IMG/VR virus record: IMGVR_UViG_3300035505_000328
Span: 34,775-98,774 of that record
Direction: 5' to 3' (one strand)
DNA: 64,000 bases
Source of the DNA: a virus
Lineage: Duplodnaviria > Caudoviricetes
Shown here: positions 1 through 64,000 of the stretch, one piece after another
Layout: each line of letters starts with the position of its first letter
How positions within the stretch are numbered: position 1 is the stretch's first letter
Notes under the pieces: generated by a model
What the model was told of the DNA's origin: nothing
What the model saw: only the letters and a program-made list of their open reading frames with translations
Database searches by the model: none
Program-made: the position numbers and the translations under genes

Positions 1-345
1 GATGCTTTAACAGCTTCTATTTCAGCTTTATCTGATAAAGAAGCTAGCGATATAGTTAAAGTAGAAAAGGATTTATCAGATACTAATGATGCTTTAACAG
101 CTTCTATTACTGCATTATCAGAGAAAACATCAAAGGATTTATCAGATACTAATGATGCTTTAACAGCTTCTATTACTGCATTATCAGAGAAAGAAGCTAG
201 TGATATAACAGAAGTTAAACAAAGTTTATCTGATACTAATGATGCTTTAACACAAAATATTACTGATTTGTCAAATCAAGAAGCTAGTGATATAACAGAA
301 GTTAAACAAAGTTTATCAGATACTAATGATGCTTTAACAAAGTCC
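1..345 (+). repeat. In-frame tandem repeats of 87/66 bp (29/22 aa) in the fibre gene
   Basis: GATGCTTTAACA recurs at 1, 88, 154, 241 and 328. Confidence 0.9.
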
Positions 346-2265
346 ATTAGTGACTTATCTGATAAACATGATACAGATATAGCTAAAGTAGAACAAGAAT
401 TATCTGATTCTTCAAGTGAAATCAATACTCGTATTGATAATACTATTGGCGAAGCTCCTGAAGATTTGAATACATTAGAGAAGTTAGCTAAGTCTATTAA
501 CAATGATTCTAATTATCATGGTACAGTAGATAGTAAGTTTTCTCAAGTAGATAGTACATTATCTTCATTACAACAGCAAATTAATACTGGTGATAGTAAT
601 TTAGATTCTTTGAAAGGTGAATTATCTGATAAGGATATTACTACAGTTCAGCAGTTAGTTGAAGCTATTAATGATGACCCAGAGTTCTATAAGACTTTAA
701 AGGATTACATCAATACAAAAGATTCTGTGTTACAAACAAATATTGATAATTTGAGTAATTCAACTTCTCAATCAATTAGTGATTTATCAACTCATGTAGA
801 TAATGCAGATGAAGTTTTGCAAGCTAATATTACTTCTTTATCTAAGAAAGAAGCTTCAGATATTGAAAGTGTAAATACTTCAATATCTGATTTGAAGACT
901 TATGTAGATACACAAGATTCTTCTACATTAGCAAATAGTAAATCATATACAGATAGTTCTGTGAAGACTGCTTCTGATACATTGAATACTAGCATAAATA
1001 ATTTAACTACAAAAGAAAGTGAAGATATTACTAAGGTAGAGAAAGAATTATCTGATTCTTCAAGTACTATTAATACTCGTATTGATAATACTATTGGACT
1101 AGCTCCTGAAACATTGAATACATTAGCTAAGTTAGCAGCAGCTATTAATAATGATGCTGATTTTGCTAATACAGTTTCTAAAGCAATTAGTGATAATTCA
1201 ACTAGTGATAGAGCTTATACAGATAGCTCTGTGAAGACTGCTTCTGATAGTTTAACATCAGCTATTAATGATTTAACTACAAAGTTGACTAATTTAACTT
1301 CAACTGTAGATACTTCAGATAAACAGTTACAGAGTGACATAGATAAATTATCTTCAAGTACAAGTACTAGTATATCTGATTTGAAGACTTATGTAGATAC
1401 ACAAGATTCTTCTACATTATCAAGCAGTAAATCATATACAGATACTACAGCTTCAAATATTAAAGGTAGTGTTCCTAGTAATTTGAATACATTAGAGAAA
1501 TTAGCTACAGCTATCAATAATGATACAGATGTATATAATACATTGAAAAATTATGTAAGTACATCTATAACTAATTTTAATAATGATACTGTAAAGTCTG
1601 AAATTAGCACTGCTAAGACAGATTTAGAGAAAGAAATTTCTACTGCTAAAAGTGATGCTATTAGTACTGTATTAGGTGAAGCTATTGCTAATATAACTAC
1701 TTTGAAAGCATTATATGATTATGTAAATACACAAGATTCATCTATTTCTACTAGTTTAAGTAGTTTTAAAACTACTTATGACACATTAGTAGCTAGTGTA
1801 AGTACTGATTATAATACATTGCTTAAGATTGAAAATAAAATCAAAAGTAAAGTTGAGAGTGTATCTGGTAAAGGACTTTCTACGAATGACTTTACTGATA
1901 CTTTGAAAAATAAACTTGATGGTATTGCTGAAGGTGCTAATAATTATACTTATACACATCCAACATCACACCCAGCTTCTATGATTACAGAAAGTTCAGA
2001 TAGAAGATTCGTTTCTGATACTGAAAAGTCTACTTGGAATAAGAAGCTTAGTGGAACTTCAGGAACATCTAACTTTGCAGGTAATTCTGGTGAAGTTACT
2101 ATTGCTCATGGATTAGGTGTAATACCTAGTGCAGTTATGGTAATACCTACTGCTAACCCCTCTGGATATTTAGGTGAATATTGGGTGTCTAAAGATGCAA
2201 CTAACATTAAAGTAGGAAACTCAGGTACATTTACTGGTGGATTCCAATGGATTGCATTAGTATAG
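1..2265 (+). CDS. Long coiled-coil tail fibre / virion fibre protein (5' end lies outside the window)
   Basis: Frame is open from base 1. It has repeated fibre motifs (APEDLNTLEKLAKSINND, APETLNTLAKLAAAINND, VPSNLNTLEKLATAINND), a GKGLSTNDFT...KLDGIAEGANNY..HP motif common in Firmicutes phage fibres, and a small beta-rich C-terminal tip (VTIAHGLGVIP). Confidence 0.75.
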   Translation, partial: DALTASISALSDKEASDIVKVEKDLSDTNDALTASITALSEKTSKDLSDTNDALTASITALSEKEASDITEVKQSLSDTNDALTQNITDLSNQEASDITEVKQSLSDTNDALTKSISDLSDKHDTDIAKVEQELSDSSSEINTRIDNTIGEAPEDLNTLEKLAKSINNDSNYHGTVDSKFSQVDSTLSSLQQQINTGDSNLDSLKGELSDKDITTVQQLVEAINDDPEFYKTLKDYINTKDSVLQTNIDNLSNSTSQSISDLSTHVDNADEVLQANITSLSKKEASDIESVNTSISDLKTYVDTQDSSTLANSKSYTDSSVKTASDTLNTSINNLTTKESEDITKVEKELSDSSSTINTRIDNTIGLAPETLNTLAKLAAAINNDADFANTVSKAISDNSTSDRAYTDSSVKTASDSLTSAINDLTTKLTNLTSTVDTSDKQLQSDIDKLSSSTSTSISDLKTYVDTQDSSTLSSSKSYTDTTASNIKGSVPSNLNTLEKLATAINNDTDVYNTLKNYVSTSITNFNNDTVKSEISTAKTDLEKEISTAKSDAISTVLGEAIANITTLKALYDYVNTQDSSISTSLSSFKTTYDTLVASVSTDYNTLLKIENKIKSKVESVSGKGLSTNDFTDTLKNKLDGIAEGANNYTYTHPTSHPASMITESSDRRFVSDTEKSTWNKKLSGTSGTSNFAGNSGEVTIAHGLGVIPSAVMVIPTANPSGYLGEYWVSKDATNIKVGNSGTFTGGFQWIALV

Positions 2266-2281
2266 AAAGGAGGGTTTGATT

Positions 2282-2431
2282 ATGACAGCTGAAGAAAGAG
2301 AAAAGAAGATTAAAGAGGAAGAAGAAAAAAGAAAGAAAAGACAGCAGAACGACACAGCATCTATGGGTAACAAGATGATTAGTGAAGATGGAACTCTTTC
2401 GGCTTTCGGTTTCTCAGATAGCTATGAATAA
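2282..2431 (+). CDS. Small 49-aa charged protein, absent from the ORF track
   Basis: MTAEEREKKIKEEEEKRKKRQQNDTASMGNKMISEDG...; it has a strong SD (AAGGGAGG) just after the fibre stop and is followed by a terminator. Confidence 0.7.
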   Translation: MTAEEREKKIKEEEEKRKKRQQNDTASMGNKMISEDGTLSAFGFSDSYE

Positions 2432-2438
2432 AAATTTA

Positions 2439-2470
2439 GAGGTAATAGGATTTCTCCTATTACCTCGTTT
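2439..2470. terminator. Bidirectional intrinsic terminator
   Basis: GAGGTAATAGGA-tttc-TCCTATTACCTC between convergent genes. Confidence 0.8.
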
Positions 2471-3073
2471 TTATTTTTTTCTCAACTTGCTCTTGATATA
2501 AGACACAATACTTTCTCTATTAGAGCGGAATGTTAACTCACTAATATATAACATTAAATACTCATCTAATTCCTTAATCTGTTTATTCAGAACTGGAAGT
2601 AAATAATTATACTTAGGATTGTTACTATTATTGATACGGATAAGAATGTCTTCTAATGTTTTTCTTGTAGCAAGATATGTTTGGAAGTTCTTATCTTTAA
2701 TCTCTTTAGTAAGCTTATTATTCTGAAGAATCTTTAAGTAAACTTTATGCTTCCTGTCTGGAATTGTTGATGCTACGAACTGTCCTTCAGTATGTATAAT
2801 GTCTTGAATCTTTTTACATACAGCATCATCTTTAAAGTTATACTTAGGGTCAAGTAATGTTTCCAAGACAGCATTGAATTTAGAAACTTGTTCCATTTCT
2901 GATTCTTCTTGTCTTTTCTTAGCTTCTCTAAGTTTTCTAGCATGTTCCAATTCAAGTGCCTTATAATCAATTTCTTCTTGTTCAGGCTCTTCTTCTAATG
3001 GTTCAAGTTCAGGGTCATTAAGAAGTTCAACACCCATATCCAAGTATTCTTCATTGTCAATTTCTTTAGCCAT
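2471..3073 (-). CDS. Hypothetical protein (late-promoter gene)
   Basis: 200-aa ORF with SD GAAGGGAG and AACA-N6-TA at 3113-3102. Confidence 0.75.
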   Translation of the reverse strand: MAKEIDNEEYLDMGVELLNDPELEPLEEEPEQEEIDYKALELEHARKLREAKKRQEESEMEQVSKFNAVLETLLDPKYNFKDDAVCKKIQDIIHTEGQFVASTIPDRKHKVYLKILQNNKLTKEIKDKNFQTYLATRKTLEDILIRINNSNNPKYNYLLPVLNKQIKELDEYLMLYISELTFRSNRESIVSYIKSKLRKK

Positions 3074-3114
3074 TTTTATGCTCCCTTCTTCTAAGGTTTA
3101 TTATAAGTTTGTTC

Positions 3115-3571
3115 CAAAAAGCAGGAAGCCCTTCAATCTACCATGCCTAACGTAGATTGAAGGGTTTGTTGTAATTTTGGATTTTGAGGTTTGTCGTATT
3201 ATATACTTTTGAAAGGCATTACAACCAAAAGTATACAAAACCATGAAATTTGGAATATACTATTCAATTTACGAGCAAATAGTATTTCACACAGCGTTTA
3301 TGTTGTAAAAACAAACATAGAAAGGAGGATTACACCAACCGCATAACAGAAATGTGTAATCAAACGAAAAACAAAAGTAGTTCTAAATAACGGACTTTCC
3401 AAAGCAAAACTATTACCAAAAATCGGAAGAAAAAAGTAATAGCAACCACACGAAATTTAGTTCAGAACGATTTGTTGTAGGATAATATAAGTATTACACT
3501 CTATTTAATAATCTAATCGTAGGACATCAACCAGACTAAATACTAAATATGAATATAATAAATACATTACT
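3115..3571 (-). ncRNA. Candidate ~455-nt U-rich multi-hairpin non-coding RNA
   Basis: AACA-tattat-TA promoter at 3582-3571, no ORF, a series of 7-10 bp hairpins, and a terminal 13-bp hairpin (3129-3164) followed by a U-tract on the minus strand. Confidence 0.5.
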
Positions 3572-3673
3572 AATAATATGTTTCTAAAAATTTTTACTAT
3601 TAGAAAAATCTACTTTTTTGTTGAAAAACAAGAGAAAACTGTAAATTATACTAAATTTGAGGAGGAAATTATT

Positions 3674-4426
3674 ATGAGTTTATTAAAGTCAAAATTCAAA
3701 GAAGCTATTGAAAAGGATGGTAACTTAGGTAACAAACAAGAGTATGTTCCTTTCTTTAGAACTGGTATTGACATCTTTGATTACATCAATGGTGTTCGTA
3801 AGAGTAATGGTAATGTTGCTTTGGGTATTCAGGGCGGAAGAATTATCATGGATGTAGGAAATTCTGGTACTGGTAAATCTTCTAAGATTATTGGTCAGGC
3901 TTGTGCTATCGCAGACCAGTATGAGAACTCTGATGTATGGCATTATGACTTTGAGCGTTCTACAACTCCAGAACGTGTTATGAATATTGCTGGTTGGTCT
4001 TTTGAACATTACAAAGAGAAATATGAAATCTTCAATAAAGGAATTTCAGTAGAGACAATCTACAGAGCTTGTAAGAAGATTGAAAAAGTTAAACTTGAAA
4101 ACTATGATGATATCAAGATTGATAGTGGTGAAGTAGATGACAATGGAAAGCCAATTTATTACTTACCACCTACAATTATGATTATCGACTCTGTTGCATT
4201 ATTAGCTCCTGAAGAAGTTGAGAGTGATGATGAACTGAAAGGTAGTATGGGTGCAACTGCTATTGCTAAAGCTAACACAAATGTGTTTAAGAGGATAATG
4301 GACCCGATAGAAAATGCAAATATCATTGTAATGCTTGTAAATCACTTAACGCAGAAGATTGAAATTGGACCTGTTAAGTCTAAAGCACAGGTTAATTATC
4401 TGAAACAAGATGAATCAATTCCAGGT
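3674..4426 (+). CDS. uvsX: RecA/UvsX-like recombinase, exon 1
   Basis: Walker A GNSGTGKS, Walker B IIDSVA, and the MLVNHL motif. The exon ends ...ESIPG. The start is placed at 3674 because of the GGAGG SD. Confidence 0.9.
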
Positions 4427-5060
4427 AAACAATTCTGCCTGTACTAAGTCGTGAGGCTTAGTTGGAATGTTTCTAAGTGCGGGGAGTTCTTGTTAGGTCT
4501 TAACTACTAACTTAGAATAGTGATGTTCTAAGGGCAAAGGGTAATTCCGGAGGTATAGTAACCAAGGTTAAGAATAGAGATAATCCGCAGCTAAGCTGTT
4601 ATGTGTCCATCTTTCGGGAAAAACAATTATATAACTCAATTTGAAAGAAGATGTATAATTGTGAAAGATAATGATTTAATTTCATTAAATAAAACTAAGA
4701 AAATGTCTAAACAAGAAAAACTTGAAGTTGTTTTACATAATTGTAGAGTAGTTCATAAAGATATATTTGGAAACTAACAGAAGAGTTCAACGACTATCGA
4801 AAAGCTTATTATAAGGAGAAATACCTTATTCATATAAGTCAGTAGAGTACCCCCTAAGCGATTGAGGTTCTACTATCTGCAAGGAAGTAGGTAATGGGAA
4901 ATGTTACCCTCTTAAAATTTCTTTCAATATTCATTTTAAGAGTGAAGATATAGTCTCATCAGAATATATTTGTGGTGATTAATATATTCATTCTATAGAG
5001 ATATAGAGAAGTTCATAAGAGAACTGCTTGAATGAAGCGGATTCAAGTGAAGAAAATTTG
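4427..5060 (+). mobile_element. Group I intron in recA/uvsX (634 nt; homing endonuclease reduced to a remnant)
   Basis: P1 is CAGGU/GCCUG with a U.G pair at the 5' splice site. Core elements GUUCAACGACUA and GAAGAUAUAGUC are present, and the terminal G is at 5060. Splicing restores IPG|GKAITY, equivalent to RecA PGGxALKFY. Confidence 0.92.
4661..4777 (+). pseudogene. 38-codon remnant ORF inside the recA intron (probable deleted homing endonuclease)
   Basis: GTG...TAA ORF in a peripheral loop of the intron, preceded by a late-promoter word and an RBS-occluding hairpin. Confidence 0.5.
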
Positions 5061-5624
5061 GGAAAAGCTATCACCTATTTAACTAATACACTTACTAAGT
5101 TAGAAACAGGTTCTAAGTTAACACCTGATAAGGAATTAGGAATTAAAGGTTTCTATCTTACTGGTATTCTGATTAAATCAAGAAATACTGAAGCAGGAAC
5201 ACAGTTTAAAATGGTATTTGAGCAGTCTAAAGGTATTAACAACCTCTTGACTAACTTTGTAAACTTGAAGGATTTAAAGAGAATCTCTGGTGCAGGACGT
5301 TCATTCCATTTGGATACATTACCAGACGTTAAATTCTCTTTGAAAGAATTTGCTGAGAAGTATAGAACTAATGAAAAACTTCGTAAAGCTTTTGATGAAG
5401 CTGTAGATGAAGAATATTCTAAGTTCCTTCCAGATGAATTTGACAGTGCTTACAATGGTAACATTTCAGCTGAATCTGATAAAGAAGAAGATGAAGTAAT
5501 TCGTATCAATGAGGATGGAATGATTATCATTGATGAAGAAGAAGATATCTACAAAGACCCAGAGGATGGTACATATTATACCATTGAGGAAGATGAGTAC
5601 GTAGAGATTGAGTATGAAGAATAA
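5061..5624 (+). CDS. uvsX: RecA/UvsX-like recombinase, exon 2 (spliced product ~438 aa, acidic C-tail)
   Basis: In frame with exon 1 after intron removal; has the IKSR motif and a very acidic tail. Confidence 0.9.
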   Translation, partial: GKAITYLTNTLTKLETGSKLTPDKELGIKGFYLTGILIKSRNTEAGTQFKMVFEQSKGINNLLTNFVNLKDLKRISGAGRSFHLDTLPDVKFSLKEFAEKYRTNEKLRKAFDEAVDEEYSKFLPDEFDSAYNGNISAESDKEEDEVIRINEDGMIIIDEEEDIYKDPEDGTYYTIEEDEYVEIEYEE

Positions 5625-5647
5625 AAAAAAAATGGATTATTAAACAA

Positions 5648-5676
5648 GGGAGAAAGAGTATAAATCTCTTTCTCCC
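5648..5676. terminator. Bidirectional terminator
   Basis: GGGAGAAAGAG-tataaat-CTCTTTCTCCC between convergent genes. Confidence 0.75.
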
Positions 5677-5682
5677 CCATTT

Positions 5683-6768
5683 TTACAGAATCACATCGTC
5701 ACCACAATCACCTGACTTAAGGCTCTTTGATTCAGAGATATCTATTTCAAAACTCTTGTTAATCTTACTAATTTTAACAAGGTTGTTTCTAATGACTTCT
5801 CTGCCAGCTCTATGAAGATAATTTCTAGCATACAAAGCTGAATTGCTTACATGCTCTAAGTCATCTCCATTCACACTCAACAAGCTTCTGGCATCCAAAG
5901 TCATATCATCCCAATCCAGATTAAAACTAGATTCTCTGTAGAACTTACTAATTCTGATTGCCTTAAACCAGTCAACCCTTTTTTGAAGTCTATTAATTTC
6001 GTCTTCAAGCTCTAGTTTTGTAGGGTCATTTGATGTGCAGTAATAGTGTTGTCTAATATGGTCTTTATACCGAATAATAGTTGCTTCATCGATATATTGC
6101 ATCATGTATAGACCAGCCAGAAGGAACTCAGCTTCCTCATCACTGAATAATGGTTCTTTCTGAATTTCTTCATTTCCTTTTGACGTGAATGTTATGCCTA
6201 TATTACTGCAATCAAAAAGTTCAGGGTACACAAGCCTCATATCAGGAACTTCACTTTCTTCTGCATAATACCCATAAAGAGAATTGATACGGGTCTTTCC
6301 AACGTATTCATAATCCTCATGAAAGGTTAAGATATTTGTAAAGTTATCACCTATAGAACCTTCTATTGTTAAGGAAACTGCTTCCTCAAGTAACAAAGAA
6401 ATCTGTCCGATACTTCCTTCATGAAAATTCTCAGTTATAGAAACTGGAATTTCCACAACTTGAGGATTTTTCTTGATTAAGATATCAAGTCTGTTCCAGA
6501 GTTGGCGAGCATTTTCAATATCACCCTTTACATCTCCATCATCACCAGCTAAGATTAAAGTCTTGATAGGGTCACCTGCACGCTTAATGTTACCATCCTC
6601 TGATTCTTCTTGTTGATAAATATACTGTATCCAAGCATAGAACTTGATGGTATTTACACCTTTAATTCTAGTTTGAATATCTTCAAGACCAATAGGAGAT
6701 TCCTCTTTCTCAAAACTCTCAAGATAATACTTAAGTTTACCTACTGTCACAATGTGTGCTTCCGTCAT
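5683..6768 (-). CDS. Hypothetical protein, paralog of the adjacent gene
   Basis: Start reassigned to MTEAHIV at 6768 (SD AGGAGG). Shares TVxxxxxxxExF, LILAG and LFSDxEA motifs with 6782-7822. Confidence 0.75.
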   Translation of the reverse strand: MTEAHIVTVGKLKYYLESFEKEESPIGLEDIQTRIKGVNTIKFYAWIQYIYQQEESEDGNIKRAGDPIKTLILAGDDGDVKGDIENARQLWNRLDILIKKNPQVVEIPVSITENFHEGSIGQISLLLEEAVSLTIEGSIGDNFTNILTFHEDYEYVGKTRINSLYGYYAEESEVPDMRLVYPELFDCSNIGITFTSKGNEEIQKEPLFSDEEAEFLLAGLYMMQYIDEATIIRYKDHIRQHYYCTSNDPTKLELEDEINRLQKRVDWFKAIRISKFYRESSFNLDWDDMTLDARSLLSVNGDDLEHVSNSALYARNYLHRAGREVIRNNLVKISKINKSFEIDISESKSLKSGDCGDDVIL

Positions 6769-6781
6769 TTTAAATTCCTCC

Positions 6782-7822
6782 TTATAATAAATTCTTGATT
6801 GAATCTGCTTGTCCAAGTGCTCTGACATTTATTGTATTGGCACTTTCAAATTCATTTTGTAGCATAGACAAAGGACCTGCAAATGTTTCTTTCAAGTCAT
6901 CACAAAGTTGTTTGATTACATGCTTCTTACTTACAGCCAAGATATTCATGGCTTCTTTGTCACCTTTAGTTATTGGCTTCTTGATGACATCATTGAAATA
7001 ATCAAACATATGCACTGTATTAACGTTACCATCAATGGTGAAATTTTCTTTAATCTTTTTTCTAGTATCAATTATTTCATCAATACTTTCTTGAAGCGTT
7101 TCAGATTCCTTAAGGAAATTTGTCACACAAGCAGTTCCATTATTTGCTTGAACAGCTTTTAATTCAAAGTATACTTCCTTAAGGTTAACTTCATAAAGGT
7201 ACTGCAGCACCTCTAAAGCTACATAAATTCTGTAAGCTTCATTGTCTGAAAATAGTTTATCAACCTTATTTTCAGCCACAACAAATGGTGCTGAATCATA
7301 AAGGTCTTTGAAAATTACTTCCATCAAAGGAATGTTAACTCGTTCTGAACGCATGTAACCATCTTCACCTTGTGGGTCAAGGTTAAACTCCACTAGCTTG
7401 TAATGGAATTCACCATCTTCAGGATTATATCCCTGCTTGCATACAGAGATATTTTCCAAATCAAGATATTCCAAACTTGAACAACGATTTCCATGTCCAG
7501 CTCTAAACCAGTTTGAAGTTATTAATACTGGTTTGCTAATCATTTCTGGGTCTTGCTTAACTAAGAACTTAATTCTAGTCTGCAAATCCAGAAGGCTTGT
7601 ACTAACTGGTTTCCTGTCATATTCGCCAGCTGTATAACCAGCTAATATCAACATCTTTTCACTGATGTTTCCACTTTCAATTCTGTCAACATATACATCA
7701 AACCCTTCACTGTATTCATCCAATGTTGGGTTAGATACAACTAGTCGTATTGGTTGCGAATTTGTAGGGTCAAATTGTTCAATGAATTTTAAAAACTCCT
7801 GAACTGTGTAGTTTTTCTCCAT
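6782..7822 (-). CDS. Hypothetical early protein, paralog of the adjacent gene
   Basis: 346-aa ORF with SD AAGGAGG and ATATATTAT upstream (7879-7871). Confidence 0.8.
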   Translation of the reverse strand: MEKNYTVQEFLKFIEQFDPTNSQPIRLVVSNPTLDEYSEGFDVYVDRIESGNISEKMLILAGYTAGEYDRKPVSTSLLDLQTRIKFLVKQDPEMISKPVLITSNWFRAGHGNRCSSLEYLDLENISVCKQGYNPEDGEFHYKLVEFNLDPQGEDGYMRSERVNIPLMEVIFKDLYDSAPFVVAENKVDKLFSDNEAYRIYVALEVLQYLYEVNLKEVYFELKAVQANNGTACVTNFLKESETLQESIDEIIDTRKKIKENFTIDGNVNTVHMFDYFNDVIKKPITKGDKEAMNILAVSKKHVIKQLCDDLKETFAGPLSMLQNEFESANTINVRALGQADSIKNLL

Positions 7823-7924
7823 AGTTAAAATCCTCCTTTTCGTTTTATATTATCAAAAAGCTACATATTAATAATATATAAATAAAAAGAAGAGGAAAAC
7901 TGTTTCCAGTTTTCCTCATGTATT

Positions 7925-8689
7925 TTAACTTGTTCTATCATTCAATTTCTCATTAGAAGATTTTCTACGTTTCTTTTCTTCTACAGTTCTGGTTAATTCT
8001 AATCCTTCAGTAACCAAATCAGTCATTAATCCAGCTCCCATAAAATAAACATCTACTGTATTAAGAGTAGTCTTATTTTCAAGTTCATCTGTGTAATCCT
8101 GAAGTTGAGTATAACCTTGTGTTGCAATTTCTTTATACATTTCCATTTTAGCAACGTCATCGTCACCTCTAGCACTGAAGAACTCTTTAACAGCTAAATC
8201 AGCGTTCCATACACCTAAGTTAAAGGTTTCTGCATCAGAAATTCTTGCAACACGACTATCTCCAGTTAACTGATTGGTCTTATTATTGCGTACTGATATA
8301 TCCCAACCATAACTATTCTTTTTCATAAGCATTTGCTGCAAACGCTTAGTCATTATCCAACCTGTCGGAACTTTATAGGCAGACCTTACTGGATTATCTT
8401 TATCATCACCACTTCTATAATAAATGTATTCTTCTAATTCTATACCTAAATAATTAGCTGCTTCTTGAATGTCTTTAAGAATAGGTTCATTCTTATATGG
8501 AAGAACTTCAAAGTAAAAGTTTTCTTCATCATCTTTGAAGAACTTATTTGCCCATTTGGTAAACTGTTCATCACTCATCTTACCAAAGAATTCTTTAAAC
8601 TTCTTTGTATTTCTTCCTGACTTATCAAAACGTGAAGCAGTTCCATAAATTAGGGTTTCTATCTTTTTACGTTTCTCTTTTACAGTCAT
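7925..8689 (-). CDS. RNA polymerase beta subunit, C-terminal fragment (probably virion RNAP)
   Basis: VPTGWIMTKRLQQMLMKK...TNQLTGDSRVARISDAET aligns by eye with beta VGxxYxxKLxHxxxDK...TQQPxxG...RFGEME. It lies in a late-promoter unit. Confidence 0.7.
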   Translation of the reverse strand: MTVKEKRKKIETLIYGTASRFDKSGRNTKKFKEFFGKMSDEQFTKWANKFFKDDEENFYFEVLPYKNEPILKDIQEAANYLGIELEEYIYYRSGDDKDNPVRSAYKVPTGWIMTKRLQQMLMKKNSYGWDISVRNNKTNQLTGDSRVARISDAETFNLGVWNADLAVKEFFSARGDDDVAKMEMYKEIATQGYTQLQDYTDELENKTTLNTVDVYFMGAGLMTDLVTEGLELTRTVEEKKRRKSSNEKLNDRTS

Positions 8690-8701
8690 TATACTTCACC
8701 T

Positions 8702-9088
8702 TTATGTATTACTTACAGTGTTATTTGTTTCAGTGTCACCATAATTTTTGGTATCTTTGAATTCTGTTGTTCTTTGTAAAAGTATTAGTAGATACCCAGT
8801 AAATGATGTTTTATCAGATTCAGAAGGTTTAATAATAAAATCTTCTTTAACTGTTTTGTCTGATATATCATTGATGTTAAGTGTATCTAGGAAGTTAATT
8901 GATGGAATGTACAAAGGTTGTATAATAAAGTCATTATAGATGCCTCTATGTAGATAATAATTAATATCTACTTCCATGTGTGCAACTTCTTCAATAGTCT
9001 TATAAGTTAATACTTTAGCAGATAATATACGAGTACCAAAATTACCATCAGTTCTTTCAACATTATAAGTCTCTGTAAGTGTAGCCAT
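8702..9088 (-). CDS. Hypothetical (likely virion) protein
   Basis: SD AAAGGAG favours the start at 9088; AACA-N6-TA at 9124-9113. Confidence 0.65.
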   Translation of the reverse strand: MATLTETYNVERTDGNFGTRILSAKVLTYKTIEEVAHMEVDINYYLHRGIYNDFIIQPLYIPSINFLDTLNINDISDKTVKEDFIIKPSESDKTSFTGYLLILLQRTTEFKDTKNYGDTETNNTVSNT

Positions 9089-9148
9089 AAACATTACTCC
9101 TTTCTTAATTACTATGAATGTGTTGTGTATTATCATAATATTTAAAAA

Positions 9149-9180
9149 ATTGGACTTAATCGTTTCCGATTAAGTCCAAT
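9149..9180 (-). terminator. Terminator of the sheath-tube operon
   Basis: ATTGGACTTAATCG-tttc-CGATTAAGTCCAAT with flanking A/T tracts. Confidence 0.8.
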
Positions 9181-9205
9181 CATTTTTATTAGTTCACGAA
9201 ACTGA

Positions 9206-10066
9206 TTACAGTAAATCAGAAGCTCCTGCTGAATAAGCATGTGTATCAGAATACAGATTAGGTGTACCAGTATTAGCATCATCTGCTGATTTATTGATAT
9301 CCTTCATGTAGTATTCTTGAGTACCAACACCCTCAATATTACTTGGGTCAAAGTCATTAAGCTCGGAGATACCGTATACCTTATTCTTAAGAATTTCATA
9401 AGCATAAGCATCAACGTTTGCTCCCATGTGGAACACTCCCTTAAATGACTGGTCATAATCAGTATTACTATGGTCTCCTGCAGAGAATGAGAACTGAGAT
9501 AACTGAATCTTAGTCGGGAATACTGCAGTATAATAACATGCAAACTCGATATTTGTCATGTCAACGTTATCAGCATCAGGACGAGTTGTAATGTAACAAA
9601 TCTCACCTGTATGGTTCTTAGCAGAATAAGCAATTCCTGCTCTCTTAGCATAAGTAGCAATACCAGTTTCAGGGTCACGAATACCTGAAATCCAATACTG
9701 ATAAGCATTTCTGATTGGAGAACCAGAGAACTCTCTATGCTTGATAGAGAAATCTGTATTATTCTTCTTAATGGTTGTTGCGAAATTGTAATCATTACCT
9801 GCAAAACCAGATGTAATAGAACCAGTCTCCAAATCAATATCTGAAATAGAAAATCCTTCAACGAAGTTCTTCTCAGTCATATCCCTAAAACCAGGAAATA
9901 CATCAGTCAGCCATTGAGGGAGAACAGTCCACTTGAAGAATGAGTAACCATTAATCAATGGGTCAAAGTCTAACTTCATAGTATTGTATTCACCAGTGAA
10001 GAAATTACCTTGCTTGGCAATGCTATCATCGAATACAATAACTTTACTCGCATCATGTTTTAACAT
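9206..10066 (-). CDS. Tail tube protein
   Basis: 286 aa, directly downstream of the sheath gene. It has tube-like motifs (EFSGSPI..AYQYW...IRDPETG; YTAVFPTKI). Confidence 0.75.
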   Translation of the reverse strand: MLKHDASKVIVFDDSIAKQGNFFTGEYNTMKLDFDPLINGYSFFKWTVLPQWLTDVFPGFRDMTEKNFVEGFSISDIDLETGSITSGFAGNDYNFATTIKKNNTDFSIKHREFSGSPIRNAYQYWISGIRDPETGIATYAKRAGIAYSAKNHTGEICYITTRPDADNVDMTNIEFACYYTAVFPTKIQLSQFSFSAGDHSNTDYDQSFKGVFHMGANVDAYAYEILKNKVYGISELNDFDPSNIEGVGTQEYYMKDINKSADDANTGTPNLYSDTHAYSAGASDLL

Positions 10067-10140
10067 GGTTAAGTCTCCTTTCTTAAATTATAAAGGGAGA
10101 CCTCAAATCTCCCTTTATAATTAGTTTAATCTCTATAAAA

Positions 10141-13119
10141 TTAGCTATTTACAATCAAGTCAATAGCGATACGTTCAATGATTGAGTTGAACACAAGTTC
10201 AATCTTAACACGAAGAATCTTCTGTGTTCTATCGTAATCAGAAGCATATACAAGACCAGTGATAGAATCACAACATCTATTAGCAGTCCACTGTAACAGA
10301 TAAGCGTTCAATGCAATCTGAGCTTCAGCTCTAGTTGTGCTATCATTGTATTCAAATTGATAGTCAGCCATCAATTCTTCAACTTCTCTCTGGATTCTAA
10401 GCAATGCACGAACATTGTTCAAATTAGAAAGAGCTGATACGATAGACTGAGAAGTCAACTGAGAATTGAATCTCGTAGACTTACTATCTTGAATAATGTA
10501 GTTAACTCTAGCTTTGTACATAAGTTCTTGCCACTCTGGATTAGGAAGGTATGAAATACTTTCAAAACCAGAAATTGTACCACGACGAGGTCCAACAAAG
10601 TTCCAATGAATACCATAGTTAGCATCATTTGAAGGAATCTTAGAAGACAAGAAATATGTAGAAGTAACCTGCATATTCTGACTTGTATAAGTAGCATCAT
10701 TCACAACAAAGTCTTGTGCAAAGATAGCTACACGGAAATTGTTAACACTCAGCTTACCATTTCTGAAAGCAATAGCTTGTTCTGGTGTTGCCTGACACTT
10801 AGTATCAAGAATAGCCACAAAGTCATTACGGATTTCAGTAGTAAGTGTAACAAGTGCATTTTTAATGGAAGTACTATAATTAGCATCCATAACCATATCG
10901 ATAGGATACATTTCTTTATTAGTAACACCATCATCAATATTACCAAGATAACCCTTGATAATTAGCTTCTCTACTTCTGAAGAACTTGGAATCAGGTCTT
11001 CAATAGTACCATCAGAACCATAAAGTAATCTTACATTACTGTCATAATTCTGAATCTGAGACTTATAGCAAGTCTGAAGCTGAGAAGAAAGTGTACTATC
11101 AAATAGCATGATAGATGATTCAATCTCATCTAAGTCAAACTCATAATCTTCAGCACAGAGAACTGTAGCCAAATCAAGAATCTGTGTCTTACATGTTGAG
11201 ATGTCATCTCTGATTGAATAGAGCTTACTATAATTAAACTCTAACAGAGTTAAGTTAATAGCAAACTTAGTAGCTTCAAGAATACTCTTAAGACAACCAT
11301 CAGTAGATTTAGTAAGACCACTCTCACCATCATCAATCGTACCATTTCCATTCAAATCAATACTCTGGTTTGTAAGTACACCACCAAATACATTACTCAT
11401 AGCATTGTTAAAGTCTTCTTCAACAGTTAAACTAGAAGTAAGTTCATTATAGTAGCTTTCAAGAGTAACAATATCTTTAGCAATTTCTTCAAGCTTGCCA
11501 TCTGCAAATGTTAAAGAAACACCATCTGCAATAGGGTCTGCAACTTCATCAATCTGAAGATAGCTTAAAATGTCACTAATAGAACTAATTGTATTAGCAA
11601 TAAATACAATCTTTTCATTATTAGTTCCTTCAATAACTTCTTCAAATTCAGTCATAATCTCACTTAAATCCTGAACATAGTTAGCATACTTAGTAGACTT
11701 GTTATTTACTACATATACTGCACTTTCAATAGATTCCAGTAAAGATTGTGCTGTAATAGATTCTGATGTAGTTCCCATAATACGCTCATAATCAAATACA
11801 GTATACAGATAATCAATGATTTTCTTAACAACTGCTTTGATATTATTCGTCTTAGAAAGAGCTGTATTAAAAGTATCATTTACAACATTAGCATTTAAAT
11901 CAGCAATAGCTGAAGCTGCTTGGTTGTAAGCATCTTCTATCATAATAGCATATTCACCAGAACCATCCTGAAGCTTAGAAATTGTCGGATGAAGAATAGT
12001 ATTAATAGGATTGAAACCTTTAACTTTCTTAAGCTTACTATAAGCATTTTTCATAATACTCATAGCTGTTTCATATCTCTTGTAAATTGCAGTACGATAA
12101 GTATTATCAGAGAGTACAATAGAACCTTCAATAGAATCTGTTGGGTCAATGATATTACGTTCACCAGTAGCATCACCATTGATGTCGTACTTAATCATAG
12201 ACATATGAATATCTTCTTCTTTACCTGTGATTTCATCAAGATAAGTTTCGTACTCACCATCAATCTTCTTAGAGATTCCGTTGAAGAAATCAATTCTGTT
12301 CGGATGAACATTAGGATTGATAATGTTTGCAAGATACTCATAATTGTCATCATTGAAGATGATATCAAAGTACTCTGAATACTTAGAAACAACGTCCTGA
12401 ATGAACATTGATTCACCGCTTACTGAAAGAGCATCTGGGTCTAAAGCAACTTGGAAAGGTCCTTCAATAGTAGATGTAGAACCAGAATCACTTACTTTAG
12501 TAACCTCAAAGTTATAAATACGGAAATCATATGTAGAATCATAAGTATCCGTAGATGTAATTCTAAATCCTAAATCGTTATAACCCTGTCCACGTCCTTT
12601 AGGAATAACAGCAAGAATCATATTGTTATTGTAACCATCAACAGTCTTAGGATTAACACCTAAATCCTGTGAATTTCTAAGAGCATCAATTTCAATAGCA
12701 GACTTAGTATTATTACAATACTGTGTATACGTAACTACTGGACGAACTGTTACATTGTCAACAGTTACTAAGTTACCATCAACGTCTTTAACTTGCTTAT
12801 TATTAACCTTAGTCTGAATGTTGATTATTGCATTAGCATAACCAGCATCATCAGGAAGTACTCTCAAACAGTAAACAACACCACCAGACTGCAGCCAGTT
12901 GATAATATTGTAAGTAATCTGTCCATAGAGCTTAATATTAGGCTCACCATAATGGAAGATAAACTCGGATACTGAAGTAATCATCTTAATCTGATTATCT
13001 TCACCCTTTTCGGCAGTAAAAGCTGCAAAAAGCTTTGTAGTACCAGAAGCAGTAACATAAGTTGTGGAGTTATCTGTAATGGTACTGCTAATCGAAGGAT
13101 GTATATATTCAATAGCCAT
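10141..13119 (-). CDS. Contractile tail sheath protein (992 aa)
   Basis: N-terminal YIHP...AEKG...EFIFHYGEP and YCLRV motifs; C-terminal FVGPRRG, LSNLNNVRALLRI, YQFEYND and IIERIAIDLIV are typical of the sheath fold. Confidence 0.9.
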   Translation of the reverse strand: MAIEYIHPSISSTITDNSTTYVTASGTTKLFAAFTAEKGEDNQIKMITSVSEFIFHYGEPNIKLYGQITYNIINWLQSGGVVYCLRVLPDDAGYANAIINIQTKVNNKQVKDVDGNLVTVDNVTVRPVVTYTQYCNNTKSAIEIDALRNSQDLGVNPKTVDGYNNNMILAVIPKGRGQGYNDLGFRITSTDTYDSTYDFRIYNFEVTKVSDSGSTSTIEGPFQVALDPDALSVSGESMFIQDVVSKYSEYFDIIFNDDNYEYLANIINPNVHPNRIDFFNGISKKIDGEYETYLDEITGKEEDIHMSMIKYDINGDATGERNIIDPTDSIEGSIVLSDNTYRTAIYKRYETAMSIMKNAYSKLKKVKGFNPINTILHPTISKLQDGSGEYAIMIEDAYNQAASAIADLNANVVNDTFNTALSKTNNIKAVVKKIIDYLYTVFDYERIMGTTSESITAQSLLESIESAVYVVNNKSTKYANYVQDLSEIMTEFEEVIEGTNNEKIVFIANTISSISDILSYLQIDEVADPIADGVSLTFADGKLEEIAKDIVTLESYYNELTSSLTVEEDFNNAMSNVFGGVLTNQSIDLNGNGTIDDGESGLTKSTDGCLKSILEATKFAINLTLLEFNYSKLYSIRDDISTCKTQILDLATVLCAEDYEFDLDEIESSIMLFDSTLSSQLQTCYKSQIQNYDSNVRLLYGSDGTIEDLIPSSSEVEKLIIKGYLGNIDDGVTNKEMYPIDMVMDANYSTSIKNALVTLTTEIRNDFVAILDTKCQATPEQAIAFRNGKLSVNNFRVAIFAQDFVVNDATYTSQNMQVTSTYFLSSKIPSNDANYGIHWNFVGPRRGTISGFESISYLPNPEWQELMYKARVNYIIQDSKSTRFNSQLTSQSIVSALSNLNNVRALLRIQREVEELMADYQFEYNDSTTRAEAQIALNAYLLQWTANRCCDSITGLVYASDYDRTQKILRVKIELVFNSIIERIAIDLIVNS

Positions 13120-13185
13120 AATCCTTTCATCTGTTATACGTTATATAATATGATATTAATATAATATAACAGATTCCTCCTTTCT
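13120..13185 (-). promoter_or_regulatory. Hairpin-bridged ribosome-binding site of the sheath gene
   Basis: AGAAAGGAGGA, then a 46-nt hairpin (ATCTGTTATA/TATAACAGAT), then 9 nt, then ATG. Confidence 0.65.
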
Positions 13186-13246
13186 TATTTTTCATTGAAA
13201 TATGATTAAATACATAAATTTCTATATCAGAAATTTAGGCATTTTA

Positions 13247-13325
13247 TATTAAATTGTTGTGCTAAACAACAATGTCTTCCTATAATTTCTAATAAGATTA
13301 ATATGTCTGTATCTAATATTATGTT
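13247..13325 (-). promoter_or_regulatory. Tandem late promoters (AACA-N6-TA) of the sheath-tube operon
   Basis: AACA-atttaa-TA at 13258-13247 and AACA-taatat-TA at 13325-13314. Confidence 0.7.
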
Positions 13326-13377
13326 TGAGGGAAAAGTCAGATAACCATATAAAACTGGTTATCTGACATATTTTCGA

Positions 13378-14121
13378 TTAATATTTAATTACTGGTTCAA
13401 TAGGAGTTTCTCTCTCAACACCATCAGTTCTTGACTTTGCAACAGCAGACGTAATTGCTTTGTCCATATACTCTGATGTTATACCAGTAAACGTACTATT
13501 GATATAAGCTAAATCCTTAATAGATACAGGAACATAATCCAATTCACCTACTTTGGAATGATTAATAGCTCTTCTAAATGGAACATTTATGTTTCCTTTA
13601 TATCTAGCTAGTTCACCAATTTGTAATTCCAATACTGTTGAAGGAACTAACAAGTTTGAATCATTAGAGAACATATTCTCTATGTATAATCCTAATAATT
13701 CGCTATACTTAACATCATTAGGAATTCTAGCTGTATGGTGCATTTTAACAAATGCTTCTGTATTCTTAGGCAACATTACCATTGCAGTATTCTCAATGAA
13801 GATATCATTAGCATATAACACATAAACTTTATATGAATCTTCTTCAGTGTTAACACCTTTTATTTTAAGCTTTTCTTTAGTTTCGAATTTATCTGTATAT
13901 GAAAAAGTTATATTTTCAGGTAAGTTCATCTGATAGGTTTTATGAGAAGCAGAATCTACACTTTTATAGTACTTGAAATAAAAGATTGCCATAGTACTAA
14001 CCTTCATACCAAGTTCTTCTGTTATCTCATCTTCGAAATAAATCTTAGGAATGTAAATCTCTAGCTTATCACCTTTGAAATACACTGTATTTTCTTTCTT
14101 TTCTAAAAATGGAAACGACAT
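13378..14121 (-). CDS. Probable RNA polymerase beta-prime C-terminal fragment (virion RNAP)
   Basis: VLELQIGELAR and SIKDLAYINSTFTGITSEYMDKAITSAV resemble beta-prime HIEVIVRQM and GITKASL..SFISAASFQETTRVLTEAA. Late promoter at 14161-14150. Confidence 0.5.
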   Translation of the reverse strand: MSFPFLEKKENTVYFKGDKLEIYIPKIYFEDEITEELGMKVSTMAIFYFKYYKSVDSASHKTYQMNLPENITFSYTDKFETKEKLKIKGVNTEEDSYKVYVLYANDIFIENTAMVMLPKNTEAFVKMHHTARIPNDVKYSELLGLYIENMFSNDSNLLVPSTVLELQIGELARYKGNINVPFRRAINHSKVGELDYVPVSIKDLAYINSTFTGITSEYMDKAITSAVAKSRTDGVERETPIEPVIKY

Positions 14122-14233
14122 TTTTGTATGCTCCTTTCTATGAATTTATTATGGATTTGTTAAACATATATTATTTATTGGACTAAAGTTCATGTCAACT
14201 TTTTATTATTAATCAAAAAGGAGGAATTTCATT

Positions 14234-14416
14234 ATGACAGGAAAAGAAATGATTGATAAGATTCAATCAGAGCACTTGGAAGATGCAACACTCAAAGTGT
14301 TTGCAACAGAACGTAACCGATGGATTGATATTACTGAAATTTTTCATTATGGTAATACCAAAGCTGGACAACATCCAGATGTAGCTTTCATTGATGCCGA
14401 TTACAGAACTAAATAG
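14234..14416 (+). CDS. Small hypothetical early protein
   Basis: 60 aa, SD AAGGAGG, ATATATTAT at 14166-14174. Confidence 0.7.
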   Translation: MTGKEMIDKIQSEHLEDATLKVFATERNRWIDITEIFHYGNTKAGQHPDVAFIDADYRTK

Positions 14417-14437
14417 TGTAGGAAGGAGATAAGCATT

Positions 14438-15559
14438 ATGAACATGAAACAAGTAGACGAATCAGGTAAACCATTTGAGGAAACTCATAAGTTTTGTACT
14501 GAGGAGTTGTTAGTTCCCAACCTTAACAAATGTGATATGGTTAGAATTAATATGTGGGATAACCACTTACCACAAGCTCTGGTACTTAATCATGGAGAAT
14601 TTCCAAATGTGTTTACAAACTTCGAAAATCAGGTTGGGGAGTATTCAACAGCATACTCTCGTTCAGATAGAGACTGGACAATCGTAGCTAAGTTAAGGAA
14701 AAACAAAATGGTTGTAACTTACGTATTGGTGGATGAAGATAATAATGTATCTATCAAAGATGAGTTTCCTGCAGAAAGAATTACAGAGCGTTATGGATAC
14801 AGACGTAAGAGACCAATCAACAAGAAGAAGAAAGATGAAGTTATTAAGAAGCATGAGTTAATGGATTACTCAACTACTTATGACAGACAACTTAACTTCT
14901 GTTATGGAGTAAACTTAAATGCAGTGTATTTGAGTTATGATAACTTGACGTATGAAGATGGTATTGTAATCTCAAAATCAGCTGCTAAGAAAATGAGTTC
15001 AACAAGTGTAGATGAAGTTGTTATTACATTAAATACAAACGACTTACTATTGAATTTATATGGAAACAATAAGTATTACAAATGTCTTCCAGATATAGGA
15101 GAAGAATTAGAAAGTCCTATCTTAGCTGCAAGAAGACGAATTAATTATGAATCAATCTTGTATGACTTGTCTACCAAGAATATCAGTACTTTGAACTATG
15201 ATACTGATGTGGCATTTATTATAGGTAAACATAGTGTTATCTATGATGTTGAGGTATTCTGTAATGGTGATGTAGAGACCTTGAAAGGTTATACTTACTA
15301 TAAGCAGATTCTTGATATAATGGACAATAACTACAAGTATTACAACAAGTTGTTCAAGATTTTAGATAAATATATGGATGACCCAGATTACAACTGTGAT
15401 GATGAGGTTAAATCACGTTGGAACACTTTACATCAACTGCTTTATCCAAATAAAACTTTTAGATATGATGGAAACACATTTGATAACCTTGTAATTAAGG
15501 TGAAGACATACAATGAGAATCCATTAGTAGTTGGTAGTAAAATCACAGGTCGTTATGGT
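14438..15559 (+). CDS. Non-virion RNA polymerase beta C-terminal subunit, exon 1
   Basis: RINMWDNHLPQA, YGVNLNAVY..YDNLTYEDGIVISKS (beta GxNxxVA...yNfEDs) and LVVGSKITGRYG. It lies in an early-promoter unit. Confidence 0.9.
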
Positions 15560-16639
15560 ATAAAGTAATTACCTCAACTTATTTCTCAATTAGGTAAGAA
15601 TATGGATAAAAGAAGAAAATATAAATATGATGAAAATTATTTTGCAGAAATTAATAGTAAAGAGAAAGCTTATTGGCTTGGATTTATAATGGCTGATGGA
15701 TATCTCTATGATAATACTAAAAGACAAAATAAATCTTCAGCAGTTGGAATGAGAATCAGATTATCTGTAAAAGATTCTGAATTATTAGAAAAACTTAATA
15801 AAGACATGAAATGTGATAAACCAATAAAAACAGTTAAAAATTATGGTAAATATGGAGGAGATTTAGCTGAGTTTCAATTAAATTCAAGACATATACTTGA
15901 TGACTTAAGAAAGATTGGTTACACATGTGGTAATAAAAGTGGAAATGAATTTCTAATTAAATTTAATAATTCAGTATTAACTAAGAATTTTATTCTTGGT
16001 ATATTTGATGGAGATGGTTCAGTTTCAATTAATAATGGAGGAAGAACTGCTGAATGGCAAATAGTTTCGTCACTGAAATTATGTGAAGAAGTACAAGATT
16101 TCCTTCTTCAAGAATTGCCTGAAATTAAGAAATTTCAAGCTATACACAAAAATAACAGAAATAAAGATAATGAGCTATACAGACTTAGAACAGGAAGTAA
16201 ACAGTATATAAGAATATTGTATGATTATTTCTATAATAGTGATTGTAGTAGCTCATTCTTAGAACGTAAACGAAGCATTATGAAAGATGTATGAGAAATA
16301 GGTTGTATTTAACTTAATAAGTAATTATTTGCCGTCTTAGATGAACCCACTAAGTAAATCTAAGACTATCAATGCAGAATTAAGCTGGAAGGGTTTAGTT
16401 ATCCTAATCAGAACCGAAGGCTAGATTTAACAGTCTGGTCAGGGGCAACGCATAGAGATTGAAACTTAAATGCGAATTTAAGAATATAATATCTCCACGA
16501 GGCTGCATTAGTGAGTGGGTCTTACACAGAGTTGTAAGAATTAAAAAGGTATGCTAGGCTGGATTGGAATTGACCAATCAATGAAAATGAGGGAAACCTC
16601 CAGAAGTATAGATAAAAAACTATACGTTAATAATATCCG
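15560..16639 (+). mobile_element. Group I intron in RNAP beta (1080 nt) with a LAGLIDADG gene in the P1 loop
   Basis: Splicing restores KITGRYG|NKGVIS. Exon AUGGU pairs with GCCGU (~16331) with a U.G pair. Core elements GCAACGCAUAG and AAAGGUAUGC are present, and the terminal G is at 16639. Confidence 0.92.
15602..16294 (+). CDS. Intron-encoded LAGLIDADG homing endonuclease
   Basis: Two motifs: AYWLGFIMADG and FILGIFDGDGS. Confidence 0.9.
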   Translation: MDKRRKYKYDENYFAEINSKEKAYWLGFIMADGYLYDNTKRQNKSSAVGMRIRLSVKDSELLEKLNKDMKCDKPIKTVKNYGKYGGDLAEFQLNSRHILDDLRKIGYTCGNKSGNEFLIKFNNSVLTKNFILGIFDGDGSVSINNGGRTAEWQIVSSLKLCEEVQDFLLQELPEIKKFQAIHKNNRNKDNELYRLRTGSKQYIRILYDYFYNSDCSSSFLERKRSIMKDV

Positions 16640-17593
16640 AACAAAGGGGTAATCTCTTCTATCGAAGAAGATGAGAACATGCCAACAAATGAGTATGGTG
16701 TTCATGCAGATGTATGTCTTAATCCCACTGGTGTTGTCGGACGTGAGAACATTGCACAGCTCTATGAGCAGGAATTAAACTTTATTGGTGATTGTGTGTT
16801 AAGACAAGCTGAAGATATTGAGGACATCGATGAACAGTTTGAATACATTCTTCCATTCTTTAAGATACTGGAAACTAAGTTCAATACACAGTATAAGTTC
16901 TATAAAAAAGAATGGAAACATGCAGACATCAATAGAAAAGAAAGAAGAATAAGAGAGTGGTATCAGTATGGACTATTTATTCATCAGCCACCATTCTTCG
17001 GTAATGTAACACCAGATATGATGAATGAGTTGTATGACCATTATGGTTTCGAACCTTATACAATGAGTTATATGGGTCAGGAGATTGAAACACCCATGAT
17101 TATGGGTAAGCTGTTCTTTATCAGATTAAAGCATGACCCTAAGTCTAAGACATCAATCAGAAGTTCAGGTGATGTAACCATTAACAATGTACCAGCTAAG
17201 AATAACAACTTTAAACATCATACAGCGTTGTTCTCACGTACACCAGTAAGAGTAGGTGAAATGGAGTTCACATCATTATTGACAACGAATAACATTGAAC
17301 CTGTAATGAGATATTTGTCTCAGAACTCAAGTAATCCTGAAGAACGTAAGAACATGATAAATCAGATTATCACAGCAAAAGACCCATTCAATATTGAGAA
17401 GATTGAACCGTTGAATAAATCTCAGTCAATAACTTCACAGATTGTTAAGACTGAGTTAGCAGCCATCTCATTAGAGAATGTACAGAGTAAAGAAGATTGC
17501 AATGACACATTTATGTCAAGTGATGATTTGATGGAAGCAGAAGAAATATTTGAATCTCTTGGTTGTAATGACGAAGATGAAGAAAATGATTAA
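16640..17593 (+). CDS. Non-virion RNA polymerase beta C-terminal subunit, exon 2 (spliced ~691 aa)
   Basis: NKGVIS, DVCLNPTGVVGRENIAQLYE, GKLFFIRLKH and RVGEME. Confidence 0.9.
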   Translation, partial: NKGVISSIEEDENMPTNEYGVHADVCLNPTGVVGRENIAQLYEQELNFIGDCVLRQAEDIEDIDEQFEYILPFFKILETKFNTQYKFYKKEWKHADINRKERRIREWYQYGLFIHQPPFFGNVTPDMMNELYDHYGFEPYTMSYMGQEIETPMIMGKLFFIRLKHDPKSKTSIRSSGDVTINNVPAKNNNFKHHTALFSRTPVRVGEMEFTSLLTTNNIEPVMRYLSQNSSNPEERKNMINQIITAKDPFNIEKIEPLNKSQSITSQIVKTELAAISLENVQSKEDCNDTFMSSDDLMEAEEIFESLGCNDEDEEND

Positions 17594-17654
17594 TATATTG
17601 AGTGGTAGGATACTAAGTTATCCTACCACTTGTTTTTAATGGAGGTATAACGAA

Positions 17655-19685
17655 ATGGATGTTAATAAAGAGAAAATGATAAGAGACTTGAAAAAGACAT
17701 TAGATAAGGCTTCTGATGCTTATTATAATTCAGGTGAATTGGTAATGACAGATGATGAATTTGACAGAGCTTGTATTACCTATAAGAAGTTGTCAGGTAA
17801 GACTTATGAAACAGCTACTAAACCTAGAAAGGGAAAGAAAGGTCAGAAGAATGTAAATGCTAAACATAAGTTTGAGAACTTAACAGGTACTATTGACTAT
17901 AAGTTCCCTAATATGGATGATGTTACTGATTGGTTGGAGAATTGCCTTAATGAATTAGGTATTAGTAAAAAGGAAGATATTCAAATACTAGTATCTAAGA
18001 AATATGATGGTAACTCTGCTGAAGGAGAGTTTGAGGAGAAGAAAGCAAAAAGATTCTTATCTAGAGGAGATAATGATTTAGGTAAGGATTTAACTGATAT
18101 CTTTTCTAAAGAAACTATTCCATTTAAGGATGACATGGGTGTAAGATACGAGGTTATGATGACTTATGAGAACTATTATAAGTTAGTAGCTGAACAGGAA
18201 GCTAGAGGAGAAAAGCCTTATGTAAATCCTCGTTCTTCAGTAGCAGGAATTTTAGCAATGGGCGATGGAGAAGGAGCTAAGTATAGGAAGTATCTTACAT
18301 TAGTTCCTTTAGCAGTACAGATTTCAAATAAGAAGCTTAATCGTTTAGATGAGCTTGAAATGATGGATGAACTCTTTGCTAAAGAGATTGAATTTGATGG
18401 AGAACTCTATGAGGGTAACTTTAAAGAAATCTTAGGTAATATTCAGGATTTCTATGACAGAATGATTGACATGAGAAACCACAGTGAAGATGAATTAGGA
18501 TACATGATTGATGGTATTGTAATCGAATTTATTGATGACGATATCAAAGAGCAATTAGGAAGATTTGCTAATGGAAGTCCTAAGTGGAGCTGTGCATTGA
18601 AATTCCCTTACATGGAGAAAACATCTGTAGTTACAGGATTAGTATTTGAAGCTTCACCAAATGGCTCTGGTAAGGTTACTCCATCAGTTACCTATGAACC
18701 AGTATATTTCAATGGTGCAAAGCAGACTAAGACTTCAATCGCTAACTATAAGCGGTTTAAAGAGTTACAACCACTAGGTGTTGGTACTAAGATTATGGTT
18801 CAGTACAGAAATGAGGTATTATCTTATGTTGAGAAACTTAATGTACCTGAGAATGATGAAGTTGAACCAGTACCATTCATCAAGAAGTGTCCAGTATGCT
18901 TTGGTAAACTTAGAATTCATAAGAATGATAAGGGAGAAGAAACCTTTGTATATTGTGATAATGACGATTGCTTTATGAAGAAAATCGGTAAGGTAAATCG
19001 TTATACAACAACAGTAGGAATTAAAGGAATTGAGATTTCTACATTACAGAAATTATTCTCAGCAGGACTTATTGAAACGATTGATGATTTGTATAATCTG
19101 AAATATCGTGATGTCTCTCAAGTAGAAGGGTTAGGTGAAGGTTCTGCTATGAACATTATTGATGCAATTAAACAGTCAGTTCCTAATGATTATGATATCT
19201 TAGCTGGATTAGGTATTGAAAACTTAGGTAGAGATAAAGCTAAGATTATTCTGTCTGAATGTAGTTTGGATAGTCTTTGTGATAAGGACTTTGTTCAGTC
19301 AGATGAATTTAAGACAAGAATTAACAATTTGGATGGTATCGGTGGTATTATGACAAAGAGAGTTTCTGAAGGTTTACTTGAATATAATTCTGTACTGAAT
19401 GGTATACTTGCTCATGTTAAATTTAAGACAATCAAACGTGATAAAGTAGAGAATCAGTTAATCTTTGTTCATACTGGTGATACTAACAAGACCTACTTCA
19501 AAGATAGAACTGAGTTGAAAGAGTATATCGAGAGTAAAGGTCATAAGATGACTGGAAGTATCAGTGGAAAGACTAACTACTTAATTACTGAGAATCCTAA
19601 CTCTGGAACTGTTAAGAATAAACAAGCAAAAGAGAAAGGTGTTAAGATTATAACATGTGCAGAGCTGAAAGATTTACTTGGTTAA
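17655..19685 (+). CDS. ligA: NAD+-dependent DNA ligase
   Basis: AYY...MTDDEFD, KYDG, NPR..AG, IDGIV, ALKFP, a Cys4 zinc finger, HhH repeats and a C-terminal BRCT domain. Confidence 0.95.
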   Translation: MDVNKEKMIRDLKKTLDKASDAYYNSGELVMTDDEFDRACITYKKLSGKTYETATKPRKGKKGQKNVNAKHKFENLTGTIDYKFPNMDDVTDWLENCLNELGISKKEDIQILVSKKYDGNSAEGEFEEKKAKRFLSRGDNDLGKDLTDIFSKETIPFKDDMGVRYEVMMTYENYYKLVAEQEARGEKPYVNPRSSVAGILAMGDGEGAKYRKYLTLVPLAVQISNKKLNRLDELEMMDELFAKEIEFDGELYEGNFKEILGNIQDFYDRMIDMRNHSEDELGYMIDGIVIEFIDDDIKEQLGRFANGSPKWSCALKFPYMEKTSVVTGLVFEASPNGSGKVTPSVTYEPVYFNGAKQTKTSIANYKRFKELQPLGVGTKIMVQYRNEVLSYVEKLNVPENDEVEPVPFIKKCPVCFGKLRIHKNDKGEETFVYCDNDDCFMKKIGKVNRYTTTVGIKGIEISTLQKLFSAGLIETIDDLYNLKYRDVSQVEGLGEGSAMNIIDAIKQSVPNDYDILAGLGIENLGRDKAKIILSECSLDSLCDKDFVQSDEFKTRINNLDGIGGIMTKRVSEGLLEYNSVLNGILAHVKFKTIKRDKVENQLIFVHTGDTNKTYFKDRTELKEYIESKGHKMTGSISGKTNYLITENPNSGTVKNKQAKEKGVKIITCAELKDLLG

Positions 19686-19694
19686 CAACCTTAT

Positions 19695-20150
19695 AAGAAA
19701 ACTTTTTGTATGTAAAATTGTGGGAAACTAATTATTGTAGGAATGTCATGTAACTATATGAAAGAATCATAACAACAGACATACACTTAAAAATTATTAT
19801 ATGCAATACACCAAATTCGAACAGCAAACCTCTTTTATTAAGTTGTGTGATATTCGTACAAAATTAGTTATCCGTTCTTGTAAGTGATTTAAAGGTAAAA
19901 ACCTGCACGTATATAAGTACATTGGCTTTGAGTGTTTCTAGAGCATGGAAAAGCATTTGGTAGGATTAATTTACTATGAATCATTTAGAGACAATATGGG
20001 TGATATAATGTTTGAGTTTGTTTTTTATTAAACTCACCAACAATCTTTGCACAAATAATTACACATTTTTATTTGTTGAATAATCAAAACGCACAGACAC
20101 ATCAAATATTTCCCTATTCTATTAATTTAGAATAGGGAAATATTTTTTTT
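19695..20150 (+). ncRNA. Candidate ~455-nt structured non-coding RNA
   Basis: AACA-acctta-TA promoter at 19684-19695, long G.U-containing stems that favour the + strand, and a strong terminator at 20104-20150. There is no credible ORF. Confidence 0.55.
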
Positions 20151-20184
20151 TAATATATAACAGCAAGAAAGTGAGGTAACACAC

Positions 20185-20874
20185 ATGGACTACTTTAACG
20201 ATGAATCTCTATTTGAAGATGACCTTTATTTAGAGGATTCTTTTGTTGATTATCAAGAAAGGCAAGGATATTCAATATCTACACCTTTATTAAATGAAAC
20301 AGAAGCAATGATACTTTCAGAAGAAACCAATATTGAAACCCCTGTATATATTGCTAAAGAATATTTAACAGGTAGAAGTGAAGGTCGTATTAAACAGCTA
20401 GAAGACGATTACAAGCATTGTGATACGCCAGCTAAGAAGAAAAGATTAATAGGACGTATTAATCGTTCTATATCTGTAGTTACAAAAATTCAAGACCCTA
20501 GTTTTTGGGGAAAAGCTAATGAAATAGCTACTGGAGCTACAGCTGTAGGAAGTGCTGCAATAGGTGGCAAAGTTTTATATGATGGTATAAAAGTTGCCAA
20601 AGCAGGTAAAGCTGTAGCACAAACTGGAGCTTTATTATCAGTATCAACTGGTGGAGCTGCTGGAGCTGCAACTACTGCTGCTGGAACAGAAATAGCTAAA
20701 GCTGGAGCTACTGCTGCTGGAGCTGGAGGAGCTGCTTTGGCAGTTGGGTTGGGACTTACTGCAATCCAAGCTAGTAGATTAATATCTCAAAGAAAGTCAG
20801 TACAACATAAGACCACAGAACATTTAAAGAAACTTAATGACCTTAAGAGAAAAACAGAAGCTTTGAATGTATAA
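20185..20874 (+). CDS. Probable head-internal/ejected protein with Gly-Ala-rich hydrophobic segments
   Basis: Acidic N-terminus with several L-x-E sites (LFE, YLE, LNE, LSE) followed by GA-rich stretches. Confidence 0.5.
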   Translation: MDYFNDESLFEDDLYLEDSFVDYQERQGYSISTPLLNETEAMILSEETNIETPVYIAKEYLTGRSEGRIKQLEDDYKHCDTPAKKKRLIGRINRSISVVTKIQDPSFWGKANEIATGATAVGSAAIGGKVLYDGIKVAKAGKAVAQTGALLSVSTGGAAGAATTAAGTEIAKAGATAAGAGGAALAVGLGLTAIQASRLISQRKSVQHKTTEHLKKLNDLKRKTEALNV

Positions 20875-20958
20875 TTATGGAGGTATATAGAAAAAAAAAA
20901 GAAACCTCGTTATCAGGTACAGAAAAACTAATGTTTATTCTGTTTACAAAGGATGCAA

Positions 20959-21237
20959 TTATACTCTTGCGAATATAATTGCATCCTTTGCCCCGAACTC
21001 TTTTATAAAGAATTCGGGAAAGTCATGGAGTACGACTTTACCGTTACGCTCAAGATTGAACATAACAGCACTCATATTTCGTAGCTCCATGTCAGCTTTC
21101 AGACCTGAAAGCTGACTAGGGGAGTAGTTTTTGATTCTTACAGAAACTACTACACCACTCCCCTTTTTCTGTGCAGAAACTTTTTTATCGAGGTTCTGCC
21201 ATACCTCGAATACGAATTTATCCATAATAATCACCAT
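20959..21237 (-). CDS. Small hypothetical early protein
   Basis: 92-aa ORF with ATATATTAT at 21324-21316; start uncertain. Confidence 0.65.
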   Translation of the reverse strand: MVIIMDKFVFEVWQNLDKKVSAQKKGSGVVVSVRIKNYSPSQLSGLKADMELRNMSAVMFNLERNGKVVLHDFPEFFIKEFGAKDAIIFARV

Positions 21238-21398
21238 TCAAGAGGTCTGGACGTTAACCTCTTGCCTTTCCTTTTTTTTTTTGTTTTATGTAATAACCTA
21301 CATGATTCTATAACGATAATATATAAAAAAAAAGGTAATTTTACGATTTTAATAAAACAGGAGAATACACCATTATGGTGTATTCTCCCTTTTAATTC

Positions 21399-22238
21399 TT
21401 AATTTTTTCTTGGTTGCCAAATTCCTTTTAGGTATTCTTCTCTAAATTCCATAAATTCGAAGTAACCTCTTTGCAAATCTGGATGTTCATATATTATCTT
21501 ATTAACTTCATCAAAGTTATTAGAAAGCTTCAGTACACTTGAAAAGTAAGCTGTTATAGTATTCATCAGTCCAGTCCATGCTAGTCGATAACGAAAAGTC
21601 ATAAAGAACTGAAATAATTCTTCAAACCATTCAAAGTCTTCTTCAAATGTACCTCTGAAAAAGCTATTTTCACCAGCACCAAGTGTAGCCTTTTCTTCTT
21701 TTGAAACTCTTTTATAACCATGTAATATTCTATTAAGTGTAGCTGAACCGTATCCAGCATTTGTTTTATGAGATATTTTACATATCTCATTGTGAATTCC
21801 TAATGCTAATGCAACCCAATACATAAAGTAATTATTCAATGGTAATACTGGAATTCCAGATTGTTGATGTTTGTCTCTAGCATTAACAAAACTGATAAAA
21901 CTTTGTAAGTTAGTAATCACGTTATCAATATAATTAACACTTGGCGAACAGTTCCTTTGTAATTCCAGTCTACCATTAAATGTATCTACTAACTTTACAG
22001 TTCTAGCAAAAATAACTGCAGCAGTATCTTTGTAAGTTATATCCAAATCAAACAATTCTTCACATTGTGGGTTTTCGTCAACAGGACAAACATTTTTACC
22101 TGTTCTTTCATTAACAAATTCATTTGGACTTAAAAAGAACTTCTGCATTGGAAATTTCTCATAAGTTGGTTTCTGTACTACTGGTGGGTATAAATAGTTT
22201 TGCTCCTTCACAGTTTCTTGCATAGTTGTTGTAGTCAT
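21399..22238 (-). CDS. Paralog-array protein 6
   Basis: EELFDLDITYKD and YWVALA family motifs. Confidence 0.75.
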   Translation of the reverse strand: MTTTTMQETVKEQNYLYPPVVQKPTYEKFPMQKFFLSPNEFVNERTGKNVCPVDENPQCEELFDLDITYKDTAAVIFARTVKLVDTFNGRLELQRNCSPSVNYIDNVITNLQSFISFVNARDKHQQSGIPVLPLNNYFMYWVALALGIHNEICKISHKTNAGYGSATLNRILHGYKRVSKEEKATLGAGENSFFRGTFEEDFEWFEELFQFFMTFRYRLAWTGLMNTITAYFSSVLKLSNNFDEVNKIIYEHPDLQRGYFEFMEFREEYLKGIWQPRKN

Positions 22239-22992
22239 TTAGTAAATCCTCCATCTTCCATAATGTTTTCCTCCATTTTCCATCATACTGAGTAATATAG
22301 TAAGCATCTGTTATTGTGCCATTTTGTGTAGGGTCTTTTAGCAAAGCACATATAAGATAAAGATTCTTTGCAATCCCTTCATACATAACTAGTTTCTTAA
22401 ATTGATAGATAAAATCTATTGTCTCAAAAAACATTTCTGTGTCTAACTCAGTTGATAAAGACCATATGAAACTATTTTCAATTATGACTGTTGCTCGAAC
22501 TAGTTTTATATAAATTTCATTAGCCAAGATAATCCAGTAAGTTAACATACCAGATATATAAAGTGGCTCTTCTATATTTCTTTTATTACAAAGCTCTTGC
22601 CATCCTCTTAAAGCCATAATCATTGTTTCATAGGCATTGCTTATTGCAGTATAAGTCGTTACCCCTTTTCCTGAAGTCATTTCTTCAATTAATCTTTCAG
22701 TATCCATATTAAGAATCTTCTTATCTCTTGAATAATAGTCAAACTGTGTACTCCAAATTAAATTATGCCCACCTAAATATCCCTCTAGTCGCTTATTAAT
22801 GAACTCACTAAATTTAGCTATAAAATCTTTGTAAGTAACTTCATAGTCAAATCTTTCTTCTTTGCTCATGTCATCAATAGCAACATAGCTAGATGTTGGT
22901 TCACTATTATTCAAGTAGTGATTGTAATATTCTAACGTTGGATAAGTCGCAGTCAAAGACTTTTGCTCCTTCACATTCTCTTGCATATTCAT
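22159..22992 (-). CDS. Paralog-array protein 5
   Basis: YPTLEYYN, EERFDYEVTYKDF, YWIILA and ETIDFI...MYEGIA. Confidence 0.8.
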   Translation of the reverse strand: MNMQENVKEQKSLTATYPTLEYYNHYLNNSEPTSSYVAIDDMSKEERFDYEVTYKDFIAKFSEFINKRLEGYLGGHNLIWSTQFDYYSRDKKILNMDTERLIEEMTSGKGVTTYTAISNAYETMIMALRGWQELCNKRNIEEPLYISGMLTYWIILANEIYIKLVRATVIIENSFIWSLSTELDTEMFFETIDFIYQFKKLVMYEGIAKNLYLICALLKDPTQNGTITDAYYITQYDGKWRKTLWKMEDLLNDYNNYARNCEGAKLFIPTSSTETNL

Positions 22993-23707
22993 TATACTCC
23001 TCCAATAATTTTATCATTCTTTTTATAGTATCACCCATAACTCCAATGTTTAGGTGTATATATTCTTCTTCAAACAGCATAAGAAACCTATTAAAATAGT
23101 ATGCAACTCCTTCAAATAGCAAATACTCCTTAAAATCACAAATAAAATTTATGGTTTCAAGAAATGTTGACATACTTTTACCAAATAAGAAGTTTAAAGG
23201 AACTTTTATTCTAAAGCTATTTGAATAAGAAATGTAACACTCTTGAAGTATTTCAAATATTCTAGATGCTAAAGCAGCCCAGTAATAAAAATACTCCTCA
23301 AATTTTAATTCACTTTCACTAGCTTTAAATAATAGCTGTTTAAAAAGTTCTAAAACATATTTTACAGCATATTTAGTACTCTTTTCTTGATATTCTTCAT
23401 TACTAATAAAATCCAAAGGTCTTATATAGTAAACTGCATCACGTAAAAATAATGTTTTTACATCAGCAAGAATATTAATGTGTGTCATATCACTTGCTAA
23501 AAAATCATGGTAAGTGACATTATAGTTAAACTGTTCTTCCTCATTCAGTTTAACTTTCTGATACAAATTCACAAGTACATCACATGTTTGACTTATATAG
23601 TAATTATAGAATTCCAAAATAGGAAATTTACTAGTTACAACTTTTTGTCCTTCTACTAGAATTCTATGAGCTTCTCTATGATTTCTTTCTGCTTCTTCTT
23701 GTGTCAT
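22907..23707 (-). CDS. Paralog-array protein 4
   Basis: FPILEFYN, EEQFNYNVTYHDF, YWAALA and ETINFI...LFEGVA. Confidence 0.8.
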   Translation of the reverse strand: MTQEEAERNHREAHRILVEGQKVVTSKFPILEFYNYYISQTCDVLVNLYQKVKLNEEEQFNYNVTYHDFLASDMTHINILADVKTLFLRDAVYYIRPLDFISNEEYQEKSTKYAVKYVLELFKQLLFKASESELKFEEYFYYWAALASRIFEILQECYISYSNSFRIKVPLNFLFGKSMSTFLETINFICDFKEYLLFEGVAYYFNRFLMLFEEEYIHLNIGVMGDTIKRMIKLLEEYNEYARECEGAKVFDCDLSNVRILQSLLE

Positions 23708-23727
23708 ATTAAATGCTCCTCCTTTTA

Positions 23728-24615
23728 TTAATCGTCGTCTCTAATCCACCTATCTTGTCTTAATACTAATGGGTCTGTAAATGCGTCTACAACATTATCT
23801 TTCATTGCTTGTCGTGTTATTGCATACTGCTGATACTCTTGTATCATATCCTTCATTTTTTCAAAGGTTTTTGAATGTTGCTCACAATAGTCAGTATCCT
23901 CATATTTACGTATAGATACCATTAGCCTGAATAATACAAATGCTAGACCTTCATACATTAGATATTTCCTAAAAGCATATATGAAGTCTATTACATCTTG
24001 AAAACCCATATTGTTAAGTAATTTTAATAGATGGCTGACCATACCCCTTCCTTTAATCATTCCCCCTCCTCCATAATTATGTCGATATGCAAATATTAAA
24101 TTTATCAGCAAATCAACTAAGTTTGATGATACAACTGCCCAAAAACATAAATTCATTTTACAGTCATCTGTTAACCTTTCGGATATCATTTGCTGTAAAG
24201 TTGCTCTTGCGTCTTTCACACCATACATAGTAGTATCACTATGAATACCACATTCCTTTTTTGAGTGCCATCTAGTATAGAACAAAAAGTTCCTAGATGA
24301 ATTAGGTATAAAGAATCCAACATTTGTTACTTCTATACACATACTTAAGAAATCTCTGTAAGTAATTTCTAAGTCAAATAATTCTTCCTTAGTTAAATTA
24401 AGCTCACATCGTGAAATCCTTGTTTTTGCACCAGTGATTTCTGTAAAGTGAGTATTCAAGTAAAAGTTAAAAAACTCTAACACAGGATACTCACTTTTAA
24501 GAATTTTCTTTCTAAGATTTCTAGCTTCTTTGTTATTTTGCTTTACATATGCTTCCTTTGAATAGTATCTCTCAAATACGTCCATATGAATTCTCATAGA
24601 ATTATTTTTATCCAA
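23728..24615 (-). CDS. Paralog-array protein 3
   Basis: YPVLEFFN, EELFDLEITYRDF, FWAVVS and IDFI...LMYEGLA. Confidence 0.8.
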   Translation of the reverse strand: MDKNNSMRIHMDVFERYYSKEAYVKQNNKEARNLRKKILKSEYPVLEFFNFYLNTHFTEITGAKTRISRCELNLTKEELFDLEITYRDFLSMCIEVTNVGFFIPNSSRNFLFYTRWHSKKECGIHSDTTMYGVKDARATLQQMISERLTDDCKMNLCFWAVVSSNLVDLLINLIFAYRHNYGGGGMIKGRGMVSHLLKLLNNMGFQDVIDFIYAFRKYLMYEGLAFVLFRLMVSIRKYEDTDYCEQHSKTFEKMKDMIQEYQQYAITRQAMKDNVVDAFTDPLVLRQDRWIRDDD

Positions 24616-24683
24616 TTTTTCATTTCCTCCTGTTAATTCAACAACAAGTGTCCCATTGTTCTATATAAATTAATCATAGCTAA

Positions 24684-25493
24684 TTATTCTTCCGTATAGG
24701 AATAAGTTAAATCCTTATATGCTTCTTCTGTTATAGGTAAAGCTCCTTCAAGGTTCTGAGATTCCATATTGTAAATATCTACCAGTTTACGTAACTTAGT
24801 AATTACTTCCTTCCAAGATTCATCATTTTTAGGATACAAAGGATTCTTATCTGGTAACGGATTTTCAATATAATATGCAAGTCTAATACAGTTATATGCA
24901 AGACCTTCATAAAGCAAATACTTGTGAAAGTCATAAGTAAAGTTTACTATTTCTTTAAGACTTTCATTTATACTTCTTTTAGCCTTCATATCAAACAACT
25001 GTAATGACATTTCTTCATACAAAGCGTGTGCTAATGAACACCAAAAACACAAAAAGTTCTCTACTCTTGAATCATCATACTCTTTAAATAGAGACATTTT
25101 GGTATTCAAATCTCTTAGTACTAAATCTGTTTCTAAAATGCCAGCATACGTAGAACCATCATAACTAACAAAACTCTCAGAACTACCATTACTTGTAGGT
25201 CTTATTCCAGATATTTCCCTTTTATAATAAGGAAAATTCATACCTTGTCCAGTTTTATCTAAATTAAGATTATTATTATACAAGAAATCATGGTAAGTTA
25301 CATCGAGATTGAAAATGTCATCTTTAGTTAAATTAAATCCTGTATGATTAGCTATTGTTTGTTTTGCTGGATAATAGTCACCAGTTTCTATTACTTTTTC
25401 CATTACAGGTGTATCATTCAAGTAACAGTTGTAGTATGTCATTGTAGGATACTTGTATTGTAATAAATCTTCAAAATTAAGAACTTTTGTCAT
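24684..25493 (-). CDS. Paralog-array protein 2
   Basis: YPTMTYYN, DIFNLDVTYHDF, FWCSLA and LLYEGLA. The start is probably the ATGA overlap at 25493. Confidence 0.8.
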   Translation of the reverse strand: MTKVLNFEDLLQYKYPTMTYYNCYLNDTPVMEKVIETGDYYPAKQTIANHTGFNLTKDDIFNLDVTYHDFLYNNNLNLDKTGQGMNFPYYKREISGIRPTSNGSSESFVSYDGSTYAGILETDLVLRDLNTKMSLFKEYDDSRVENFLCFWCSLAHALYEEMSLQLFDMKAKRSINESLKEIVNFTYDFHKYLLYEGLAYNCIRLAYYIENPLPDKNPLYPKNDESWKEVITKLRKLVDIYNMESQNLEGALPITEEAYKDLTYSYTEE

Positions 25494-26353
25494 TTTAAAA
25501 ACCAACATCCTGTTAAATTTTTTCGTGTAGCATACTGATAGTCAATGACGAAATTTCCAAACTCCATTGTAAGAATATCAAATTCCATAGTCAAATCAGT
25601 ATACTTCTTAAGCACTTCAGAATCTATCACTTTATTAAGTTCAAGTGTAAATCGTTTAAGATGGCTTAAATCATCTTTTACTGATAACACATTTTCTATA
25701 AGAAATTTTGTCATCAGTAAATCACTATATTTCAGTATAAACTCTAAACATTCATTGAATGCTAGAAATGCTTTATTCATTAACTCTGATGGCATGTTGA
25801 CTATATCGTAATTGAAAAACATAGATAGTCGTCCAATATAATTATCAAGGTCAACATGTGCTTTACTAAGTCTTTTGGATAAGAATACAGATAACAATGC
25901 CCAATAAGTTATATAAATATATCTATCAGAATTAAGTCTTAAGGATTCCTTATTTAAAAACTCTGTAAACACACTTCCAAGTACTTGACAATTTTTGCTA
26001 CCAATCGTCAAGGATGCCATGCTTTTTTCTTCTCCGAATTCATAAGTATCATTATTAAAGGTAAAACTATTTGCAAACTCCCATAAAGCACTAATTATAG
26101 AAGGACCTTTGTTATCTGTATATCCAGATTCCTTTTCCAATTCATATATAAAATCACGATAAGTAACAGTGTAATCAAAAACTAGTTCTTTTGGTAGTTC
26201 TATGTTTTTTGTGTTACTTACAAATAATCCATTGAAAATTGGACTAGCCAAATACTCATGTGGACTAACATCAATAAAATGCTTCATGAAAGCAATAATA
26301 TCATTAAAAAAATATGCTGTTGGAAACTTATACTTGTTTATGTCTTTTGTCAT
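25490..26353 (-). CDS. Paralog-array protein 1
   Basis: FPTAYFFN, ELVFDYTVTYRDF and YWALLS; SD AAGGAGG. Confidence 0.8.
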   Translation of the reverse strand: MTKDINKYKFPTAYFFNDIIAFMKHFIDVSPHEYLASPIFNGLFVSNTKNIELPKELVFDYTVTYRDFIYELEKESGYTDNKGPSIISALWEFANSFTFNNDTYEFGEEKSMASLTIGSKNCQVLGSVFTEFLNKESLRLNSDRYIYITYWALLSVFLSKRLSKAHVDLDNYIGRLSMFFNYDIVNMPSELMNKAFLAFNECLEFILKYSDLLMTKFLIENVLSVKDDLSHLKRFTLELNKVIDSEVLKKYTDLTMEFDILTMEFGNFVIDYQYATRKNLTGCWFLK

Positions 26354-26448
26354 TGTATACTAAACCTCCTTTTATTTTAAAGTTTCCTATGAAATTATAA
26401 TAAAAAGAGCTAGAATGAGTATAAAACCCATTCTAGCTCTTGACTTGT

Positions 26449-26880
26449 TTAATGAGACTTGAAAGCGTGGTCAAAATACTCTGGGAATAACCTATTAAGT
26501 ATCTCAACTTCTTCATCAGTACACTTTCTGTTCTCGCTGATTGAGAAGACCTGACTATCTTCAGAACCTTCATCAATCCTAATACAGTTCCAGACAAAGT
26601 CTTCTTTGTTATAAGCATCAATATCAACTGAAGCCATATACCAACCTTGATAGTTGTGAAGCTTTGATAAGTCAATACAATCTTTTTCATAATCATACTG
26701 ACATAATTCTCTGAAACCTCCATCCTTCGTAGGTCTTACAACCCGAAAGATTTTGAATCCTGAAGCTACAAACGTTCTGTCATCACCTTGTTTGATAACT
26801 TCATTCTGAACAATGTTCTGCTTTTCATAAAGCAAAACATTGTCTTCTGTTATATGGTCAACTGTATTTGGTTTAGCCAT
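26449..26880 (-). CDS. Hypothetical protein
   Basis: 143 aa, SD AAGGAGG. Confidence 0.75.
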   Translation of the reverse strand: MAKPNTVDHITEDNVLLYEKQNIVQNEVIKQGDDRTFVASGFKIFRVVRPTKDGGFRELCQYDYEKDCIDLSKLHNYQGWYMASVDIDAYNKEDFVWNCIRIDEGSEDSQVFSISENRKCTDEEVEILNRLFPEYFDHAFKSH

Positions 26881-26928
26881 AATTCTAAACCCTCCTTTGA
26901 CTTAATAATTAGCTTGTTCAAAGGAATA

Positions 26929-27270
26929 TTACACATTCAATCTGCAATGGCTTTTCAGTCTTTCATGTGTTCTTAAGGTCGTTCCTTTGAATTTTACCCT
27001 CTTGACTTCCTTAATAGGTTTCTCCTTACCTTTAATCCTACAAGTAATCACCTTTTGTGTCTTAACCTTTATTTCCCCATCAATCAAAACATGAAAAATG
27101 TTACCTTCCCGATTGTAAGAAATTACATTAGATTCTAATAGAATCTTTTGCATTTGAGGTGATAATTCTGCCAATGATGTTCCATCTGTTATTGGTGTAT
27201 ACCCCGAATATACCTCTAAATTGTTATAACCTACAAGGTTCTTGTCCTTAGCTAATTCTTTTAACGTCAT
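26929..27270 (-). CDS. Hypothetical protein
   Basis: 113-aa ORF in an operon arrangement. Confidence 0.65.
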   Translation of the reverse strand: MTLKELAKDKNLVGYNNLEVYSGYTPITDGTSLAELSPQMQKILLESNVISYNREGNIFHVLIDGEIKVKTQKVITCRIKGKEKPIKEVKRVKFKGTTLRTHERLKSHCRLNV

Positions 27271-27279
27271 TTACCCGTC

Positions 27280-27837
27280 CTATTCCTTTCTAGTTCTACT
27301 ATAAAATTTATTTCTTATGAAATTTTTGAATAGAAAGCAAAACACTTTGAAATCTCCACCTTTTATATACAAATCGGAGACTTGTGTCGGAACATAGACA
27401 TATTCCAGAAAATCATTAACGAAATCGTTATAGTTTTCCATAGAACGCTTTGTAGAAAATAAATCATCATCCACAAAACTTTTAGCTACTACATAACCAA
27501 CAGTTTCTCCGTAATCAAACCAATGCTCTTTAAAAAACTCAACAAGCTCATTAAAAGAGTAGTGCATTGGAACTAAGTGATTAAAACCAATAGAAAGTTC
27601 TTCTGTAAAATCCTCAACCAAATCATCAAAATTATTATAACAAAGCTCAAAATTAAATTGAAGCTCTTTCAAGACAAGAGGATTATTCCTGTGAAGAAGT
27701 CCTAAATCCTCATAACACTCAAACAATTCTTCTGGTTTCAGTTTCTTCTTGAGAAATGGTCTTACCACTCTTACTACTTGCAACCAGTCATTAAAGACTG
27801 AATACATAGACAAAAAGTCCATAACATTTTCTTCCAT
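27280..27837 (-). CDS. Hypothetical protein
   Basis: 185-aa ORF. Confidence 0.7.
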   Translation of the reverse strand: MEENVMDFLSMYSVFNDWLQVVRVVRPFLKKKLKPEELFECYEDLGLLHRNNPLVLKELQFNFELCYNNFDDLVEDFTEELSIGFNHLVPMHYSFNELVEFFKEHWFDYGETVGYVVAKSFVDDDLFSTKRSMENYNDFVNDFLEYVYVPTQVSDLYIKGGDFKVFCFLFKNFIRNKFYSRTRKE

Positions 27838-27933
27838 TATTAAAAAATCCTATCTTTTTTTAAGTTTTTTTGTTTCCCTTAAGTTATTTATCTAAAAAGA
27901 AAGGGAATGATATTTCTACCATTCCCCTTGGTA

Positions 27934-29415
27934 CTACTTTCCACTGTTGACTATAATGTTACCCTCTAAATCTTGGAATACAGGTCTTATAGCACTTACA
28001 ACCTTTTCTCCTCGACCAGCACAACATGTGGTTGATTCCAGCCAAACCCTAACTGGTTTCTTATCTTCTCCATGACCTCTCCAATAAGTGTGCCAATGAC
28101 CCCTACGCACATACTCATAGCTATGAGCAGAGCCATCATGGTGTTGTACATTATCCAAACCTAACTCTTTTCGTTCATACTCCTTACGAAGATTAGAAAT
28201 CTGGCTTAACAGATTATTTCTTTTCTTCGGAGTACTCCCTACCCTTTTTCTAGTTTCTTGCTTCGCATTAACTTCTTTCTTCTCTTTTCTTCTACGTTCT
28301 TTTTGGATTGGATGAAGAAGAATGAAGTTAATGATTAGGAAGTATGCAGCTCCAGCAAACATATGAGCAGCACATGCCTCATAGACACCTTTACGTTTCT
28401 CATTGGACTTAACTAAAATGTCCTCAACAGAAACACATCTGTCTAAGATTGCTCCCATCCCAAAAATTGCTTCCACATTATCGAATTCATACCATTTGAC
28501 GTTTGCTAAGTTGTCTTCATCAATATGTGGAACTGCATTTTCTTCTAACTTCTTAACAATGCCAACTTCTGAAGTAACTGCTTCCCGAACTGGAAGTCTC
28601 TCAGATAAATGTTTTGCAGCTTCTTCTTCAGTCTTATATGCTACAGCGTTAGAAATAACCCTTAACTCTCCACCAATCATTCGAAAATCAAAGAGCTGAT
28701 AAAAGATATCATCTGATTCTTCATACACTTTACCAGATTTGATTGCCAAACGTAAAGATGGTAATGGACAAGTTTCTGATATCTCGTCGAATAACTCTGA
28801 TGTTTTCAGTTGTCCATTACTACGTTTCACCATATCGTGATATAAGTCCATAACAGCTTCCATCTCTTCCAAGTTGCTTACAATCATTTGCTTAGATGTA
28901 GTGTTTACAGACTTAATCGTAGTAAAAGCTGGGTTGATTGTGCTTAGTCGTTTGAGAATGAACTCAAGTTCCTCAAGATGTTTAATTATCTTCCCCATAG
29001 AAAAAGACTTCTTGAAACTCATAATACTTCTGTATTCATCATCAAACTTCCTTACACTTGCCAGTGCTTTTGACACATCTTTCAGTTCAACATCATAGAA
29101 CTTCTGACCTGAATCCATGTATCTACGCACATCCCTTGTTTTCGTGTGTCTTGGTGTGTTTATTAAAAACACAATATCAGCAAGCATGTTAATTACTTCC
29201 TCATCTGAATAATCACCTGCAGACAATAATACAGCTATTGCTCTATCAGCAGGATTCTTAGATTCTGAAAGCTTTCTCATCTTGTTGATGTTGGCTATAT
29301 CAGCCATTTGTCGGTTCATAGAGAAATCTCTTAAACCATATGGGTTATTGCCAAAGCTACCTCCTTTCATAATACTTGACAAATCTCCAAACTTAGTAAA
29401 ATTGTTGTTCATCAT
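27934..29415 (-). CDS. Early protein with an AcrVA2/FinQ-like C-terminal RRGHWH motif
   Basis: YVRRGHWHTYWRG...VRVW near the C-terminus; early motif at 29473-29465. Confidence 0.55.
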   Translation of the reverse strand: MMNNNFTKFGDLSSIMKGGSFGNNPYGLRDFSMNRQMADIANINKMRKLSESKNPADRAIAVLLSAGDYSDEEVINMLADIVFLINTPRHTKTRDVRRYMDSGQKFYDVELKDVSKALASVRKFDDEYRSIMSFKKSFSMGKIIKHLEELEFILKRLSTINPAFTTIKSVNTTSKQMIVSNLEEMEAVMDLYHDMVKRSNGQLKTSELFDEISETCPLPSLRLAIKSGKVYEESDDIFYQLFDFRMIGGELRVISNAVAYKTEEEAAKHLSERLPVREAVTSEVGIVKKLEENAVPHIDEDNLANVKWYEFDNVEAIFGMGAILDRCVSVEDILVKSNEKRKGVYEACAAHMFAGAAYFLIINFILLHPIQKERRRKEKKEVNAKQETRKRVGSTPKKRNNLLSQISNLRKEYERKELGLDNVQHHDGSAHSYEYVRRGHWHTYWRGHGEDKKPVRVWLESTTCCAGRGEKVVSAIRPVFQDLEGNIIVNSGK

Positions 29416-29493
29416 TGATTTCCTCCATTTCGTTTTTAAAAGTAAGCCAATAAGTTACATATTAATAATATATGAATAAACTTAGTAAAATTA

Positions 29494-31017
29494 CTATTTC
29501 ACAAGCTTATATCTTATTAAACCACAATTCCAAACTCTCACATACCCTAGCTCCTGCATAATCTGTTTTTCAGTTTTATCATCTGAATATACATCTGGAT
29601 AGTACCTAGCTAGTTTATCTTTACGGAAATTAAACTTATGCTGTAATCCTAACTCATGTTCCATGTGGTTATAGTATTTATAGTCAGGTCTTATATAAGC
29701 ATCTACAACAAAGTTATTCTTATCATACAAATCTCCGATACTCCAAGTTCTATCTGCAAATGTATAAATATCGTTGATTTCATAGTTTTCTTTGAAATAC
29801 TTTAATAACTTACTAAATGCCCCATTCACAATGTATTTATTATGAGAAGCAAATCTAGATAGATTATAATCATTCTCTTGGTTGTACTTATTCTTCATAA
29901 TAGTAAATGTCATAACTGCAACTAACTGTTTTCTTTCCTTAGTGAATAACCCTAAGTTATATGTAGTTGATTTGTCTTGTCCTTGTATATGATGTGTATT
30001 TAAGAACTTATTCTTCTTATCTACTGAAATCTCCTTTACATAACATTTACTTGCTCTAATCCTCTCTAAGTCTTCCGATTCATGTAGTATATACTTAATC
30101 TTAGATTTGATTTGAGCATTATGATTATCCCAGTTATCCTCAAACACATGGATTAATCTTACACCTTTAGCTTCACATTCTTCCGTTTTATCTAGATGAT
30201 AATGAATCCCACATTTACCTTTTGATACCTCTTGACTATGCCAATACAATCCATTGAACTCAATAGCTAAATTATCTTCAGGAAGATAGATGTCCAATTC
30301 TTTCCCATTTAGCAAAACTCTATCATTATATATAATCTTCTTAGTATAAAAGGATTCTATGAATTTTCTGAGTTCAAGTTCTTTATTGGAAACATCTTTA
30401 GCTTCTTTACATAAAGGACAAGGTTCATATCCTTTTAAAAAAGAAGATTTAAAGTAGTCTGGATTAGATATAAATATATTTCCACATTTATTATGCTTAT
30501 AGGTAATAGATTTTCTTTTACCTTGGTATTTAGTTAAAGTAGAATATCTTCTTCCTACCATTTCTTTTAATTCTTCTTGATAAGTATCATTTGTTTTTGT
30601 ATTATTTTCAGCATTTACTTTACATACTTGTATAATTTTAACTCTAGCACACTTAGGACATCTCTCACCATTCAAAAAGTTAGTTGGTGTCATATCAAAC
30701 TTATATCCACATTCTTTATGTTTAAATGTTATTTTAGTACTTGTATTGATATAATCAGATAATACAGTATATTTCTTATGTGTTATTTGTTCTACTTTTT
30801 GTTTAAATTCTTTTGGTGTATACTGATGTTTACCAGAGCAATAAGGGCATGTACCATATCTAATAAAGTCTTTAGCAATACGTTGGAACTTATGTCCATT
30901 AGGACATTTGAAATTCATCTTATCACTTGCTCTAGTATATTCAGATAATACTTCATAACCTTCTTCTAATAAAGGTTTACATTTTTCTAAATAATCTTCA
31001 TGAGTTACTTTTTTCAT
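29494..31017 (-). CDS. Free-standing Hef-like endonuclease: Zn-ribbon repeats, a PD-(D/E)XK/Vsr-like nuclease and a GNAT/Mom-like C-terminal domain
   Basis: CPNGH/CPKC repeats; ELDIYLPE..LAIEFNGLYWHS; FLNTHHIQG...LSRF...GAFSKLL...FADRTWS. Confidence 0.7.
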   Translation of the reverse strand: MKKVTHEDYLEKCKPLLEEGYEVLSEYTRASDKMNFKCPNGHKFQRIAKDFIRYGTCPYCSGKHQYTPKEFKQKVEQITHKKYTVLSDYINTSTKITFKHKECGYKFDMTPTNFLNGERCPKCARVKIIQVCKVNAENNTKTNDTYQEELKEMVGRRYSTLTKYQGKRKSITYKHNKCGNIFISNPDYFKSSFLKGYEPCPLCKEAKDVSNKELELRKFIESFYTKKIIYNDRVLLNGKELDIYLPEDNLAIEFNGLYWHSQEVSKGKCGIHYHLDKTEECEAKGVRLIHVFEDNWDNHNAQIKSKIKYILHESEDLERIRASKCYVKEISVDKKNKFLNTHHIQGQDKSTTYNLGLFTKERKQLVAVMTFTIMKNKYNQENDYNLSRFASHNKYIVNGAFSKLLKYFKENYEINDIYTFADRTWSIGDLYDKNNFVVDAYIRPDYKYYNHMEHELGLQHKFNFRKDKLARYYPDVYSDDKTEKQIMQELGYVRVWNCGLIRYKLVK

Positions 31018-31035
31018 AATGTATATACTCCTTTC

Positions 31036-31977
31036 TTATTTAAATATAGTGTCTAATACCTTTTCTAAGTTGTCATATTCTGTATATGGGATTCTAATTA
31101 AGTTAAAATTATTATCCTTACAGAATTCTGTTTTGATTTTATCATGTTCTTGATACTCTTTTAAAGTCATTGCTCCCCAACCAAAATTTGATTCTTCATA
31201 ATGCTGTAATCCATCGAATTCAATAAGCATATTCATTGATTCAATGTAAAAATCAAATGGTAAAGGATGTTTATCCCTACATTCTGGAAAACGCTTTTCT
31301 GATTCATAAGATATATTGTGTTTATCTAAGTAATTAGCTATTCTTTCTTCAGCTTTAGACCTAGAACATTTAGGACATCTTTTACCATCAAGAAAATGAT
31401 AAGGACTTACTTTCCAAATATTTCCACATTTATTATGCTTCATCTTTATCTTAGTTCTATTAGTAATATAATCTTCTAATACACTATATTCATCACCTAC
31501 TAAACCATAAACCTCTTGTCTAAATTGTTCTGGTGATTTTCTAAGATTATGAGTTCTACTAAGTTGAGCACATTTAGGACATCGTCTTCCACCTAAAAAG
31601 TGATAAGGTGCAACTTGGTATTTATTACCACAAGTATTATGTTTTAAAGTTACTTTAGTCTTACTATTAATATAATCTTCTAATACACTATATTCATCAC
31701 CTACTAAATCATAAACCTCTTGTCTAAATTGTTCTGGTGATTTTCTTCTAGCTTTAATTTTCTTTTGTCTAGAAACATCTGCACACTTTGGGCATCTATT
31801 TCCTCCACTAAAACAAGTTGGTAACATACTAAATACATTACCACAAACATTATGTTTAATTTTTATTTTAGTATGACAATTAATATATTCATTGCTATAA
31901 ACAGAATATTCTCCATTAGTTTCATTAGTAACATAATCTGAAAAAGTTTTAAAATCATAATATCTTTTCTTTGGCAT
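31036..31977 (-). CDS. Free-standing homing endonuclease (Zn-ribbon repeats and Vsr-like nuclease)
   Basis: Three KHxxCG...RCPKC repeats; LPFDFYIE..MLIEFDGLQH...HDKIKT. Confidence 0.8.
   Translation of the reverse strand: MPKKRYYDFKTFSDYVTNETNGEYSVYSNEYINCHTKIKIKHNVCGNVFSMLPTCFSGGNRCPKCADVSRQKKIKARRKSPEQFRQEVYDLVGDEYSVLEDYINSKTKVTLKHNTCGNKYQVAPYHFLGGRRCPKCAQLSRTHNLRKSPEQFRQEVYGLVGDEYSVLEDYITNRTKIKMKHNKCGNIWKVSPYHFLDGKRCPKCSRSKAEERIANYLDKHNISYESEKRFPECRDKHPLPFDFYIESMNMLIEFDGLQHYEESNFGWGAMTLKEYQEHDKIKTEFCKDNNFNLIRIPYTEYDNLEKVLDTIFK
31468..31745. repeat. Near-identical ~75-bp direct repeat with a 204-bp (68-aa) period
   Basis: RKSPEQFRQEVY(D/G)LVGDEYSVLEDYI is encoded twice with almost identical DNA. 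Confidence 0.9.
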
Positions 31978-32150
31978 ATTATAACACTTCCTTTCTAAAA
32001 ATATAAAATATTTTAATTAATCTTATTTATTACATAGTTATAATATATATTTTTACTTTAAAAGGATTTACACTAATAAATAAGAATAAATCACCCCTAA
32101 GATTTCTCTTAGGGGCAAATAATTTATACTTAGAAATATCAAGGTTGATA

Positions 32151-33815
32151 TTAATAGCCAGGTGTTGAAGGTACAACACCAACATTGTTCTTGATGTCAA
32201 TTCGACAAATGAGAGGCGTGAATTCCTCAATGGTATGTCTCTTTGTCATCATAATAGATGGTACATTAGGCATATTTGGGTCTCTGTAACCACGTTCAAC
32301 GTTGAAGGTGTAAGGATAATATTTATATGTCATTAGCCTGTCTATTCCCGGAACAAAGAACATGATAAATGCTCCGTTTGGAATCAGGTCAGATGAAACC
32401 ATCTCGTAACGATTTGCGCCACTAAAGGCACCGAGATTGAAAGATACATCTACACCAGACATCTGGTCTGAAGTATGATTAAATACCCAATCAACATTCG
32501 GAAGTAGCTGCATATCAATCGGATTACCAATAATCATAAACTTACCACCATGGAACTTGCAGTCAGTTTTCATCTTGATTGCATAGTAATCAATGACAGT
32601 CTTCAATTCTTCTCTCCAAGACTTAGGAGTTCCGTTATAACCTGCTGACGGAATTACATTGAATTCACCAATGTACGGAACATTGTTAACTGCAATAGAG
32701 TTAACCAAGAAGTTGTAAATCTCAAGCTCAAGTTTCTGAGCTACTGTCTGAGACATAATATCAACAACTTCTGCAGCACCATCGATGTTGTAGATAGCCA
32801 TTGTATCCTGCAACCATTCGATAGGCAGTGGAGCATTAAGGTGAGTACCTACTCCAATCGTGATGTCCTTAGTAAGAACATCGAAGCTTACGCTTTCACC
32901 CTGCTCATTCGTTTCTTGAGAAGCTCTAGCATTAAGCGTAACTTTATCAATGATACCCTTTGTAGAAAGCAAAGTAATTGTACCGTTAGTATAGTCAACC
33001 TGACCGAAGATACTATCATTAATAGTACCATACTCTGTAACAGCACCAGTAGTTTCATCAGTAACACGTACTGGGATGGAAACTTTACCTTTCAGTACTG
33101 CTTCTTGGTCTGTCTTAATATGTACACGTACATGTACTTCCTCACCAGTGATATCTTCACCAGTCTCATTCTGCTCATCAGAAGCAGGAAGAACAGGTGC
33201 TTCAACAATAACATCTTCAATATAGAAAATCTTATCAATGGAATCATTCTTTTCTGCTGAAAGCGGAACACTGAAATACTGGAAGAGGTCTTCATCTTCA
33301 AGCGTAGGCTTGATAGAAATCGGCTCTCCAGAAATACGTGGAAGTTCTGCTCTTTGGTTATTCAGCTCATTGATAGCATTAGGAAGCTCATAACGATTTC
33401 CATCACCATCAAACAAATAAGCCTTTGTATAAGAAATAGCAAATCTCGGTGTTGCAACTACCTGAGTAGGAATTGCATGCTTAAGAGCTACCTTTGCCCA
33501 CATCTTACGAATCGTAGGCATAGACAGTCCTGCAATCTGCTGGATACCGTCTACTGTTGCTTCTTGAAGCATTGTTACACGAGAGTTATTCATAAGCTGG
33601 TCAAAGTTTTCAATCTGGTCAGCTTCCATACCCTCACAAAGATGTGATTTATAGCTATCAAACAAAGTCTGTTCAGACAGAATTTCAGAGAAACCTGTCG
33701 GATTTGTCATATTAATACCTTTATCAGAAAAGAATTCTGCAGTCTCACGAAGCATACCAGAGAAGTCATCATTCATAACTGGTCTCTGAGCTTGTCTGTA
33801 CTCAATATGGTCCAT
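32151..33815 (-). CDS. Major capsid protein precursor
   Basis: 554 aa in the head module with tandem late promoters. Its N-terminal propeptide has L-x-E sites (MLQEAT), and the C-terminal YKYYPY...PSIMMTKRH resembles the T4 gp23-type C-terminus. Confidence 0.85.
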   Translation of the reverse strand: MDHIEYRQAQRPVMNDDFSGMLRETAEFFSDKGINMTNPTGFSEILSEQTLFDSYKSHLCEGMEADQIENFDQLMNNSRVTMLQEATVDGIQQIAGLSMPTIRKMWAKVALKHAIPTQVVATPRFAISYTKAYLFDGDGNRYELPNAINELNNQRAELPRISGEPISIKPTLEDEDLFQYFSVPLSAEKNDSIDKIFYIEDVIVEAPVLPASDEQNETGEDITGEEVHVRVHIKTDQEAVLKGKVSIPVRVTDETTGAVTEYGTINDSIFGQVDYTNGTITLLSTKGIIDKVTLNARASQETNEQGESVSFDVLTKDITIGVGTHLNAPLPIEWLQDTMAIYNIDGAAEVVDIMSQTVAQKLELEIYNFLVNSIAVNNVPYIGEFNVIPSAGYNGTPKSWREELKTVIDYYAIKMKTDCKFHGGKFMIIGNPIDMQLLPNVDWVFNHTSDQMSGVDVSFNLGAFSGANRYEMVSSDLIPNGAFIMFFVPGIDRLMTYKYYPYTFNVERGYRDPNMPNVPSIMMTKRHTIEEFTPLICRIDIKNNVGVVPSTPGY

Positions 33816-33878
33816 TTTACTGTCGTTGTATTTGGTTGCCCAAGTCTGGGTCTTACATTAATACAACTTCCTCCTTTC
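33816..33878 (-). promoter_or_regulatory. Hairpin-bridged ribosome-binding site of the capsid gene
   Basis: GAAAGGAGGA-A, then a 43-nt hairpin (GTTGTATT/AATACAAC), then 9 nt, then ATG. There is no SD adjacent to the ATG. Confidence 0.7.
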
Positions 33879-33917
33879 AAAAATTTTTAATATAATATTG
33901 AAAAATTTAATGTAATT

Positions 33918-34002
33918 TAATTAAATGTTCATTGTCTATATTATAAAATGAAATAAAAGGGTTTGACAACTGAAACTCAATTAAAATTTCTATTAAATTG
34001 TT
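33918..34002 (-). promoter_or_regulatory. Tandem late promoters of the capsid gene
   Basis: AACA-tttaat-TA at 33929-33918 and AACA-atttaa-TA at 34002-33991. Confidence 0.7.
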
Positions 34003-34027
34003 TCCCTAATTAAGACATAAAAGATTA

Positions 34028-34726
34028 CTAACCTATAAACATTTTTCTTTTCTTACTGCTTTTTGCGAAGTGTTGCCTCCACTTTTCAATAAGCTGTTTT
34101 TTATCATCTGCTGCACTATCAAGCTTTTCCATAAATAACTCAACGCTACCAAATGTAGTATTGATGTTACGGAAACGTTCTCGAATAGGATATATAGCTA
34201 TTCGTACATCATATAATGCACATTCTAAGAACTCTGCTCTCATAGATAGTGGAATTGTAGACAGATGACTAGGATGTAACGCTTTCACTTCAATCATAAA
34301 TTCTCCAAAGAAATTTGTCTTAGGAAATACTGAAAGAATATTTGGAGTTTCAAAATCAAAAGTAAAAGGTTGATAATACATTGAAGTAGTATCAGCTATA
34401 ATCTGACGGTCTACTGGATTTGTAAAATAAGGTGCAACTATAGGAAGACCAGTACCACCCATATAGTTTTCAATCAATAACTTACTTACACCAAGTAAAT
34501 CCAAATCTGTGTTAATATAATAAGTACATATTCTATTAGGCACTTTATCCCTTTTAGGGTCTATCATTACTTTAGCATAATAAGGATAATATTGGCTGAA
34601 AGATGGGATGGTCTGTTCTTGAACTACTTTCATAATATCTTCAGGAGTTAACTCCAAAACTTGAATGGTTGCACCTAAATTCATCTCAATGTATTGTAAT
34701 ACCATTGTAGGATTCATTATAGCCAT
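34028..34726 (-). CDS. Neck / head-completion protein (T4 gp13-like)
   Basis: N-terminus LQYIEMNLGATIQVLELTPEDI resembles gp13 ILRRLGAPIINVELTPDQI. Confidence 0.65.
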   Translation of the reverse strand: MAIMNPTMVLQYIEMNLGATIQVLELTPEDIMKVVQEQTIPSFSQYYPYYAKVMIDPKRDKVPNRICTYYINTDLDLLGVSKLLIENYMGGTGLPIVAPYFTNPVDRQIIADTTSMYYQPFTFDFETPNILSVFPKTNFFGEFMIEVKALHPSHLSTIPLSMRAEFLECALYDVRIAIYPIRERFRNINTTFGSVELFMEKLDSAADDKKQLIEKWRQHFAKSSKKRKMFIG

Positions 34727-34732
34727 AAGTTA

Positions 34733-35917
34733 TCAACTCCCTTTAATAAAACCTTGTTCCCTTAATAATGTATAAGCAGCACGCTTACCATCATCAGATA
34801 AGTTATTCATGAAGTCTACACTTTCATATAAATCATCACTAGCTGATACTGACTTATTAAGGATATAGTTGTTATCAAGTCTATTGAAAGTATTAGGAAT
34901 AAACTTATCATCATCAGCTTCAGATGTAACTTCAGCTCTTAATTCTCTTGTAGTAGCACCTGCAGGGTCATCAAACATCTTGTAATAATCAGAAGCAGAA
35001 ATATCAAGATTCTGTTTACGATTATTTCTTTCTTCCCAAGGAATATCATTTCTCATGGTAGTAGCTTTATTCAGTTCGAATTCTCCTTCTTCACTGTAGA
35101 TACGAATACCACAATTCAGATACTTATTCTTAAGAGTATTACCAAACTCCATTAGTTCATTACTTTCTGTATAATCAACTAATTCAAGTCTTCCTTCATA
35201 ACCATCACGTTTAAGAATATCATTTACAGTTTCAGATAAGTATTTCAAGTTATTTGCATAACGGTCAGGTAATTCTGCTAACATAGCTTCATTATTGATA
35301 GCTTCAGAGTTAAGCAGTATCATATCAAAACCATCACCATCTTCACCACTTACAAACTGTAATGAACTTTCTGTAAAGTAAGGTTTAAGTAAAGGATTCA
35401 TGTCACTACGTTGTAAAGCTTTATTGATTCTACGACATTCTCTAAACACTTCACTCTTTACAACATCTTCATTAATCTGCTGTTGAGCTTTAGAAGCAGG
35501 ATTCTTAGCAACCCTAGCTTTTAGAGAACTAATAAGAGCTTGAAGCCTTTTCTTATCAGAAGGATTTTCTTCTCGTCTCATTTGTCTTTCAGCTTTACCA
35601 ATAATATGATTAATCTTTCTGATTTCAATCATATCATTAACATCTTTACCAAGATGTTTCATTTCATTCTGGACATCATCAATAAATGCAGTAACTTCAT
35701 TTGATGATTCATTACAACACTCAGATTCTTCTTCACCTTCAGTGTCATCATATTCATCATTATCACCAAAAATTAAACTGTCACCAGCATTTGGGTCTCC
35801 TGAATATGGGTCATAGCAATCATCAAATCCATCACCATCATCATCTTCATCTTGTGAATTTAAAAAGTCCTCAACTCCTTCATTGAGTTTAAGAACTTCT
35901 GATTCCATATCAAACAT
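34733..35917 (-). CDS. Probable prohead core/internal head protein
   Basis: Start at MFDMES (SD AAGGAGG). Acidic, with many L-x-E sites, and located between the protease and neck genes. Confidence 0.55.
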   Translation of the reverse strand: MFDMESEVLKLNEGVEDFLNSQDEDDDGDGFDDCYDPYSGDPNAGDSLIFGDNDEYDDTEGEEESECCNESSNEVTAFIDDVQNEMKHLGKDVNDMIEIRKINHIIGKAERQMRREENPSDKKRLQALISSLKARVAKNPASKAQQQINEDVVKSEVFRECRRINKALQRSDMNPLLKPYFTESSLQFVSGEDGDGFDMILLNSEAINNEAMLAELPDRYANNLKYLSETVNDILKRDGYEGRLELVDYTESNELMEFGNTLKNKYLNCGIRIYSEEGEFELNKATTMRNDIPWEERNNRKQNLDISASDYYKMFDDPAGATTRELRAEVTSEADDDKFIPNTFNRLDNNYILNKSVSASDDLYESVDFMNNLSDDGKRAAYTLLREQGFIKGS

Positions 35918-35936
35918 ATTGAAAGTTCCTCCTTTC

Positions 35937-36240
35937 TTATAGATTTGCCATATAGTGGTCCAAGTCATTAGCAATATAATCTTCTACACATGCTGCAAGA
36001 ATATCAAAACCTTCTTGGAAGTAGATAAGCTTTCTTTTCTTATCATAGCCAAGAGCAGTAGCTTTATCAAATTCAAGCTGTTCTTTTAAGTTCTTAACAT
36101 TCTTACTTTCATCATTAATAAATGAAATTATACTATCTTCAGTCAAAGGAATAAAATAACTTTCACTATTCAAATAATTCACTCCAGAAGATTCCTGCAG
36201 AACTTTAGTCATATATGCAGGTCTATGTGATGGGTGTATA
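35937..36240 (-). CDS. Prohead protease, exon 2
   Basis: Begins T-ATA-CAC-CCA-TCA and completes TYDWIIHPSHRPAY, which carries the catalytic Ser region. Confidence 0.88.
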
Positions 36241-37717
36241 CAAACTTGTCTCTATATCTCTATAGTTGTTTAGACTATATCTTAATTTCATCTCTTTTAC
36301 CAAAATAAAATTTCCTCCGTTTCATTTTACTTATATTCATTCCACTAATATAAAACCATATAGGATATTACTCTACTGACTTATATAAATAAGGTATTTC
36401 TCCTTATAATAAGCTGGTCGATAGTCGTTGAACTCATATCCACATATAACATTGCTAGGAGGTTATATGTAACAATATAGGATACTTTGCTGCGTCGATT
36501 TTCTCTATTTCTAAACTTTTTACTATACCTTGAGAGTTACCTCTTGCCACTAATTCATCTATTTCGCATTGTTTAGCTACTGAACTAGTTTAGTACTTAG
36601 AACCTAACGAGTGCTTCCCCGCAGTTAGAAGGATTTATACTGGACTATACATTATTCTCAAAATAGTTATTTAATTTTTCTTGTATATCATCTTTATATG
36701 AAATTCTTAAAAGATTAATTCCATATTCCTTACAAAAGTTATTTTTAATTTCATCATGTTTTTTTCTAATCTTAAATTTTGCTTCTCCACCAAAGTACTT
36801 ATAAGGTTTAAAATGTTGTTGACCATCAAATTCTATTATAATATTCATAGATTCAATGTAAATATCAAAAGGAAGATAAGTTTTATCAACACACTCTTCA
36901 AATGAAACTTCTTGCTCAAATTCAATTTGATTATCTTTAAGATATTCTGTTATCTCTTTAATTCCTCTAGACTCAGTACTAAGAATTTTACACTTAGGAC
37001 ATTTATAATTATGCTTAGAAAAGAAATCTGATAATCTCATATCAAATTCATATTTGTTACATAATTCACATTTATGTATAAAATGACCATAAACATGACC
37101 ATCTATAGTTTTTATTTTTGTAACTGAATAATCTTCATATCCTTTTTCTAGAAGTTCATTATTTGTGCTTTCAACTGTTCTTTTTATTTTACCATAACAA
37201 AAAGGACAACCTTTTTGATTATGATATAATAAATTTGCAGCTGTAGACTTTGAAAAAATTTTGCCACATTTTCTATGAAGTATATCTATGTAAGAACTTT
37301 GATTGATATACTCACCTACAACTTCATACTCAGAAAAAGAAAATTTCTTATAAAACTCACATTCAAACTTTTCTTGTGTCCATTTAGCAGTTGAATATTT
37401 ATTCTTTTTTCTATTTTCTTTAATTCTAGCTTGTGTAAGCTTTGGTGCTTGTTTTCTTCCATTAAGATTTCTTGGTTCAATTTTCCAAATCTCACCTGTG
37501 GGAACATGTTTTAAAGTAACTTTTGTTTTAGAATCCTTATATTCTGAAAGAAGTTCATAATCAGGATATAAACGTTCTAATCTTTTAATAAAATCTTTTT
37601 GTCTTTCATATAAAGGTTTAACTGAAGCCATAATTACTACCTCCTAATTAATAAATTTATTAGTTAGTTTACTTACGATTCAGTTTAAAAAATTAAATAA
37701 GAGCATAATTTTCAGAA
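36241..37717 (-). mobile_element. Group I intron in the prohead protease (1477 nt) with a homing endonuclease gene in the P1 loop
   Basis: P1 is ACUGGAU/GUCCAGU with a U.G pair, and P10 is GUAUA/UAUAC. Core elements GUUCAACGACUA and AAGAUAUAGUC are present, and the terminal G is at 36241. Confidence 0.92.
36645..37631 (-). CDS. Intron-encoded Zn-ribbon/Vsr-like homing endonuclease
   Basis: HRKCG...CPFC and CPKC; LPFDIYIESMNIIIEFDGQQH...HDEIK; SD AGGAGG. Confidence 0.85.
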   Translation of the reverse strand: MASVKPLYERQKDFIKRLERLYPDYELLSEYKDSKTKVTLKHVPTGEIWKIEPRNLNGRKQAPKLTQARIKENRKKNKYSTAKWTQEKFECEFYKKFSFSEYEVVGEYINQSSYIDILHRKCGKIFSKSTAANLLYHNQKGCPFCYGKIKRTVESTNNELLEKGYEDYSVTKIKTIDGHVYGHFIHKCELCNKYEFDMRLSDFFSKHNYKCPKCKILSTESRGIKEITEYLKDNQIEFEQEVSFEECVDKTYLPFDIYIESMNIIIEFDGQQHFKPYKYFGGEAKFKIRKKHDEIKNNFCKEYGINLLRISYKDDIQEKLNNYFENNV

Positions 37718-38217
37718 ATCCAGTCATAAGTCAGAATATGAAGTGGGTCTTTAACATATACAATGTCACCTTTTTTCTCAGAAACAGGACCAAATCCTCT
37801 CATAGAGAAAGCAACTTGCATCCCTTGACGGACTAAACCTTGCATATCTCTACCTCTATCAGTCAAAGCACATTCAACTATACCTTTTAATAGATTTCCT
37901 TCCCACCAAATCTTAGTAATAAGGTGTGAAATATTTGATTGGTCTATGTACAACTGTCTTTCAACTGTTGGAGTTAATGGGTGTCCGGCTTCGCCAACCC
38001 ATGATTTAGTCCTCAGTCTCTCCTGAACATAATCTGCTGTTAAGGATTTCTTCAAAACATTTGTAGCATAAACTCTTTTATTTCTATTAGGTAAATCACC
38101 TTCTTGTAATATAGTCTCAATTCTAGTGACTTCTCCTGACTTATCTGAAAGAACTTTTGGGACTGAAGTTGTTACATCTTCAGAAATCATATAGCCTTTA
38201 ATTTTGTCTTTAGCCAT
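37718..38217 (-). CDS. Prohead protease (T4 gp21-like), exon 1; spliced product 267 aa
   Basis: NRNKRVY, GEAGHP, ISHLIT, FSMRGFG and TYDW motifs. Confidence 0.92.
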
Positions 38218-38248
38218 TTTTTATATGCCCCTTTCTTTAATTTCAGTA

Positions 38249-38295
38249 TAATTAAATGTTTTGATATTAGAATATTAAGGAAGAACATTTAATTA
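38249..38295. promoter_or_regulatory. Back-to-back late promoters with an identical 12-mer AACATTTAATTA
   Basis: Minus strand 38260-38249 (protease) and plus strand 38284-38295 (head-protein operon). The same 12-mer precedes the capsid gene. Confidence 0.75.
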
Positions 38296-38342
38296 AAATG
38301 ATTATATTTACTTCATCAAATATGAAAGGAGGACTACTCACA

Positions 38343-38990
38343 ATGAACAATGAAGATTTTATTGCTCAACTTGATAAAGAGATTGAACGTGATAGATTAA
38401 ATATGCTTACTGAAGGCACTACTGCTATCCTTCAAGAGAGTGACAATGATGAAGATGATGATAAAAAACATCATATAGATAAACCTGAAAAAATGAAGTC
38501 CTTAGATAGTGATTCCAAATTTGGTAAGAATGGAATATCCAAAGAACAGAAGAAAATGGCTAATAAGGAAAGAAGACACAAAGGTGTTAAAAAAATTAAA
38601 AGACTTATGCACAAGATGAAAGAACAGAAAGAAACAGAAAAGAATGATGAGCTTATGTATGGATATGGTAACTCATTAAAATCTATGCTTAAAACTGCAG
38701 CTCATTTTGGTGTAAGTTATGCTGCATTAGGACCAATCTTAGGTTCTATTGGATTCCTTGCTTCTAAACAAGCTTCTATGGGTAAAAAATTATCTGATAG
38801 AAAACGTCTCTATGACGAACTGAAATCTGATAAAGCTATTGTTGATGAGAAAATCAATGATTTAAATAAACTTCAGAAGTTAACACATGAACAGAAAGAA
38901 GAAAAATATGCTTTAATCAAGATTCAACATAAGTTAAATCAAGAATTAGAATCACTTAATAATCAAATGCACAAAGGAGTTAGTGCATAA
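38343..38990 (+). CDS. Probable internal head protein
   Basis: Start at MNNEDF (SD AAGGAGG). It has LTE/LQE sites, a hydrophobic segment and a coiled-coil C-terminus. Confidence 0.55.
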   Translation: MNNEDFIAQLDKEIERDRLNMLTEGTTAILQESDNDEDDDKKHHIDKPEKMKSLDSDSKFGKNGISKEQKKMANKERRHKGVKKIKRLMHKMKEQKETEKNDELMYGYGNSLKSMLKTAAHFGVSYAALGPILGSIGFLASKQASMGKKLSDRKRLYDELKSDKAIVDEKINDLNKLQKLTHEQKEEKYALIKIQHKLNQELESLNNQMHKGVSA

Positions 38991-39005
38991 TGAAAGGAGA
39001 CCATT

Positions 39006-39560
39006 ATGTTCTTAGAAGATTTTATATTACTAGAAGATGATGAACATCAATCTGGGGATGAACCTACAGAAAAAGATAGTGATATGTCTGAGAGTAAGGA
39101 TGATGGAAGTGCTGGCTTAGAAGAAATGGCTGATGGTGATTCTGATATGGGTGGAGATGACTTAGGTGATGATGAAGGTGGAGATGATGAGGGTGATGAT
39201 GATTTAGGTGGTGAAGATGGTGGAGGAGATTCTGAAGATGGTGGAGGAGATTCTGAAATGTCACCTGATGAAGCCATGAAAAAAAGAAAACTCTTTGGAG
39301 AATATAAGAATCTACTTCAACTTACTGATGAATTACTTAATTCAATCAACTTCATTGACGTTGCAACATTTACTCCAAATGAAAAGAAGATTTATCAATT
39401 TCTTCAAGACAAAATGAAGTCAACTAAAGAAAAAATAAGAATAATTACTATCGAACAATTTTCTAAGATGCCTTATAAACAGCTTCTTACTTTATTCTTA
39501 TATCTGAAAATGAGTGTTAAATCATATACAGATATAATAAATGAGATTATCAATAACTAG
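39006..39560 (+). CDS. Acidic Gly/Asp-rich head/scaffold-like protein
   Basis: FLE/LLE sites and a low-complexity D/G/E linker containing a 21-bp tandem duplication. Confidence 0.6.
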   Translation: MFLEDFILLEDDEHQSGDEPTEKDSDMSESKDDGSAGLEEMADGDSDMGGDDLGDDEGGDDEGDDDLGGEDGGGDSEDGGGDSEMSPDEAMKKRKLFGEYKNLLQLTDELLNSINFIDVATFTPNEKKIYQFLQDKMKSTKEKIRIITIEQFSKMPYKQLLTLFLYLKMSVKSYTDIINEIINN

Positions 39561-39579
39561 GACAGGAGGAATAGTAGTT

Positions 39580-40305
39580 ATGGAAATTGTAACGGACAGA
39601 AATCATGCTTATGAAAATGGTAAAACAGGTCCATCTAGAAAACGTGCAAAGACAATGTTTAACTTCCTTAGTGAAGCTAAGCTTTTAAACGAAAACGGAT
39701 GTGATAAATGTGAGAATGGAGATTGCAAATGTTTAACTCGTGATGATGTAACTGATAAAGGTGCTGCTTTATTGGATTATTATTACAACAAGTGGGTTAA
39801 CATGCCTATCTTCCAGAAATCACAGTTTGATGCTAATAAGTTTTGGCAGAATCGTCTTACAGACATGGATAATGTTTACAATCAGAAGAAGCTTAATGAG
39901 AGTTCATTCACAGTAAATAACATTCATAAGAATAAGATTATGAACGCTAATATGTTCTTAGAGAGTGTTGATATGAATGTTCCTGATGAAGCTGAATATG
40001 GTGTTATTGCTTTAAACATTGAAGGAAATAAGATTGCAGTTAAGCCTGTTTTCTTTAAAGAAAATGGTGTTATTTGCAACAATAAGGTACTTGACTATCT
40101 TGCAGAAAGTTCATATGCTTGGCTTACTGATTCAGCAAAGAAAGTTAAAGAAATGGATGAATATACTGCTTTATCTCATATAAAGCATGAATCTCATGCT
40201 TTATATGAGCTTTGGAATGAGAGTTCTAGATTAACAGATATTCCTATTGATATCGTTTATGATGCAATGGATATTAGAAAAGCTCTTAATTACAATGATA
40301 ACTAA
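39580..40305 (+). CDS. Probable head-associated protein
   Basis: SD AGGAGG before MEIVTD; several L-x-E-S sites. Confidence 0.55.
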   Translation: MEIVTDRNHAYENGKTGPSRKRAKTMFNFLSEAKLLNENGCDKCENGDCKCLTRDDVTDKGAALLDYYYNKWVNMPIFQKSQFDANKFWQNRLTDMDNVYNQKKLNESSFTVNNIHKNKIMNANMFLESVDMNVPDEAEYGVIALNIEGNKIAVKPVFFKENGVICNNKVLDYLAESSYAWLTDSAKKVKEMDEYTALSHIKHESHALYELWNESSRLTDIPIDIVYDAMDIRKALNYNDN

Positions 40306-40310
40306 AAAAA

Positions 40311-40343
40311 AATCCCATAACCACACATTGTGGTTATGGGATT
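40311..40343. terminator. Bidirectional terminator
   Basis: AATCCCATAACCAC-acatt-GTGGTTATGGGATT. Confidence 0.8.
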
Positions 40344-40350
40344 CCTTATT

Positions 40351-40719
40351 CTAATATCCCCACATTACAAGGGATATATACTCATCAAAGCACTTCATAA
40401 AATGTATAGAATCAAAACATACTACTGGGTTACTGATAGATGAAATCAAATCCGTTTCTGTAGAATAGAGCAAATCATAAGTCTCATAGATTTTTTCTTT
40501 TCTAGAAAACACAATTAGCATCTTTTTAATTCCATGATTTTCTACAACAGGCAATCTGTTATCTGCCAAGTTCTTCAAAAAAGCTTCAAAGTTTGTAGCA
40601 AACCTAACTACATTACAATTATCAAAATCTTGTATAGCATTTGTATTATAAGAAGCTTCTACTTTACCATATGTGTCATATTTAATGGTTTCTAAAAATG
40701 AATAAAAATCAATCATCAT
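40351..40719 (-). CDS. Hypothetical protein
   Basis: 122 aa, translationally coupled to the upstream gene. Confidence 0.7.
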   Translation of the reverse strand: MMIDFYSFLETIKYDTYGKVEASYNTNAIQDFDNCNVVRFATNFEAFLKNLADNRLPVVENHGIKKMLIVFSRKEKIYETYDLLYSTETDLISSISNPVVCFDSIHFMKCFDEYISLVMWGY

Positions 40720-41195
40720 TTACCTCCTAACAATATAGAATCATTACGATTAGCAGTTGAATAACGTTTCTTCTTAGTTGTATCTCTGTCAAACTGTTCA
40801 TAAAATTCTATATTGGGATGCCACACTTCTTTTTCACTATTGATTTGAATTAATGGTGTATTAAAGTCCATACCAGTTTTTTGTAAACCTGTGTTTGCTT
40901 TATTAATTCTGTAAATCCTATCTAAGATGCCTCCAACGATATCTACAGAATCATCCAAACCATTTTTGGTAAGGATATAGTTTGTCTTGTAAACTGCTGT
41001 TCCGTCATCCTGAACTTCAGGTTTTGATTCTCCATACCAAAACCTGTTTTCATCAATACGATACTCAATCCAATACATATATCTAGCATGTTCTTCAATT
41101 AGCTTATCACCTAAAAACTTTAAAAACTTCCTAGGCTTTCTGAATGTAAAAATCTCGTTAGTAACGATTGAAATCTCATACATACGTTCTTTCAT
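40716..41195 (-). CDS. Hypothetical protein
   Basis: 159 aa, SD AAGGAGG. Confidence 0.75.
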   Translation of the reverse strand: MKERMYEISIVTNEIFTFRKPRKFLKFLGDKLIEEHARYMYWIEYRIDENRFWYGESKPEVQDDGTAVYKTNYILTKNGLDDSVDIVGGILDRIYRINKANTGLQKTGMDFNTPLIQINSEKEVWHPNIEFYEQFDRDTTKKKRYSTANRNDSILLGGK

Positions 41196-41208
41196 GTTTA
41201 TCCCTCCT

Positions 41209-42549
41209 TTATTTACCCATTTCTAATTCCATTAATTGTCTACGAAATGTATCTGAAAGCTCATTTCTGTGTTCAATTACATAATAATAAATTTCTTCCA
41301 TAATAGGATTGAATCCCTCTTGGAAGAAACCATTTGGTTTTGTTATACCATCAACAAGCTTCTTATACTTTCTTGGGTGGGTTTTTATTAGTGTTAAATA
41401 CTCCTTTCCCATGAGTTCAGTTATTACTTTTATTTTATCTTTTTTATCTTCGTTTAAAATTATTCTACCAAATTCAGTGTATGTTACACCCTCAACATGG
41501 TTAATAAGACTTCTCATTATATCATATATAAAGGTTTTATACTCTGGTATGCTTTTAATCTGTGCAATCCAATCTAACATGGTTGAAAAGTATCTAGGTG
41601 CTTCATAACATAAATTCTCTCTACGTTCAATTTTTATACTTATGGTATCTTGTTCTTTTTGTTTTGGAGCATCACAACCAATTTCTTTCAATACATTATC
41701 AACTACATAAGTCACTAATGTTTGATTAGTAGTATGATTAAAGTTACTGTTCTTAGTTGCTATCTCCAATAAAGCAATAAGAATATCTCTACAATCAAGC
41801 ATCCTATCAAAAGCTCCACTGAAGAATTCTTTATTATGCTTTTTATTATACCTATCAACATAATCCTTCATAAGCTTCACATCTTGAATTGTTGTGAAAT
41901 TCATAGCCTTCTCATTCTTCTTTACAAAATAAGTGTATAACTCTTTATCACCATGAAATATATACTTACCTGCATACTCCATAGAAACACAAAGAAGTTT
42001 ACCATAAAATATACAATGAGATAAATCAAATGGTACGTCTGCAGTATAAAACTCTGGGTTAATATATAACTCATCCTCTGGTATTGCAGGTTTAATATTT
42101 TCTATAGAGTGCCAATAAGTTTCTGCTTCTGAATGAACTGACATTACACTGCTAAATTTAACTTGTGATTCTCTTAATCCAATCAAAGCCAAATCAGCAA
42201 GTATTACTGCATATTGTGATTTTCCCTTTCCTGAATAGTTCTGAAGTGCATACAAGACAATACTAGCTGTAGTATTCCAGCCTAAGTTCTTGTAGTTTAA
42301 ATGTTTCATAACACTTTTGTATTTCCTGAAATTATTTTTATACAGAGTAGGTAATGTTCTGATAAAGGCATCAATAATCTTCTCTCTGTTTGCACTACTC
42401 ATGTGAATAAATGACTTATTCAAGAGTTGATAACACTGAACATTTCTCTGTATAAGGTTATTTGATAATTCCAAATCAACCTTAATCATGTCATCTTCAT
42501 CTGCGGTTACAACTTTTTCTTTTTTTGGTTTTTTGGTATAATTTGCCAT
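41209..42549 (-). CDS. Hypothetical helical protein
   Basis: 446 aa, SD AGGAGG, TATATTAT upstream (42664-42657). Confidence 0.8.
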   Translation of the reverse strand: MANYTKKPKKEKVVTADEDDMIKVDLELSNNLIQRNVQCYQLLNKSFIHMSSANREKIIDAFIRTLPTLYKNNFRKYKSVMKHLNYKNLGWNTTASIVLYALQNYSGKGKSQYAVILADLALIGLRESQVKFSSVMSVHSEAETYWHSIENIKPAIPEDELYINPEFYTADVPFDLSHCIFYGKLLCVSMEYAGKYIFHGDKELYTYFVKKNEKAMNFTTIQDVKLMKDYVDRYNKKHNKEFFSGAFDRMLDCRDILIALLEIATKNSNFNHTTNQTLVTYVVDNVLKEIGCDAPKQKEQDTISIKIERRENLCYEAPRYFSTMLDWIAQIKSIPEYKTFIYDIMRSLINHVEGVTYTEFGRIILNEDKKDKIKVITELMGKEYLTLIKTHPRKYKKLVDGITKPNGFFQEGFNPIMEEIYYYVIEHRNELSDTFRRQLMELEMGK

Positions 42550-42718
42550 AATGTAATTCCTCCTAATATAATTTAATCTTCATAGATATCCCTTACTATC
42601 AAAAATCCAGTAACTAAAACAAATGCTAAAGCAAGTATATCTGATATTCCCATGATATAATATAATCCTTTCTAAAACAACAGGGTTAAGAACATATAGT
42701 CCTTAACCCCTTTAAAAC

Positions 42719-44191
42719 TTAATCTAATGGTTCATCTGAGAAATAGAATCCCTTATTCTCAAAGAACGGTGATATTGTTCCTGACATACCAGGGTCTCCT
42801 GCAGGTGCAGCTGTTAATCCAAGCTTACCAATATAACTCGGATGTAACCCACGATATTCTTTGACAACATTATTACTTCCCTCACCCAGTCCTTGATGTC
42901 CTCTTTGGCTGTACTTTAATGATGGATTGAATAACTCAATATTGTTTACGATACCAAGATATCTTACTAAGTCATTCGTTCCACATTTTCTTATGATGAA
43001 CATAGGTGTAATTGTTGAGAATAGTGTTCGCCTATCAGCCAATGTAATCTGCTGTTTATTAAGAAGGCGATAAGTACTATTCGACAACTTTAACATTAAG
43101 TCATACACAAGATATTCATAAATACGGATTCTCTTGTATTTCAAATCCATATTATCTCTTGATAATAACTCATGGAAGTTTCTTGTCATCCATCTCACAA
43201 TAGCAAATGTATCTTCTTTGTTCTCATCTTTCAATCTCAGGTTCTTCTTAGATGAATTGTCTAAGATTCGTCTGAATGAGATAATGATATCATCTGCTTT
43301 ACCGATATAACTATTTTTGTTTCTACTGAAGAACCTACCAAAATCAGCTTTCCAATATTCCCTATCGAAAACCTGAACAAAGTCTCTACCAGTTAAGATT
43401 TCAACTAAATTGAAACAGAAGTTCCTGTCTTTTTCCCATAACTCATTGGAAATAAATAACACAGTTCCTTCTTCTTTCTTATGCCTTGTCAGTTCGAAAA
43501 TCTTGTAACTATCAGCATTTTCTTCATAATCATACTCACTCTTGTCTCCAACTACAATATCCTCTTCCCAGTCCTTACCTATAAAGTACTCCATTGTCTT
43601 TTCAAATCCCCTATCTACAAAGAAGTAATACAGGTAATTCAATTTGTTTTTGAATAGATTGATTAGTAGATACTCACCATCATATTCATTATCAAAAACA
43701 TCATAAATGCTAATGTTCTTCTTCATAATTGTAATCAACATCAACAATGTCTTTAATGTTAAATCTCCTTTGTTGTTATACGTACAGCAGTCAATAATCT
43801 GAAAGATTGGAAAGAACTTATTTCCATTCAGTAAGAAGTAAGTGTTCTCTAATAATTTAGGGAAGTACAAATACTTCTCGATGATTTCTTCTTCTCCAGT
43901 TTCTTTATCAAAGATTCTGAATTTGTAATTAATCATCATATACCTAGATGGTTCTACATTAACATAGATTGAATTGTCATTTGGGTCACTTGGATGTTGT
44001 TCCCAATCTGGAAATGTAGATTCATCTTCATTCACTGTTGAACCTAAATACTCTACTCCATCAACAACTTGTAAAGCTTCAAAGATGTTATCAATGTGTT
44101 GCTTTCCGTTGTCATGTTTCTTAAGAAATATAAGGTCATCATTGAACTTTTCTGGATTTTGTTTTCCATACTTTCTTAGTAATGAATACAT
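42719..44191 (-). CDS. Non-virion RNA polymerase beta N-terminal subunit
   Basis: FPKL...YFLLNG, DNMDLKYKRIR (beta DIDHLGNRRIR) and YRGLHPSYIGKL...DPG. Early motif at 44264-44256. Confidence 0.85.
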   Translation of the reverse strand: MYSLLRKYGKQNPEKFNDDLIFLKKHDNGKQHIDNIFEALQVVDGVEYLGSTVNEDESTFPDWEQHPSDPNDNSIYVNVEPSRYMMINYKFRIFDKETGEEEIIEKYLYFPKLLENTYFLLNGNKFFPIFQIIDCCTYNNKGDLTLKTLLMLITIMKKNISIYDVFDNEYDGEYLLINLFKNKLNYLYYFFVDRGFEKTMEYFIGKDWEEDIVVGDKSEYDYEENADSYKIFELTRHKKEEGTVLFISNELWEKDRNFCFNLVEILTGRDFVQVFDREYWKADFGRFFSRNKNSYIGKADDIIISFRRILDNSSKKNLRLKDENKEDTFAIVRWMTRNFHELLSRDNMDLKYKRIRIYEYLVYDLMLKLSNSTYRLLNKQQITLADRRTLFSTITPMFIIRKCGTNDLVRYLGIVNNIELFNPSLKYSQRGHQGLGEGSNNVVKEYRGLHPSYIGKLGLTAAPAGDPGMSGTISPFFENKGFYFSDEPLD

Positions 44192-44433
44192 CGTAAAATT
44201 CCTCCTTTTATTTTATTTGATATAATGATAATGATTTATCAGTGTATCCAATTTAATAATATATATTCAAATAGAAAATATATTTTTACTTCAATTTTTT
44301 TTAAGAAAAATAAAGTAAAACTCGAAACATATTAATACAAGAGTTGACGGTATATAGTCACTTGAGAAATATCTTTCAAGTAATATACTGTTACTTAGCA
44401 TATTAAAAAATAAAAAGAAAGAAGGAAAAAGAC

Positions 44434-44772
44434 ATGACAAAAACAGATATTGTTGTAGAGTTCGGCAAGAAGAACAATGTATCTCAGGATACAGCAAGGG
44501 AGTATATTGATTCTCTCATTTCCATTATCACTGCAGGTCTTAAGAAGGACAAGAATGTTCAGATTACAGGTTTCGGTACGTACAAGCTGAAGCATATCGA
44601 GGAGCGTGAGGGTCACAATCCTAAGAATGTTGATGAGAAGATTATGATTCCTGCTCACAATCAGGTTAGCTTCACAACTGGAGCACAGCTTAAGGCTGAC
44701 GTTAACACAGCTTCTAAGCCAGCTACAAAGAAAGCTGCTAAGACTATTGCTAAGAAGAAGAAAAAGAAATAA
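44434..44772 (+). CDS. hup: HU-like DNA-binding protein with a Lys/Ala-rich tail
   Basis: MTKTDIV, VQITGFGTY, REGHNPK and IPA...F..G..LK. Confidence 0.92.
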   Translation: MTKTDIVVEFGKKNNVSQDTAREYIDSLISIITAGLKKDKNVQITGFGTYKLKHIEEREGHNPKNVDEKIMIPAHNQVSFTTGAQLKADVNTASKPATKKAAKTIAKKKKKK

Positions 44773-44882
44773 TTCTTCTACAACATAAAAATTTCCACCA
44801 ATTAAATCCCTAAAGGTTTCGACCTTTAGGGATTTTTTATTTAAATTCCAAGAAAACTTTTTTATAAATATAATAAAAAGGA

Positions 44883-45392
44883 GTGTTTAATATGGCAGAA
44901 TTAAATATGATGGGAAAGAATATTTTACTTGACCCACAAACACAAGAGGAAACTAGTAGTGGAATTCTTTTATCTAAAGGTACTCAAAGTATGCAATGTC
45001 ATAATATTTGTATTGTGAGTGCAGTTGGACCTGATTGTAATGAAAATCTTAAAGAAGGAGTTACAGTAGTGCTTCCTCATAAAACAGGTAAATGGTTAGA
45101 ATTTGAAGGATATAAATATATCTTAGCAACTGAGGATGATATCCTTTGTATTGTTGAAGGTATTGAAGCTAAGAAACCTGAAGACGTTTATGAAATCAAT
45201 GTATCTAGAATGTTACCTAACCCGATAATGACTGTTAAAAAATCTGGTAAAAATTATCAGTTACCATTCACATCAGAACAGTATATATCTAAGTCAATTC
45301 CTAAAGAAGAACTTGAAAAAGCTGTGAATGATGTTTTAGAAAAAGATGCTAATATTTCTCAGGAACATAGAAAAAATGAAAAGGAGGATTAA
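44883..45392 (+). CDS. groES: GroES-like co-chaperonin with a C-terminal extension
   Basis: EETSSGILL, VSAVGP, LKEG..V and YILATEDDILCIV. Confidence 0.8.
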   Translation: MFNMAELNMMGKNILLDPQTQEETSSGILLSKGTQSMQCHNICIVSAVGPDCNENLKEGVTVVLPHKTGKWLEFEGYKYILATEDDILCIVEGIEAKKPEDVYEINVSRMLPNPIMTVKKSGKNYQLPFTSEQYISKSIPKEELEKAVNDVLEKDANISQEHRKNEKED

Positions 45393-45395
45393 AAC

Positions 45396-46184
45396 ATGTT
45401 TATCGAAGAATTTGATAGTGATAATATATTTGAATTAACTGAAAGTGAACAGAATGAAATCACTAGTAAGTTATCAGATGAACTCATTATCAGTAATATA
45501 AGAGAACAGATGAAAGCTACTATATCAGAAAGCTTAATTCCAAATGATATACTTAATGTCTTTAATGAAAGATATGATTTCATTGTAAGATATTATGCTG
45601 ATGACAATTCTTTAGTAACTAAGTGTAAGAATATTCGTAGGAATATCTATACAGAAATCTTTAATACTATTAAGGAAAGATTTCAATTTGAATCTAAACT
45701 TAATGAAGAAAATGAAGATTTTTATTTCTGTACAAAGGAGTTGTATCTATTCTTTGTAGTAAATTATAGATTTAACTTAATTAAATTCTTTACTAAGTTT
45801 ATTACAGACCATAGTAAGGAATTAGTTAAGGAATATAAATCATCAGAACACAAGAAAGATTTGATGTTTAAGTCTTTGAAGAAAACAATTAAGAACCAAG
45901 ATAATATTTATATTGTATATAATATAGATAATATTATAGGTGATTTCATTGAGGTATTCAATGAGAATGGTGAAGATGTTATTAGTGATATTGTCAATAC
46001 TGATATCTATGAATTAAACTACAATACAATCAATGAGTTATTCATAGAGAATAAGTATGAGACATATATTAATAACCAATTTCCTCAAATATTCTTCAAA
46101 CCATTAGTTGATGAGGAAACCAGACATGATATCATTGCAGAGATTAGAAATAATCTTATCATGTATTACAAAGACAATAATTAA
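45396..46184 (+). CDS. Hypothetical protein
   Basis: 262 aa, SD AAGGAGG. Confidence 0.8.
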   Translation: MFIEEFDSDNIFELTESEQNEITSKLSDELIISNIREQMKATISESLIPNDILNVFNERYDFIVRYYADDNSLVTKCKNIRRNIYTEIFNTIKERFQFESKLNEENEDFYFCTKELYLFFVVNYRFNLIKFFTKFITDHSKELVKEYKSSEHKKDLMFKSLKKTIKNQDNIYIVYNIDNIIGDFIEVFNENGEDVISDIVNTDIYELNYNTINELFIENKYETYINNQFPQIFFKPLVDEETRHDIIAEIRNNLIMYYKDNN

Positions 46185-46200
46185 GAAAGTAGGAAATATT

Positions 46201-46869
46201 ATGGCAAAGAAAGGTAAAAGCGATTTTATACATAATCAACGTGTAAATCAGTCATATATGAATCGTAATGGTTCTAGAATCAGAGCTATAAACAAGATGA
46301 ATCGTGAAATGCAAGAAATTATTGATGAGAATAATAAGGATTTGCAAGATTCTTTACAAGATATTACTGGTTCAAGAATTAGATTAAATAACAAAGAGGA
46401 TATGTTTAAAATCCTTAAAGAATCAGCTTTTAAGAAAATTGAGGAGTGCAACTCAATGGCTGAAGAACATAAGTTTAGTCAAGAATTGATTGATTCAGTT
46501 AAAACAGCTTATCTTACTATGATTACTGATTTTGATAATCTTACTTCTTTAGATTATCTTAAAGATATCAAAGTAGAAGAAGATGATGTTATTGATAATT
46601 ATTATGCTGGCATTATCAATGTATTAGCTAACTCTAAAAAGAAGTATCCACAGGTTAATACTACCCAGTTTAAGTCATGTTTAAGAAAAGCTGATATTTC
46701 TGATGAAACTGTTAATCTGTTTATTATTAAATTCTTCAAGTTTATTACTGAAGATACAGAAGAAAAGCATTTCGTATTTACTAGTCATATGATTAAGTCT
46801 ATATTAGAGATTAATGCTAAAGACCCATTTAATGATAAATTGATTGAAAGTATAAAGAATCTTAAATAA
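46201..46869 (+). CDS. Hypothetical protein
   Basis: Start reassigned to MAKKGK to remove the overlap. Confidence 0.7.
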   Translation: MAKKGKSDFIHNQRVNQSYMNRNGSRIRAINKMNREMQEIIDENNKDLQDSLQDITGSRIRLNNKEDMFKILKESAFKKIEECNSMAEEHKFSQELIDSVKTAYLTMITDFDNLTSLDYLKDIKVEEDDVIDNYYAGIINVLANSKKKYPQVNTTQFKSCLRKADISDETVNLFIIKFFKFITEDTEEKHFVFTSHMIKSILEINAKDPFNDKLIESIKNLK

Positions 46870-46911
46870 AAATAATGAGTGAATGGTAGTTTATACCATT
46901 CACTCATTTTA

Positions 46912-49434
46912 TTAATAATCTTCTCCACCATCTTCACTACCTATTGAAGCTTTCTTAATCTTACCCTCTTGAACTGAGAGTTTAGCTTTATCAAGTAAAC
47001 CTTCATATTTTTCCCAATCAAATGTACTCAAGATATCTTTAGTGATTTCTTTCTTAAGTTCATTTGAAAGTTCTTGTTGGTCTTCTCCAACCATAGTTGT
47101 AGTTAAGAATTCAATAACAGATTGTGAGTTGCTAATCTGTTCAGATAGTGTAGTCATGTTCAATGACTGTGGTGAAGGGAATTTAATCTCAAGGTCAGTT
47201 ACATCAAATGATATATCTAAATTAAGATTATTCTCATCATTCTGTTCCTTTTCTTCTTTGGTATCAATAGTGCCAATTTCTCCTTGATTAATGGTTTTCT
47301 TCTTAATCTTTCTCTTTTTAGAAGATAATACATGTTTTCCTAAGTATTCATTAGTATAAAGTATTCTGAATAACTTAGTAAACTGTTCACCAAATACTTT
47401 CTGATACATTATGATAGAACGTACAAATTTTCCATTCATCATACCTAATGAACGTGCAAACTCAGTTTGTTCAGCATAAGATAGGAATTCAGGAGGTATA
47501 CCCATACCAGAAATCATTGCTTTCAACAGGTATTCTATAAAATCGTTTGTGATTTCTACATTAAGACCGCTAAGTGTGTCTATTTCCACTGGTTTCTGTC
47601 CATCAACAACTGGGATAAAGTAATCTTGGAAAGTACCTACACTATTCATAATAGTATTAATATCTCCACCAAAATCACTCATTTTAATATCTTTAGTTTT
47701 AGTATCACGAATAAATGATTGAACAACACTTTCTGTGTCAGCATCCAAATCCACCTCAAGATAAAATGCTCTTTTCTCAGGAGAACGAACTAAACGCATC
47801 ATAACCTGTGAAGATAATACTGCTAAATAGAGCTTAGCTGTAAAATGAACTGGTTGAAATATACTATCATGGTATTCATCATTGCCCAATCCAAAATGTA
47901 TTACCTCAGATGGCTTAAGATAAGTAATACGAACTTGCTTATTTAAGATATTATTCTGCCTAAGCAAGCTATATATAATATCCTTAAATTCAGAATGTGA
48001 ATTAACAAATTGCTTATCTATCTTCTTAGCTAAGTTTCTTACAAATACATCAGTAATCAAACGATACTTAGCGTTCATCATATCAGGTTTATCCGTCTGT
48101 TCTGTCTTAAAGTTAGAGAATATATTTGATGTCAAACTATAAGAACCTGTAGTTAAATAATCAGGAGAATTCTCTAAGTTCTCAATATAGTAATAACCGT
48201 ATTCAATATCATCTAATGATAACTTTACAATACGTTCAGGTTTAAGCATTTTGACAATAGAACCTGTAACTTTAATTGAACCTTTGTTATTCTTCTTAGT
48301 CTTTCTATTATCAAATTTCTGAGCTGGATTTTCTCCATTCTTATCTTCAAAGTTATTGAATAAAGCTTTCTTTTTAGATTTCTTACGTTCATCATCAAAT
48401 TCTTGAGAAGCTTTTATATTATCTTCAAACAGAACACGATAATCATTCGATACTTCTACATTATTAAGTAACTGTGCTAAGTCCTTTTTAATACGTTCTG
48501 AAGCTTCATTCAATACCTTAGTTTCTTCATTATATACATCAACCATAGCATTAAAATCTTCAGTCAAAGCTTTAGTCTGCTTCTTATCTTTAAAGAATTT
48601 TTCTTTATCAGGTCTTACTGGTTTCTTAATAGTAGTTTCTGTAAGAATGTTATTCAACTGTACTATTTCATCTTCAGATAATACAATATCATCAGCAGTT
48701 AATCTCTTAACTTCTTCTGTAGTAGTCATTAAACCATCTTCACTTAAAGTTATATTCTTCTCAATTTCTTCTGCAGTATTTAAAACTGCAACAAAACAAT
48801 CACCAATCTTTAATGATTCTTCAAGTATCTTTTGAGTTATAGTTTCAAGCTTATATGTATCAATCAGTTTCTTACAGTTATCTACAATTTCTCGACTATC
48901 AATACCTAAATCAGAAGATGTAATATTTGTATCCTTATAAATAATATTAAAGGAAGTTTTTGTAAAATCATCTGGTGACATGATATTATCTACGTATGTA
49001 TTTAAAGCCTGATTCATTTGAGGTATATTCTCATAAATCATTCTATAACTGTTATACAACTGAACTCGATTCATTTCTTGTGAAAATATCTCTTGTATAT
49101 TAAACATCTCTGGATGCTCTATAACCTTTGAAATATCCATCAGCTGTTTTTGTGCTGCTTCTTTTGACCTACTTCTAGTACCACCTTGACTACTTGCATT
49201 AACAGAATTGAAGAACTCTATGATATCTCCACCAGTGTTCTGTTTAAATTGCTTGGTAACACTATTGATAGTCTGTCTGATGTCCGATAAATCTCTATCA
49301 TTTTCGTCATGGAATTTCTCATCAGTTCCATAAAGACCAGCAGTAGTCATTTTATTAAGAGTACGGAAGGTATCTAAGGTATCCTTAATTGTATTCCTGC
49401 CTTTCTTTTGACTACTATCATCTTTTTTAGCCAT
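46912..49434 (-). CDS. Portal protein (T4 gp20-like)
   Basis: MRLVRSPEKRAFYLEVD and DYFIPVVDGQKPVEIDTLSG match gp20 YRITRAPDRRVWYVD and [20 protein letters not shown]. Late promoter at 49474-49463. Confidence 0.88.
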   Translation of the reverse strand: MAKKDDSSQKKGRNTIKDTLDTFRTLNKMTTAGLYGTDEKFHDENDRDLSDIRQTINSVTKQFKQNTGGDIIEFFNSVNASSQGGTRSRSKEAAQKQLMDISKVIEHPEMFNIQEIFSQEMNRVQLYNSYRMIYENIPQMNQALNTYVDNIMSPDDFTKTSFNIIYKDTNITSSDLGIDSREIVDNCKKLIDTYKLETITQKILEESLKIGDCFVAVLNTAEEIEKNITLSEDGLMTTTEEVKRLTADDIVLSEDEIVQLNNILTETTIKKPVRPDKEKFFKDKKQTKALTEDFNAMVDVYNEETKVLNEASERIKKDLAQLLNNVEVSNDYRVLFEDNIKASQEFDDERKKSKKKALFNNFEDKNGENPAQKFDNRKTKKNNKGSIKVTGSIVKMLKPERIVKLSLDDIEYGYYYIENLENSPDYLTTGSYSLTSNIFSNFKTEQTDKPDMMNAKYRLITDVFVRNLAKKIDKQFVNSHSEFKDIIYSLLRQNNILNKQVRITYLKPSEVIHFGLGNDEYHDSIFQPVHFTAKLYLAVLSSQVMMRLVRSPEKRAFYLEVDLDADTESVVQSFIRDTKTKDIKMSDFGGDINTIMNSVGTFQDYFIPVVDGQKPVEIDTLSGLNVEITNDFIEYLLKAMISGMGIPPEFLSYAEQTEFARSLGMMNGKFVRSIIMYQKVFGEQFTKLFRILYTNEYLGKHVLSSKKRKIKKKTINQGEIGTIDTKEEKEQNDENNLNLDISFDVTDLEIKFPSPQSLNMTTLSEQISNSQSVIEFLTTTMVGEDQQELSNELKKEITKDILSTFDWEKYEGLLDKAKLSVQEGKIKKASIGSEDGGEDY

Positions 49435-49604
49435 AAGAACTATACTCCTTTCTTTGTTATAATAATTTACTGTTTTAAGAGTTTACATTTTATGAATTAA
49501 TCATAAAGTATATATTATTAATACGATGTTTCTTATAGTTGTAAAATCAATCCATACAAATTATTACGACTATAAGAAATAAATAATGAAGGAGGAATAT
49601 AAAT

Positions 49605-51308
49605 ATGGCTGACCAAAAACAACGATTACAGCTTATCAAAACCGTCAAGTGTATGGACTATAATGAGAAGAATCAAAAAGTAGATGTTCTCATTATGATT
49701 TTCAGAGATGAAGATACTGGTGAAAAATTCGCTAAAACTATCTTTGACCCTGACTTTACTTATTATGTAAGTGAAGATGATTTCCAATTAGAAACTCCTG
49801 TATCGAGAGTTCCAATTTCAGAAGTAAGACCAGTTACTTGTAAATCAGCTCAAGTAGTTAAGTCAGTAGCTTATGAAACAGAACAGGAAGATGTTTTTTG
49901 GGATTTTATCAAGAACAAAAAGTTCAGTGCTGCAGGTTCAGTACAGTTAGACCCAAATGTACATGGTTCAGATGTTGATATTGAAGACTATTATATTGGA
50001 AAGCATTATGAAGAAAATCCAGTAGCAAATAGTAATTTATTCTTTACTAAGTCATTCTTCGATATCGAGGTTGATTCATCAATGATACGAGGGTTTCCTA
50101 ATGCTGATGAAGCACAGTGTCCAATTAATGCAATCTCGTATTTCTATGACCAAACTATGACTGCTTATGAGTTCTTATTATATAATGAGAACAACAAAAG
50201 TCTTGTTGAGTTTTATGAAGATAAAGCAAGGTTTAAAGCATTTAAGAAACGAATAGTTCAGAAATACAAAGATGAATTTGATATTAATATTAAGTTGAAG
50301 GTTAAGTTCTTTGATTCAGAAATTGAAATGATTAAAGCTTTCTTTGACTTAGTTCATAGACACAAACCTGACTTCTGTTCTGCATGGAACTTAACACAAT
50401 TCGATATGCAGTATTTCGTTACAAGAATTATAGTGTTAGGTGAAGACCCAGATGAAATTATATGTGACCCTGAACTGGATTACATGTATACCAACTTAAA
50501 AATTGACACACAACATCAAGACCCTGCAGAAAAGAACAGTTATTTCCAATCTGTAGATTATACAGTATGGTATGACCAACTTATTCTGTATGCTATCTTA
50601 AGAAAGCAAATGGGTAAGAAAGATTCATATAAGTTGGATGATATTGCTTTTGAAGAAGTAGGTGCTAGAAAAGTTCATTTCGCTAATCCAAATACAACAA
50701 TGAAGACTTCATGCTATGATGATTTTGAGGAATTCACTGAATATTCTATACATGATAGTATTCTACTATTCTTAATTGAAAGGAAGAATAAGGATTTTGA
50801 TATGATTTGGACTATAGCAGCAAAGACCGAAACTCGTATCAATAAAGCAATGACAAAGACAACTTGTTTAAAAAACTTAGCAAGAAGATTTTATTTATCA
50901 CAAGGTTATATTATGAGTAATAACCATAACACAAGTTATGGTGGAATCAATGAACACTCATCTAAGTCATTCAGAGGAGCATTTGTAGCTGACCCGAATT
51001 TGAATTCTCATTTAGGAATGAAGATTAATGGTATGCTTTCAATGTTCATATTCAAGTATGTTATTGACTTCGATTTAACTTCTCTATATCCGTCAATCAT
51101 TATGGCATTTAATATTGATGCTTCAACACAGATTGGTAGAGTAATATTTGATGGAGAAGAAGAACGATTGGAAAATGGTGAGGAAGGATGGAATGGAGCT
51201 GACTTTGCAGATGATATAGAAAGCCGAGATTTCATCAATATAGGAAAGAAATATTTCAATCTTCCAAATGTAACAGAGATGTTAGAAAGCTTTAAGAAAG
51301 TTTCGTAA
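49605..51308 (+). CDS. Family-B DNA polymerase, N-terminal half (exonuclease and motif A)
   Basis: FFDIEVD, AWN..FD, SYKLDDIA, YSIHDS, FRGAFVADP and DFDLTSLYPSII. The ORF ends before motifs B and C. Confidence 0.92.
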   Translation: MADQKQRLQLIKTVKCMDYNEKNQKVDVLIMIFRDEDTGEKFAKTIFDPDFTYYVSEDDFQLETPVSRVPISEVRPVTCKSAQVVKSVAYETEQEDVFWDFIKNKKFSAAGSVQLDPNVHGSDVDIEDYYIGKHYEENPVANSNLFFTKSFFDIEVDSSMIRGFPNADEAQCPINAISYFYDQTMTAYEFLLYNENNKSLVEFYEDKARFKAFKKRIVQKYKDEFDINIKLKVKFFDSEIEMIKAFFDLVHRHKPDFCSAWNLTQFDMQYFVTRIIVLGEDPDEIICDPELDYMYTNLKIDTQHQDPAEKNSYFQSVDYTVWYDQLILYAILRKQMGKKDSYKLDDIAFEEVGARKVHFANPNTTMKTSCYDDFEEFTEYSIHDSILLFLIERKNKDFDMIWTIAAKTETRINKAMTKTTCLKNLARRFYLSQGYIMSNNHNTSYGGINEHSSKSFRGAFVADPNLNSHLGMKINGMLSMFIFKYVIDFDLTSLYPSIIMAFNIDASTQIGRVIFDGEEERLENGEEGWNGADFADDIESRDFINIGKKYFNLPNVTEMLESFKKVS

Positions 51309-51366
51309 ATGTGACAAAATAATACATATATCATTATTTTGTCACATTTCGGAAGGAGGTGAAAAC

Positions 51367-52098
51367 ATGGTCAATAGGTTAAAGTCTTATATTGACTTAA
51401 CCAAAACAGTAAGTTGTGACGACCAAATTTATGTCAGTGAAGGCTTAATATATACATTCGGGAAAAATCAAATGTTTCAGGCTATTACTGATATATCTGA
51501 AGACCGTAACTCAGTTAAGTTAGGGTTAACAGAAGAAACGTTTGTATTACCAATCAGTAAATTCGATGAATTTTTGAAGGCATACAAGAAGTTAGTTACC
51601 GAGAGTAAAATTGATGGTAATGATGTTATCATTAAAACAGAACTCGATAATATAACTTTTGAATCGAAATGGACTGATGCTGATACAGACAAACTTAATT
51701 CTCACATCAATGTATATGAGAATTTAAGCGGAATATGTTGTGAAGATAACTTAGTTAGGTATTATGAGTTTACAGAAAAGGACATAAATGCGTGGCTTAA
51801 TGAAAAGCCATCCAGATTCTTTCTCACTAAGGAAAATGGTAACATTGAATTGTCTTTTGATATACCTGAACGTGGTAGTGATACTATTGTTATAGGAGTA
51901 TTACCGAGTTATCTTGGCAAAGTAGTGAGAACATCTGGACTGGAGGTTTCCGTTTACCACCAAATGAAGGATGACATAAGTCTATACTATTCTAAAATAA
52001 CCATTTCAAATGGGAAATTTATTACGGAATATTATGGGCGGTTCATCAATTATTTGGAGGACAACCCCATGCCAGAAGTAACCGTTGAAGACATCTAA
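51367..52098 (+). CDS. Hypothetical replication-module protein
   Basis: 243 aa, SD AAGGAGGTG, located between the polymerase and SbcC genes. Confidence 0.75.
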   Translation: MVNRLKSYIDLTKTVSCDDQIYVSEGLIYTFGKNQMFQAITDISEDRNSVKLGLTEETFVLPISKFDEFLKAYKKLVTESKIDGNDVIIKTELDNITFESKWTDADTDKLNSHINVYENLSGICCEDNLVRYYEFTEKDINAWLNEKPSRFFLTKENGNIELSFDIPERGSDTIVIGVLPSYLGKVVRTSGLEVSVYHQMKDDISLYYSKITISNGKFITEYYGRFINYLEDNPMPEVTVEDI

Positions 52099-52251
52099 TC
52101 TTGGTCGTTTTATTCAAAACGAAAGAAGAGGTATGTGGTAGCACACTAACAATCACAAGGGCACTTTTGTACATAGTTATGAAAGTGTCCTTTTTTTTTT
52201 AAGTATATATTATTTTAATGATAAAAATAATAATACAGGAGGTAAAACAAC

Positions 52252-55011
52252 ATGAAAATTCTTTACTTAAGATTATTAAATTCTGCAGGTATATGGGCAG
52301 CTATGAGCAGAACAGAAATTGCTTTAGACTTCTCTAAAACCGATAAGAATATAATAATGCTTTTTGGAGAAAACGGAAGCGGTAAGACAACCATATTAAG
52401 TTCTCTACATCCATTTGTAGGCTCAACTAATGATGAACGTAAAAAATTCTTCTTAGAGGGAGTAGAAGGAGAAAAAGAAATCCATTATAAAGTGGATGAC
52501 GATGTTTATATCATTCGTCATTATGTTAAGAAATCTACTAAGTCATACATCAGTAAAATTTCATATAAAGATTATGTGAAACAGACTAAGAAAGTAAATC
52601 CTAGTGAAGTTACTGGTGAAGAGCTTAACGAGAATGGTGGTGTTAGAACCTTTGGTGAAGTTATCAAAATGACTTTAGGAGTAACTGAAGATTACTTTAA
52701 GATTTCACGAATAGGTACTAATGTAAGTAACTTTATCAACCTTAGTACAGCAGAACGTAAGAAATATATTACTATATTCCTGCCAAATATTGAGGAGTAT
52801 CTTGTATACTTTAAAGTGGCTAGTGAGAAAGCTAAGTTAATCAATAAGGAAATTAAGTTTGTTTCTGACCAGATTACTAAGATAGGTAATATTGATGAAC
52901 TAAATGAAACTAGTAAACAGTATCAAGAAGAATTAGACGAAAACAATGGTTTGCTTGATGATGCCAAAGCTAAAGTTGCCAACCTTAAAGGTAAAATTGC
53001 AGTTATTGATGGTGATGGAAAATTATCAGATAATGGTTATTCTAATTGGTATGAAGATGAGTTCAATGATGCTCTTAAGCAATTAGAGAAAGCTAAAAAG
53101 ACTATTGAAGGCATTGATTTAGATGAGGATGAATTATCTAAAAAATGTGATAGTCTTAGAGAAAAGCAAACCAAATGTGAAATTAAAATCAACAAGTACA
53201 CTGATAAGATTGAAAGTATCAAAAGCGATATTGCTGATACACTTGAAAGTCGTGACAGCAAAGTAAAAGACCTTCAAGGTCTAGATTATGAGGATATTGA
53301 ATCCTTAAATGATACTAAAGATAAGATTCAAGATGAGATTAATGAAATTCAAGGAGAAATTGATTCTCTGGATATGTCTAGATTTTATCTTGAGAACCTT
53401 GATGATGTATCAGCTGATAATGTATCAACCTTTATTGTCTTTATTAATGAGATAATAGGTATCAAGCTGAAACTCAGTGATGAAAATATGAAGCACCTTA
53501 ATAAGATTTACAAGAAAGAAGAAATTGATTTAGAAACATTTCAACAGAGTGTTGATGAAACTCTTTCTGAATTACACCAGTTAGAGGAAGAACTTGAATC
53601 TAAGAAACTTGAAAAAATCAATCTTACTGGATTAGCTGAACGAGAAGAACTTCTCAATGAGCAAAGACCTGAAGGTTGTAAGATTGATAGTTGTGTTTTC
53701 CTTGAGGACTTAAATAAATGTAAAGGTGCAAGTAAGAAACTTGAAACAGTAACACAAGAATCAAAGGAACTTGAAGACAAGCTTGAGCAGACTTCTATTT
53801 TATATGAGACTGCAAACGCAGTAGTACACATTATAAAGGAATTTAAATCCAGCTACTTAAAAGCTGTTAGTGTAAGTTTAAAAATGACTGATATTTTAAA
53901 GAACTATAATGTTAAAGGTTTTGAATCATTCATATCTAATATTATTCTTGGAGACTATAATATCTCCAAAGATTTTTCAGTCAGTGAAATACTTACTTAT
54001 AAGACAGCAGTTGCTAATCAACAAAGATTACAAGCTGAATTAGATTCCATTGAAAACAAGATTAATTCTAACTCTAAGATTTCAACTGTTTCTAAGAAGA
54101 TTCAAAAAGAGATTGATGAGTTAGAAGAAAAGTATTCTGCATTGGATGAGAGTTTACATGATTATACTTCTAAGCTTAAGGAATCTAAAGAAGAATTAAA
54201 AGAAACTGAGGATTCATTGAATGAATGTCTTAGTAATATCAGTGCTTTAGAAAATATTTCTAAGTATGAAGAAGAATACAAAGAGATAGAAGAAAAGTAC
54301 AATAATGTGAAATCTAGACTTGATAATTTAGCTGAAATTGCAGAAGAGCTTCAAGAAGCAAGAGAAGAAGTTAAAACATGGAATAAAACAGTAGCTTCTA
54401 CTACTGAAAAACTGGATAGTCTGAAGTATAAGATTATGCAGTACTATGACTTTGAAGATAGGAAGACTAAATTAGAGGATTCCTATGAGAAAATCACCTA
54501 TGTTAAAGAAGCTAATGACCCTACTAAGGGAATCCCTATTTACTTCATTAATGATTATCTGAATAAGACACAAGAAATTGCTAATGACCTCTTAGGTTTA
54601 TCACAGCATGGAAGATTTGCTATCAAGTTTGATGTAGATGACAAAGACTTCTATATTCGTGTATATAAGAGTAATGGTGATGTTCTGACAGATATTAATG
54701 AAGCTTCACAAGGGGAATCTGCATTAGCTAATGTTTCTCTATCATTGGCATTGATTGAACAGTCAACCTATAAGTATAACATTGTATTGTATGATGAGGT
54801 TGATGGTGCATTAGACGTTAAAAACAGAAGAAACTTTATTGATATGATTGAAACCCAGAGAGAAAAGATTGGTGGGGAACAGATATTCGTTATCTCACAC
54901 AACAATGAGTTTGATAATTGTGAAATCGGTATGGTGTTACTAAACGAAAATAACATTAACACTGCTGACAGTGAATTTATGTCTAACAAAGATATCATTT
55001 TTACTGTTTAA
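52252..55011 (+). CDS. sbcC: SbcC/Rad50-like SMC ATPase
   Basis: Walker A GENGSGKT, long coiled coils with a central Cys hook (GCKIDSC), the signature SQGE, DEVDGALD and VISH. Confidence 0.93.
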   Translation: MKILYLRLLNSAGIWAAMSRTEIALDFSKTDKNIIMLFGENGSGKTTILSSLHPFVGSTNDERKKFFLEGVEGEKEIHYKVDDDVYIIRHYVKKSTKSYISKISYKDYVKQTKKVNPSEVTGEELNENGGVRTFGEVIKMTLGVTEDYFKISRIGTNVSNFINLSTAERKKYITIFLPNIEEYLVYFKVASEKAKLINKEIKFVSDQITKIGNIDELNETSKQYQEELDENNGLLDDAKAKVANLKGKIAVIDGDGKLSDNGYSNWYEDEFNDALKQLEKAKKTIEGIDLDEDELSKKCDSLREKQTKCEIKINKYTDKIESIKSDIADTLESRDSKVKDLQGLDYEDIESLNDTKDKIQDEINEIQGEIDSLDMSRFYLENLDDVSADNVSTFIVFINEIIGIKLKLSDENMKHLNKIYKKEEIDLETFQQSVDETLSELHQLEEELESKKLEKINLTGLAEREELLNEQRPEGCKIDSCVFLEDLNKCKGASKKLETVTQESKELEDKLEQTSILYETANAVVHIIKEFKSSYLKAVSVSLKMTDILKNYNVKGFESFISNIILGDYNISKDFSVSEILTYKTAVANQQRLQAELDSIENKINSNSKISTVSKKIQKEIDELEEKYSALDESLHDYTSKLKESKEELKETEDSLNECLSNISALENISKYEEEYKEIEEKYNNVKSRLDNLAEIAEELQEAREEVKTWNKTVASTTEKLDSLKYKIMQYYDFEDRKTKLEDSYEKITYVKEANDPTKGIPIYFINDYLNKTQEIANDLLGLSQHGRFAIKFDVDDKDFYIRVYKSNGDVLTDINEASQGESALANVSLSLALIEQSTYKYNIVLYDEVDGALDVKNRRNFIDMIETQREKIGGEQIFVISHNNEFDNCEIGMVLLNENNINTADSEFMSNKDIIFTV

Positions 55012-55181
55012 GGAAAAACAAATTTATGACACTACTATTTGTGTGTATTTTTTCTGCTGATTTTATTACTATCACGCTTTTTATTATTGCTCTTTTGTCC
55101 GATTGGCTAACATGTTTATTCATGTTAGCCAATATATTTTAACAAATTCATAAGATTACTTTAGAAAGGAAATGAAATGTT

Positions 55182-55688
55182 ATGGCAAATGCAATGAATC
55201 CTTTGCGTACAAAACTTACGAATAAATCTACTTTTTTTAAGCCTGATATGAAAACAGCTATACTTGCTGTGGATAACTATATCATTCCAGAGCATTTTGC
55301 TAAAGGTTTAAATGCAGTAAAGAAGTTCATGAGTTTTAATAAAGCTGGTGATACCAGTAAGAATTTTGAGTTGTCTAAGATTAAGATGACTAAAAATATT
55401 AAAGAAGTCCGTACATTATTAGCACCTGATATGGTTCAAGCTTATATCATGTCTGGTGAAGATTCAGTGAATTATCTTTTACTTCCATTCTTATCACAAT
55501 TCTTTCATTCAACAGAGATTATATCTACTGAAAAGAAAGCTAAAGTAGAACAACTTAGGAATGACTTTAAAGAATGTGAAAGAATACATAATGAAGAATT
55601 TGATGCTGAACGTAAATCAATTCAAGCTAAAGGAATGTATTATTTCGAAGCTAATGTAAATACTGTAATTAAACCGTATACTCTGTAA
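55182..55688 (+). CDS. Hypothetical late protein
   Basis: 168 aa; AACA-aattca-TA at 55141-55152. Confidence 0.75.
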   Translation: MANAMNPLRTKLTNKSTFFKPDMKTAILAVDNYIIPEHFAKGLNAVKKFMSFNKAGDTSKNFELSKIKMTKNIKEVRTLLAPDMVQAYIMSGEDSVNYLLLPFLSQFFHSTEIISTEKKAKVEQLRNDFKECERIHNEEFDAERKSIQAKGMYYFEANVNTVIKPYTL

Positions 55689-55772
55689 AAGGAGTATACG
55701 GTGTATTTTTGCTTTATTTATCTATATATTATTAATATGGCATAACAAAAATAAACGAAGGAGGTAAAGATT

Positions 55773-56105
55773 ATGTCAGCTATAATTAATACAATAGGGT
55801 TTGAAAGAGACCACTCACCAGTGAGGGTCAGAAACAGAGGGTTGGCAGTTTATATCTACCAAAAAAATGGTGGTGGAGAAAAGAAGAGCCAACCTTGTGA
55901 GGACAGCTTTAGAGGTCGCTTACGACTAATGCGACTATTGTTCGCTTATAAGCTGTTCCATGCTAATAAGAAACAGCCTCACAGAATTACTAAAGTGATT
56001 TTGTGGGTTGTTATATTAGTCATTGCAGTACTGATAGCCTTACAGTTAACTGCAATAATGTCAGGAGCAGGGAATATTATTACGCTTATAAGAAGCGTAT
56101 TTTAG
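55773..56105 (+). CDS. Small early membrane protein
   Basis: Basic N-terminus and one C-terminal TM helix (VILWVVILVIAVLIALQL); early motif at 55724-55732. Confidence 0.7.
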   Translation: MSAIINTIGFERDHSPVRVRNRGLAVYIYQKNGGGEKKSQPCEDSFRGRLRLMRLLFAYKLFHANKKQPHRITKVILWVVILVIAVLIALQLTAIMSGAGNIITLIRSVF

Positions 56106-56250
56106 TATCTTCCCCACTTCTTACCACTTACATAGCCAATCTATTCCTTCCCCCCTCATCTGAGAGAATAGATTGGCTTTTTTTCTTCTAAAAACAATGG
56201 AAAACTAATGAATAGTAGAAAATTCCATAATTTTTAAGGAGGAAAATAAT

Positions 56251-56508
56251 ATGGCTAGAGAATTTAAGTATCAGCTTATCGACCACATTGCAGACATTGG
56301 TGAGGTTGATGGTAAAGGCTGGGGGATTGAGATAAATATTATTTGCTTCGGTAATTCTAAGAAGCCTGTAATAGATATCAGAAAATGGAATCGAGAGACA
56401 GATACGATGGGTAAAGGTATTACTTTGTCTCTTGAAGTCTTCAAAGAAATTCAGAAGGTAGATGCTTCATTACTTGAAGATTTCTTTGAGAAGGAAGATA
56501 ATGAATAA
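56251..56508 (+). CDS. PC4/YdbC-family ssDNA-binding protein
   Basis: GW..EIN.I.F......IDIRKW.....MGKGITLS. Confidence 0.85.
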   Translation: MAREFKYQLIDHIADIGEVDGKGWGIEINIICFGNSKKPVIDIRKWNRETDTMGKGITLSLEVFKEIQKVDASLLEDFFEKEDNE

Positions 56509-56570
56509 TTTAAATTGGGTTATGGTTAATTTTTTGCCATAACCCAATATTTTTTAGGAGGAATAATAAG

Positions 56571-56912
56571 ATGATAGGATTAACAGAACATATTTTGTCT
56601 TCAACAAAGACAATTAATAAATACACAGAAGAGGAATTAACAAATTTTACTTCTGTTCTTAACGATTATATCCACTCAAATGACATGGACGAATACTTTT
56701 CAAGTAAACATGTTCAAATATTCTTATACAATAATATGACCAGATATAATCTTGTATTAAGAATAGCTTTTAGTGCTTTTGCAGGTGCAGGAGAAGACCC
56801 TGTACATTTTGATGTAAGTTTAAGTGATATCAACTGTACAATAGATTCTTCAATGGAAGATGTAATGCAAGGTATTAAATTACGACTAATGGAAGAATTA
56901 ATGGAATCATAA
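56571..56912 (+). CDS. Hypothetical protein
   Basis: 113 aa, SD AGGAGG. Confidence 0.75.
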   Translation: MIGLTEHILSSTKTINKYTEEELTNFTSVLNDYIHSNDMDEYFSSKHVQIFLYNNMTRYNLVLRIAFSAFAGAGEDPVHFDVSLSDINCTIDSSMEDVMQGIKLRLMEELMES

Positions 56913-56924
56913 GGAGGGAGAAAA

Positions 56925-58112
56925 ATGAGCTTACGAAAAGTAAAGCGACGAAGCTTCACAGAAAGACCTAAGTCTGTTAAAGACATGACAACTAAAGAAA
57001 AAGAACAACATGAAATATATAAGGGAGATTATAACTTTGAGAGTATCATAAACTCAAAGAAAATCAGATATGAGTTGCTCAACCAATTATTTGATAAAAT
57101 ACCAAAAGGTAAAGATACAGTAACAATGTACATTGACCTTTACAGTATCCTCAATCAACTTTACAATCCAAATGTGCTTGAAAGTATAACACATTTGGAT
57201 TATGAAGCAAAGATTATTCTAACTAGTCATATCATCAATATGGCAGCTCATTATAGAAGATACTTTGCAACTCGTAAGGGAATGTATACGAATATTATTT
57301 TTTATTATTCCCATACAGAAAGCCACAACGAAAAAGAAGTTTATCCAGATTACAGGAAAGAGTATTATGCTAAGAGATTTGGATTGAACTCTGATTTCAT
57401 ACAATTAAATAAGGTACTAAAAGAAGTATTCAATTTATGTGAGATGATTTCTGATTATCTTCCTCATGTGTATTTTGTGAATACAAAACAAGTTAATCCA
57501 ATATTAGCACCTTATTACTTCCAGAAATATGCACTTGATTGTGAGTTACCAGTTGTATACAGTAATGACAAAGTACAAATGTTGAACTGTATTTATTCAA
57601 ATGATGAACTGTTTATGTCAGCTTCATACAGTAATGTAACTCTATATACAATTAATGAACTTATGGAAGTATATACTAAGAAAGAAGATTACAATGACTT
57701 GAATCCAACATTACTTCCATATATAATGAGTTTAGCAGGTGAGAAGAAATATAATATTGAAGGGATGCCTAAATTTGGTCCTGTGTCATCTGCTAAGAAG
57801 TTTAAGAAATGGATTCAAGATGGTAATATAAGTAACATTAACTATAAAATTTCTTCTATGTTCCTAGATGATATTGAAAGAATAGAAGAAATGAATAGCA
57901 AGATGTTTACTACAATAGCACAAAATATTGAGCTATTTCATTTACCAACAATGTTTAACAAGCTTCGTGAAAGTGATATAGTTGAGTGTTTTAGGGTTAA
58001 GGACTTAGTGTCTATTAATTCATTAATTGAATTGGATAATGAATACTTTAGTAAATATCCTTTAATGCTTGAAGAATTACTTTTAGGTGAAGAATATGAA
58101 AGCGTGCATTAA
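56925..58112 (+). CDS. Probable 5'-3' exonuclease / RNase H (FEN/PIN-like, divergent)
   Basis: MYIDLYS, YPDYRK, VYSNDK and an H3TH-like LAGEKKYNIEGMPKFG. Confidence 0.55.
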   Translation: MSLRKVKRRSFTERPKSVKDMTTKEKEQHEIYKGDYNFESIINSKKIRYELLNQLFDKIPKGKDTVTMYIDLYSILNQLYNPNVLESITHLDYEAKIILTSHIINMAAHYRRYFATRKGMYTNIIFYYSHTESHNEKEVYPDYRKEYYAKRFGLNSDFIQLNKVLKEVFNLCEMISDYLPHVYFVNTKQVNPILAPYYFQKYALDCELPVVYSNDKVQMLNCIYSNDELFMSASYSNVTLYTINELMEVYTKKEDYNDLNPTLLPYIMSLAGEKKYNIEGMPKFGPVSSAKKFKKWIQDGNISNINYKISSMFLDDIERIEEMNSKMFTTIAQNIELFHLPTMFNKLRESDIVECFRVKDLVSINSLIELDNEYFSKYPLMLEELLLGEEYESVH

Positions 58113-58193
58113 ATCGTAAAGTTTCCCCTTTTAAATTTATATTATCATTATAGTTTCCATACATGTATTTATCAATGAAAGGGGGAATTCTAC

Positions 58194-58577
58194 ATGAATA
58201 AAGGGGAACTTTTGGGCAACTTCTATATGCCCGTAACTGATACCTTCGGGAATGGGGTTGAATTGAACTTCAACTTCTATTCTGCTGAAAGTGGAACAGG
58301 CACAATCGTTGATGTGTTTGTTCCGTGGGGTATCTATAACGGAAAGGATACCTCATTAAACTGCTCCAATGGTTGTAGCAGTACCGCATTAATGACAGAC
58401 CGTTATTATGATGGTACAATGTTAGAAGCATTGGAGTACTATCTTGGCACAATCGATGTGTGCTGTGTTGCACATGATTGTGCCAAAGTCACTGTCGGTC
58501 ACTCAAAAGCTTGGATTGAAGTCCACAAAGGGGAAATTCACTCAGCCAAAAGAGTGATGGGCAAGTCAGTGGCTTAA
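58194..58577 (+). CDS. Hypothetical early protein (higher GC, own promoter and terminator)
   Basis: 127 aa; TATATTAT at 58138-58145 and a terminator at 58583-58614. Confidence 0.7.
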   Translation: MNKGELLGNFYMPVTDTFGNGVELNFNFYSAESGTGTIVDVFVPWGIYNGKDTSLNCSNGCSSTALMTDRYYDGTMLEALEYYLGTIDVCCVAHDCAKVTVGHSKAWIEVHKGEIHSAKRVMGKSVA

Positions 58578-58629
58578 CTTATGGGGAGAGTAAAATCTCC
58601 CTTTTTTTTTTTTTGAAAGGAGTGATAAT

Positions 58630-59943
58630 TTGGCTGATTATATAGGTAACAGAGAATTTAAAGTTGTAGAATCTAAGCTTGAACAGTTATATCAACAAGT
58701 AGATTTAGACGCAGTCTTAGGTGATGGAACTGTATATAATCTTTCTCAATACATTACTGAATTTGATATTTACTATAATTATGATGAATCAGTTTTCCCA
58801 GTAGTTAAAACTACTATGTATGTAGATTATGCAACACATAAAGCAATTAGTGATGGAATAGATGATTGTAAATTCAGATTAAGCATTTATATGGTTAAGT
58901 CTACTGATGTTGATTCATCTACAGGGCAACAGAATGGTATTGCAGATACATTCATAGCTAATAAGATTCTATTTGCAAATGACTATGATAAAGAAAATCA
59001 AAGAACTACTTATGATGAAGACCAAGTTCAAGATATAGAATTAACATTAGAGTTATTTTTAAAGAAACATTATAAGCTTACTAGAAAACCAATTAATTCT
59101 ATCTTCTCTAAGATTAAGATGAAAAATGCTTTACTTAAGTTATTCAGTAATCTTAAAACTGGAGGTATGATTATTACACCACCTGACAATAAAGACGCTA
59201 TTAAACAAATCGTTTGTCCATCTTCAAACATTGTAAAGACAATTAAGTATCTACAGAATCATTTTGGTATATACAAAACTGGTTATAGATTATGGTTTGA
59301 TTTTGATAGAGGATATTTAGTAGCAGGTGATTTTAAATATCATAAACCTGTAGTTGAGAAAGGTGAATATCAGAATACTATATTATACTTCTCTAAAGTA
59401 GATGCTCAAGAGCTTAAATATGGTTCTTATTTAGATAAGACAAATAAAGTATATGTTGTTGTAGGTGAAACTAGTAATACATTCAATACCAATGAGAATA
59501 CTTTTAAGGAAGTATATGGTGAGGATATTGTTGTTAAGCAAAAGAAACAAGATACAAAGAAGTTATCTAAATCTAAGCATGAAAATAAGAATAACATAGA
59601 GAAGAATGGTAAGTCTAAGACTAACTTAGCTACATCTAAGAAGAAGACATATTATGATTCAACATCTAGTGACTATACAGTAGAGAGTGAATTGGCTTTG
59701 GCTTCTAGAAATGAGTTACAATATATCTGTGTTCTTCATAACATTAATCCTGACTATATTACTATCAATAAGAAGATTTATGTTTCCTTTGAAGATAGTG
59801 ATAATGATAAATATGATGGTGTATACCAAGTTTCTAACATGATGGCATCATATGAAAAAAAGAATAGTAATCTATTTGAAGTTAATTATAACTTAGTACT
59901 GAATAGAATTTCTTCTTCAACAATGCAAGAAGCTTTCAAGTAG
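58630..59943 (+). CDS. Probable virion structural protein (baseplate hub-like)
   Basis: TTG start with SD AAGGAGTG. The beta-rich pattern and C-terminal YDGVYQV..M motif are reminiscent of hub proteins; this is an inference. Confidence 0.4.
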   Translation: MADYIGNREFKVVESKLEQLYQQVDLDAVLGDGTVYNLSQYITEFDIYYNYDESVFPVVKTTMYVDYATHKAISDGIDDCKFRLSIYMVKSTDVDSSTGQQNGIADTFIANKILFANDYDKENQRTTYDEDQVQDIELTLELFLKKHYKLTRKPINSIFSKIKMKNALLKLFSNLKTGGMIITPPDNKDAIKQIVCPSSNIVKTIKYLQNHFGIYKTGYRLWFDFDRGYLVAGDFKYHKPVVEKGEYQNTILYFSKVDAQELKYGSYLDKTNKVYVVVGETSNTFNTNENTFKEVYGEDIVVKQKKQDTKKLSKSKHENKNNIEKNGKSKTNLATSKKKTYYDSTSSDYTVESELALASRNELQYICVLHNINPDYITINKKIYVSFEDSDNDKYDGVYQVSNMMASYEKKNSNLFEVNYNLVLNRISSSTMQEAFK

Positions 59944-60041
59944 TAATCTTCATATAAACAAATATGTAAATTCGTAAACTAGACCTTAATTCTGTAATAT
60001 GAATTAAGGTCTGAATTTACAGAAAGGAGATTACATAAAAA

Positions 60042-62069
60042 TTGAGGAAAAAGGCTATTGTCGATAAGATGACACAAAATATATCTTTTATTAAGATGTA
60101 TAAGATTCTTAAAAGACTAGGTATTAAAAACAATAAGTTCTTCTTAAAGTTATATGATTCAAGTTTACTTGGTGTTAGAGTATGGATTACAGATAAGAAT
60201 GGAAACATAAAAGAGAATCCTAATTTAACTAAGGAACAAAAACTTCGTATAACAACTGAAGTTCGTCGAAATCCTTGGTATTTCTTTCGTGAATGTGTAG
60301 TATTACCTGTAGCTGGTGGTATTAAACGATTTGAATTACATAGAGGTAATTTAGCTATGTTGTTTTGTATATTACATAACTTAAATAGTATTACAATATT
60401 ACCTCGTCAGCATGGTAAAACAGTAAGTTCAATATGTGCATTTATATGGATTTATTACTATGCAACTGAAAACTCTAATATACTATTCTTGAATAAAGAG
60501 TATGTGGATAGTAAACGAAACCTTAAGACATTCAAAGATATAGCTGACCTCCTTCCAAGTTTCCTTAAAGTAAAACATAAGAACGATAAAGATAACATAG
60601 AACAGATTTCAAATGGAACTAATGGTAATACGATTCGTGCTATGAGTACTGCTATTACAGAAAGTGAAGCAGATAAGAAAGGTCGAGGCTGCACAACGCC
60701 CTTACAACTTTGGGACGAGTTTGCGTTCCTTAAGTATAATGACATCATGTATAATGCTGCTGCCCCTGCAAGTTCTCAAGCAAAACTTGAAGCGAAGAAT
60801 CATAACAAGATTTATGGCACAACTATAACTACAACACCAAATAATATAGATGTTCCAGAAGGAAAATATTGTCATGACACTATGATAGGAAATGCGGCTA
60901 CATTTGAAGAAGCTATGTATGATTGGTCTATGGATGAAATACAAGAGTACTTGTATAAGAAATCTAAGAATAACTTTTTATATATTGAATTCTCATATAA
61001 GCAATTAGGTAGAAGTGAAGCATGGTTTGAACAACAATGTAGAGAGTTGAATAATAACCTTCTTAAAATTAAGAGAGAGATTCTTCTTGAATGGACTAAA
61101 GCTACAGATACATCTGTTTATTCAGAAGAAATCTTAGAAGTTATAGAAAAGCAATTAAAGGAAATCAAAACTAGATTGTGTTTCCGTAAATTCTATTTCT
61201 TAAATCTTTATTCAGATGATATTGATTTTGCTAAACCATATTTGATTTCTATTGACGTTTCTACTGGTATGGAGTTGGATGCTTCTACAATTTGTATAAC
61301 TGACCCAATGACATTTGAAGTAGTTGCTGAAATGCGTGAGAATAATATCAATACAGATGAGTTTGCTAGAGTAATTTATGAGATTGTAGCTAGATTCTTT
61401 ATCAATTCTATGGTTGTTATAGAGAATAATATGGTTTCAGAGAATATAATTAGATATTTGATGAAATCAGCTATTAGCAAGAATCTATACTATGAATATA
61501 AAGAAAAGGAAACTCAGAAAATTGAAGAAGGAAAAACGGAGCTTGTATTTAAGAAGAATAAAAAGAAAACCAGAGTTTATGGTATTCAAACTACCAAGGC
61601 TACTAGACCATTGATGTTTGAAATCTTAGATGAAACGATTGCTGAAGAACCTGAAGTATTAGCTACTAAAAATATTTATACAGATGTTAAACATCTGGAA
61701 CGTATTAAAGGTAGAATTGACCATGCTGAAGGATACCATGATGATAGCTTAATGGCTTATTTAATTGGTAGATATGTATTAGCTTATGGTAAGAATTTAA
61801 ATAAATGGTTCTTACCAGTTAAAGGAAAAGAATACAGAGAAAGAAAGCAATCTATTGCAAGAGTTACTAATGAACTTAAGAAAGCTAATGTAAATGGTAA
61901 ATATGAGTATCATGGATTAGCTGAAGATATCATTGAAGAAGAAAACTTTATGGAAATGAGGAAAGCTAGTAATAAAGGTTCTAGAAGTAGGTTCTATTTA
62001 GGAATTGCTAACGATGACTTTAAATCTAAGCAAGATTCATTTGGTAGAATAGGTAGAGATATTATGTAA
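60042..62069 (+). CDS. terL: Terminase large subunit
   Basis: LPRQHGKT, LWDEFAF, TTTPN, ISIDVSTG...D and HDDSLMA; late promoter at 59957-59968. Confidence 0.95.
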   Translation: MRKKAIVDKMTQNISFIKMYKILKRLGIKNNKFFLKLYDSSLLGVRVWITDKNGNIKENPNLTKEQKLRITTEVRRNPWYFFRECVVLPVAGGIKRFELHRGNLAMLFCILHNLNSITILPRQHGKTVSSICAFIWIYYYATENSNILFLNKEYVDSKRNLKTFKDIADLLPSFLKVKHKNDKDNIEQISNGTNGNTIRAMSTAITESEADKKGRGCTTPLQLWDEFAFLKYNDIMYNAAAPASSQAKLEAKNHNKIYGTTITTTPNNIDVPEGKYCHDTMIGNAATFEEAMYDWSMDEIQEYLYKKSKNNFLYIEFSYKQLGRSEAWFEQQCRELNNNLLKIKREILLEWTKATDTSVYSEEILEVIEKQLKEIKTRLCFRKFYFLNLYSDDIDFAKPYLISIDVSTGMELDASTICITDPMTFEVVAEMRENNINTDEFARVIYEIVARFFINSMVVIENNMVSENIIRYLMKSAISKNLYYEYKEKETQKIEEGKTELVFKKNKKKTRVYGIQTTKATRPLMFEILDETIAEEPEVLATKNIYTDVKHLERIKGRIDHAEGYHDDSLMAYLIGRYVLAYGKNLNKWFLPVKGKEYRERKQSIARVTNELKKANVNGKYEYHGLAEDIIEEENFMEMRKASNKGSRSRFYLGIANDDFKSKQDSFGRIGRDIM

Positions 62070-62112
62070 AAGAAATTAGAGAATAGGTATGATAACCTAT
62101 TCTCTAATTTCT
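62070..62112. terminator. Bidirectional terminator
   Basis: AGAAATTAGAGAATAGGT-atgata-ACCTATTCTCTAATTTCT. Confidence 0.8.
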
Positions 62113-62116
62113 GTAT

Positions 62117-63106
62117 TTAATTTATAACATTTCCATCTTTATCTACCACATCATAGACCCCTTTATTCTTATCTACTTTAGCTTCATTATTTTTCTTTTC
62201 TGCAGTCTCTCTATCAACTAATTTCTTATCAGGCTTCTCAGGCTTTCCTGCACCACAAATCTTTCTAGCATCCTTAAAAACACGAATAGCTTGTTTTGTA
62301 GTAAGATTAACCAATTTTAATATCTTTGCTGTTACTTTTTGACACTGTATAACAAGCACTTTTTCAACTCTACCTTTATAAGAATTAATAACACGCTTAA
62401 GATTAGTTAAATTTCTACAAGCTTCACTTCTACGTTTTAAAAACAATTCAGCGTCTTGCAAATGTTTTAATTCTGCATAGTAAAAAGTTTGTTCATTGTC
62501 ATTGTCTACAACATTCAATCCCATATATTTTACTTCTTTCATATCCTTAAAAGTTTTAAGGTTATGTGCTTTTTCTTTAGCTTGTTCAACTTCAAGTTTC
62601 AATTTTTTCATAATTTCACTAAAAGCTTCATCTGGATTTTCTTGGTCTTTTCCATATACTTTATTTACTTCAGGTATTTCATTAAGAACTCTATTAAACC
62701 ATCCAGGGTCTAGATAGTTAAGTTTAGCTGAAGTAGCAAAATAGTTTTTGTGCATAGTTCTCATCTTATGTTCCATAGCGTTTATAATACGTTTGGTTTT
62801 GTTTCCATTTAGAAGTTTTGCATTGATAGACTGTTGAAGGTGAAGCCATTTATTCTCAATTTTTTCAATCAATTCATAAAATTTAGTAGCAATATCTTGT
62901 CCTTTTCTAGCTATTGCATCCTTAGCTTCTTCAAAAGCTTCATTATATATATATGAATCTTCTGATATTAAACTTCTATGTTCTAAAATAGCTTGATTTA
63001 AATCAATAGCATGAAAAGCTTCAACTGATTCTGCATAGAGGCACATTAAATCTATACATTCATCATTGCATGATTCACATAAAGTTAATTCATCATCCAA
63101 AAACAT
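62117..63106 (-). CDS. Probable internal head protein (paralog A)
   Basis: Propeptide-like N-terminus (LCE, YAE, ISE, YNE). Shares KWL..Q.SINAKLL and IP..NKVY.KDQE.P with the next gene. Confidence 0.6.
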   Translation of the reverse strand: MFLDDELTLCESCNDECIDLMCLYAESVEAFHAIDLNQAILEHRSLISEDSYIYNEAFEEAKDAIARKGQDIATKFYELIEKIENKWLHLQQSINAKLLNGNKTKRIINAMEHKMRTMHKNYFATSAKLNYLDPGWFNRVLNEIPEVNKVYGKDQENPDEAFSEIMKKLKLEVEQAKEKAHNLKTFKDMKEVKYMGLNVVDNDNEQTFYYAELKHLQDAELFLKRRSEACRNLTNLKRVINSYKGRVEKVLVIQCQKVTAKILKLVNLTTKQAIRVFKDARKICGAGKPEKPDKKLVDRETAEKKNNEAKVDKNKGVYDVVDKDGNVIN

Positions 63107-63200
63107 AATTTTTATCTCCTTTCAAATTATAAAGTATGGGTAAAAGGATTTTACCTTTTACCCATACTTTCCTTTATTATTTTGTTATATGATTTAATAA

Positions 63201-64000
63201 TTAATCATAATAACCATAACCAGCTAAGATAGAAGCTGAAGCTAATTGAGTTCCTTGTTGAATTTTGGTAGCATTACGCTTTCTTGTAACTCCACCAGCT
63301 CTATATGCAGCATCACCAACTTTATCAGTATCTACTAACTTAGCATCTTTCTTATAAGTAGCTCCACCTACAGCTTTACCTGCATCACGAACCATAGTAA
63401 TAGCTTCATTAGTTACTTTGTTAATAGCATTAACAGCTTTTGAAAGAGCTTTCTGGCACTCTTTAATCTTTTCCTTTTCTGCTCTACCTTTATAAGAAGC
63501 AACTATTCTACGAAGTGTAGTTAAATCCTTAATAGCTTGAGGTCTAGATTTAAGGAAATTTGCTGCTTGTTTTAAGTTATCAGTATTAGCATAACGACCT
63601 GTTCCTGTTGTTCTCATTTTTGTAGAATTAAAAGTATCTTGATTATCTGGCTCTTTGTTAAAAGCATCATCACCTAAAATTCTATTGTAAATCTCTTCAA
63701 ATTCTTTTTCAGGGTCTTCTTGGTCTTTAGCATAAACTTTGTTAATACTAGGAATTGACTGTAAAACTTTAATACCCACACCAATTACACCAGGGTTAGC
63801 TGTAGTACTAAAACTCTTATCTTTCTTATTTTCCATAGCTCTAACAATAGCATTAATCTTGTTCTTAGACAACAGTTTAGCATTAATAGAACTTTGAATC
63901 TGTAACCACTTATCCTTTACCTTATCAATAAATTCAAGTAGTTTAGCCTTAGCATCAGCAATAATCTGATTAGTCTTATCTCTAGCTTCCTCAAGAGCTT
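63201..64000 (-). CDS. Probable internal head protein (paralog B; 5' end lies outside the window)
   Basis: The frame stays open to the window edge (ALEEARDK...KWLQIQSSINAKLL), and the protein is paralogous to 62117-63106. Confidence 0.65.
   Translation of the reverse strand, partial: ALEEARDKTNQIIADAKAKLLEFIDKVKDKWLQIQSSINAKLLSKNKINAIVRAMENKKDKSFSTTANPGVIGVGIKVLQSIPSINKVYAKDQEDPEKEFEEIYNRILGDDAFNKEPDNQDTFNSTKMRTTGTGRYANTDNLKQAANFLKSRPQAIKDLTTLRRIVASYKGRAEKEKIKECQKALSKAVNAINKVTNEAITMVRDAGKAVGGATYKKDAKLVDTDKVGDAAYRAGGVTRKRNATKIQQGTQLASASILAGYGYYD

Follow-up and report, generated by a model that had tools for sequence, protein, structure and literature searches.

Several regulatory RNAs of Bacillota, including Staphylococcus aureus RNAIII (~514 nt; a string of hairpins), RsaE/RoxS, and Listeria LhrC, use C/U-rich single-stranded motifs to pair with Shine-Dalgarno (SD) regions and block initiation. 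These anti-SD RNAs are chromosomal genes with defined targets, and their short UCCC-type seeds are usually located in hairpin loops. GOLLD and ROOL, which are ORF-less structured RNAs of several hundred nucleotides from phages and prophages of Bacillota, have deep covarying consensus structures and are represented in Rfam. The structured OLE RNA of Bacillota (~600 nt) contains in its P6 an exact copy of the 16S anti-SD, and bS21 binds this SD/anti-SD mimic (PMC12054373). There, an SD-like strand pairs with the copy within an ornate, strongly conserved structure, and the RNA has dedicated protein partners. Among jumbo phages, Bacillus phage AR9 makes late non-mRNA (i.e., antisense) transcripts (PMC5312081). 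Its late promoter consensus, AACA-(6N)-TA/G, has the transcription start as its last base and is recognized in uracil DNA by the non-virion RNA polymerase (PMC5312081). That study contains no free-standing late non-coding RNA gene, and the papers that we consulted on the AR9/PBS1 uracil-DNA group report none.

Here, we analyzed an ORF-less, hairpin-rich stretch (positions 3116 to 3582, minus strand; ~455 nt) of a 64,000-nt piece of jumbo phage DNA (hereafter, the window), together with its counterparts in two related uncultured lineages (L019 and L022). Like the anti-SD RNAs of Bacillota, this unit is a predicted folded RNA with an accessible C/U-rich motif complementary to the SD. It differs from them in that the motif is a full 10- to 11-nt copy of the 16S tail located in the linker that joins two hairpins, and in that the RNA is phage-borne, is predicted to be late, and has neither an identifiable specific target nor an Rfam match. 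In contrast to OLE, the RNA has no Rfam match and no conserved body, and its copy of the anti-SD is predicted to be single-stranded. Unlike GOLLD and ROOL, the window, L019, and L022 fail to reach even E = 1 with the models of those two families. The unit shares the late promoter grammar of AR9, which itself has no such unit upstream of UvsX.

Location and anatomy of the unit

The unit is carried by an uncultured AR9/PBS1-like jumbo phage, the UvsX of which is 46% identical to that of AR9/PBS1; a split RNA polymerase beta gene near the unit fits this identity. The unit lies within the 600 nt that separate a 200-aa late gene from a split UvsX gene, and it is bordered by an AR9-type late promoter (3582 to 3571) and a 13- to 16-bp hairpin (3126 to 3167). 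All of the features named in the original prediction were found, at the positions given there, by sequence inspection and an inverted-repeat search. The features of the locus, in window coordinates, are as follows.

2471 to 3073, minus strand: downstream 200-aa late gene, function unassigned; syntenic anchor
3102 to 3113, minus strand: separate late promoter (AACA-N6-TA) of the 200-aa gene, just past the terminator
3126 to 3167, minus strand: terminator hairpin (inverted repeat) with a perfect 13-bp stem (3129-3141/3152-3164), a 10-nt loop (GUUAGGCAUG), and a U-run at 3120-3116
3196 to 3241, minus strand: hairpin with a stem of ~14 bp (inverted repeat; fold)
3257 to 3285, minus strand: hairpin with an 8-bp stem and a 13-nt loop (inverted repeat; folds)
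3299 to 3319, minus strand: short 6-bp hairpin immediately 3' of the anti-SD (sequence; weak in the centroid fold)
3318 to 3328, minus strand: anti-SD CCUCCUUUCUA, predicted to be exposed; complement of the phage consensus ribosome site
3328 to 3361, minus strand: hairpin with an 8-bp stem and an 18-nt loop, immediately 5' of the anti-SD (inverted repeat; pair probability >0.9)
3410 to 3442, minus strand: hairpin with a 7-bp stem and a U-rich 19-nt loop (inverted repeat; MFE fold)
3482 to 3570, minus strand: AU-rich long 5'-terminal hairpin, nt 2 to 90 of the predicted RNA (MFE and centroid folds)
3571 to 3582, minus strand: late promoter AACA-N6-TA (AACATATTATTA) with the A at 3571 as the predicted start (sequence; match to the AR9 late consensus)
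3637 to 3648, plus strand: divergent promoter-like site (AACT-N6-TA) of UvsX, at which the unit's neighborhood ends on the right

The window contains only two promoters of this 12-mer type, the other being the distal one of the tail sheath gene. The bare AACA-N6-TA motif shows no enrichment, with 116 occurrences in the window versus 138 expected. Within the unit, no early promoter was detected; one core with a single mismatch, at 3564, was dismissed.

The stem of the terminator hairpin extends to 16 bp (3126-3167) when one mismatch is allowed. The minus-strand U-run lies 8 nt past the stem, which is non-canonical, and the hairpin therefore looks no worse as a terminator when read on the plus strand. 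A consensus terminator scan made no call for this hairpin because its 10-nt loop exceeds the 8-nt limit of the tool.

The 200-aa gene had no match in Pfam or PHROG searches. Homologs of this gene (24 to 46% identity) flank the site in relatives, where a counterpart of its own promoter was found both with and without the unit. An AACT-N6-TA site is present at the equivalent place in the L010 and L011 loci.

Coding potential and known RNA families

No ORF of at least 5 aa with a ribosome site exists on either strand of this phage's unit, and a tRNA/tmRNA search found none. A protein or small-peptide gene was rejected on this basis, given also that tblastx revealed no similarity among the three units and that the mini-ORFs on the opposite strand differ (none, 4 aa, and 15 aa). 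Against Rfam 15, the region from 2900 to 3800 gave only chance-level miRNA and snoRNA matches (≤21 bits) at E values of up to 10, the whole window gave nothing at the gathering threshold, and L019 and L022 gave nothing at E values of up to 1. A known RNA family (i.e., OLE, GOLLD, ROOL, 6S, ribozymes, or introns) was accordingly rejected for lack of an Rfam match. No paralog was found in the 98.8-kb genome, including a second ORF-less unit at 19686-20184.

The original prediction had also raised a processed guide array and a multi-target antisense RNA. We detected neither array repeats nor processing signals, apart from one weak 25-nt pair (72% identity). These readings, in which the varied loops would be guides or antisense heads, are unsupported because stems, loops, and a second named segment, UUUUCGUUU, are not conserved among the three homologs. 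A CRISPR-like array was rejected as well, since regularly spaced direct repeats were not found.

Occurrence among related phages

Three lineages (i.e., this phage, L018/L019, and L022) share the unit, with its site and strand unchanged, and each time it consists of a promoter, 400 to 560 nt without an ORF, and a terminator, followed by the late promoter of the 200-aa gene. Four other loci (L010, L011, L023, and L029) keep the synteny without the unit, and their spacers measure only 144 to 189 nt. The cultured jumbo phages AR9, PBS1, BpSp, and LPJP1 and those of Staphylococcus have no unit upstream of UvsX, where they show short spacers or different neighbors. On a tree of the neighboring proteins, the bearers of the unit cluster together (support, 86/50), with those proteins being only 42 to 46% identical. 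Scans of the collection with the terminator-loop pattern and with a profile of the 200-aa protein yielded nothing new, and a scan with a UvsX profile yielded unit-less loci only. Judging from this distribution, the unit appears to be an optional, accessory (moron-like) gene.

The comparison rests on three independent unit sequences, which are unalignable outside two blocks surviving in all of them: the late promoter and the anti-SD. Global alignment of the units is unreliable, and no covariance model was built for that reason; four more contigs carry the unit at 100% identity and are therefore uninformative for covariation. The promoter is kept in L019 and L022 as a 15-nt block (AACATAWWATTARTA). 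The terminator loop of L019 is identical to that of this phage, which together with the closing pairs makes a 14-nt exact match, and the stems of the two show compensating changes around this loop. By inspection, L019 and L022 have canonical U-runs directly after the hairpin, on the unit strand only.

The original prediction of an independent, late-promoter-driven, minus-strand non-coding unit is strengthened by these data, as two further lineages have, at the same site, the promoter, no ORF, strong folding, and a terminator on the same strand. On sequence grounds, the locus is quite probably a real non-coding late transcription unit.

Folding and base composition

The minus strand of the unit folds at -115.8 kcal/mol, compared with a shuffle mean of -82.4 (z = -5.85), and 0 of 100 shuffles folded as well. 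The plus strand has a z value of -3.61. Among control windows of the genome, 3 of 28 reached z ≤ -5 in a noisy 12-shuffle test. The strength of the fold is unusual, not unique, and belongs to roughly the top tenth of genome windows. On the unit strand, the predicted fold is stronger than that of shuffles for all three homologs (z = -5.85 for this phage and -3.92 and -5.02 for the other two), and in each of them, confident pairs and G.U pairs are both more numerous on this strand than on its complement.

In the predicted folds, pairing begins 2 to 9 nt from the predicted start in all three homologs. A discrete 5' hairpin is closed in this phage and in L019; in L022, the whole RNA is enclosed by the outermost pair, after which comes a long local hairpin. 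Such a 5' hairpin may stabilize the RNA against 5' exonuclease. The sequence AUGCCU (3219-3214), in the loop of the 3196-3241 hairpin, reads as complementary to the terminator loop.

About 11 CG dinucleotides had been reported for the unit; 11 were counted, with an observed/expected ratio of 1.05. The corresponding ratios are 0.54 in the remaining non-coding DNA and 0.37 over the window as a whole. As many CGs occur in 2.8% of 468-nt windows. The CG excess is real but weak.

Conserved anti-Shine-Dalgarno block

The block CCUCCUUUCU, a 10-mer identical in all three homologs, matches what we take to be the last 10 to 11 nt of the 16S rRNA 3' tail of Bacillota (i.e., a tail sequence assumed for the phylum, not that of the host's own 16S). 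A shared word of at least 9 nt with at least 4 G/C arose in 0 of 3,000 shuffles, and the shared 10-mer is far beyond chance. The ribosome sites of the phage are the complement of this block, which on the opposite strand looks like an ordinary ribosome site. In the predicted fold of this phage's RNA, the mean unpaired probability of the block is 0.85 versus 0.38 for the whole RNA; the values in the other two homologs are 0.77 and 0.47, with the means of the three RNAs ranging from 0.35 to 0.39. An unpaired anti-SD had been noted earlier, and it is this segment that is both predicted to be open and conserved, as the one internal element, across the three units. Its selective conservation makes it the likely functional core of the RNA. 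Since the anti-SD is the only internal sequence shared with the units of the two relatives, the RNA probably acts on translation.

The complementary 9-mer without a following start codon has three copies in the 98.8-kb genome, one of which is the unit; the remaining two are a hairpin-bridged site at the sheath gene and a capsid site, which is followed only by a 2-aa frame. In the genomes of AR9, PBS1, BpSp, LPJP1, and the Staphylococcus jumbo phages, the 10-mer is rare, and a start-less copy was not found; the one match that was checked (in LPJP1) is an ordinary ribosome site. Of five uncultured relatives with near-complete genomes, one (G003) lacks the 10-mer; the copies in the other four are ribosome sites, three start-less sites, or located inside an RNA polymerase gene. 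The three start-less sites resemble the sheath/capsid type.

The anti-SD and UUUUCGUUU had been proposed to be complementary to the AAACGAA..GGAGG leaders of early genes at 7822, 29415, and 55773. Both segments are present, but their joint pairing with one leader was rejected because their 5'-to-3' order on the RNA is reversed and UUUUCGUUU is not conserved. Nor did specific targeting of early genes stand up: ribosome sites with at least 8 nt of complementarity to the anti-SD belong to 20 of 57 genes, and early and late sites do not differ in this respect, so that the anti-SD fits ribosome sites generally, without a bias in temporal class. The best predicted duplex (-23.9 kcal/mol) involves the gene at 45396. 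The duplex predictions are generic, and there is a correlation (r = 0.69) between the energies obtained with the unit and with the 16S tail itself. An anti-SD that would pair with ribosome sites of every temporal class points to no specific target or benefit.

Proposed function and alternative explanations

Our best reading, to which we assign a probability of roughly 0.45, is that the unit encodes an accessory, stable, late non-coding RNA of ~455 nt (3571 to ~3116, minus strand) that works through its anti-SD on translation initiation. We infer that the non-virion RNA polymerase would transcribe the unit late from its AACA-N6-TA promoter, which is of the tail-sheath subtype. The long hairpin would cap the 5' end of the RNA and the terminator hairpin would close its 3' end, while the variable body of U-rich hairpins would serve mainly as a scaffold. 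The working part would be the single-stranded copy of the 16S rRNA 3' tail, through which the RNA most likely pairs in trans with AGAAAGGAGG-type ribosome sites in phage or host messages and so affects translation initiation. Taken by itself, pairing with SD sites as the mode of action is a tentative proposal that we put at less than even odds.

The same segment could instead act as a decoy of the 16S tail, titrating a factor that recognizes the tail (e.g., bS21, or a host nuclease or toxin that hits the 16S 3' end). It matches the presumed last 10 to 11 nt of the tail and is predicted to be single-stranded, and in this phage and L022 the likeness runs a few bases upstream (AAUC before the core). 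The anti-SD mimic of OLE RNA, which binds bS21, provides a parallel in Bacillota (PMC12054373), and the unit is accessory, like many counter-defense genes. However, the OLE mimic is a paired SD/anti-SD duplex, whereas the block is predicted to be open here and inspection found no GGAGG-type, SD-like strand elsewhere in the RNA. With no bS21 gene within the 38% of the genome searched, and with neither a known candidate partner nor a defense system, we consider this reading unlikely.

A function of the plus (i.e., UvsX) strand is less probable again. The block on that strand (GAAAGGAGG, with no start codon) would then be the SD of a decayed gene or mini-ORF, or a ribosome-docking stabilizer in a long UvsX leader; it presumably matches the STAB-SD of Bacillus thuringiensis cryIIIA. 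The block is the consensus ribosome site of the phage, an ATG lies 5 to 7 nt past it in L022 and L019 (with frames of 15 aa and 4 aa, respectively), and the T-run of the 3126-3167 hairpin is better on the plus strand. In this phage's copy, however, a start codon is missing from the nearest 22 nt, none of the mini-ORFs is conserved, and no early, late, or AACT-type promoter occurs upstream of the block in any of the three units. A STAB-SD sits in an mRNA 5' leader, on its own strand, whereas the promoter kept in all three units faces the opposite way, as do the terminators, with the U-runs of L019 and L022 found on the unit strand only. Moreover, a ribosome site would be the least expected survivor of three independent gene decays.

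A similarly low probability applies to the unit being a long cis-regulatory leader of the 200-aa gene, in which read-through of a leaky hairpin would let the anti-SD tune expression. The unit always lies immediately upstream of this gene in the same orientation, its terminator is weak on the minus strand in this phage, and leaders of up to 491 nt occur in AR9 (PMC5312081). Nevertheless, the 200-aa gene is preceded by a late promoter of its own, past the hairpin and ahead of the start codon, in phages with the unit and in those lacking it, the terminators of L019 and L022 are strong and canonical, and by inspection the anti-SD pairs poorly with the ribosome site of the gene.

It is equally improbable that the locus has no RNA function and is a DNA-level element (i.e., a replication origin, a recombination or packaging site, or a promoter insulator) or decaying insertion junk. 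The region is AT-rich and rich in inverted repeats, which fold on both strands, it lies at a switch of divergent transcription, and the sequence of its body is not conserved. On the other hand, the unit is missing from close relatives and is therefore not an essential origin, and there are no iterons or direct repeats except for the one weak pair. Junk would not stay ORF-less, fold better than shuffles, and keep a promoter, a terminator, and a C-rich block of 10 nt across lineages in which the neighboring proteins are ~43% identical. Finally, a 6S-like polymerase sponge mimicking the uracil template-strand promoter was dismissed, as neither UGUU nor the full motif is enriched in the three RNAs.

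Implications

The non-coding RNAs of jumbo phages are almost unexplored. The comparative picture obtained here is that of an RNA free to drift except for its late promoter and its exposed copy of the 16S tail. A more far-reaching and rather doubtful interpretation is that a late flood of this stable copy masks strong AGAAAGGAGG-type sites to reprogram initiation, or soaks up a factor or a defense nuclease aimed at the 16S 3' end; if similar RNAs were confirmed in unrelated phages, it would form with them a convergent, undescribed class of viral "16S-tail mimic" RNAs and point to a recurrent viral strategy. If the unit is untranscribed, the locus would be a mere variable spacer. If the RNA exists and acts through its copy of the 16S tail, it would give the virus a means to interfere with, or to imitate, the selection of mRNAs by the ribosome.

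Genomic setting and promoters

The window belongs to a 98.8-kb IMG/VR fragment (estimated at ~38% of a genome) of a phage with a low G+C content (~31%). The nearest relatives of its UvsX-like recombinase come from Bacillus phages AR9 and PBS1 (46% identity) and from other jumbo phages of the uracil-DNA type; a split multisubunit RNA-polymerase gene lies nearby. AR9 promoters fall into two classes, i.e., early (AAATATATATTAT-(6N)-G) and late (AACA-(6N)-TA/G, with transcription starting at the last base) (PMC5312081). Both grammars were seen in the window. Ahead of the genes at 7822, 29415, 55773, 44191, and 49605 there is a tight early consensus (core TATATATTAT), and AACA-N6-TA occurs 28 to 200 nt upstream of many structural genes. 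Sites with the early core lie at 7880, 29474, 55723, 44265, 49509, 52204, 32049, and 21325, usually with TAATATG after them; this consensus closely resembles that of AR9. Genome-wide, CG dinucleotides show a strong depletion (observed/expected, 0.37) that GC dinucleotides do not share.

The predicted RNA gene (the unit) sits in a 600-nt gap (3074-3673) between two divergent genes. The features of the locus are as follows.

Features of the locus (window positions unless a contig is named)
2471-3073, minus: 200-aa gene, function unassigned (no match in Pfam and PHROG searches)
3126-3167: large hairpin (perfect stem of 13 bp, or 16 bp if one mismatch is allowed; loop of 10 nt)
3328-3319, minus: anti-Shine-Dalgarno (anti-SD) block
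3582-3571, minus: promoter motif of the unit
3637-3648, plus: AACT-N6-TA site, ~25-50 nt upstream of the UvsX ribosome site (also at ~1046-1057 in L010 and ~664-675 in L011, two relatives without the unit)
3674-4447, plus: first part of the split UvsX gene

The UvsX gene (3674-5624, plus strand) is interrupted by ~580 nt (4448-5027) that separate a 257-aa part from a 198-aa part and contain a 58-aa ORF (4601-4777); its relatives are continuous across the junction (IPGG...). Two colinear matches of the insert to the group I intron model fall below threshold (17.4 and 14.3 bits), and the insert is probably an intron of this type. Another ORF-free stretch (19686-20184, plus strand; 499 nt), downstream of the DNA ligase gene, begins with an AACA-N6-TA motif, carries a long perfect terminator, and shows no sequence similarity to the unit. 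A 611-nt ORF-free gap with visibly higher G+C content, which looks structured, lies ~6 kb upstream of the window (28444-29054 of the fragment).

Anatomy and folding of the unit

The promoter motif, five named hairpins, large hairpin, and anti-SD listed in the original prediction are all present, and the unit is ORF-less as described: neither strand has an ORF of at least 5 codons preceded by any Shine-Dalgarno-like sequence. The minus strand folds at -115.8 kcal/mol, compared with -82.4 for dinucleotide shuffles (z = -5.85; plus strand, z = -3.61). Three of 28 control windows from the same genome, all with terminators, reached z values of -5 or below; the unit lies in the lower tail of real genome windows and is no outlier. 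The claimed CG enrichment is correct but modest, with 11 CGs and an observed/expected ratio of 1.05 (0.37 in the window and 0.54 in other non-coding DNA). The homologous units described below show the same trend (0.70 and 0.71 versus 0.34 and 0.31 in their flanks).

The large hairpin had been taken as a terminator, but the minus-strand U-run does not start until 8 nt past the stem. Since a T-rich tract follows the stem directly on the plus strand, the hairpin of the window copy can at best be called bidirectional. Within 3110-3120 (minus), just two bases part the U-run from the next late promoter's AACA, and this promoter lies 27 nt from the terminator loop both here and in L019, one of the unit-bearing relatives. 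On the minus strand, the loop of the 3196-3241 hairpin (AUGCCU, 3214-3219) is a perfect complement of AGGCAU (3143-3148), six bases within the conserved terminator loop. A similar UGUAAUGC element lies near the 5' end of L019, and the terminator loop of L022, another unit bearer, is UGUAAUG; this complementarity could be a loop-loop contact or chance.

Relatives with and without the unit

The 200-aa protein was an orphan in a word-based search, and four other contigs that carry it are 100% identical across the locus. Metagenomic relatives of UvsX (65 to 76% identity) lie on contigs with two kinds of locus. In L010, L011, L023, and L029, the same divergent gene pair is separated by just 144 to 189 nt and the unit is absent. 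The 200-aa homologue is 24 to 35% identical in the first three; the neighbor in L029 is a 226-aa protein on a very long branch, whose homology is unsure. The late promoter of the 200-aa gene is present in each of the three spacers read (L010, L011, and L023), and AACT-N6-TA precedes UvsX in those of L010 and L011. The kept position of this site supports the earlier idea that a second promoter variant exists. The unit is clearly not essential.

The second kind of locus occurs in L018/L019 (two contigs, 99.5% identical; UvsX, 70 to 72%; 200-aa protein, 41 to 46%; spacer, ~720 nt) and L022 (76%, 42%, and ~566 nt, respectively). On the strand of the 200-aa gene, both have an AACA-N6-TA promoter of the window's subtype (AACATAWWATTA), then 400 to 560 nt in which no ORF is credible, a strong hairpin with an immediate U-run, and the 200-aa gene's own late promoter. 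Unit-strand folds beat shuffles in L019 and L022 (z = -3.92 and -5.02), and fold energies are lower on the unit strand than on the opposite strand in all three units. Pairs with probability >0.9 number 85, 84, and 68 on the unit strand versus 59, 57, and 44 on the opposite strand, including 9, 7, and 10 versus 3, 1, and 4 G.U pairs. This asymmetry fits RNA-level selection on the unit strand, with a contribution from the U+G-rich composition. Predicted pairing begins 2 to 9 nt from the predicted start in all three units; there a discrete long 5' hairpin is closed in the window copy and L019, while the outermost pair of L022 encloses the entire RNA, with a long local hairpin close behind.

In the tree of neighboring proteins, the three unit bearers form a moderately supported group (86/50) with the unit-less L023 as sister, which suggests one gain of the unit or its retention in this clade. 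In the more distant L037 (UvsX, 56% identical), an element upstream of UvsX on the opposite strand (~1620-1730, minus) has the identical 12-mer promoter, AACATATTATTA, followed by ~60 nt with AUCCUCUU and a 14-bp terminator; it may be a miniature counterpart of the unit.

Conserved blocks

The three units could not be globally aligned, and tblastx among them found nothing. A search for 14-nt windows common to all three yielded exactly two colinear blocks, i.e., the promoter (AACATAWWATTARTA) and the anti-SD block, which contains CCUCCUUUCU. The three units have no longer word in common than this 10-mer; in 3,000 dinucleotide-shuffle sets, a shared word with at least 4 G/C was 8 nt long in one case and 9 nt long in none. 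The block matches the 3' tail of 16S rRNA as known from Bacillota. It is the exact complement of the phage's preferred ribosome site, AGAAAGGAGG. The complementary 9-mer has eight copies in the 98.8-kb genome fragment, five of them followed by a start codon; the other three, without a usable start, are a hairpin-bridged tail sheath site, a capsid site (2-aa frame only), and the unit's own copy. The predicted unpaired probability of the block is 0.85, 0.77, and 0.47 in the three units, versus whole-RNA means of 0.35 to 0.39; it is predicted to lie in a small loop of L019 and between two hairpins in the other two units.

The terminator loop is partly conserved: a 14-nt stretch (the 10-nt loop and its closing pairs) is identical in the window copy and L019, within stems that differ by compensating changes, and the loop of L022 is different. 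Conservation across the three units does not extend to the individual hairpins, their loops, or UUUUCGUUU, which leaves the guide-array and multi-target readings originally proposed without support. Complementarity of the anti-SD and UUUUCGUUU to AAACGAA..GGAGG leaders had also been noted; both elements are present, but UUUUCGUUU lies 5' of the anti-SD and colinear pairing needs the reverse order.

Possible mode of action

The anatomy (a late promoter of the sheath type, a 5' hairpin, a variable hairpin scaffold, a single exposed invariant anti-SD, and a 3' hairpin) suggests a stable, abundant late RNA acting via its single-stranded block. Apart from the unit's promoter, AACATAWWATTA occurs in the window just once, as the distal promoter of the sheath gene. 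In the simplest mode, the block would pair with Shine-Dalgarno regions. Of 57 genes, 20 have a complement of at least 8 nt to the block, with no early/late bias, and the predicted duplexes follow those of the 16S tail itself (r = 0.69); as modeled, they are generic. The best single site, at the gene starting at 45396, has 12 contiguous pairs.

Alternatively, the copy may imitate the ribosomal tail for a protein, as the anti-SD mimic of OLE RNA binds bS21 (PMC12054373). That mimic is a duplex, however, while the unit's block is predicted to be unpaired, and the fragment has no bS21 gene.

A minor alternative places a ribosome site on the plus strand, where short frames follow the block in L022 (15 codons) and L019 (4 codons). 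Their peptides are unrelated, though, and in the window copy the first 22 nt after the block lack a start codon; upstream of the block, that strand showed none of the three promoter types (early, late, and AACT). The sole promoter kept in all three copies is directed along the unit strand, and the terminator U-run of L019 and L022 is found on that strand only. Because a decayed gene would not retain just its ribosome site in three lineages, we read the block as an anti-SD on a predicted minus-strand RNA. The idea that a U-rich RNA mimics a uracil-containing template-strand promoter and traps the non-virion polymerase found no support.

Neither the unit nor its homologues matched Rfam, and the unit is absent from cultured AR9-like phages. 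The anti-SD regulatory RNAs of Bacillota are closest to its proposed mode of working and OLE RNA shares the motif idea; the unit is a member of neither. A non-coding late unit and the importance of its anti-SD have reasonable support; its function is inferred.

Follow-up and report, generated by a model that had tools for sequence, protein, structure and literature searches.

Directly 3′ of the NAD-dependent DNA ligase gene of an uncultured giant phage, a relative of Bacillus phage AR9, lies a gene-free spacer of ~460 nt (19686-20184), and the question raised by this locus is whether the spacer encodes an RNA of its own or belongs to the messages of the neighbouring genes. A previous sequence-only reading had proposed a candidate new large phage ncRNA. 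We analysed a window of 64 kb, i.e. the whole stretch of 64,000 nt to which all coordinates refer, together with the 98.8-kb contig from which it is taken.

The spacer downstream of the ligase gene is non-coding

The contig is 90% coding and the spacer is one of its eight gaps of at least 250 nt, a count derived from a rough greedy ORF call in which at least two of the eight are overlapping-ORF artefacts and at least two fall within intron-split genes. The upstream ligase gene (17655-19685, + strand) is complete, as supported by Pfam and PHROG matches, and residues 9-676 of its product can be aligned with the PBS1/AR9 ligase, with which they share 38% identity. Its alignment to the metagenomic ligases nearest to it stops at an identical C-terminus, the C-terminus (P0094) has a 100% identical copy on a 9,545-nt contig, and P0001 is encoded on four near-identical contigs. 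The nearest ligases are P0002 (63%) and P0020 (67%), the latter a C-terminal fragment with some 2 kb of DNA beyond it, both from contigs of 2.9-3.3 kb. An intron in the ligase gene was ruled out, the protein being complete through its C-terminus. The structured unit begins at the ligase stop codon (TAA, 19683-19685).

Across 19686-20184 the longest stop-to-stop frame, considering all frames, is 46 aa, with no ORF exceeding 46 codons, and since every frame contains at least four TAA codons no single stop reassignment opens the region. A hidden protein gene or recoded stops were therefore ruled out, the small ORFs also lacking a proper SD, and the proposed non-coding nature of the stretch holds for all frames, whichever single stop codon is reassigned. 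Stop codon density across all frames is approximately that of random AT-rich sequence, the GC content of the region being 27-30%. A degenerate remnant of the gene found after the ligase in relatives was likewise rejected, given that the homologue of that gene is present at 26449-26880 (− strand) and that tblastn and tblastx found nothing in the unit.

Searches for known RNA families and homologues

No match to Rfam 15 was found in the whole window at gathering thresholds, and at E values of up to 10 with permissive filters the region 19500-20300 yielded only microRNA and sRNA models, far below threshold, on the terminator hairpin. ARAGORN detected no tRNA or tmRNA genes in the window. Membership of a known RNA family is thus ruled out by ARAGORN and, at both threshold settings, by Rfam, bearing out the view that the unit is not a tRNA, tmRNA, RNase P or intron, and the ROOL, GOLLD, 6S and raiA models, suggested as a check, gave no match within Rfam, nor did those for group I and II introns, riboswitches and T-boxes.

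Homologues in related phages, a further suggested check, were not found, including in the two nearest complete relatives. A blastn search of the unit against 50,697 phage records returned no homologue, exact-pattern scans of IMG/VR and metagenome contigs were negative or gave chance matches, and a 16-mer scan of 185,579 species genomes gave 82 chance matches, none longer than 27 nt. BLAST and two single-sequence covariance models applied to three complete relatives (G001-G003) also recovered no homologue of the unit, the sole covariance-model match (24 bits) lying within coding DNA and lacking the main stem, and BLAST against 401 sampled Bacillota genomes returned nothing. Homologues with compensatory changes, the hallmark of a conserved ncRNA, were accordingly not found by BLAST, pattern scans or the two covariance models. 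Nor was a second copy of the unit detected in the contig, in the three complete relatives, in the 401 Bacillota genomes or among the 16-mer matches from the 185,579 species; a MITE- or REP-like repeat was ruled out, the unit being single copy in the contig and without a target-site duplication in its flanks.

Predicted secondary structure

The main element, Domain 1 (19723-19873, + strand), was identified by folding, shuffles and a helix scan. A stem of ~28 bp around an A/C-rich loop of ~85 nt had been described here; the stem is real, whilst its actual dimensions are 35-39 bp and a 65-nt loop. Helices of 7, 5, 15 and 8 bp, with pair probabilities of 0.95-0.98, join 19727-19765 to 19831-19868 (39 bp once GGA/UCC is added), interrupted by one bulge, one G-G and one 2x2 internal loop, with the 15-bp and 8-bp helices stacking inside the stem. 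The apical loop (19766-19830) is 72% A+C and 6% G and is predicted to be unpaired. The long helix has a gapless score of 44, as against 25.5 ± 2.9 in shuffles (0 of 150 reaching 44) and a background-level 27 on the minus strand, and ranks third best in the 98.8-kb contig. The z-score is −4.46 on the + strand and −1.15 on the − strand, z-scores of this and the following domains being inflated because domain boundaries were picked after folding. In raw energy ~7% of contig windows equal or beat the 160-nt window with the long stem and, by this yardstick of actual contig sequence, the long hairpin does not stand out. Domain 1 does have the size feature of an RNase III substrate (~20 bp or more of mostly continuous dsRNA).

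Domain 2 (19869-20002, + strand) is predicted by folding as a branched hairpin of ~50 pairs, 12 of them G.U, with pair probabilities of 0.66-0.98. It folds only on the + strand, at −33.6 kcal/mol (z −3.13, with 0 of 200 shuffles as good), compared with −13.1 kcal/mol (z +0.47) on the − strand. Folding further places two small hairpins (20009-20042 and 20051-20076) and a 3-bp hairpin within 20009-20086 on the + strand, a region with z −2.45 (+) and −0.78 (−). The hairpins TGAGTTT/AAACTCA and ACAAATAA/TTATTTGT noted in the sequence-only reading are among those predicted (P 0.97 and 0.83, respectively), whilst the TGTTTCTAGA/TTTAGAGACA stem is possible yet beaten by other pairings in both the MFE and centroid structures, and pairing of the 5′ and 3′ ends attains a P of just 0.2-0.34. 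The unit ends, as had been noted, in a long perfect intrinsic terminator with a T-run (20104-20153, + strand; hairpin 20104-20145, P 0.99), comprising an 18-bp perfect stem, a 6-nt loop and T9; its minus strand has no T-run, so that the functional layout exists on the + strand only. For the whole unit z is −5.73 (+) and −2.20 (−), and with the terminator removed −2.36 (+) and +0.83 (−). All three sub-domains are biased towards the same, +, strand, and the per-domain z-scores uphold the claim of + strand-specific structure with G.U pairs.

The non-Watson-Crick positions had also been described as mostly G.U on the + strand; Domain 1 contains five G.U and no A.C, for which the binomial p within this one helix is about 0.03. 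A strand-specific C-to-U mutation bias could, however, yield an identical G.U pattern and, as no homologue exists in the collections searched, the proposed selection on RNA structure rests on a single sequence. The wobble pattern also bears on a function at the DNA level (origin of replication, site of recombination or packaging, or cruciform), with which the AT-rich composition (27-30% GC), the long inverted repeat and the break in synteny described below would be compatible. The arms, however, lie 65 nt apart and good pairing needs G.T wobble on one strand, a bias not found in a duplex DNA site; there are no iterons or direct repeat families, and the turn in GC skew nearby does not point to an origin since it just follows a change in gene orientation. 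We therefore regard a DNA-level element as highly improbable. The skew turn itself lies near 20900, where it merely tracks that switch.

Transcription of the spacer

The + strand operon spanning the RNAP beta gene and the ligase gene is headed by an early-type promoter motif, aaacaTATATTATttattgg (14162-14185, + strand), found from the motif list and the sequence; the AR9 early promoter consensus is AAATATATATTAT-N6-G (PMC5312081). Immediately before the SD and ATG of the ligase gene is a 14-bp hairpin followed by T5 (17599-17654, + strand), and the same layout of a terminator and then a promoterless gene recurs at 20104-20185, ahead of an orphan ORF (ORF 20185; 20185-20874, + strand; 229 aa, SD GTGAGGT) that starts 31 nt past the T-run. 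In both cases the hairpin and T-run abut the SD, leaving no space for a promoter. Neither an early (TATATTAT) nor a late motif was found upstream of ORF 20185 and, with no such motif of its own, the ORF probably depends on transcripts that read through the unit. No + strand terminator lies between the ligase stop and 20104, so the unit would be transcribed in any case as the tail of the ligase operon.

The reading that we favour, tentatively and at rather less than even confidence, is that the unit is a lineage-specific, transcribed and structured non-coding spacer between leaky terminators, at once the 3′UTR of the ligase gene and the leader of ORF 20185. It would be at least the ligase 3′UTR, since beyond the ligase stop no + strand terminator is encountered before 20104, and also the ORF 20185 leader, since that ORF lacks a promoter of its own. 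Transcription would start at the early-type promoter near 14167, proceed through the split RNAP-beta gene, the leaky terminator at 17599 and the ligase gene, and run on into the 420-nt stretch after the ligase stop up to the terminator at 20104. The RNA would fold into the 35-39-bp hairpin with its 65-nt A/C-rich loop, the branched hairpin, the two small hairpins and the terminator, and would act in cis, the long stems, of the RNase III-substrate type, perhaps determining how the ligase message is processed or how stable it is, and the strong terminator restricting the transcription that reaches ORF 20185. Regulated attenuation is a separate matter: by inspection, the only upstream partner of the 5′ arm of the terminator is a 6-bp GGGAAA/UUUCCC pairing, as against the 18-bp perfect stem, and with no alternative antiterminator pairing there is no evidence for such regulation. 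A riboswitch or attenuator leader was ruled out, there being no aptamer model match and no competing antiterminator.

The alternative, which builds on the original proposal, is a stand-alone, trans-acting late ncRNA of ~455 nt, transcribed by the phage non-virion RNAP from A19695 to a stop at 20104, whose A/C-rich loop would bind an RNA or protein of host or phage as a sponge, decoy or antisense. The late promoter said to overlap the ligase stop is present as a motif, AACAACCTTATA (AACA-N6-TA; 19684-19695, + strand; predicted start A19695), overlapping the TAA and fitting the AR9 late promoter consensus AACA-N6-TA/G (PMC5312081). It closely resembles AACAAACTTATA, 29 nt upstream of the gene at 2471-3073, and its PWM score of 7.84 falls inside the leave-one-out range of likely real sites. 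Against this, AACA-N6-TA is not enriched in the 64-kb window (67 copies observed, 87 expected) and 22 of 142 chance copies in coding DNA (15%) score as high, so that the motif is indistinguishable from a chance one. It is also separated from the next start codon by 490 nt and a terminator, whereas likely real late sites are found 20-200 nt upstream of start codons, clustering at 20-50 nt. The strong terminator on the same strand, the + strand-specific structure that leaves a G-poor loop unpaired, two other ORF-poor structured units of similar size in the contig and the ORF-free orphan transcripts of 236-619 nt documented in phage PA5oct (PMC7318152) all speak for a late ncRNA. On the other side, a search of the 98.8-kb contig found no complementary target of the unit, the lack of homologues means that there is no covariation, and the unit has no sequence similarity to the first ORF-less unit. 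We consider a stand-alone late ncRNA unlikely. Of the original proposal of a new large phage ncRNA, the non-coding status, the + strand structure, the strong terminator and the absence of a known family stand, whilst its promoter cannot be told from chance, and the stand-alone RNA gene stays putative. Were the AACA-N6-TA motif active, a separate late RNA of ~455 nt would share the operon terminator, giving the layout of a 3′UTR-derived small RNA with its own promoter.

Two other designs were considered and rejected. A 6S-like mimic of the late promoter template strand was excluded, as by inspection the RNA contains no TA/CA-N6-TGTT and there is no minus-strand motif. A type III toxin-antitoxin (ToxIN-like) locus was excluded by the absence of tandem repeats of ~34-36 nt and of a match to a ToxN/AbiQ-type toxin downstream; the likeness to such a locus is limited to the order of promoter, RNA, terminator and gene.

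Genomic context and synteny

No homologue of ORF 20185 other than itself was found among 5.8 billion proteins, and no match to Pfam, PHROG, NCBIfam or PADLOC models. In three relatives (L038, L039 and L006) a homologue of ORF 26449-26880 follows within ~20-550 nt of the ligase gene, whilst here this ORF is 6.8 kb from the ligase and on the opposite strand. The unit thus lies at a break in synteny beside an orphan gene, another gene directly following the ligase in relatives. The gap after the ligase is just ~60-140 nt in the nearest relatives compared, so a long spacer is not required for ligase expression. A far stronger hairpin array (20875-21300, − strand; z −13.9) lies 700 nt downstream of the unit, which together with ORF 20185 and this array makes up a run of orphans. 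The contig contains two further ORF-poor structured units of similar size. The first ORF-less unit, at 3115-3582 on the minus strand, was ruled out as a paralogue, having no similarity to the unit at 19695-20150.

This context raises the possibility, to our mind somewhat improbable, that the unit is a non-functional relic, i.e. the scar left when a rearrangement or insertion brought an orphan block (19686-~26400) in behind the ligase gene, or what survives of an anciently decayed gene or of a small mobile element with inverted ends. The long inverted repeat would then be a leftover and the G.U bias a product of strand-biased C-to-U mutation without selection. The displacement of the 26449-26880 homologue, the orphan status of the unit, ORF 20185 and the array alike, a stop density close to random and an energy unexceptional among real contig windows are all consistent with a relic. 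The helix, however, scores well beyond shuffles and forms on one strand only, and the same strand bias runs through all three sub-domains. In addition, there is no leftover protein similarity to the ligase-adjacent genes of relatives, the lack of a second copy (contig, relatives and 401 Bacillota genomes) and of a target-site duplication argues against a MITE/REP-type origin, and a 90% coding genome seldom retains 420 nt of junk.

A more speculative scheme, which we rate as distinctly unlikely, would group three unrelated orphan ORF-poor RNAs of ~430-460 nt (3115-3571, −; 19695-20150, +; 20875-21300, −), each with a phage promoter and terminator and acting in trans, this one as a decoy or sponge through its 65-nt A/C-rich loop. 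If true, a host factor or defence sensor would be the target of that loop, and RNA-only accessory genes would be a regular part of AR9-like phage islands.

Comparison with known systems and significance

Among the closest parallels are ncRNA001-004 of PA5oct, orphan ncRNAs of 236-619 nt found by RNA-seq, one of them 451 nt (PMC7318152). Like the unit they are ORF-free, come from a giant phage, have no assigned function and lack similarity beyond the closest strain, but they are defined by measured transcripts, whereas the unit is known from sequence alone, and PA5oct, no relative of the AR9-like phages, relies on the RNA polymerase of its host. Type I 3′UTR-derived sRNAs, such as DapZ and MicL of enterobacteria, are transcribed from a promoter of their own located where the upstream gene ends, and are bacterial, conserved, Hfq-dependent and 50-300 nt long. 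The unit resembles them in that its candidate promoter overlaps the end of the upstream CDS and the intrinsic terminator of the upstream message is shared; it differs in its ~455-nt length, in belonging to a phage with its own polymerases and in having a candidate promoter only. Imperfect stems of at least 20 bp between cistrons also form the RNase III hairpins of T7 early mRNA, where the upstream message retains a protective 3′ hairpin after cleavage. The unit shares the imperfect stems of at least 20 bp between cistrons of a phage operon, but at the T7 sites the internal loops are small and the apical loops short, whilst Domain 1 has a predicted apical loop of 65 nt.

Within the same phage group, and with the same late consensus, AR9 transcripts have 5′UTRs of 26-491 nt (PMC5312081), placing a ~490-nt leader of ORF 20185 at the upper end of the range; unlike in AR9, a very strong terminator lies between leader and ORF, and none of the AR9 leaders has been shown to be structured or functional. 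ROOL, GOLLD, raiA and 6S RNAs are comparable in their size class of several hundred nt and their association with phage genomes of Gram-positive bacteria; the unit differs in having no Rfam 15 match, a less intricate fold and no relatives.

As a prediction from one sequence of an uncultured phage, the unit has its present value as a pointer for transcript mapping, for which the hairpin array at 20875-21300 (−) is a stronger candidate than the unit at 19695-20150. If the unit does function as an RNA, it would join the very few long ncRNAs listed for giant phages and be without precedent in the AR9 group of uracil-DNA, two-polymerase phages, in which transcription has been mapped and no RNA gene beyond tRNA has been described. 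That it adjoins a more structured hairpin array suggests that orphan islands of these phages may carry RNA-based functions missed by protein-centred annotation.

Genomic setting

The window comprises bases 34775-98774 of an IMG/VR viral contig that is 98,774 bp long (estimated completeness 38%) and that several results assign to the AR9/PBS1-like giant phages. Its NAD-dependent ligase is 38% identical to that of PBS1/AR9, its RNA polymerase beta gene is split, and its early promoter motif TATATATTATTAAT resembles the AR9 early consensus AAATATATATTAT-N6-G (PMC5312081). Across the contig this motif takes the form (A)TATATATTATTAAT(ATG), ~45-60 nt upstream of many genes, and AR9-type AACA-N6-TA sites lie ~29 nt upstream of many genes. 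Near-identical contigs exist; the nearest ligases overall (63-67% identity) are on short metagenome contigs, and the nearest complete genomes by ligase are G001 (319 kb) and G002 (299 kb), at 53-57% identity. The split gene encodes the non-virion RNA polymerase beta subunit (14438-15568 and 16679-17593; window 14438-17593), and the stretch splitting it, which carries a LAGLIDADG endonuclease ORF (15602-16294), is presumably a group I intron; no Rfam intron model matched this insertion at threshold.

An orphan non-coding stretch downstream of the ligase gene

Downstream of the ligase gene (17655-19685, + strand), the longest frame in 19686-20184 is 46 codons and every frame contains at least four TAA codons, so that no gene is present under the standard code or any single stop reassignment. 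The stretch is thus non-coding, as the sequence-only reading had it, and it also lies outside all Rfam families. Nor does it show what defines a riboswitch leader, a type III toxin-antitoxin locus or a MITE-like repeat.

No similar sequence was found among phage records or in 401 sampled Bacillota genomes, pattern scans of IMG/VR and metagenomes revealed no relative, and 185,579 species genomes gave only chance 16-mer matches. The complete relatives G001-G003 lacked the unit both by BLAST and by covariance models of its two main structural domains. The 229-aa ORF that follows (ORF 20185; 20185-20874, + strand) had no homologue among 5.8 billion proteins. In three relatives the gene directly after the ligase, at a distance of about 20-550 nt, is homologous to window ORF 26449-26880; in the window this ORF is 6.8 kb from the ligase and has the opposite orientation (window 19686-26900 compared with L038 7095-7844, L039 7080-7871 and L006 3324-3731). 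This places the unit at a break in synteny, as the first element of an orphan block that comprises the unit, ORF 20185, a hairpin array and a six-paralogue array and is specific to this lineage. That the unit is a functionless leftover from a rearrangement or from the decay of a gene is possible but, in our view, doubtful.

The hairpin array (20875-21300, minus strand) is the strongest local structure in the entire contig and is more striking than the unit: ~10 different, mostly perfect hairpins, closed by A-run/U-run pairing, fold at -165.6 kcal/mol over 426 nt (z -13.9; 226-nt core z -11.1). An early-type promoter lies upstream at about 21323 (minus strand). The array overlaps a 92-aa ORF (20959-21237) of no family, the exact translation of which is absent from the protein collection. 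Neither Rfam nor phage sequences gave a match to the array, and the relatives carry no copy of it; instead of a gene, it may represent an early structured RNA.

Predicted structure

The long-range stem of the sequence-only reading, put there at ~28 bp, proved longer. It pairs 19727-19765 with 19831-19868 on the + strand through helices of 7, 5, 15 and 8 bp, extending to 39 bp, with pair probabilities of 0.95-0.98 and a 65-nt apical loop (A+C 72%, G 6%). Scored as a gapless helix (G-C 3, A-U 2, G-U 1, mismatch -4) it reached 44, against 25.5 +/- 2.9 for dinucleotide shuffles (0/150 reached 44) and 27 for the minus strand; the long helix exceeds chance. Just two helices of the entire contig outscore it, and terminators are most of the other top scorers. 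The contig's highest-scoring long-range helix, with 35 positions, a 77-nt loop and a score of 51, is located wholly within coding sequence (minus strand, G000:C1:23912-24058; window -10863 to -10717).

A branched domain (19869-20002), two small hairpins (within 20009-20086) and a terminator (20104-20153, + strand) are predicted 3' of the stem. The terminator, a perfect 18-bp stem closing a 6-nt loop and followed by nine T, matches the long perfect hairpin and T-run already described and is predicted to function on the + strand only. Folding z-scores (+/minus strand) were -5.73/-2.20 for the whole unit, -2.36/+0.83 without the terminator, -4.46/-1.15 for the long hairpin (19723-19873), -3.13/+0.47 for the branched domain and -2.45/-0.78 for the 3' hairpins, the domain limits having been set after folding, which calls for caution. 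Folding energies and helix score thus agree in their bias toward the + strand; a site acting at the DNA level is very improbable. About 7% of real 160-nt windows of the contig match the long hairpin's energy, because it is A-U rich and its large loop costs energy.

Two further proposed pairings fared poorly: other pairings out-compete the helix TGTTTCTAGA/TTTAGAGACA in the predicted fold, and pairing of the 5' and 3' ends is weak (P 0.2-0.34). The G.U pairs had been taken to point to selection on RNA structure; the long stem does hold five of them, against zero A.C mismatches (binomial p ~0.03), but strand-biased C-to-U mutation could also produce this pattern. Overall, folding models give this orphan stretch a credible one-strand structure.

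Two other ORF-less stretches were seen. Unit 1 (3115-3571, minus strand), the first ORF-less unit of the sequence-only reading, also folds well (z -5.45 minus, -3.46 plus) and has no sequence in common with the unit studied here. Outside the window, a 611-nt gap (G000:C1:28444-29054; L131 645-1255) follows a minus-strand gene and precedes a terminator on that strand (L131 440-410); two plus-strand AACA-N6-T(A/G) motifs lie inside the gap or just upstream of it. This gap may be a further long non-coding unit, or else an intron that carries no ORF.

Transcription and possible role

The motif AACAACCTTATA does overlap the ligase stop codon, where a late promoter had been proposed. However, AACA-N6-TA is rarer in the window than expected (67 copies against 87), and contig-wide 31 of 174 AACA-N6-T(A/G) copies are intergenic, many of those 20-50 nt upstream of start codons. 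With a weight matrix from 22 such sites, the 19684 site scored 7.84, inside their leave-one-out range, but 22 of 142 copies in coding DNA reach at least this score; the next start codon is 490 nt away, beyond the terminator. A promoter here is therefore plausible but not established, and we lean against it. Such a promoter would suit a late ncRNA that stands alone and acts in trans, a reading that we regard as rather unlikely. In its mode of action the unit would most resemble orphan jumbo-phage ncRNAs such as PA5oct ncRNA001-004 (236-619 nt; PMC7318152). The candidate new large ncRNA of the sequence-only reading keeps its non-coding character and predicted one-strand structure; as an orphan known from one sequence, its ncRNA status is unproven.

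Since the first terminator after the ligase stop is the one at 20104, the stretch would be transcribed as ligase 3'UTR and ORF 20185 leader with or without its own promoter. It resembles a 3'UTR-derived RNA in sharing its terminator with the host message, and a 490-nt leader would rank with the longest UTRs described for AR9 (PMC5312081). Our tentative best explanation is that the unit is an intercistronic spacer which is transcribed, is structured on the + strand and acts in cis. The analysis shows its non-coding status, strand-specific predicted structure, terminator and operon layout, and contig motif scans found neither an early nor a late promoter motif for ORF 20185. We infer its actual transcription, its processing and its effect on expression: the long double-stranded stems 3' of the ligase may be processing or stability elements, and the strong terminator may throttle ORF 20185. 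At the head of the + strand genes lies an early-type promoter, near 14167. The SD and ATG of the ligase come directly after a 14-bp hairpin plus T5 (17599-17654, + strand), too close for a promoter to fit in between. The same terminator-then-gene design without a promoter recurs at 20104-20185, before ORF 20185, which suggests that the phage employs leaky terminators within its operons as internal valves.

What the first reader, a model, noticed from the sequence alone, without database searches (positions are those of the whole stretch)
33816..33878. Major capsid gene: split RBS with a branched hairpin and an internal ATG-TAA minigene
The layout is GAAAGGAGGA-A, a 43-nt structure (outer stem GTTGTATT/AATACAAC, inner CCCA-GACT-TGGG), 9 nt with no SD, and then ATG. 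Folded, the SD serves the capsid start. Unfolded, the same SD lies about 11 nt from ATG-TAA (33858-33853), a start-stop decoy. The sheath gene has the same SD-hairpin-9 nt geometry with an unrelated sequence. Structure-bridged SDs are known in T4 genes 25 and 38, but parallel use on two of the most abundant virion proteins suggests a dedicated translational switch that coordinates head and tail synthesis.
Basis: partly seen in the sequence, partly recalled or inferred. Interest (0 to 1): 0.78.

Follow-up and report, generated by a model that had tools for sequence, protein, structure and literature searches.

The report
Hairpin-bridged ribosome sites on capsid and sheath
In an uncultured giant phage related to Bacillus phage AR9, the capsid and tail-sheath genes each keep their ribosome-binding sequence about 55 bases from the start codon, and a conserved RNA hairpin folds that gap away; the trick is known from phage T4, but here it is larger, paired on two genes, and apparently gained and lost together.

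Summary
On the minus strand, a nine-base Shine-Dalgarno (SD) sequence (33878-33870) is followed by 2 nt, a 43-nt hairpin (33867-33825) and 9 nt with no SD, then the ATG (33815) of a T4-gp23-type major capsid gene. The sheath gene (ATG 13119) has the same layout with an unrelated hairpin.

- **Start codon:** homologues confirm the capsid start.
- **Conservation:** 15 of 17 sampled lineages in one well-supported capsid clade carry a hairpin at this place. Stem sequences differ and inserts span 24-77 nt. Five sheath lineages show the same.
- **Natural deletions:** lineages without the hairpin have an ordinary SD 8-12 nt from the start.
- **Restriction:** in three genomes only these two genes have the layout; the tail tube does not.
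- **Coupling:** the one lineage that lost the capsid hairpin and could be checked also lacks the sheath hairpin.

Best reading: a structure-bridged ("split") ribosome-binding site of the T4 gene 25/38 kind, lying in a late 5' UTR. The ATG-TAA "decoy" is absent from all relatives and is probably chance. A head-tail "switch" is not shown, although the joint gain and loss hints at coupling. I file it as a new member of a known kind, of moderate interest.

The parts
33918..33929 (-). Late-promoter-like motif (AACA-N6-TA) with predicted TSS at 33918, which puts the SD and hairpin inside a roughly 103-nt 5' UTR
   Evidence: It matches the AR9 late promoter consensus reported in PMC5312081. The same 13-mer stands upstream of AR9's own sheath gene and is conserved upstream of the capsid SD in relatives. 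AACA-W6-TA occurs 12 times in 10 kb of intergenic DNA against once in 89 kb of coding DNA. This is a pattern match only; no TSS data exist.
33870..33878 (-). Strong Shine-Dalgarno sequence GAAAGGAGG, 54 nt upstream of the capsid ATG
   Evidence: It is conserved in 15 of 17 clade members and is mostly unpaired in the predicted ensemble.
33825..33867 (-). 43-nt bridging hairpin: an 8-bp closing stem (33867-33860 with 33832-33825) and an inner 4-bp stem with a 4-nt loop
   Evidence: Fold: -10.2 kcal/mol, z = -2.5. Clamp shuffle p = 0.0035. Relatives have a clamp at the same place with different sequences.
33853..33858 (-). ATG-TAA inside the hairpin interior, 11 nt from the SD; probably fortuitous
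   Evidence: Present in the window and absent from all relatives. Chance estimate 1.9-11%.
33816..33824 (-). 9-nt single-stranded spacer between the hairpin base and the ATG, with no SD
   Evidence: Its length equals the usual SD-to-start spacing in this genome, which has a mode of 9.
32151..33815 (-). Major capsid protein gene, 554 aa, T4 gp23 family, starting at ATG 33815
   Evidence: Pfam PF07068. The N-terminus M-x-x-I-E-Y-R aligns with 30 homologues, and Met14 is not conserved. AR9 and PBS1 head proteins are 43.5% identical.
13247..13258 (-). Late-promoter-like motif (AACA-N6-TA) upstream of the sheath leader; a second match lies at 13314-13325
   Evidence: A terminator-like hairpin at 13367-13336 closes the upstream gene. 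The equivalent motif is present upstream of the sheath leaders in L079 and L081.
13176..13184 (-). Sheath SD GAAAGGAGG, 56 nt upstream of the sheath ATG
13129..13174 (-). 46-nt sheath bridging hairpin with a 10-bp closing stem
   Evidence: Fold: -11.3 kcal/mol, z = -3.9. Clamp shuffle p = 0.0065. Orthologous clamps with compensatory changes occur in L079, L081, L103 and L110.
13120..13128 (-). 9-nt spacer before the sheath ATG; it contains AAAGGA only 2 nt from the ATG, too close to serve as an SD
10141..13119 (-). Tail sheath gene, 992 aa
   Evidence: phrog_19666, E = 9e-240. The N-terminus aligns with orthologues.

Best explanation
Both genes use a structure-bridged (split) ribosome-binding site.

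The late mRNA probably starts at an AR9-type late promoter 40-60 nt upstream of the SD. It carries a very strong SD, then within 0-5 nt a rod-like hairpin, then 8-13 unpaired nucleotides, then the AUG. The hairpin forms on the mRNA and stays folded outside the mRNA channel. As a result, the 3' strand leaves the helix base next to the SD-anti-SD duplex and places the AUG at a normal distance. The effective spacing is 11 nt for the capsid and 10 nt for the sheath.

- **Shown here:** the layout, the true start codon, the absence of a proximal SD, the predicted fold, conservation of the clamp through many sequence replacements, the constrained spacers, and the restriction to these two genes.
- **Inferred:** that the 30S subunit really initiates this way. 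This rests on analogy with T4 genes 25 and 38. Why the hairpin is kept is also inferred; the likely reasons are mRNA protection or insulation of the ribosome-binding site on the two most heavily made late mRNAs.
For: 1. **Start codon.** ATG 33815 is the only start in the open frame, and the 13 residues before Met14 are conserved in homologues.

2. **SD usage.** No SD lies within 25 nt of the start, whereas about 45 of 60 genes in the window have one at 6-11 nt.

3. **Conserved clamp, capsid.** Fifteen lineages with 58-84% identical capsid proteins keep the SD, a 0-5 nt spacer, a clamp stem of 5-14 bp, and 5-13 nt before the ATG (19 nt in one). There are at least 9 unrelated stem sequences, and hairpin spans run from 24 to 77 nt. 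Fisher-combined shuffle p = 3e-9 over 12 lineages.

4. **Conserved clamp, sheath.** Five lineages show the same, including a compensatory double change between the window and L110. Combined p = 9e-7 over four of them.

5. **Natural deletion experiments.** Clade members without the hairpin have the SD 8-12 nt from the start. These are the capsid leaders of L071 and L026 and the sheath leader of L109. Twelve nt is what a precise hairpin deletion would leave.

6. **Spacing.** The 3' spacer (median 9-10 nt) matches the genome's normal SD-start spacing.

7. **RNA level.** G-U pairs on the sense strand extend the stems by 36 bp in total, against 10 bp for the antisense equivalent (A-C). This points to an mRNA structure rather than a DNA palindrome.

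8. **Precedent.** T4 gene 38 goes from 22 to 5 nt and gene 25 from 27 to 11 nt, both verified by mutagenesis and probing (review PMC3014915).
Against: - There are no experimental data on these mRNAs: no TSS mapping, no toeprint, no probing.
- The effective spacing (9-14 nt plus the width of a helix) is at the long end of what ribosomes use.
- The whole-leader fold energy is not unusual (z = -0.14); only the hairpin itself stands out.
- Two leaders (L073, L076) fit the geometry poorly: one has a mismatched stem, the other a 19-nt 3' spacer.
- The host is unknown. The relatives' hosts are Firmicutes, whose ribosomes are thought to handle structured initiation regions poorly (my own knowledge, not tested here).
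- Covariation shows that the stem is needed once the insert is present. It does not show that the insert is beneficial.
Confidence: 0.8

Rival explanations
1. Conditional switch shared by the head and tail genes. The two bridged sites respond to one common factor or condition that tunes capsid and sheath translation together. Candidates are a phage protein that binds SD-adjacent helices, a helicase, temperature, or a host ribosome property. This would be an addition to the bridging mechanism, not a replacement.
For: - Only these two genes carry the layout in the 98.8-kb fragment and in two complete relatives of 299 and 320 kb.
- Both features are present in five clade lineages and absent in four outgroup lineages, including AR9.
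- The one nested lineage that lost the capsid hairpin and could be checked also lacks the sheath hairpin.
Against: - The hairpins share no sequence or loop motif within a genome or across genomes, so sequence-specific recognition is unlikely.
- Hairpin lengths vary independently between the two genes.
- The tail tube gene next to the sheath has an ordinary SD.
- The co-distribution rests on one gain and one loss, so it has little statistical weight.
Confidence: 0.2
2. 5' mRNA stabiliser of the STAB-SD type. The distal SD merely parks a 30S subunit, helped by the adjacent hairpin, to block 5'-to-3' decay. Initiation at the AUG is independent of it.
For: - An SD far from the start in a 5' UTR is the hallmark of STAB-SD, as described for cry3Aa (PMC12970973).
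- By my recollection, not checked here, the STAB-SD element has this same nine-base sequence.
- The spacers before the AUG are A/U-rich and unstructured.
- Both genes need abundant, long-lived late mRNA.
Against: - cry3Aa is described as having an extra SD in addition. Here no proximal SD exists.
- A pure stabiliser would not constrain the distances from SD to stem or from stem to AUG, yet both are tightly constrained.
- Hairpin-less relatives place this same SD at initiating distance.
Confidence: 0.07
3. Neutral insertion locked in by compensation. A hairpin-forming insert landed inside a canonical ribosome-binding site and was tolerated because it folds out of the way. Selection now only maintains the stem, and the insert has no function of its own.
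For: - Hairpin interiors change freely in length and sequence, from a 4-nt loop to about 60 nt.
- Hairpin-less variants are viable.
- The hairpin sequences are unique in the genome.
Against: - The same rare accident would have had to happen in two genes at about the same point in the tree and then be reversed in both in one lineage.
- The feature persists across a clade whose capsid proteins have diverged to 58% identity.
Confidence: 0.2
4. Start-stop decoy. ATG-TAA at 33858-33853 captures ribosomes when the hairpin is open and so regulates the capsid start.
For: - It sits 11 nt from the SD, a usable distance.
- Only 1.9% of shuffles give an ATG-stop at 5-13 nt from the SD.
Against: - It is absent from all 14 bridged relatives, including the 84%-identical one, whose leader has no start codon at all.
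- It is absent from the sheath leader.
- Part of the ATG is paired in the predicted fold.
- The feature was selected post hoc.
Confidence: 0.05

Closest known systems
Split (structure-bridged) translation initiation regions of phage T4 genes 25 and 38 (Nivinskas et al. 1999; Malys and Nivinskas 2009; reviewed in PMC3014915)
   Same: The SD lies too far from the AUG for direct use. An intervening hairpin shortens the spacing to a workable value: T4 gene 38 from 22 to 5 nt, gene 25 from 27 to 11 nt, and here from 54 to 11 and from 56 to 10. The arrangement is clade-restricted, and more distant relatives have ordinary sites.
   Different: - The inserts are 24-77 nt, and the SD-AUG distance reaches 91 nt, against 22-27 nt in T4.
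- The genes are the major capsid and sheath proteins, not a baseplate wedge or a tail-fibre chaperone.
- The two sites are co-distributed.
- The phage is AR9-like with its own RNA polymerases, and its host is unknown.
- Nothing has been tested experimentally.
STAB-SD 5' mRNA stabiliser of Bacillus thuringiensis cry3Aa (Agaisse and Lereclus 1996)
   Same: A strong SD in the 5' UTR lies far from the start codon of a very highly expressed gene. A bound 30S subunit could protect the mRNA.
   Different: Here there is no second SD at the start codon, and the geometry around the hairpin is constrained as expected for initiation.
Split ribosome-binding site of E. coli thrS mRNA (Sacerdot et al.; discussed in PMC3936740)
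   Same: The ribosome accommodates a long folded hairpin within its binding site without unfolding it.
   Different: In thrS the hairpin lies upstream of the SD, between a standby region and the SD-AUG. It is also an operator for the synthetase. Here the hairpin lies between the SD and the AUG, and no protein ligand is known.

Membership tests
Structure-bridged (split) RBS, T4 gene 25/38 type | The SD is separated from the start codon by more than a usable distance | tested here: met
   54 nt for the capsid and 56 nt for the sheath. The genome norm is 6-11 nt.
Structure-bridged (split) RBS, T4 gene 25/38 type | No alternative SD at a functional distance from the true start codon | tested here: met
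   The capsid gene has none within 25 nt, and its start is confirmed by the N-terminal alignment. The sheath gene has only AAAGGA 2 nt from the ATG, which is too close.
Structure-bridged (split) RBS, T4 gene 25/38 type | The intervening sequence folds into a stable hairpin that leaves the SD and AUG free and brings them to a usable spacing | tested here: met
   Hairpins of -10.2 and -11.3 kcal/mol, z = -2.5 and -3.9. Effective spacing is 11 and 10 nt. SD and AUG are mostly unpaired.
Structure-bridged (split) RBS, T4 gene 25/38 type | The stem is maintained in relatives by compensatory change | tested here: met
   At least 9 unrelated capsid stems and 4 sheath stems occupy the same position. 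Combined shuffle p = 3e-9 and 9e-7.
Structure-bridged (split) RBS, T4 gene 25/38 type | Stem disruption lowers translation and compensatory restoration rescues it | not testable with these tools
   This needs reporter mutagenesis or toeprinting.
STAB-SD 5' stabiliser | A separate functional RBS at the start codon, so that the distal SD is not used for initiation | tested here: not met
   There is no proximal SD at the capsid start. Hairpin-less relatives use the same SD at 8-12 nt.
STAB-SD 5' stabiliser | The distal SD increases mRNA half-life | not testable with these tools
   This needs mRNA decay measurements.
Start-stop minimal uORF | ATG directly followed by a stop codon at a usable distance from an SD | tested here: met
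   33858-33853, 11 nt after GGAGG.
Start-stop minimal uORF | Conserved in relatives, as expected for a functional element | tested here: not met
   0 of 14 bridged capsid leaders and 0 of 5 sheath leaders have it.
AR9-type late promoter (non-virion RNA polymerase) | AACA-N6-TA/G motif upstream, with the last base as the TSS | tested here: inconclusive
   The motif is present at 33929-33918 and 13258-13247, conserved in relatives and enriched in intergenic DNA. No transcript 5' ends are available.
Any curated RNA family (Rfam 15) | A covariance-model match | tested here: not met
   No match at E <= 1 in 33700-34100, and none at gathering score in 29000-39000.

The most novel reading that the evidence does not exclude
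The capsid and sheath leaders form a paired, co-inherited translational module peculiar to one clade of AR9-like giant phages. Hairpin-bridged ribosome sites on the two main virion polymers depend on a shared factor or condition, which explains why both appeared together and both disappeared together in one lineage. This would make ribosome-site architecture, rather than promoters, the device that sets the head-to-tail protein ratio or its timing.
Probability: 0.2. Interest if true: 0.75.

Novelty: new member of a known kind. Interest (0 to 1): 0.55.

Why it matters
- **Range of the mechanism.** Split ribosome-binding sites have so far been documented for T4 genes 25 and 38. Here natural variation indicates that hairpins of up to 77 nt between the SD and the AUG, with SD-AUG distances up to 91 nt, are kept on the most heavily translated late genes of a whole phage clade.
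- **A ready test series.** The relatives supply a series of compensatory stems and precise hairpin losses that could be moved straight into reporter assays.
- **Annotation.** Gene callers mis-set the capsid start in this clade. One form is shortened to Met14 (P0001), and others are lengthened into the hairpin (P0017, P0018).
- **Possible coupling.** The joint gain and loss on the capsid and sheath genes raises a testable question: is translation of head and tail polymers coupled?

Tried and rejected
- **Alternative start codons.** The frame upstream of 33815 holds no ATG, GTG or TTG back to the stop at 33860-33858. Met14 is not conserved in homologues.
- **Conserved minigene or uORF.** None; possible starts after the SD differ or are missing in relatives.
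- **Gene-60-type bypass or frameshift from ATG-TAA.** There is no upstream coding frame and no conservation, so I dropped this.
- **Repeated or mobile hairpin element.** Neither hairpin has another copy in the 98.8-kb record.
- **Intrinsic terminator.** No U-run follows either hairpin, and the scan found none.
- **DNA palindrome or operator.** Arm spacing varies from 4 to about 60 nt, and the sense-strand G-U bias argues for RNA.
- **Known RNA family.** No Rfam hit.
- **More bridged genes.** Scans of G000, G001 and G002 gave only the capsid and sheath genes plus a few weak hits. Those hits lie inside coding frames, have their own proximal SD, or have GTG/TTG starts. My filter of at most one G-U pair missed the G002 capsid leader, which was already known.
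- **Searches that gave nothing.** Megablast of the region against cultured phages found no match. The viral-contig pattern search with the sheath protein failed; I found orthologues through record handles instead. Logan contigs could not be reached as handles, so I used the last two contig look-ups. The earlier-findings index had nothing for this genome.
- **ATTATATTAAA motif.** It lies between the promoter-like motif and the SD, is conserved in capsid leaders, and is unique in this genome. Its role is left open.

Full report
**What is there**

The finding lies on the minus strand, in the 212-nt gap upstream of ORF 32151-33815 (554 aa). This ORF belongs to the T4 gp23 major capsid family (Pfam PF07068). 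Its nearest cultured relatives are the head proteins of Bacillus phages AR9 and PBS1, at 43.5% identity. The window is part of a 98.8-kb virus record. That record also carries pieces of a phage multisubunit RNA polymerase and many homing endonucleases, so this is a fragment of an uncultured AR9-like giant phage.

- a nine-base SD at 33878-33870;
- 2 nt;
- an 8-bp closing stem (33867-33860 with 33832-33825) around a 27-nt interior that holds an inner 4-bp stem and a 4-nt loop;
- 9 nt without any SD;
- ATG at 33815.

The 43-nt element folds into one rod-like hairpin, not a branched one: -10.2 kcal/mol, z = -2.5. The SD and the AUG region stay mostly unpaired.

**Is the start right?**

ATG 33815 is the only canonical start in the open frame. 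The first 13 residues (M-x-x-I-E-Y-R...) align with 30 homologues, and Met14 is not conserved. A gene caller had nevertheless produced a 541-aa form starting at Met14 (P0001). In relatives, other calls run into the hairpin (P0017, P0018). These errors are a side effect of the missing proximal SD.

**Is it unusual in this genome?**

Yes. About 45 of 60 ORFs in the window have GGAGG or AGGAG 6-11 nt before the start, with a mode of 9. A scan of the whole 98.8-kb record looked for a strong orphan SD, a clamp stem, and a start codon without a proximal SD. It returns two convincing cases, the capsid gene and the tail sheath gene.

The sheath gene is 10141-13119 (phrog_19666, E = 9e-240). It has the same nine-base SD (13184-13176), then 1 nt, a 46-nt hairpin (13174-13129; z = -3.9), then 9 nt and ATG 13119.

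Equivalent scans of two complete relatives, 299 kb and 320 kb, again give only these two genes plus weak hits that look spurious. The tail tube gene next to the sheath (9206-10066, PF23806) has an ordinary SD.

**Comparative evidence, capsid**

I collected capsid loci from viral contigs, metagenomes and assemblies. In a maximum-likelihood tree, the bridged state maps to one clade with support 100/99. That clade has 17 rows, of which 15 are bridged and 2 are canonical but nested inside. This implies one gain and two losses.

All 15 bridged leaders keep the strong SD, a 0-5 nt spacer, a clamp stem of 5-14 bp and 5-13 nt before the ATG (19 nt in one). The stem sequences fall into at least nine unrelated versions, and hairpin spans run from 24 to 77 nt. 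The SD-ATG distance ranges from 36 to 91 nt.

For each leader I shuffled the SD-to-ATG segment, preserving dinucleotides, and asked how often an equally good clamp appears in the same position. Individual p values are mostly 0.0005-0.06. Fisher's combination over 12 lineages gives 3e-9. Relatedness inflates this figure somewhat, but the stems are different sequences, so the signal is not simple inheritance.

Sister groups with capsid identity of 56% or less, AR9 included, have a plain SD 8-10 nt from the ATG.

**Natural deletion experiments**

The two nested canonical members, L071 and L026, have the SD 8 and 12 nt from the start with no hairpin. Twelve nt is what a precise excision would leave, since the 5' and 3' spacers sum to about 11-12 nt. 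The 3' spacer alone (median 9-10 nt) equals the genome's normal SD-start spacing. That is the expected value if the helix base sits next to the SD duplex.

**Comparative evidence, sheath**

Sheath leaders are bridged in five clade lineages:
- the window;
- L079 and L081, from the two complete genomes;
- L103, on the same contig as capsid locus L001;
- L110, the earliest-branching bridged capsid lineage.

The stems differ between lineages. Between the window and L110 there is a compensatory double change. Combined shuffle p is 9e-7 over four of these lineages.

Four outgroup lineages, AR9 included, have ordinary sheath SDs. In L109, the contig of the L071 lineage that lost the capsid hairpin, the sheath (52% identical) also has a plain SD 12 nt from the ATG.

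So the two features share one distribution: gained together and, once, absent together. That is one gain and one loss only. It is suggestive but not statistically strong.

**RNA rather than DNA**

Allowing G-U pairs on the sense strand lengthens the clamps by 36 bp in total. Allowing the antisense equivalent (A-C) adds 10 bp. Arm spacing is highly variable, and neither hairpin has another copy in the genome. Both points argue against an operator, a cruciform or a mobile repeat. No Rfam family matches.

**Transcript context**

The AR9 late promoter consensus is AACA-N6-TA/G, with the last base as the TSS (PMC5312081). A match lies at 33929-33918 and is conserved upstream of the SD in relatives. 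The same 13-mer stands upstream of AR9's own sheath gene. The sheath leader has matches at 13258-13247 and 13325-13314.

AACA-W6-TA occurs 12 times in 10 kb of intergenic DNA and once in 89 kb of coding DNA. A sigma-70-like match also lies further upstream, at 33969-33940. Either way, the SD and hairpin would lie inside the 5' UTR. This part is inference from patterns.

**Mechanism**

The best-supported reading is a structure-bridged, split ribosome-binding site. Its precedent is T4 genes 38 and 25, where hairpins cut the spacing from 22 to 5 nt and from 27 to 11 nt. Those cases were verified by mutagenesis and probing, and the arrangement is likewise clade-restricted (PMC3014915).

The anatomy, the conservation and the geometry are shown here. 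Ribosome behaviour is inferred.

Why the hairpin is kept is open. The candidates are:
- protection or insulation of very abundant late mRNAs, which overlaps with the STAB-SD idea;
- a shared regulatory input;
- a neutral insertion locked in by compensation.

**The ATG-TAA**

It exists at 33858-33853, 11 nt from the SD. However, no relative has it, and the closest one (84% identical) has no start codon in its leader at all. Shuffles produce an ATG-stop in 11% of leaders, and at a usable distance from the SD in 1.9%. I treat it as fortuitous, or at most a harmless way to neutralise an accidental ATG.

**Verdict**

The interpretation as a split ribosome-binding site is supported. The decoy is not supported. 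The head-tail switch is unproven but not excluded.

This is a new member of a known kind. It is notable for:
- the size of the bridged gap;
- its use on the two main virion polymers;
- the joint gain and loss;
- its effect on start-codon annotation.

Noticed in passing
window 35937-38217 (minus strand): The prohead protease gene (Peptidase_S77 / T4 gp21 type) appears split. The ORF at 37693-38217 matches residues 6-170 of the intact 286-aa homologue in L109, and the ORF at 35937-36212 matches residues 208-286. An HNH homing-endonuclease ORF (36645-37631) lies between them. This looks like an intron or another endonuclease-bearing insertion. No Rfam intron model reached its gathering score.
   Followed up: partly
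window 29494-31977 (minus strand): Two further HNH / CapR-domain homing-endonuclease genes lie directly downstream of the capsid gene. Relatives L109 and L110 lack them at this position.
   Followed up: no
window 38285-38300 (plus strand): The same late-promoter-like 13-mer as upstream of the capsid gene ends one base before the ATG of ORF 38298-38990, which has no SD. If it is a promoter, this mRNA would be leaderless or nearly so.
   Followed up: no
window 33886-33896 (minus strand) and the capsid leaders of L001-L004, L027, L065-L073: An ATTATATTAAA(T) motif lies between the promoter-like motif and the SD. It is conserved across capsid leaders but occurs only once in this 98.8-kb record. 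It vaguely resembles the AR9 early-promoter consensus. Its function is unknown.
   Followed up: partly
window 9137-9205 (minus strand): ORF 8702-9136 (144 aa, no family hit) has no SD. It is preceded by an 11-bp GC-containing hairpin and a T-run that ends 15 nt before its ATG. This is probably the terminator of the tail tube gene, and how the ORF is translated is unclear.
   Followed up: no
proteins P0001, P0017, P0018; loci L002, L070: Automated gene calls for this capsid clade are inconsistent at the 5' end. One is shortened to Met14. Others are extended from a TTG or ATG inside the hairpin.
   Followed up: yes
L071/L109 and L026: The two capsid leaders that lost the hairpin both carry GAAAGGGG instead of the usual nine-base SD. 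L071 also starts with TTG.
   Followed up: no
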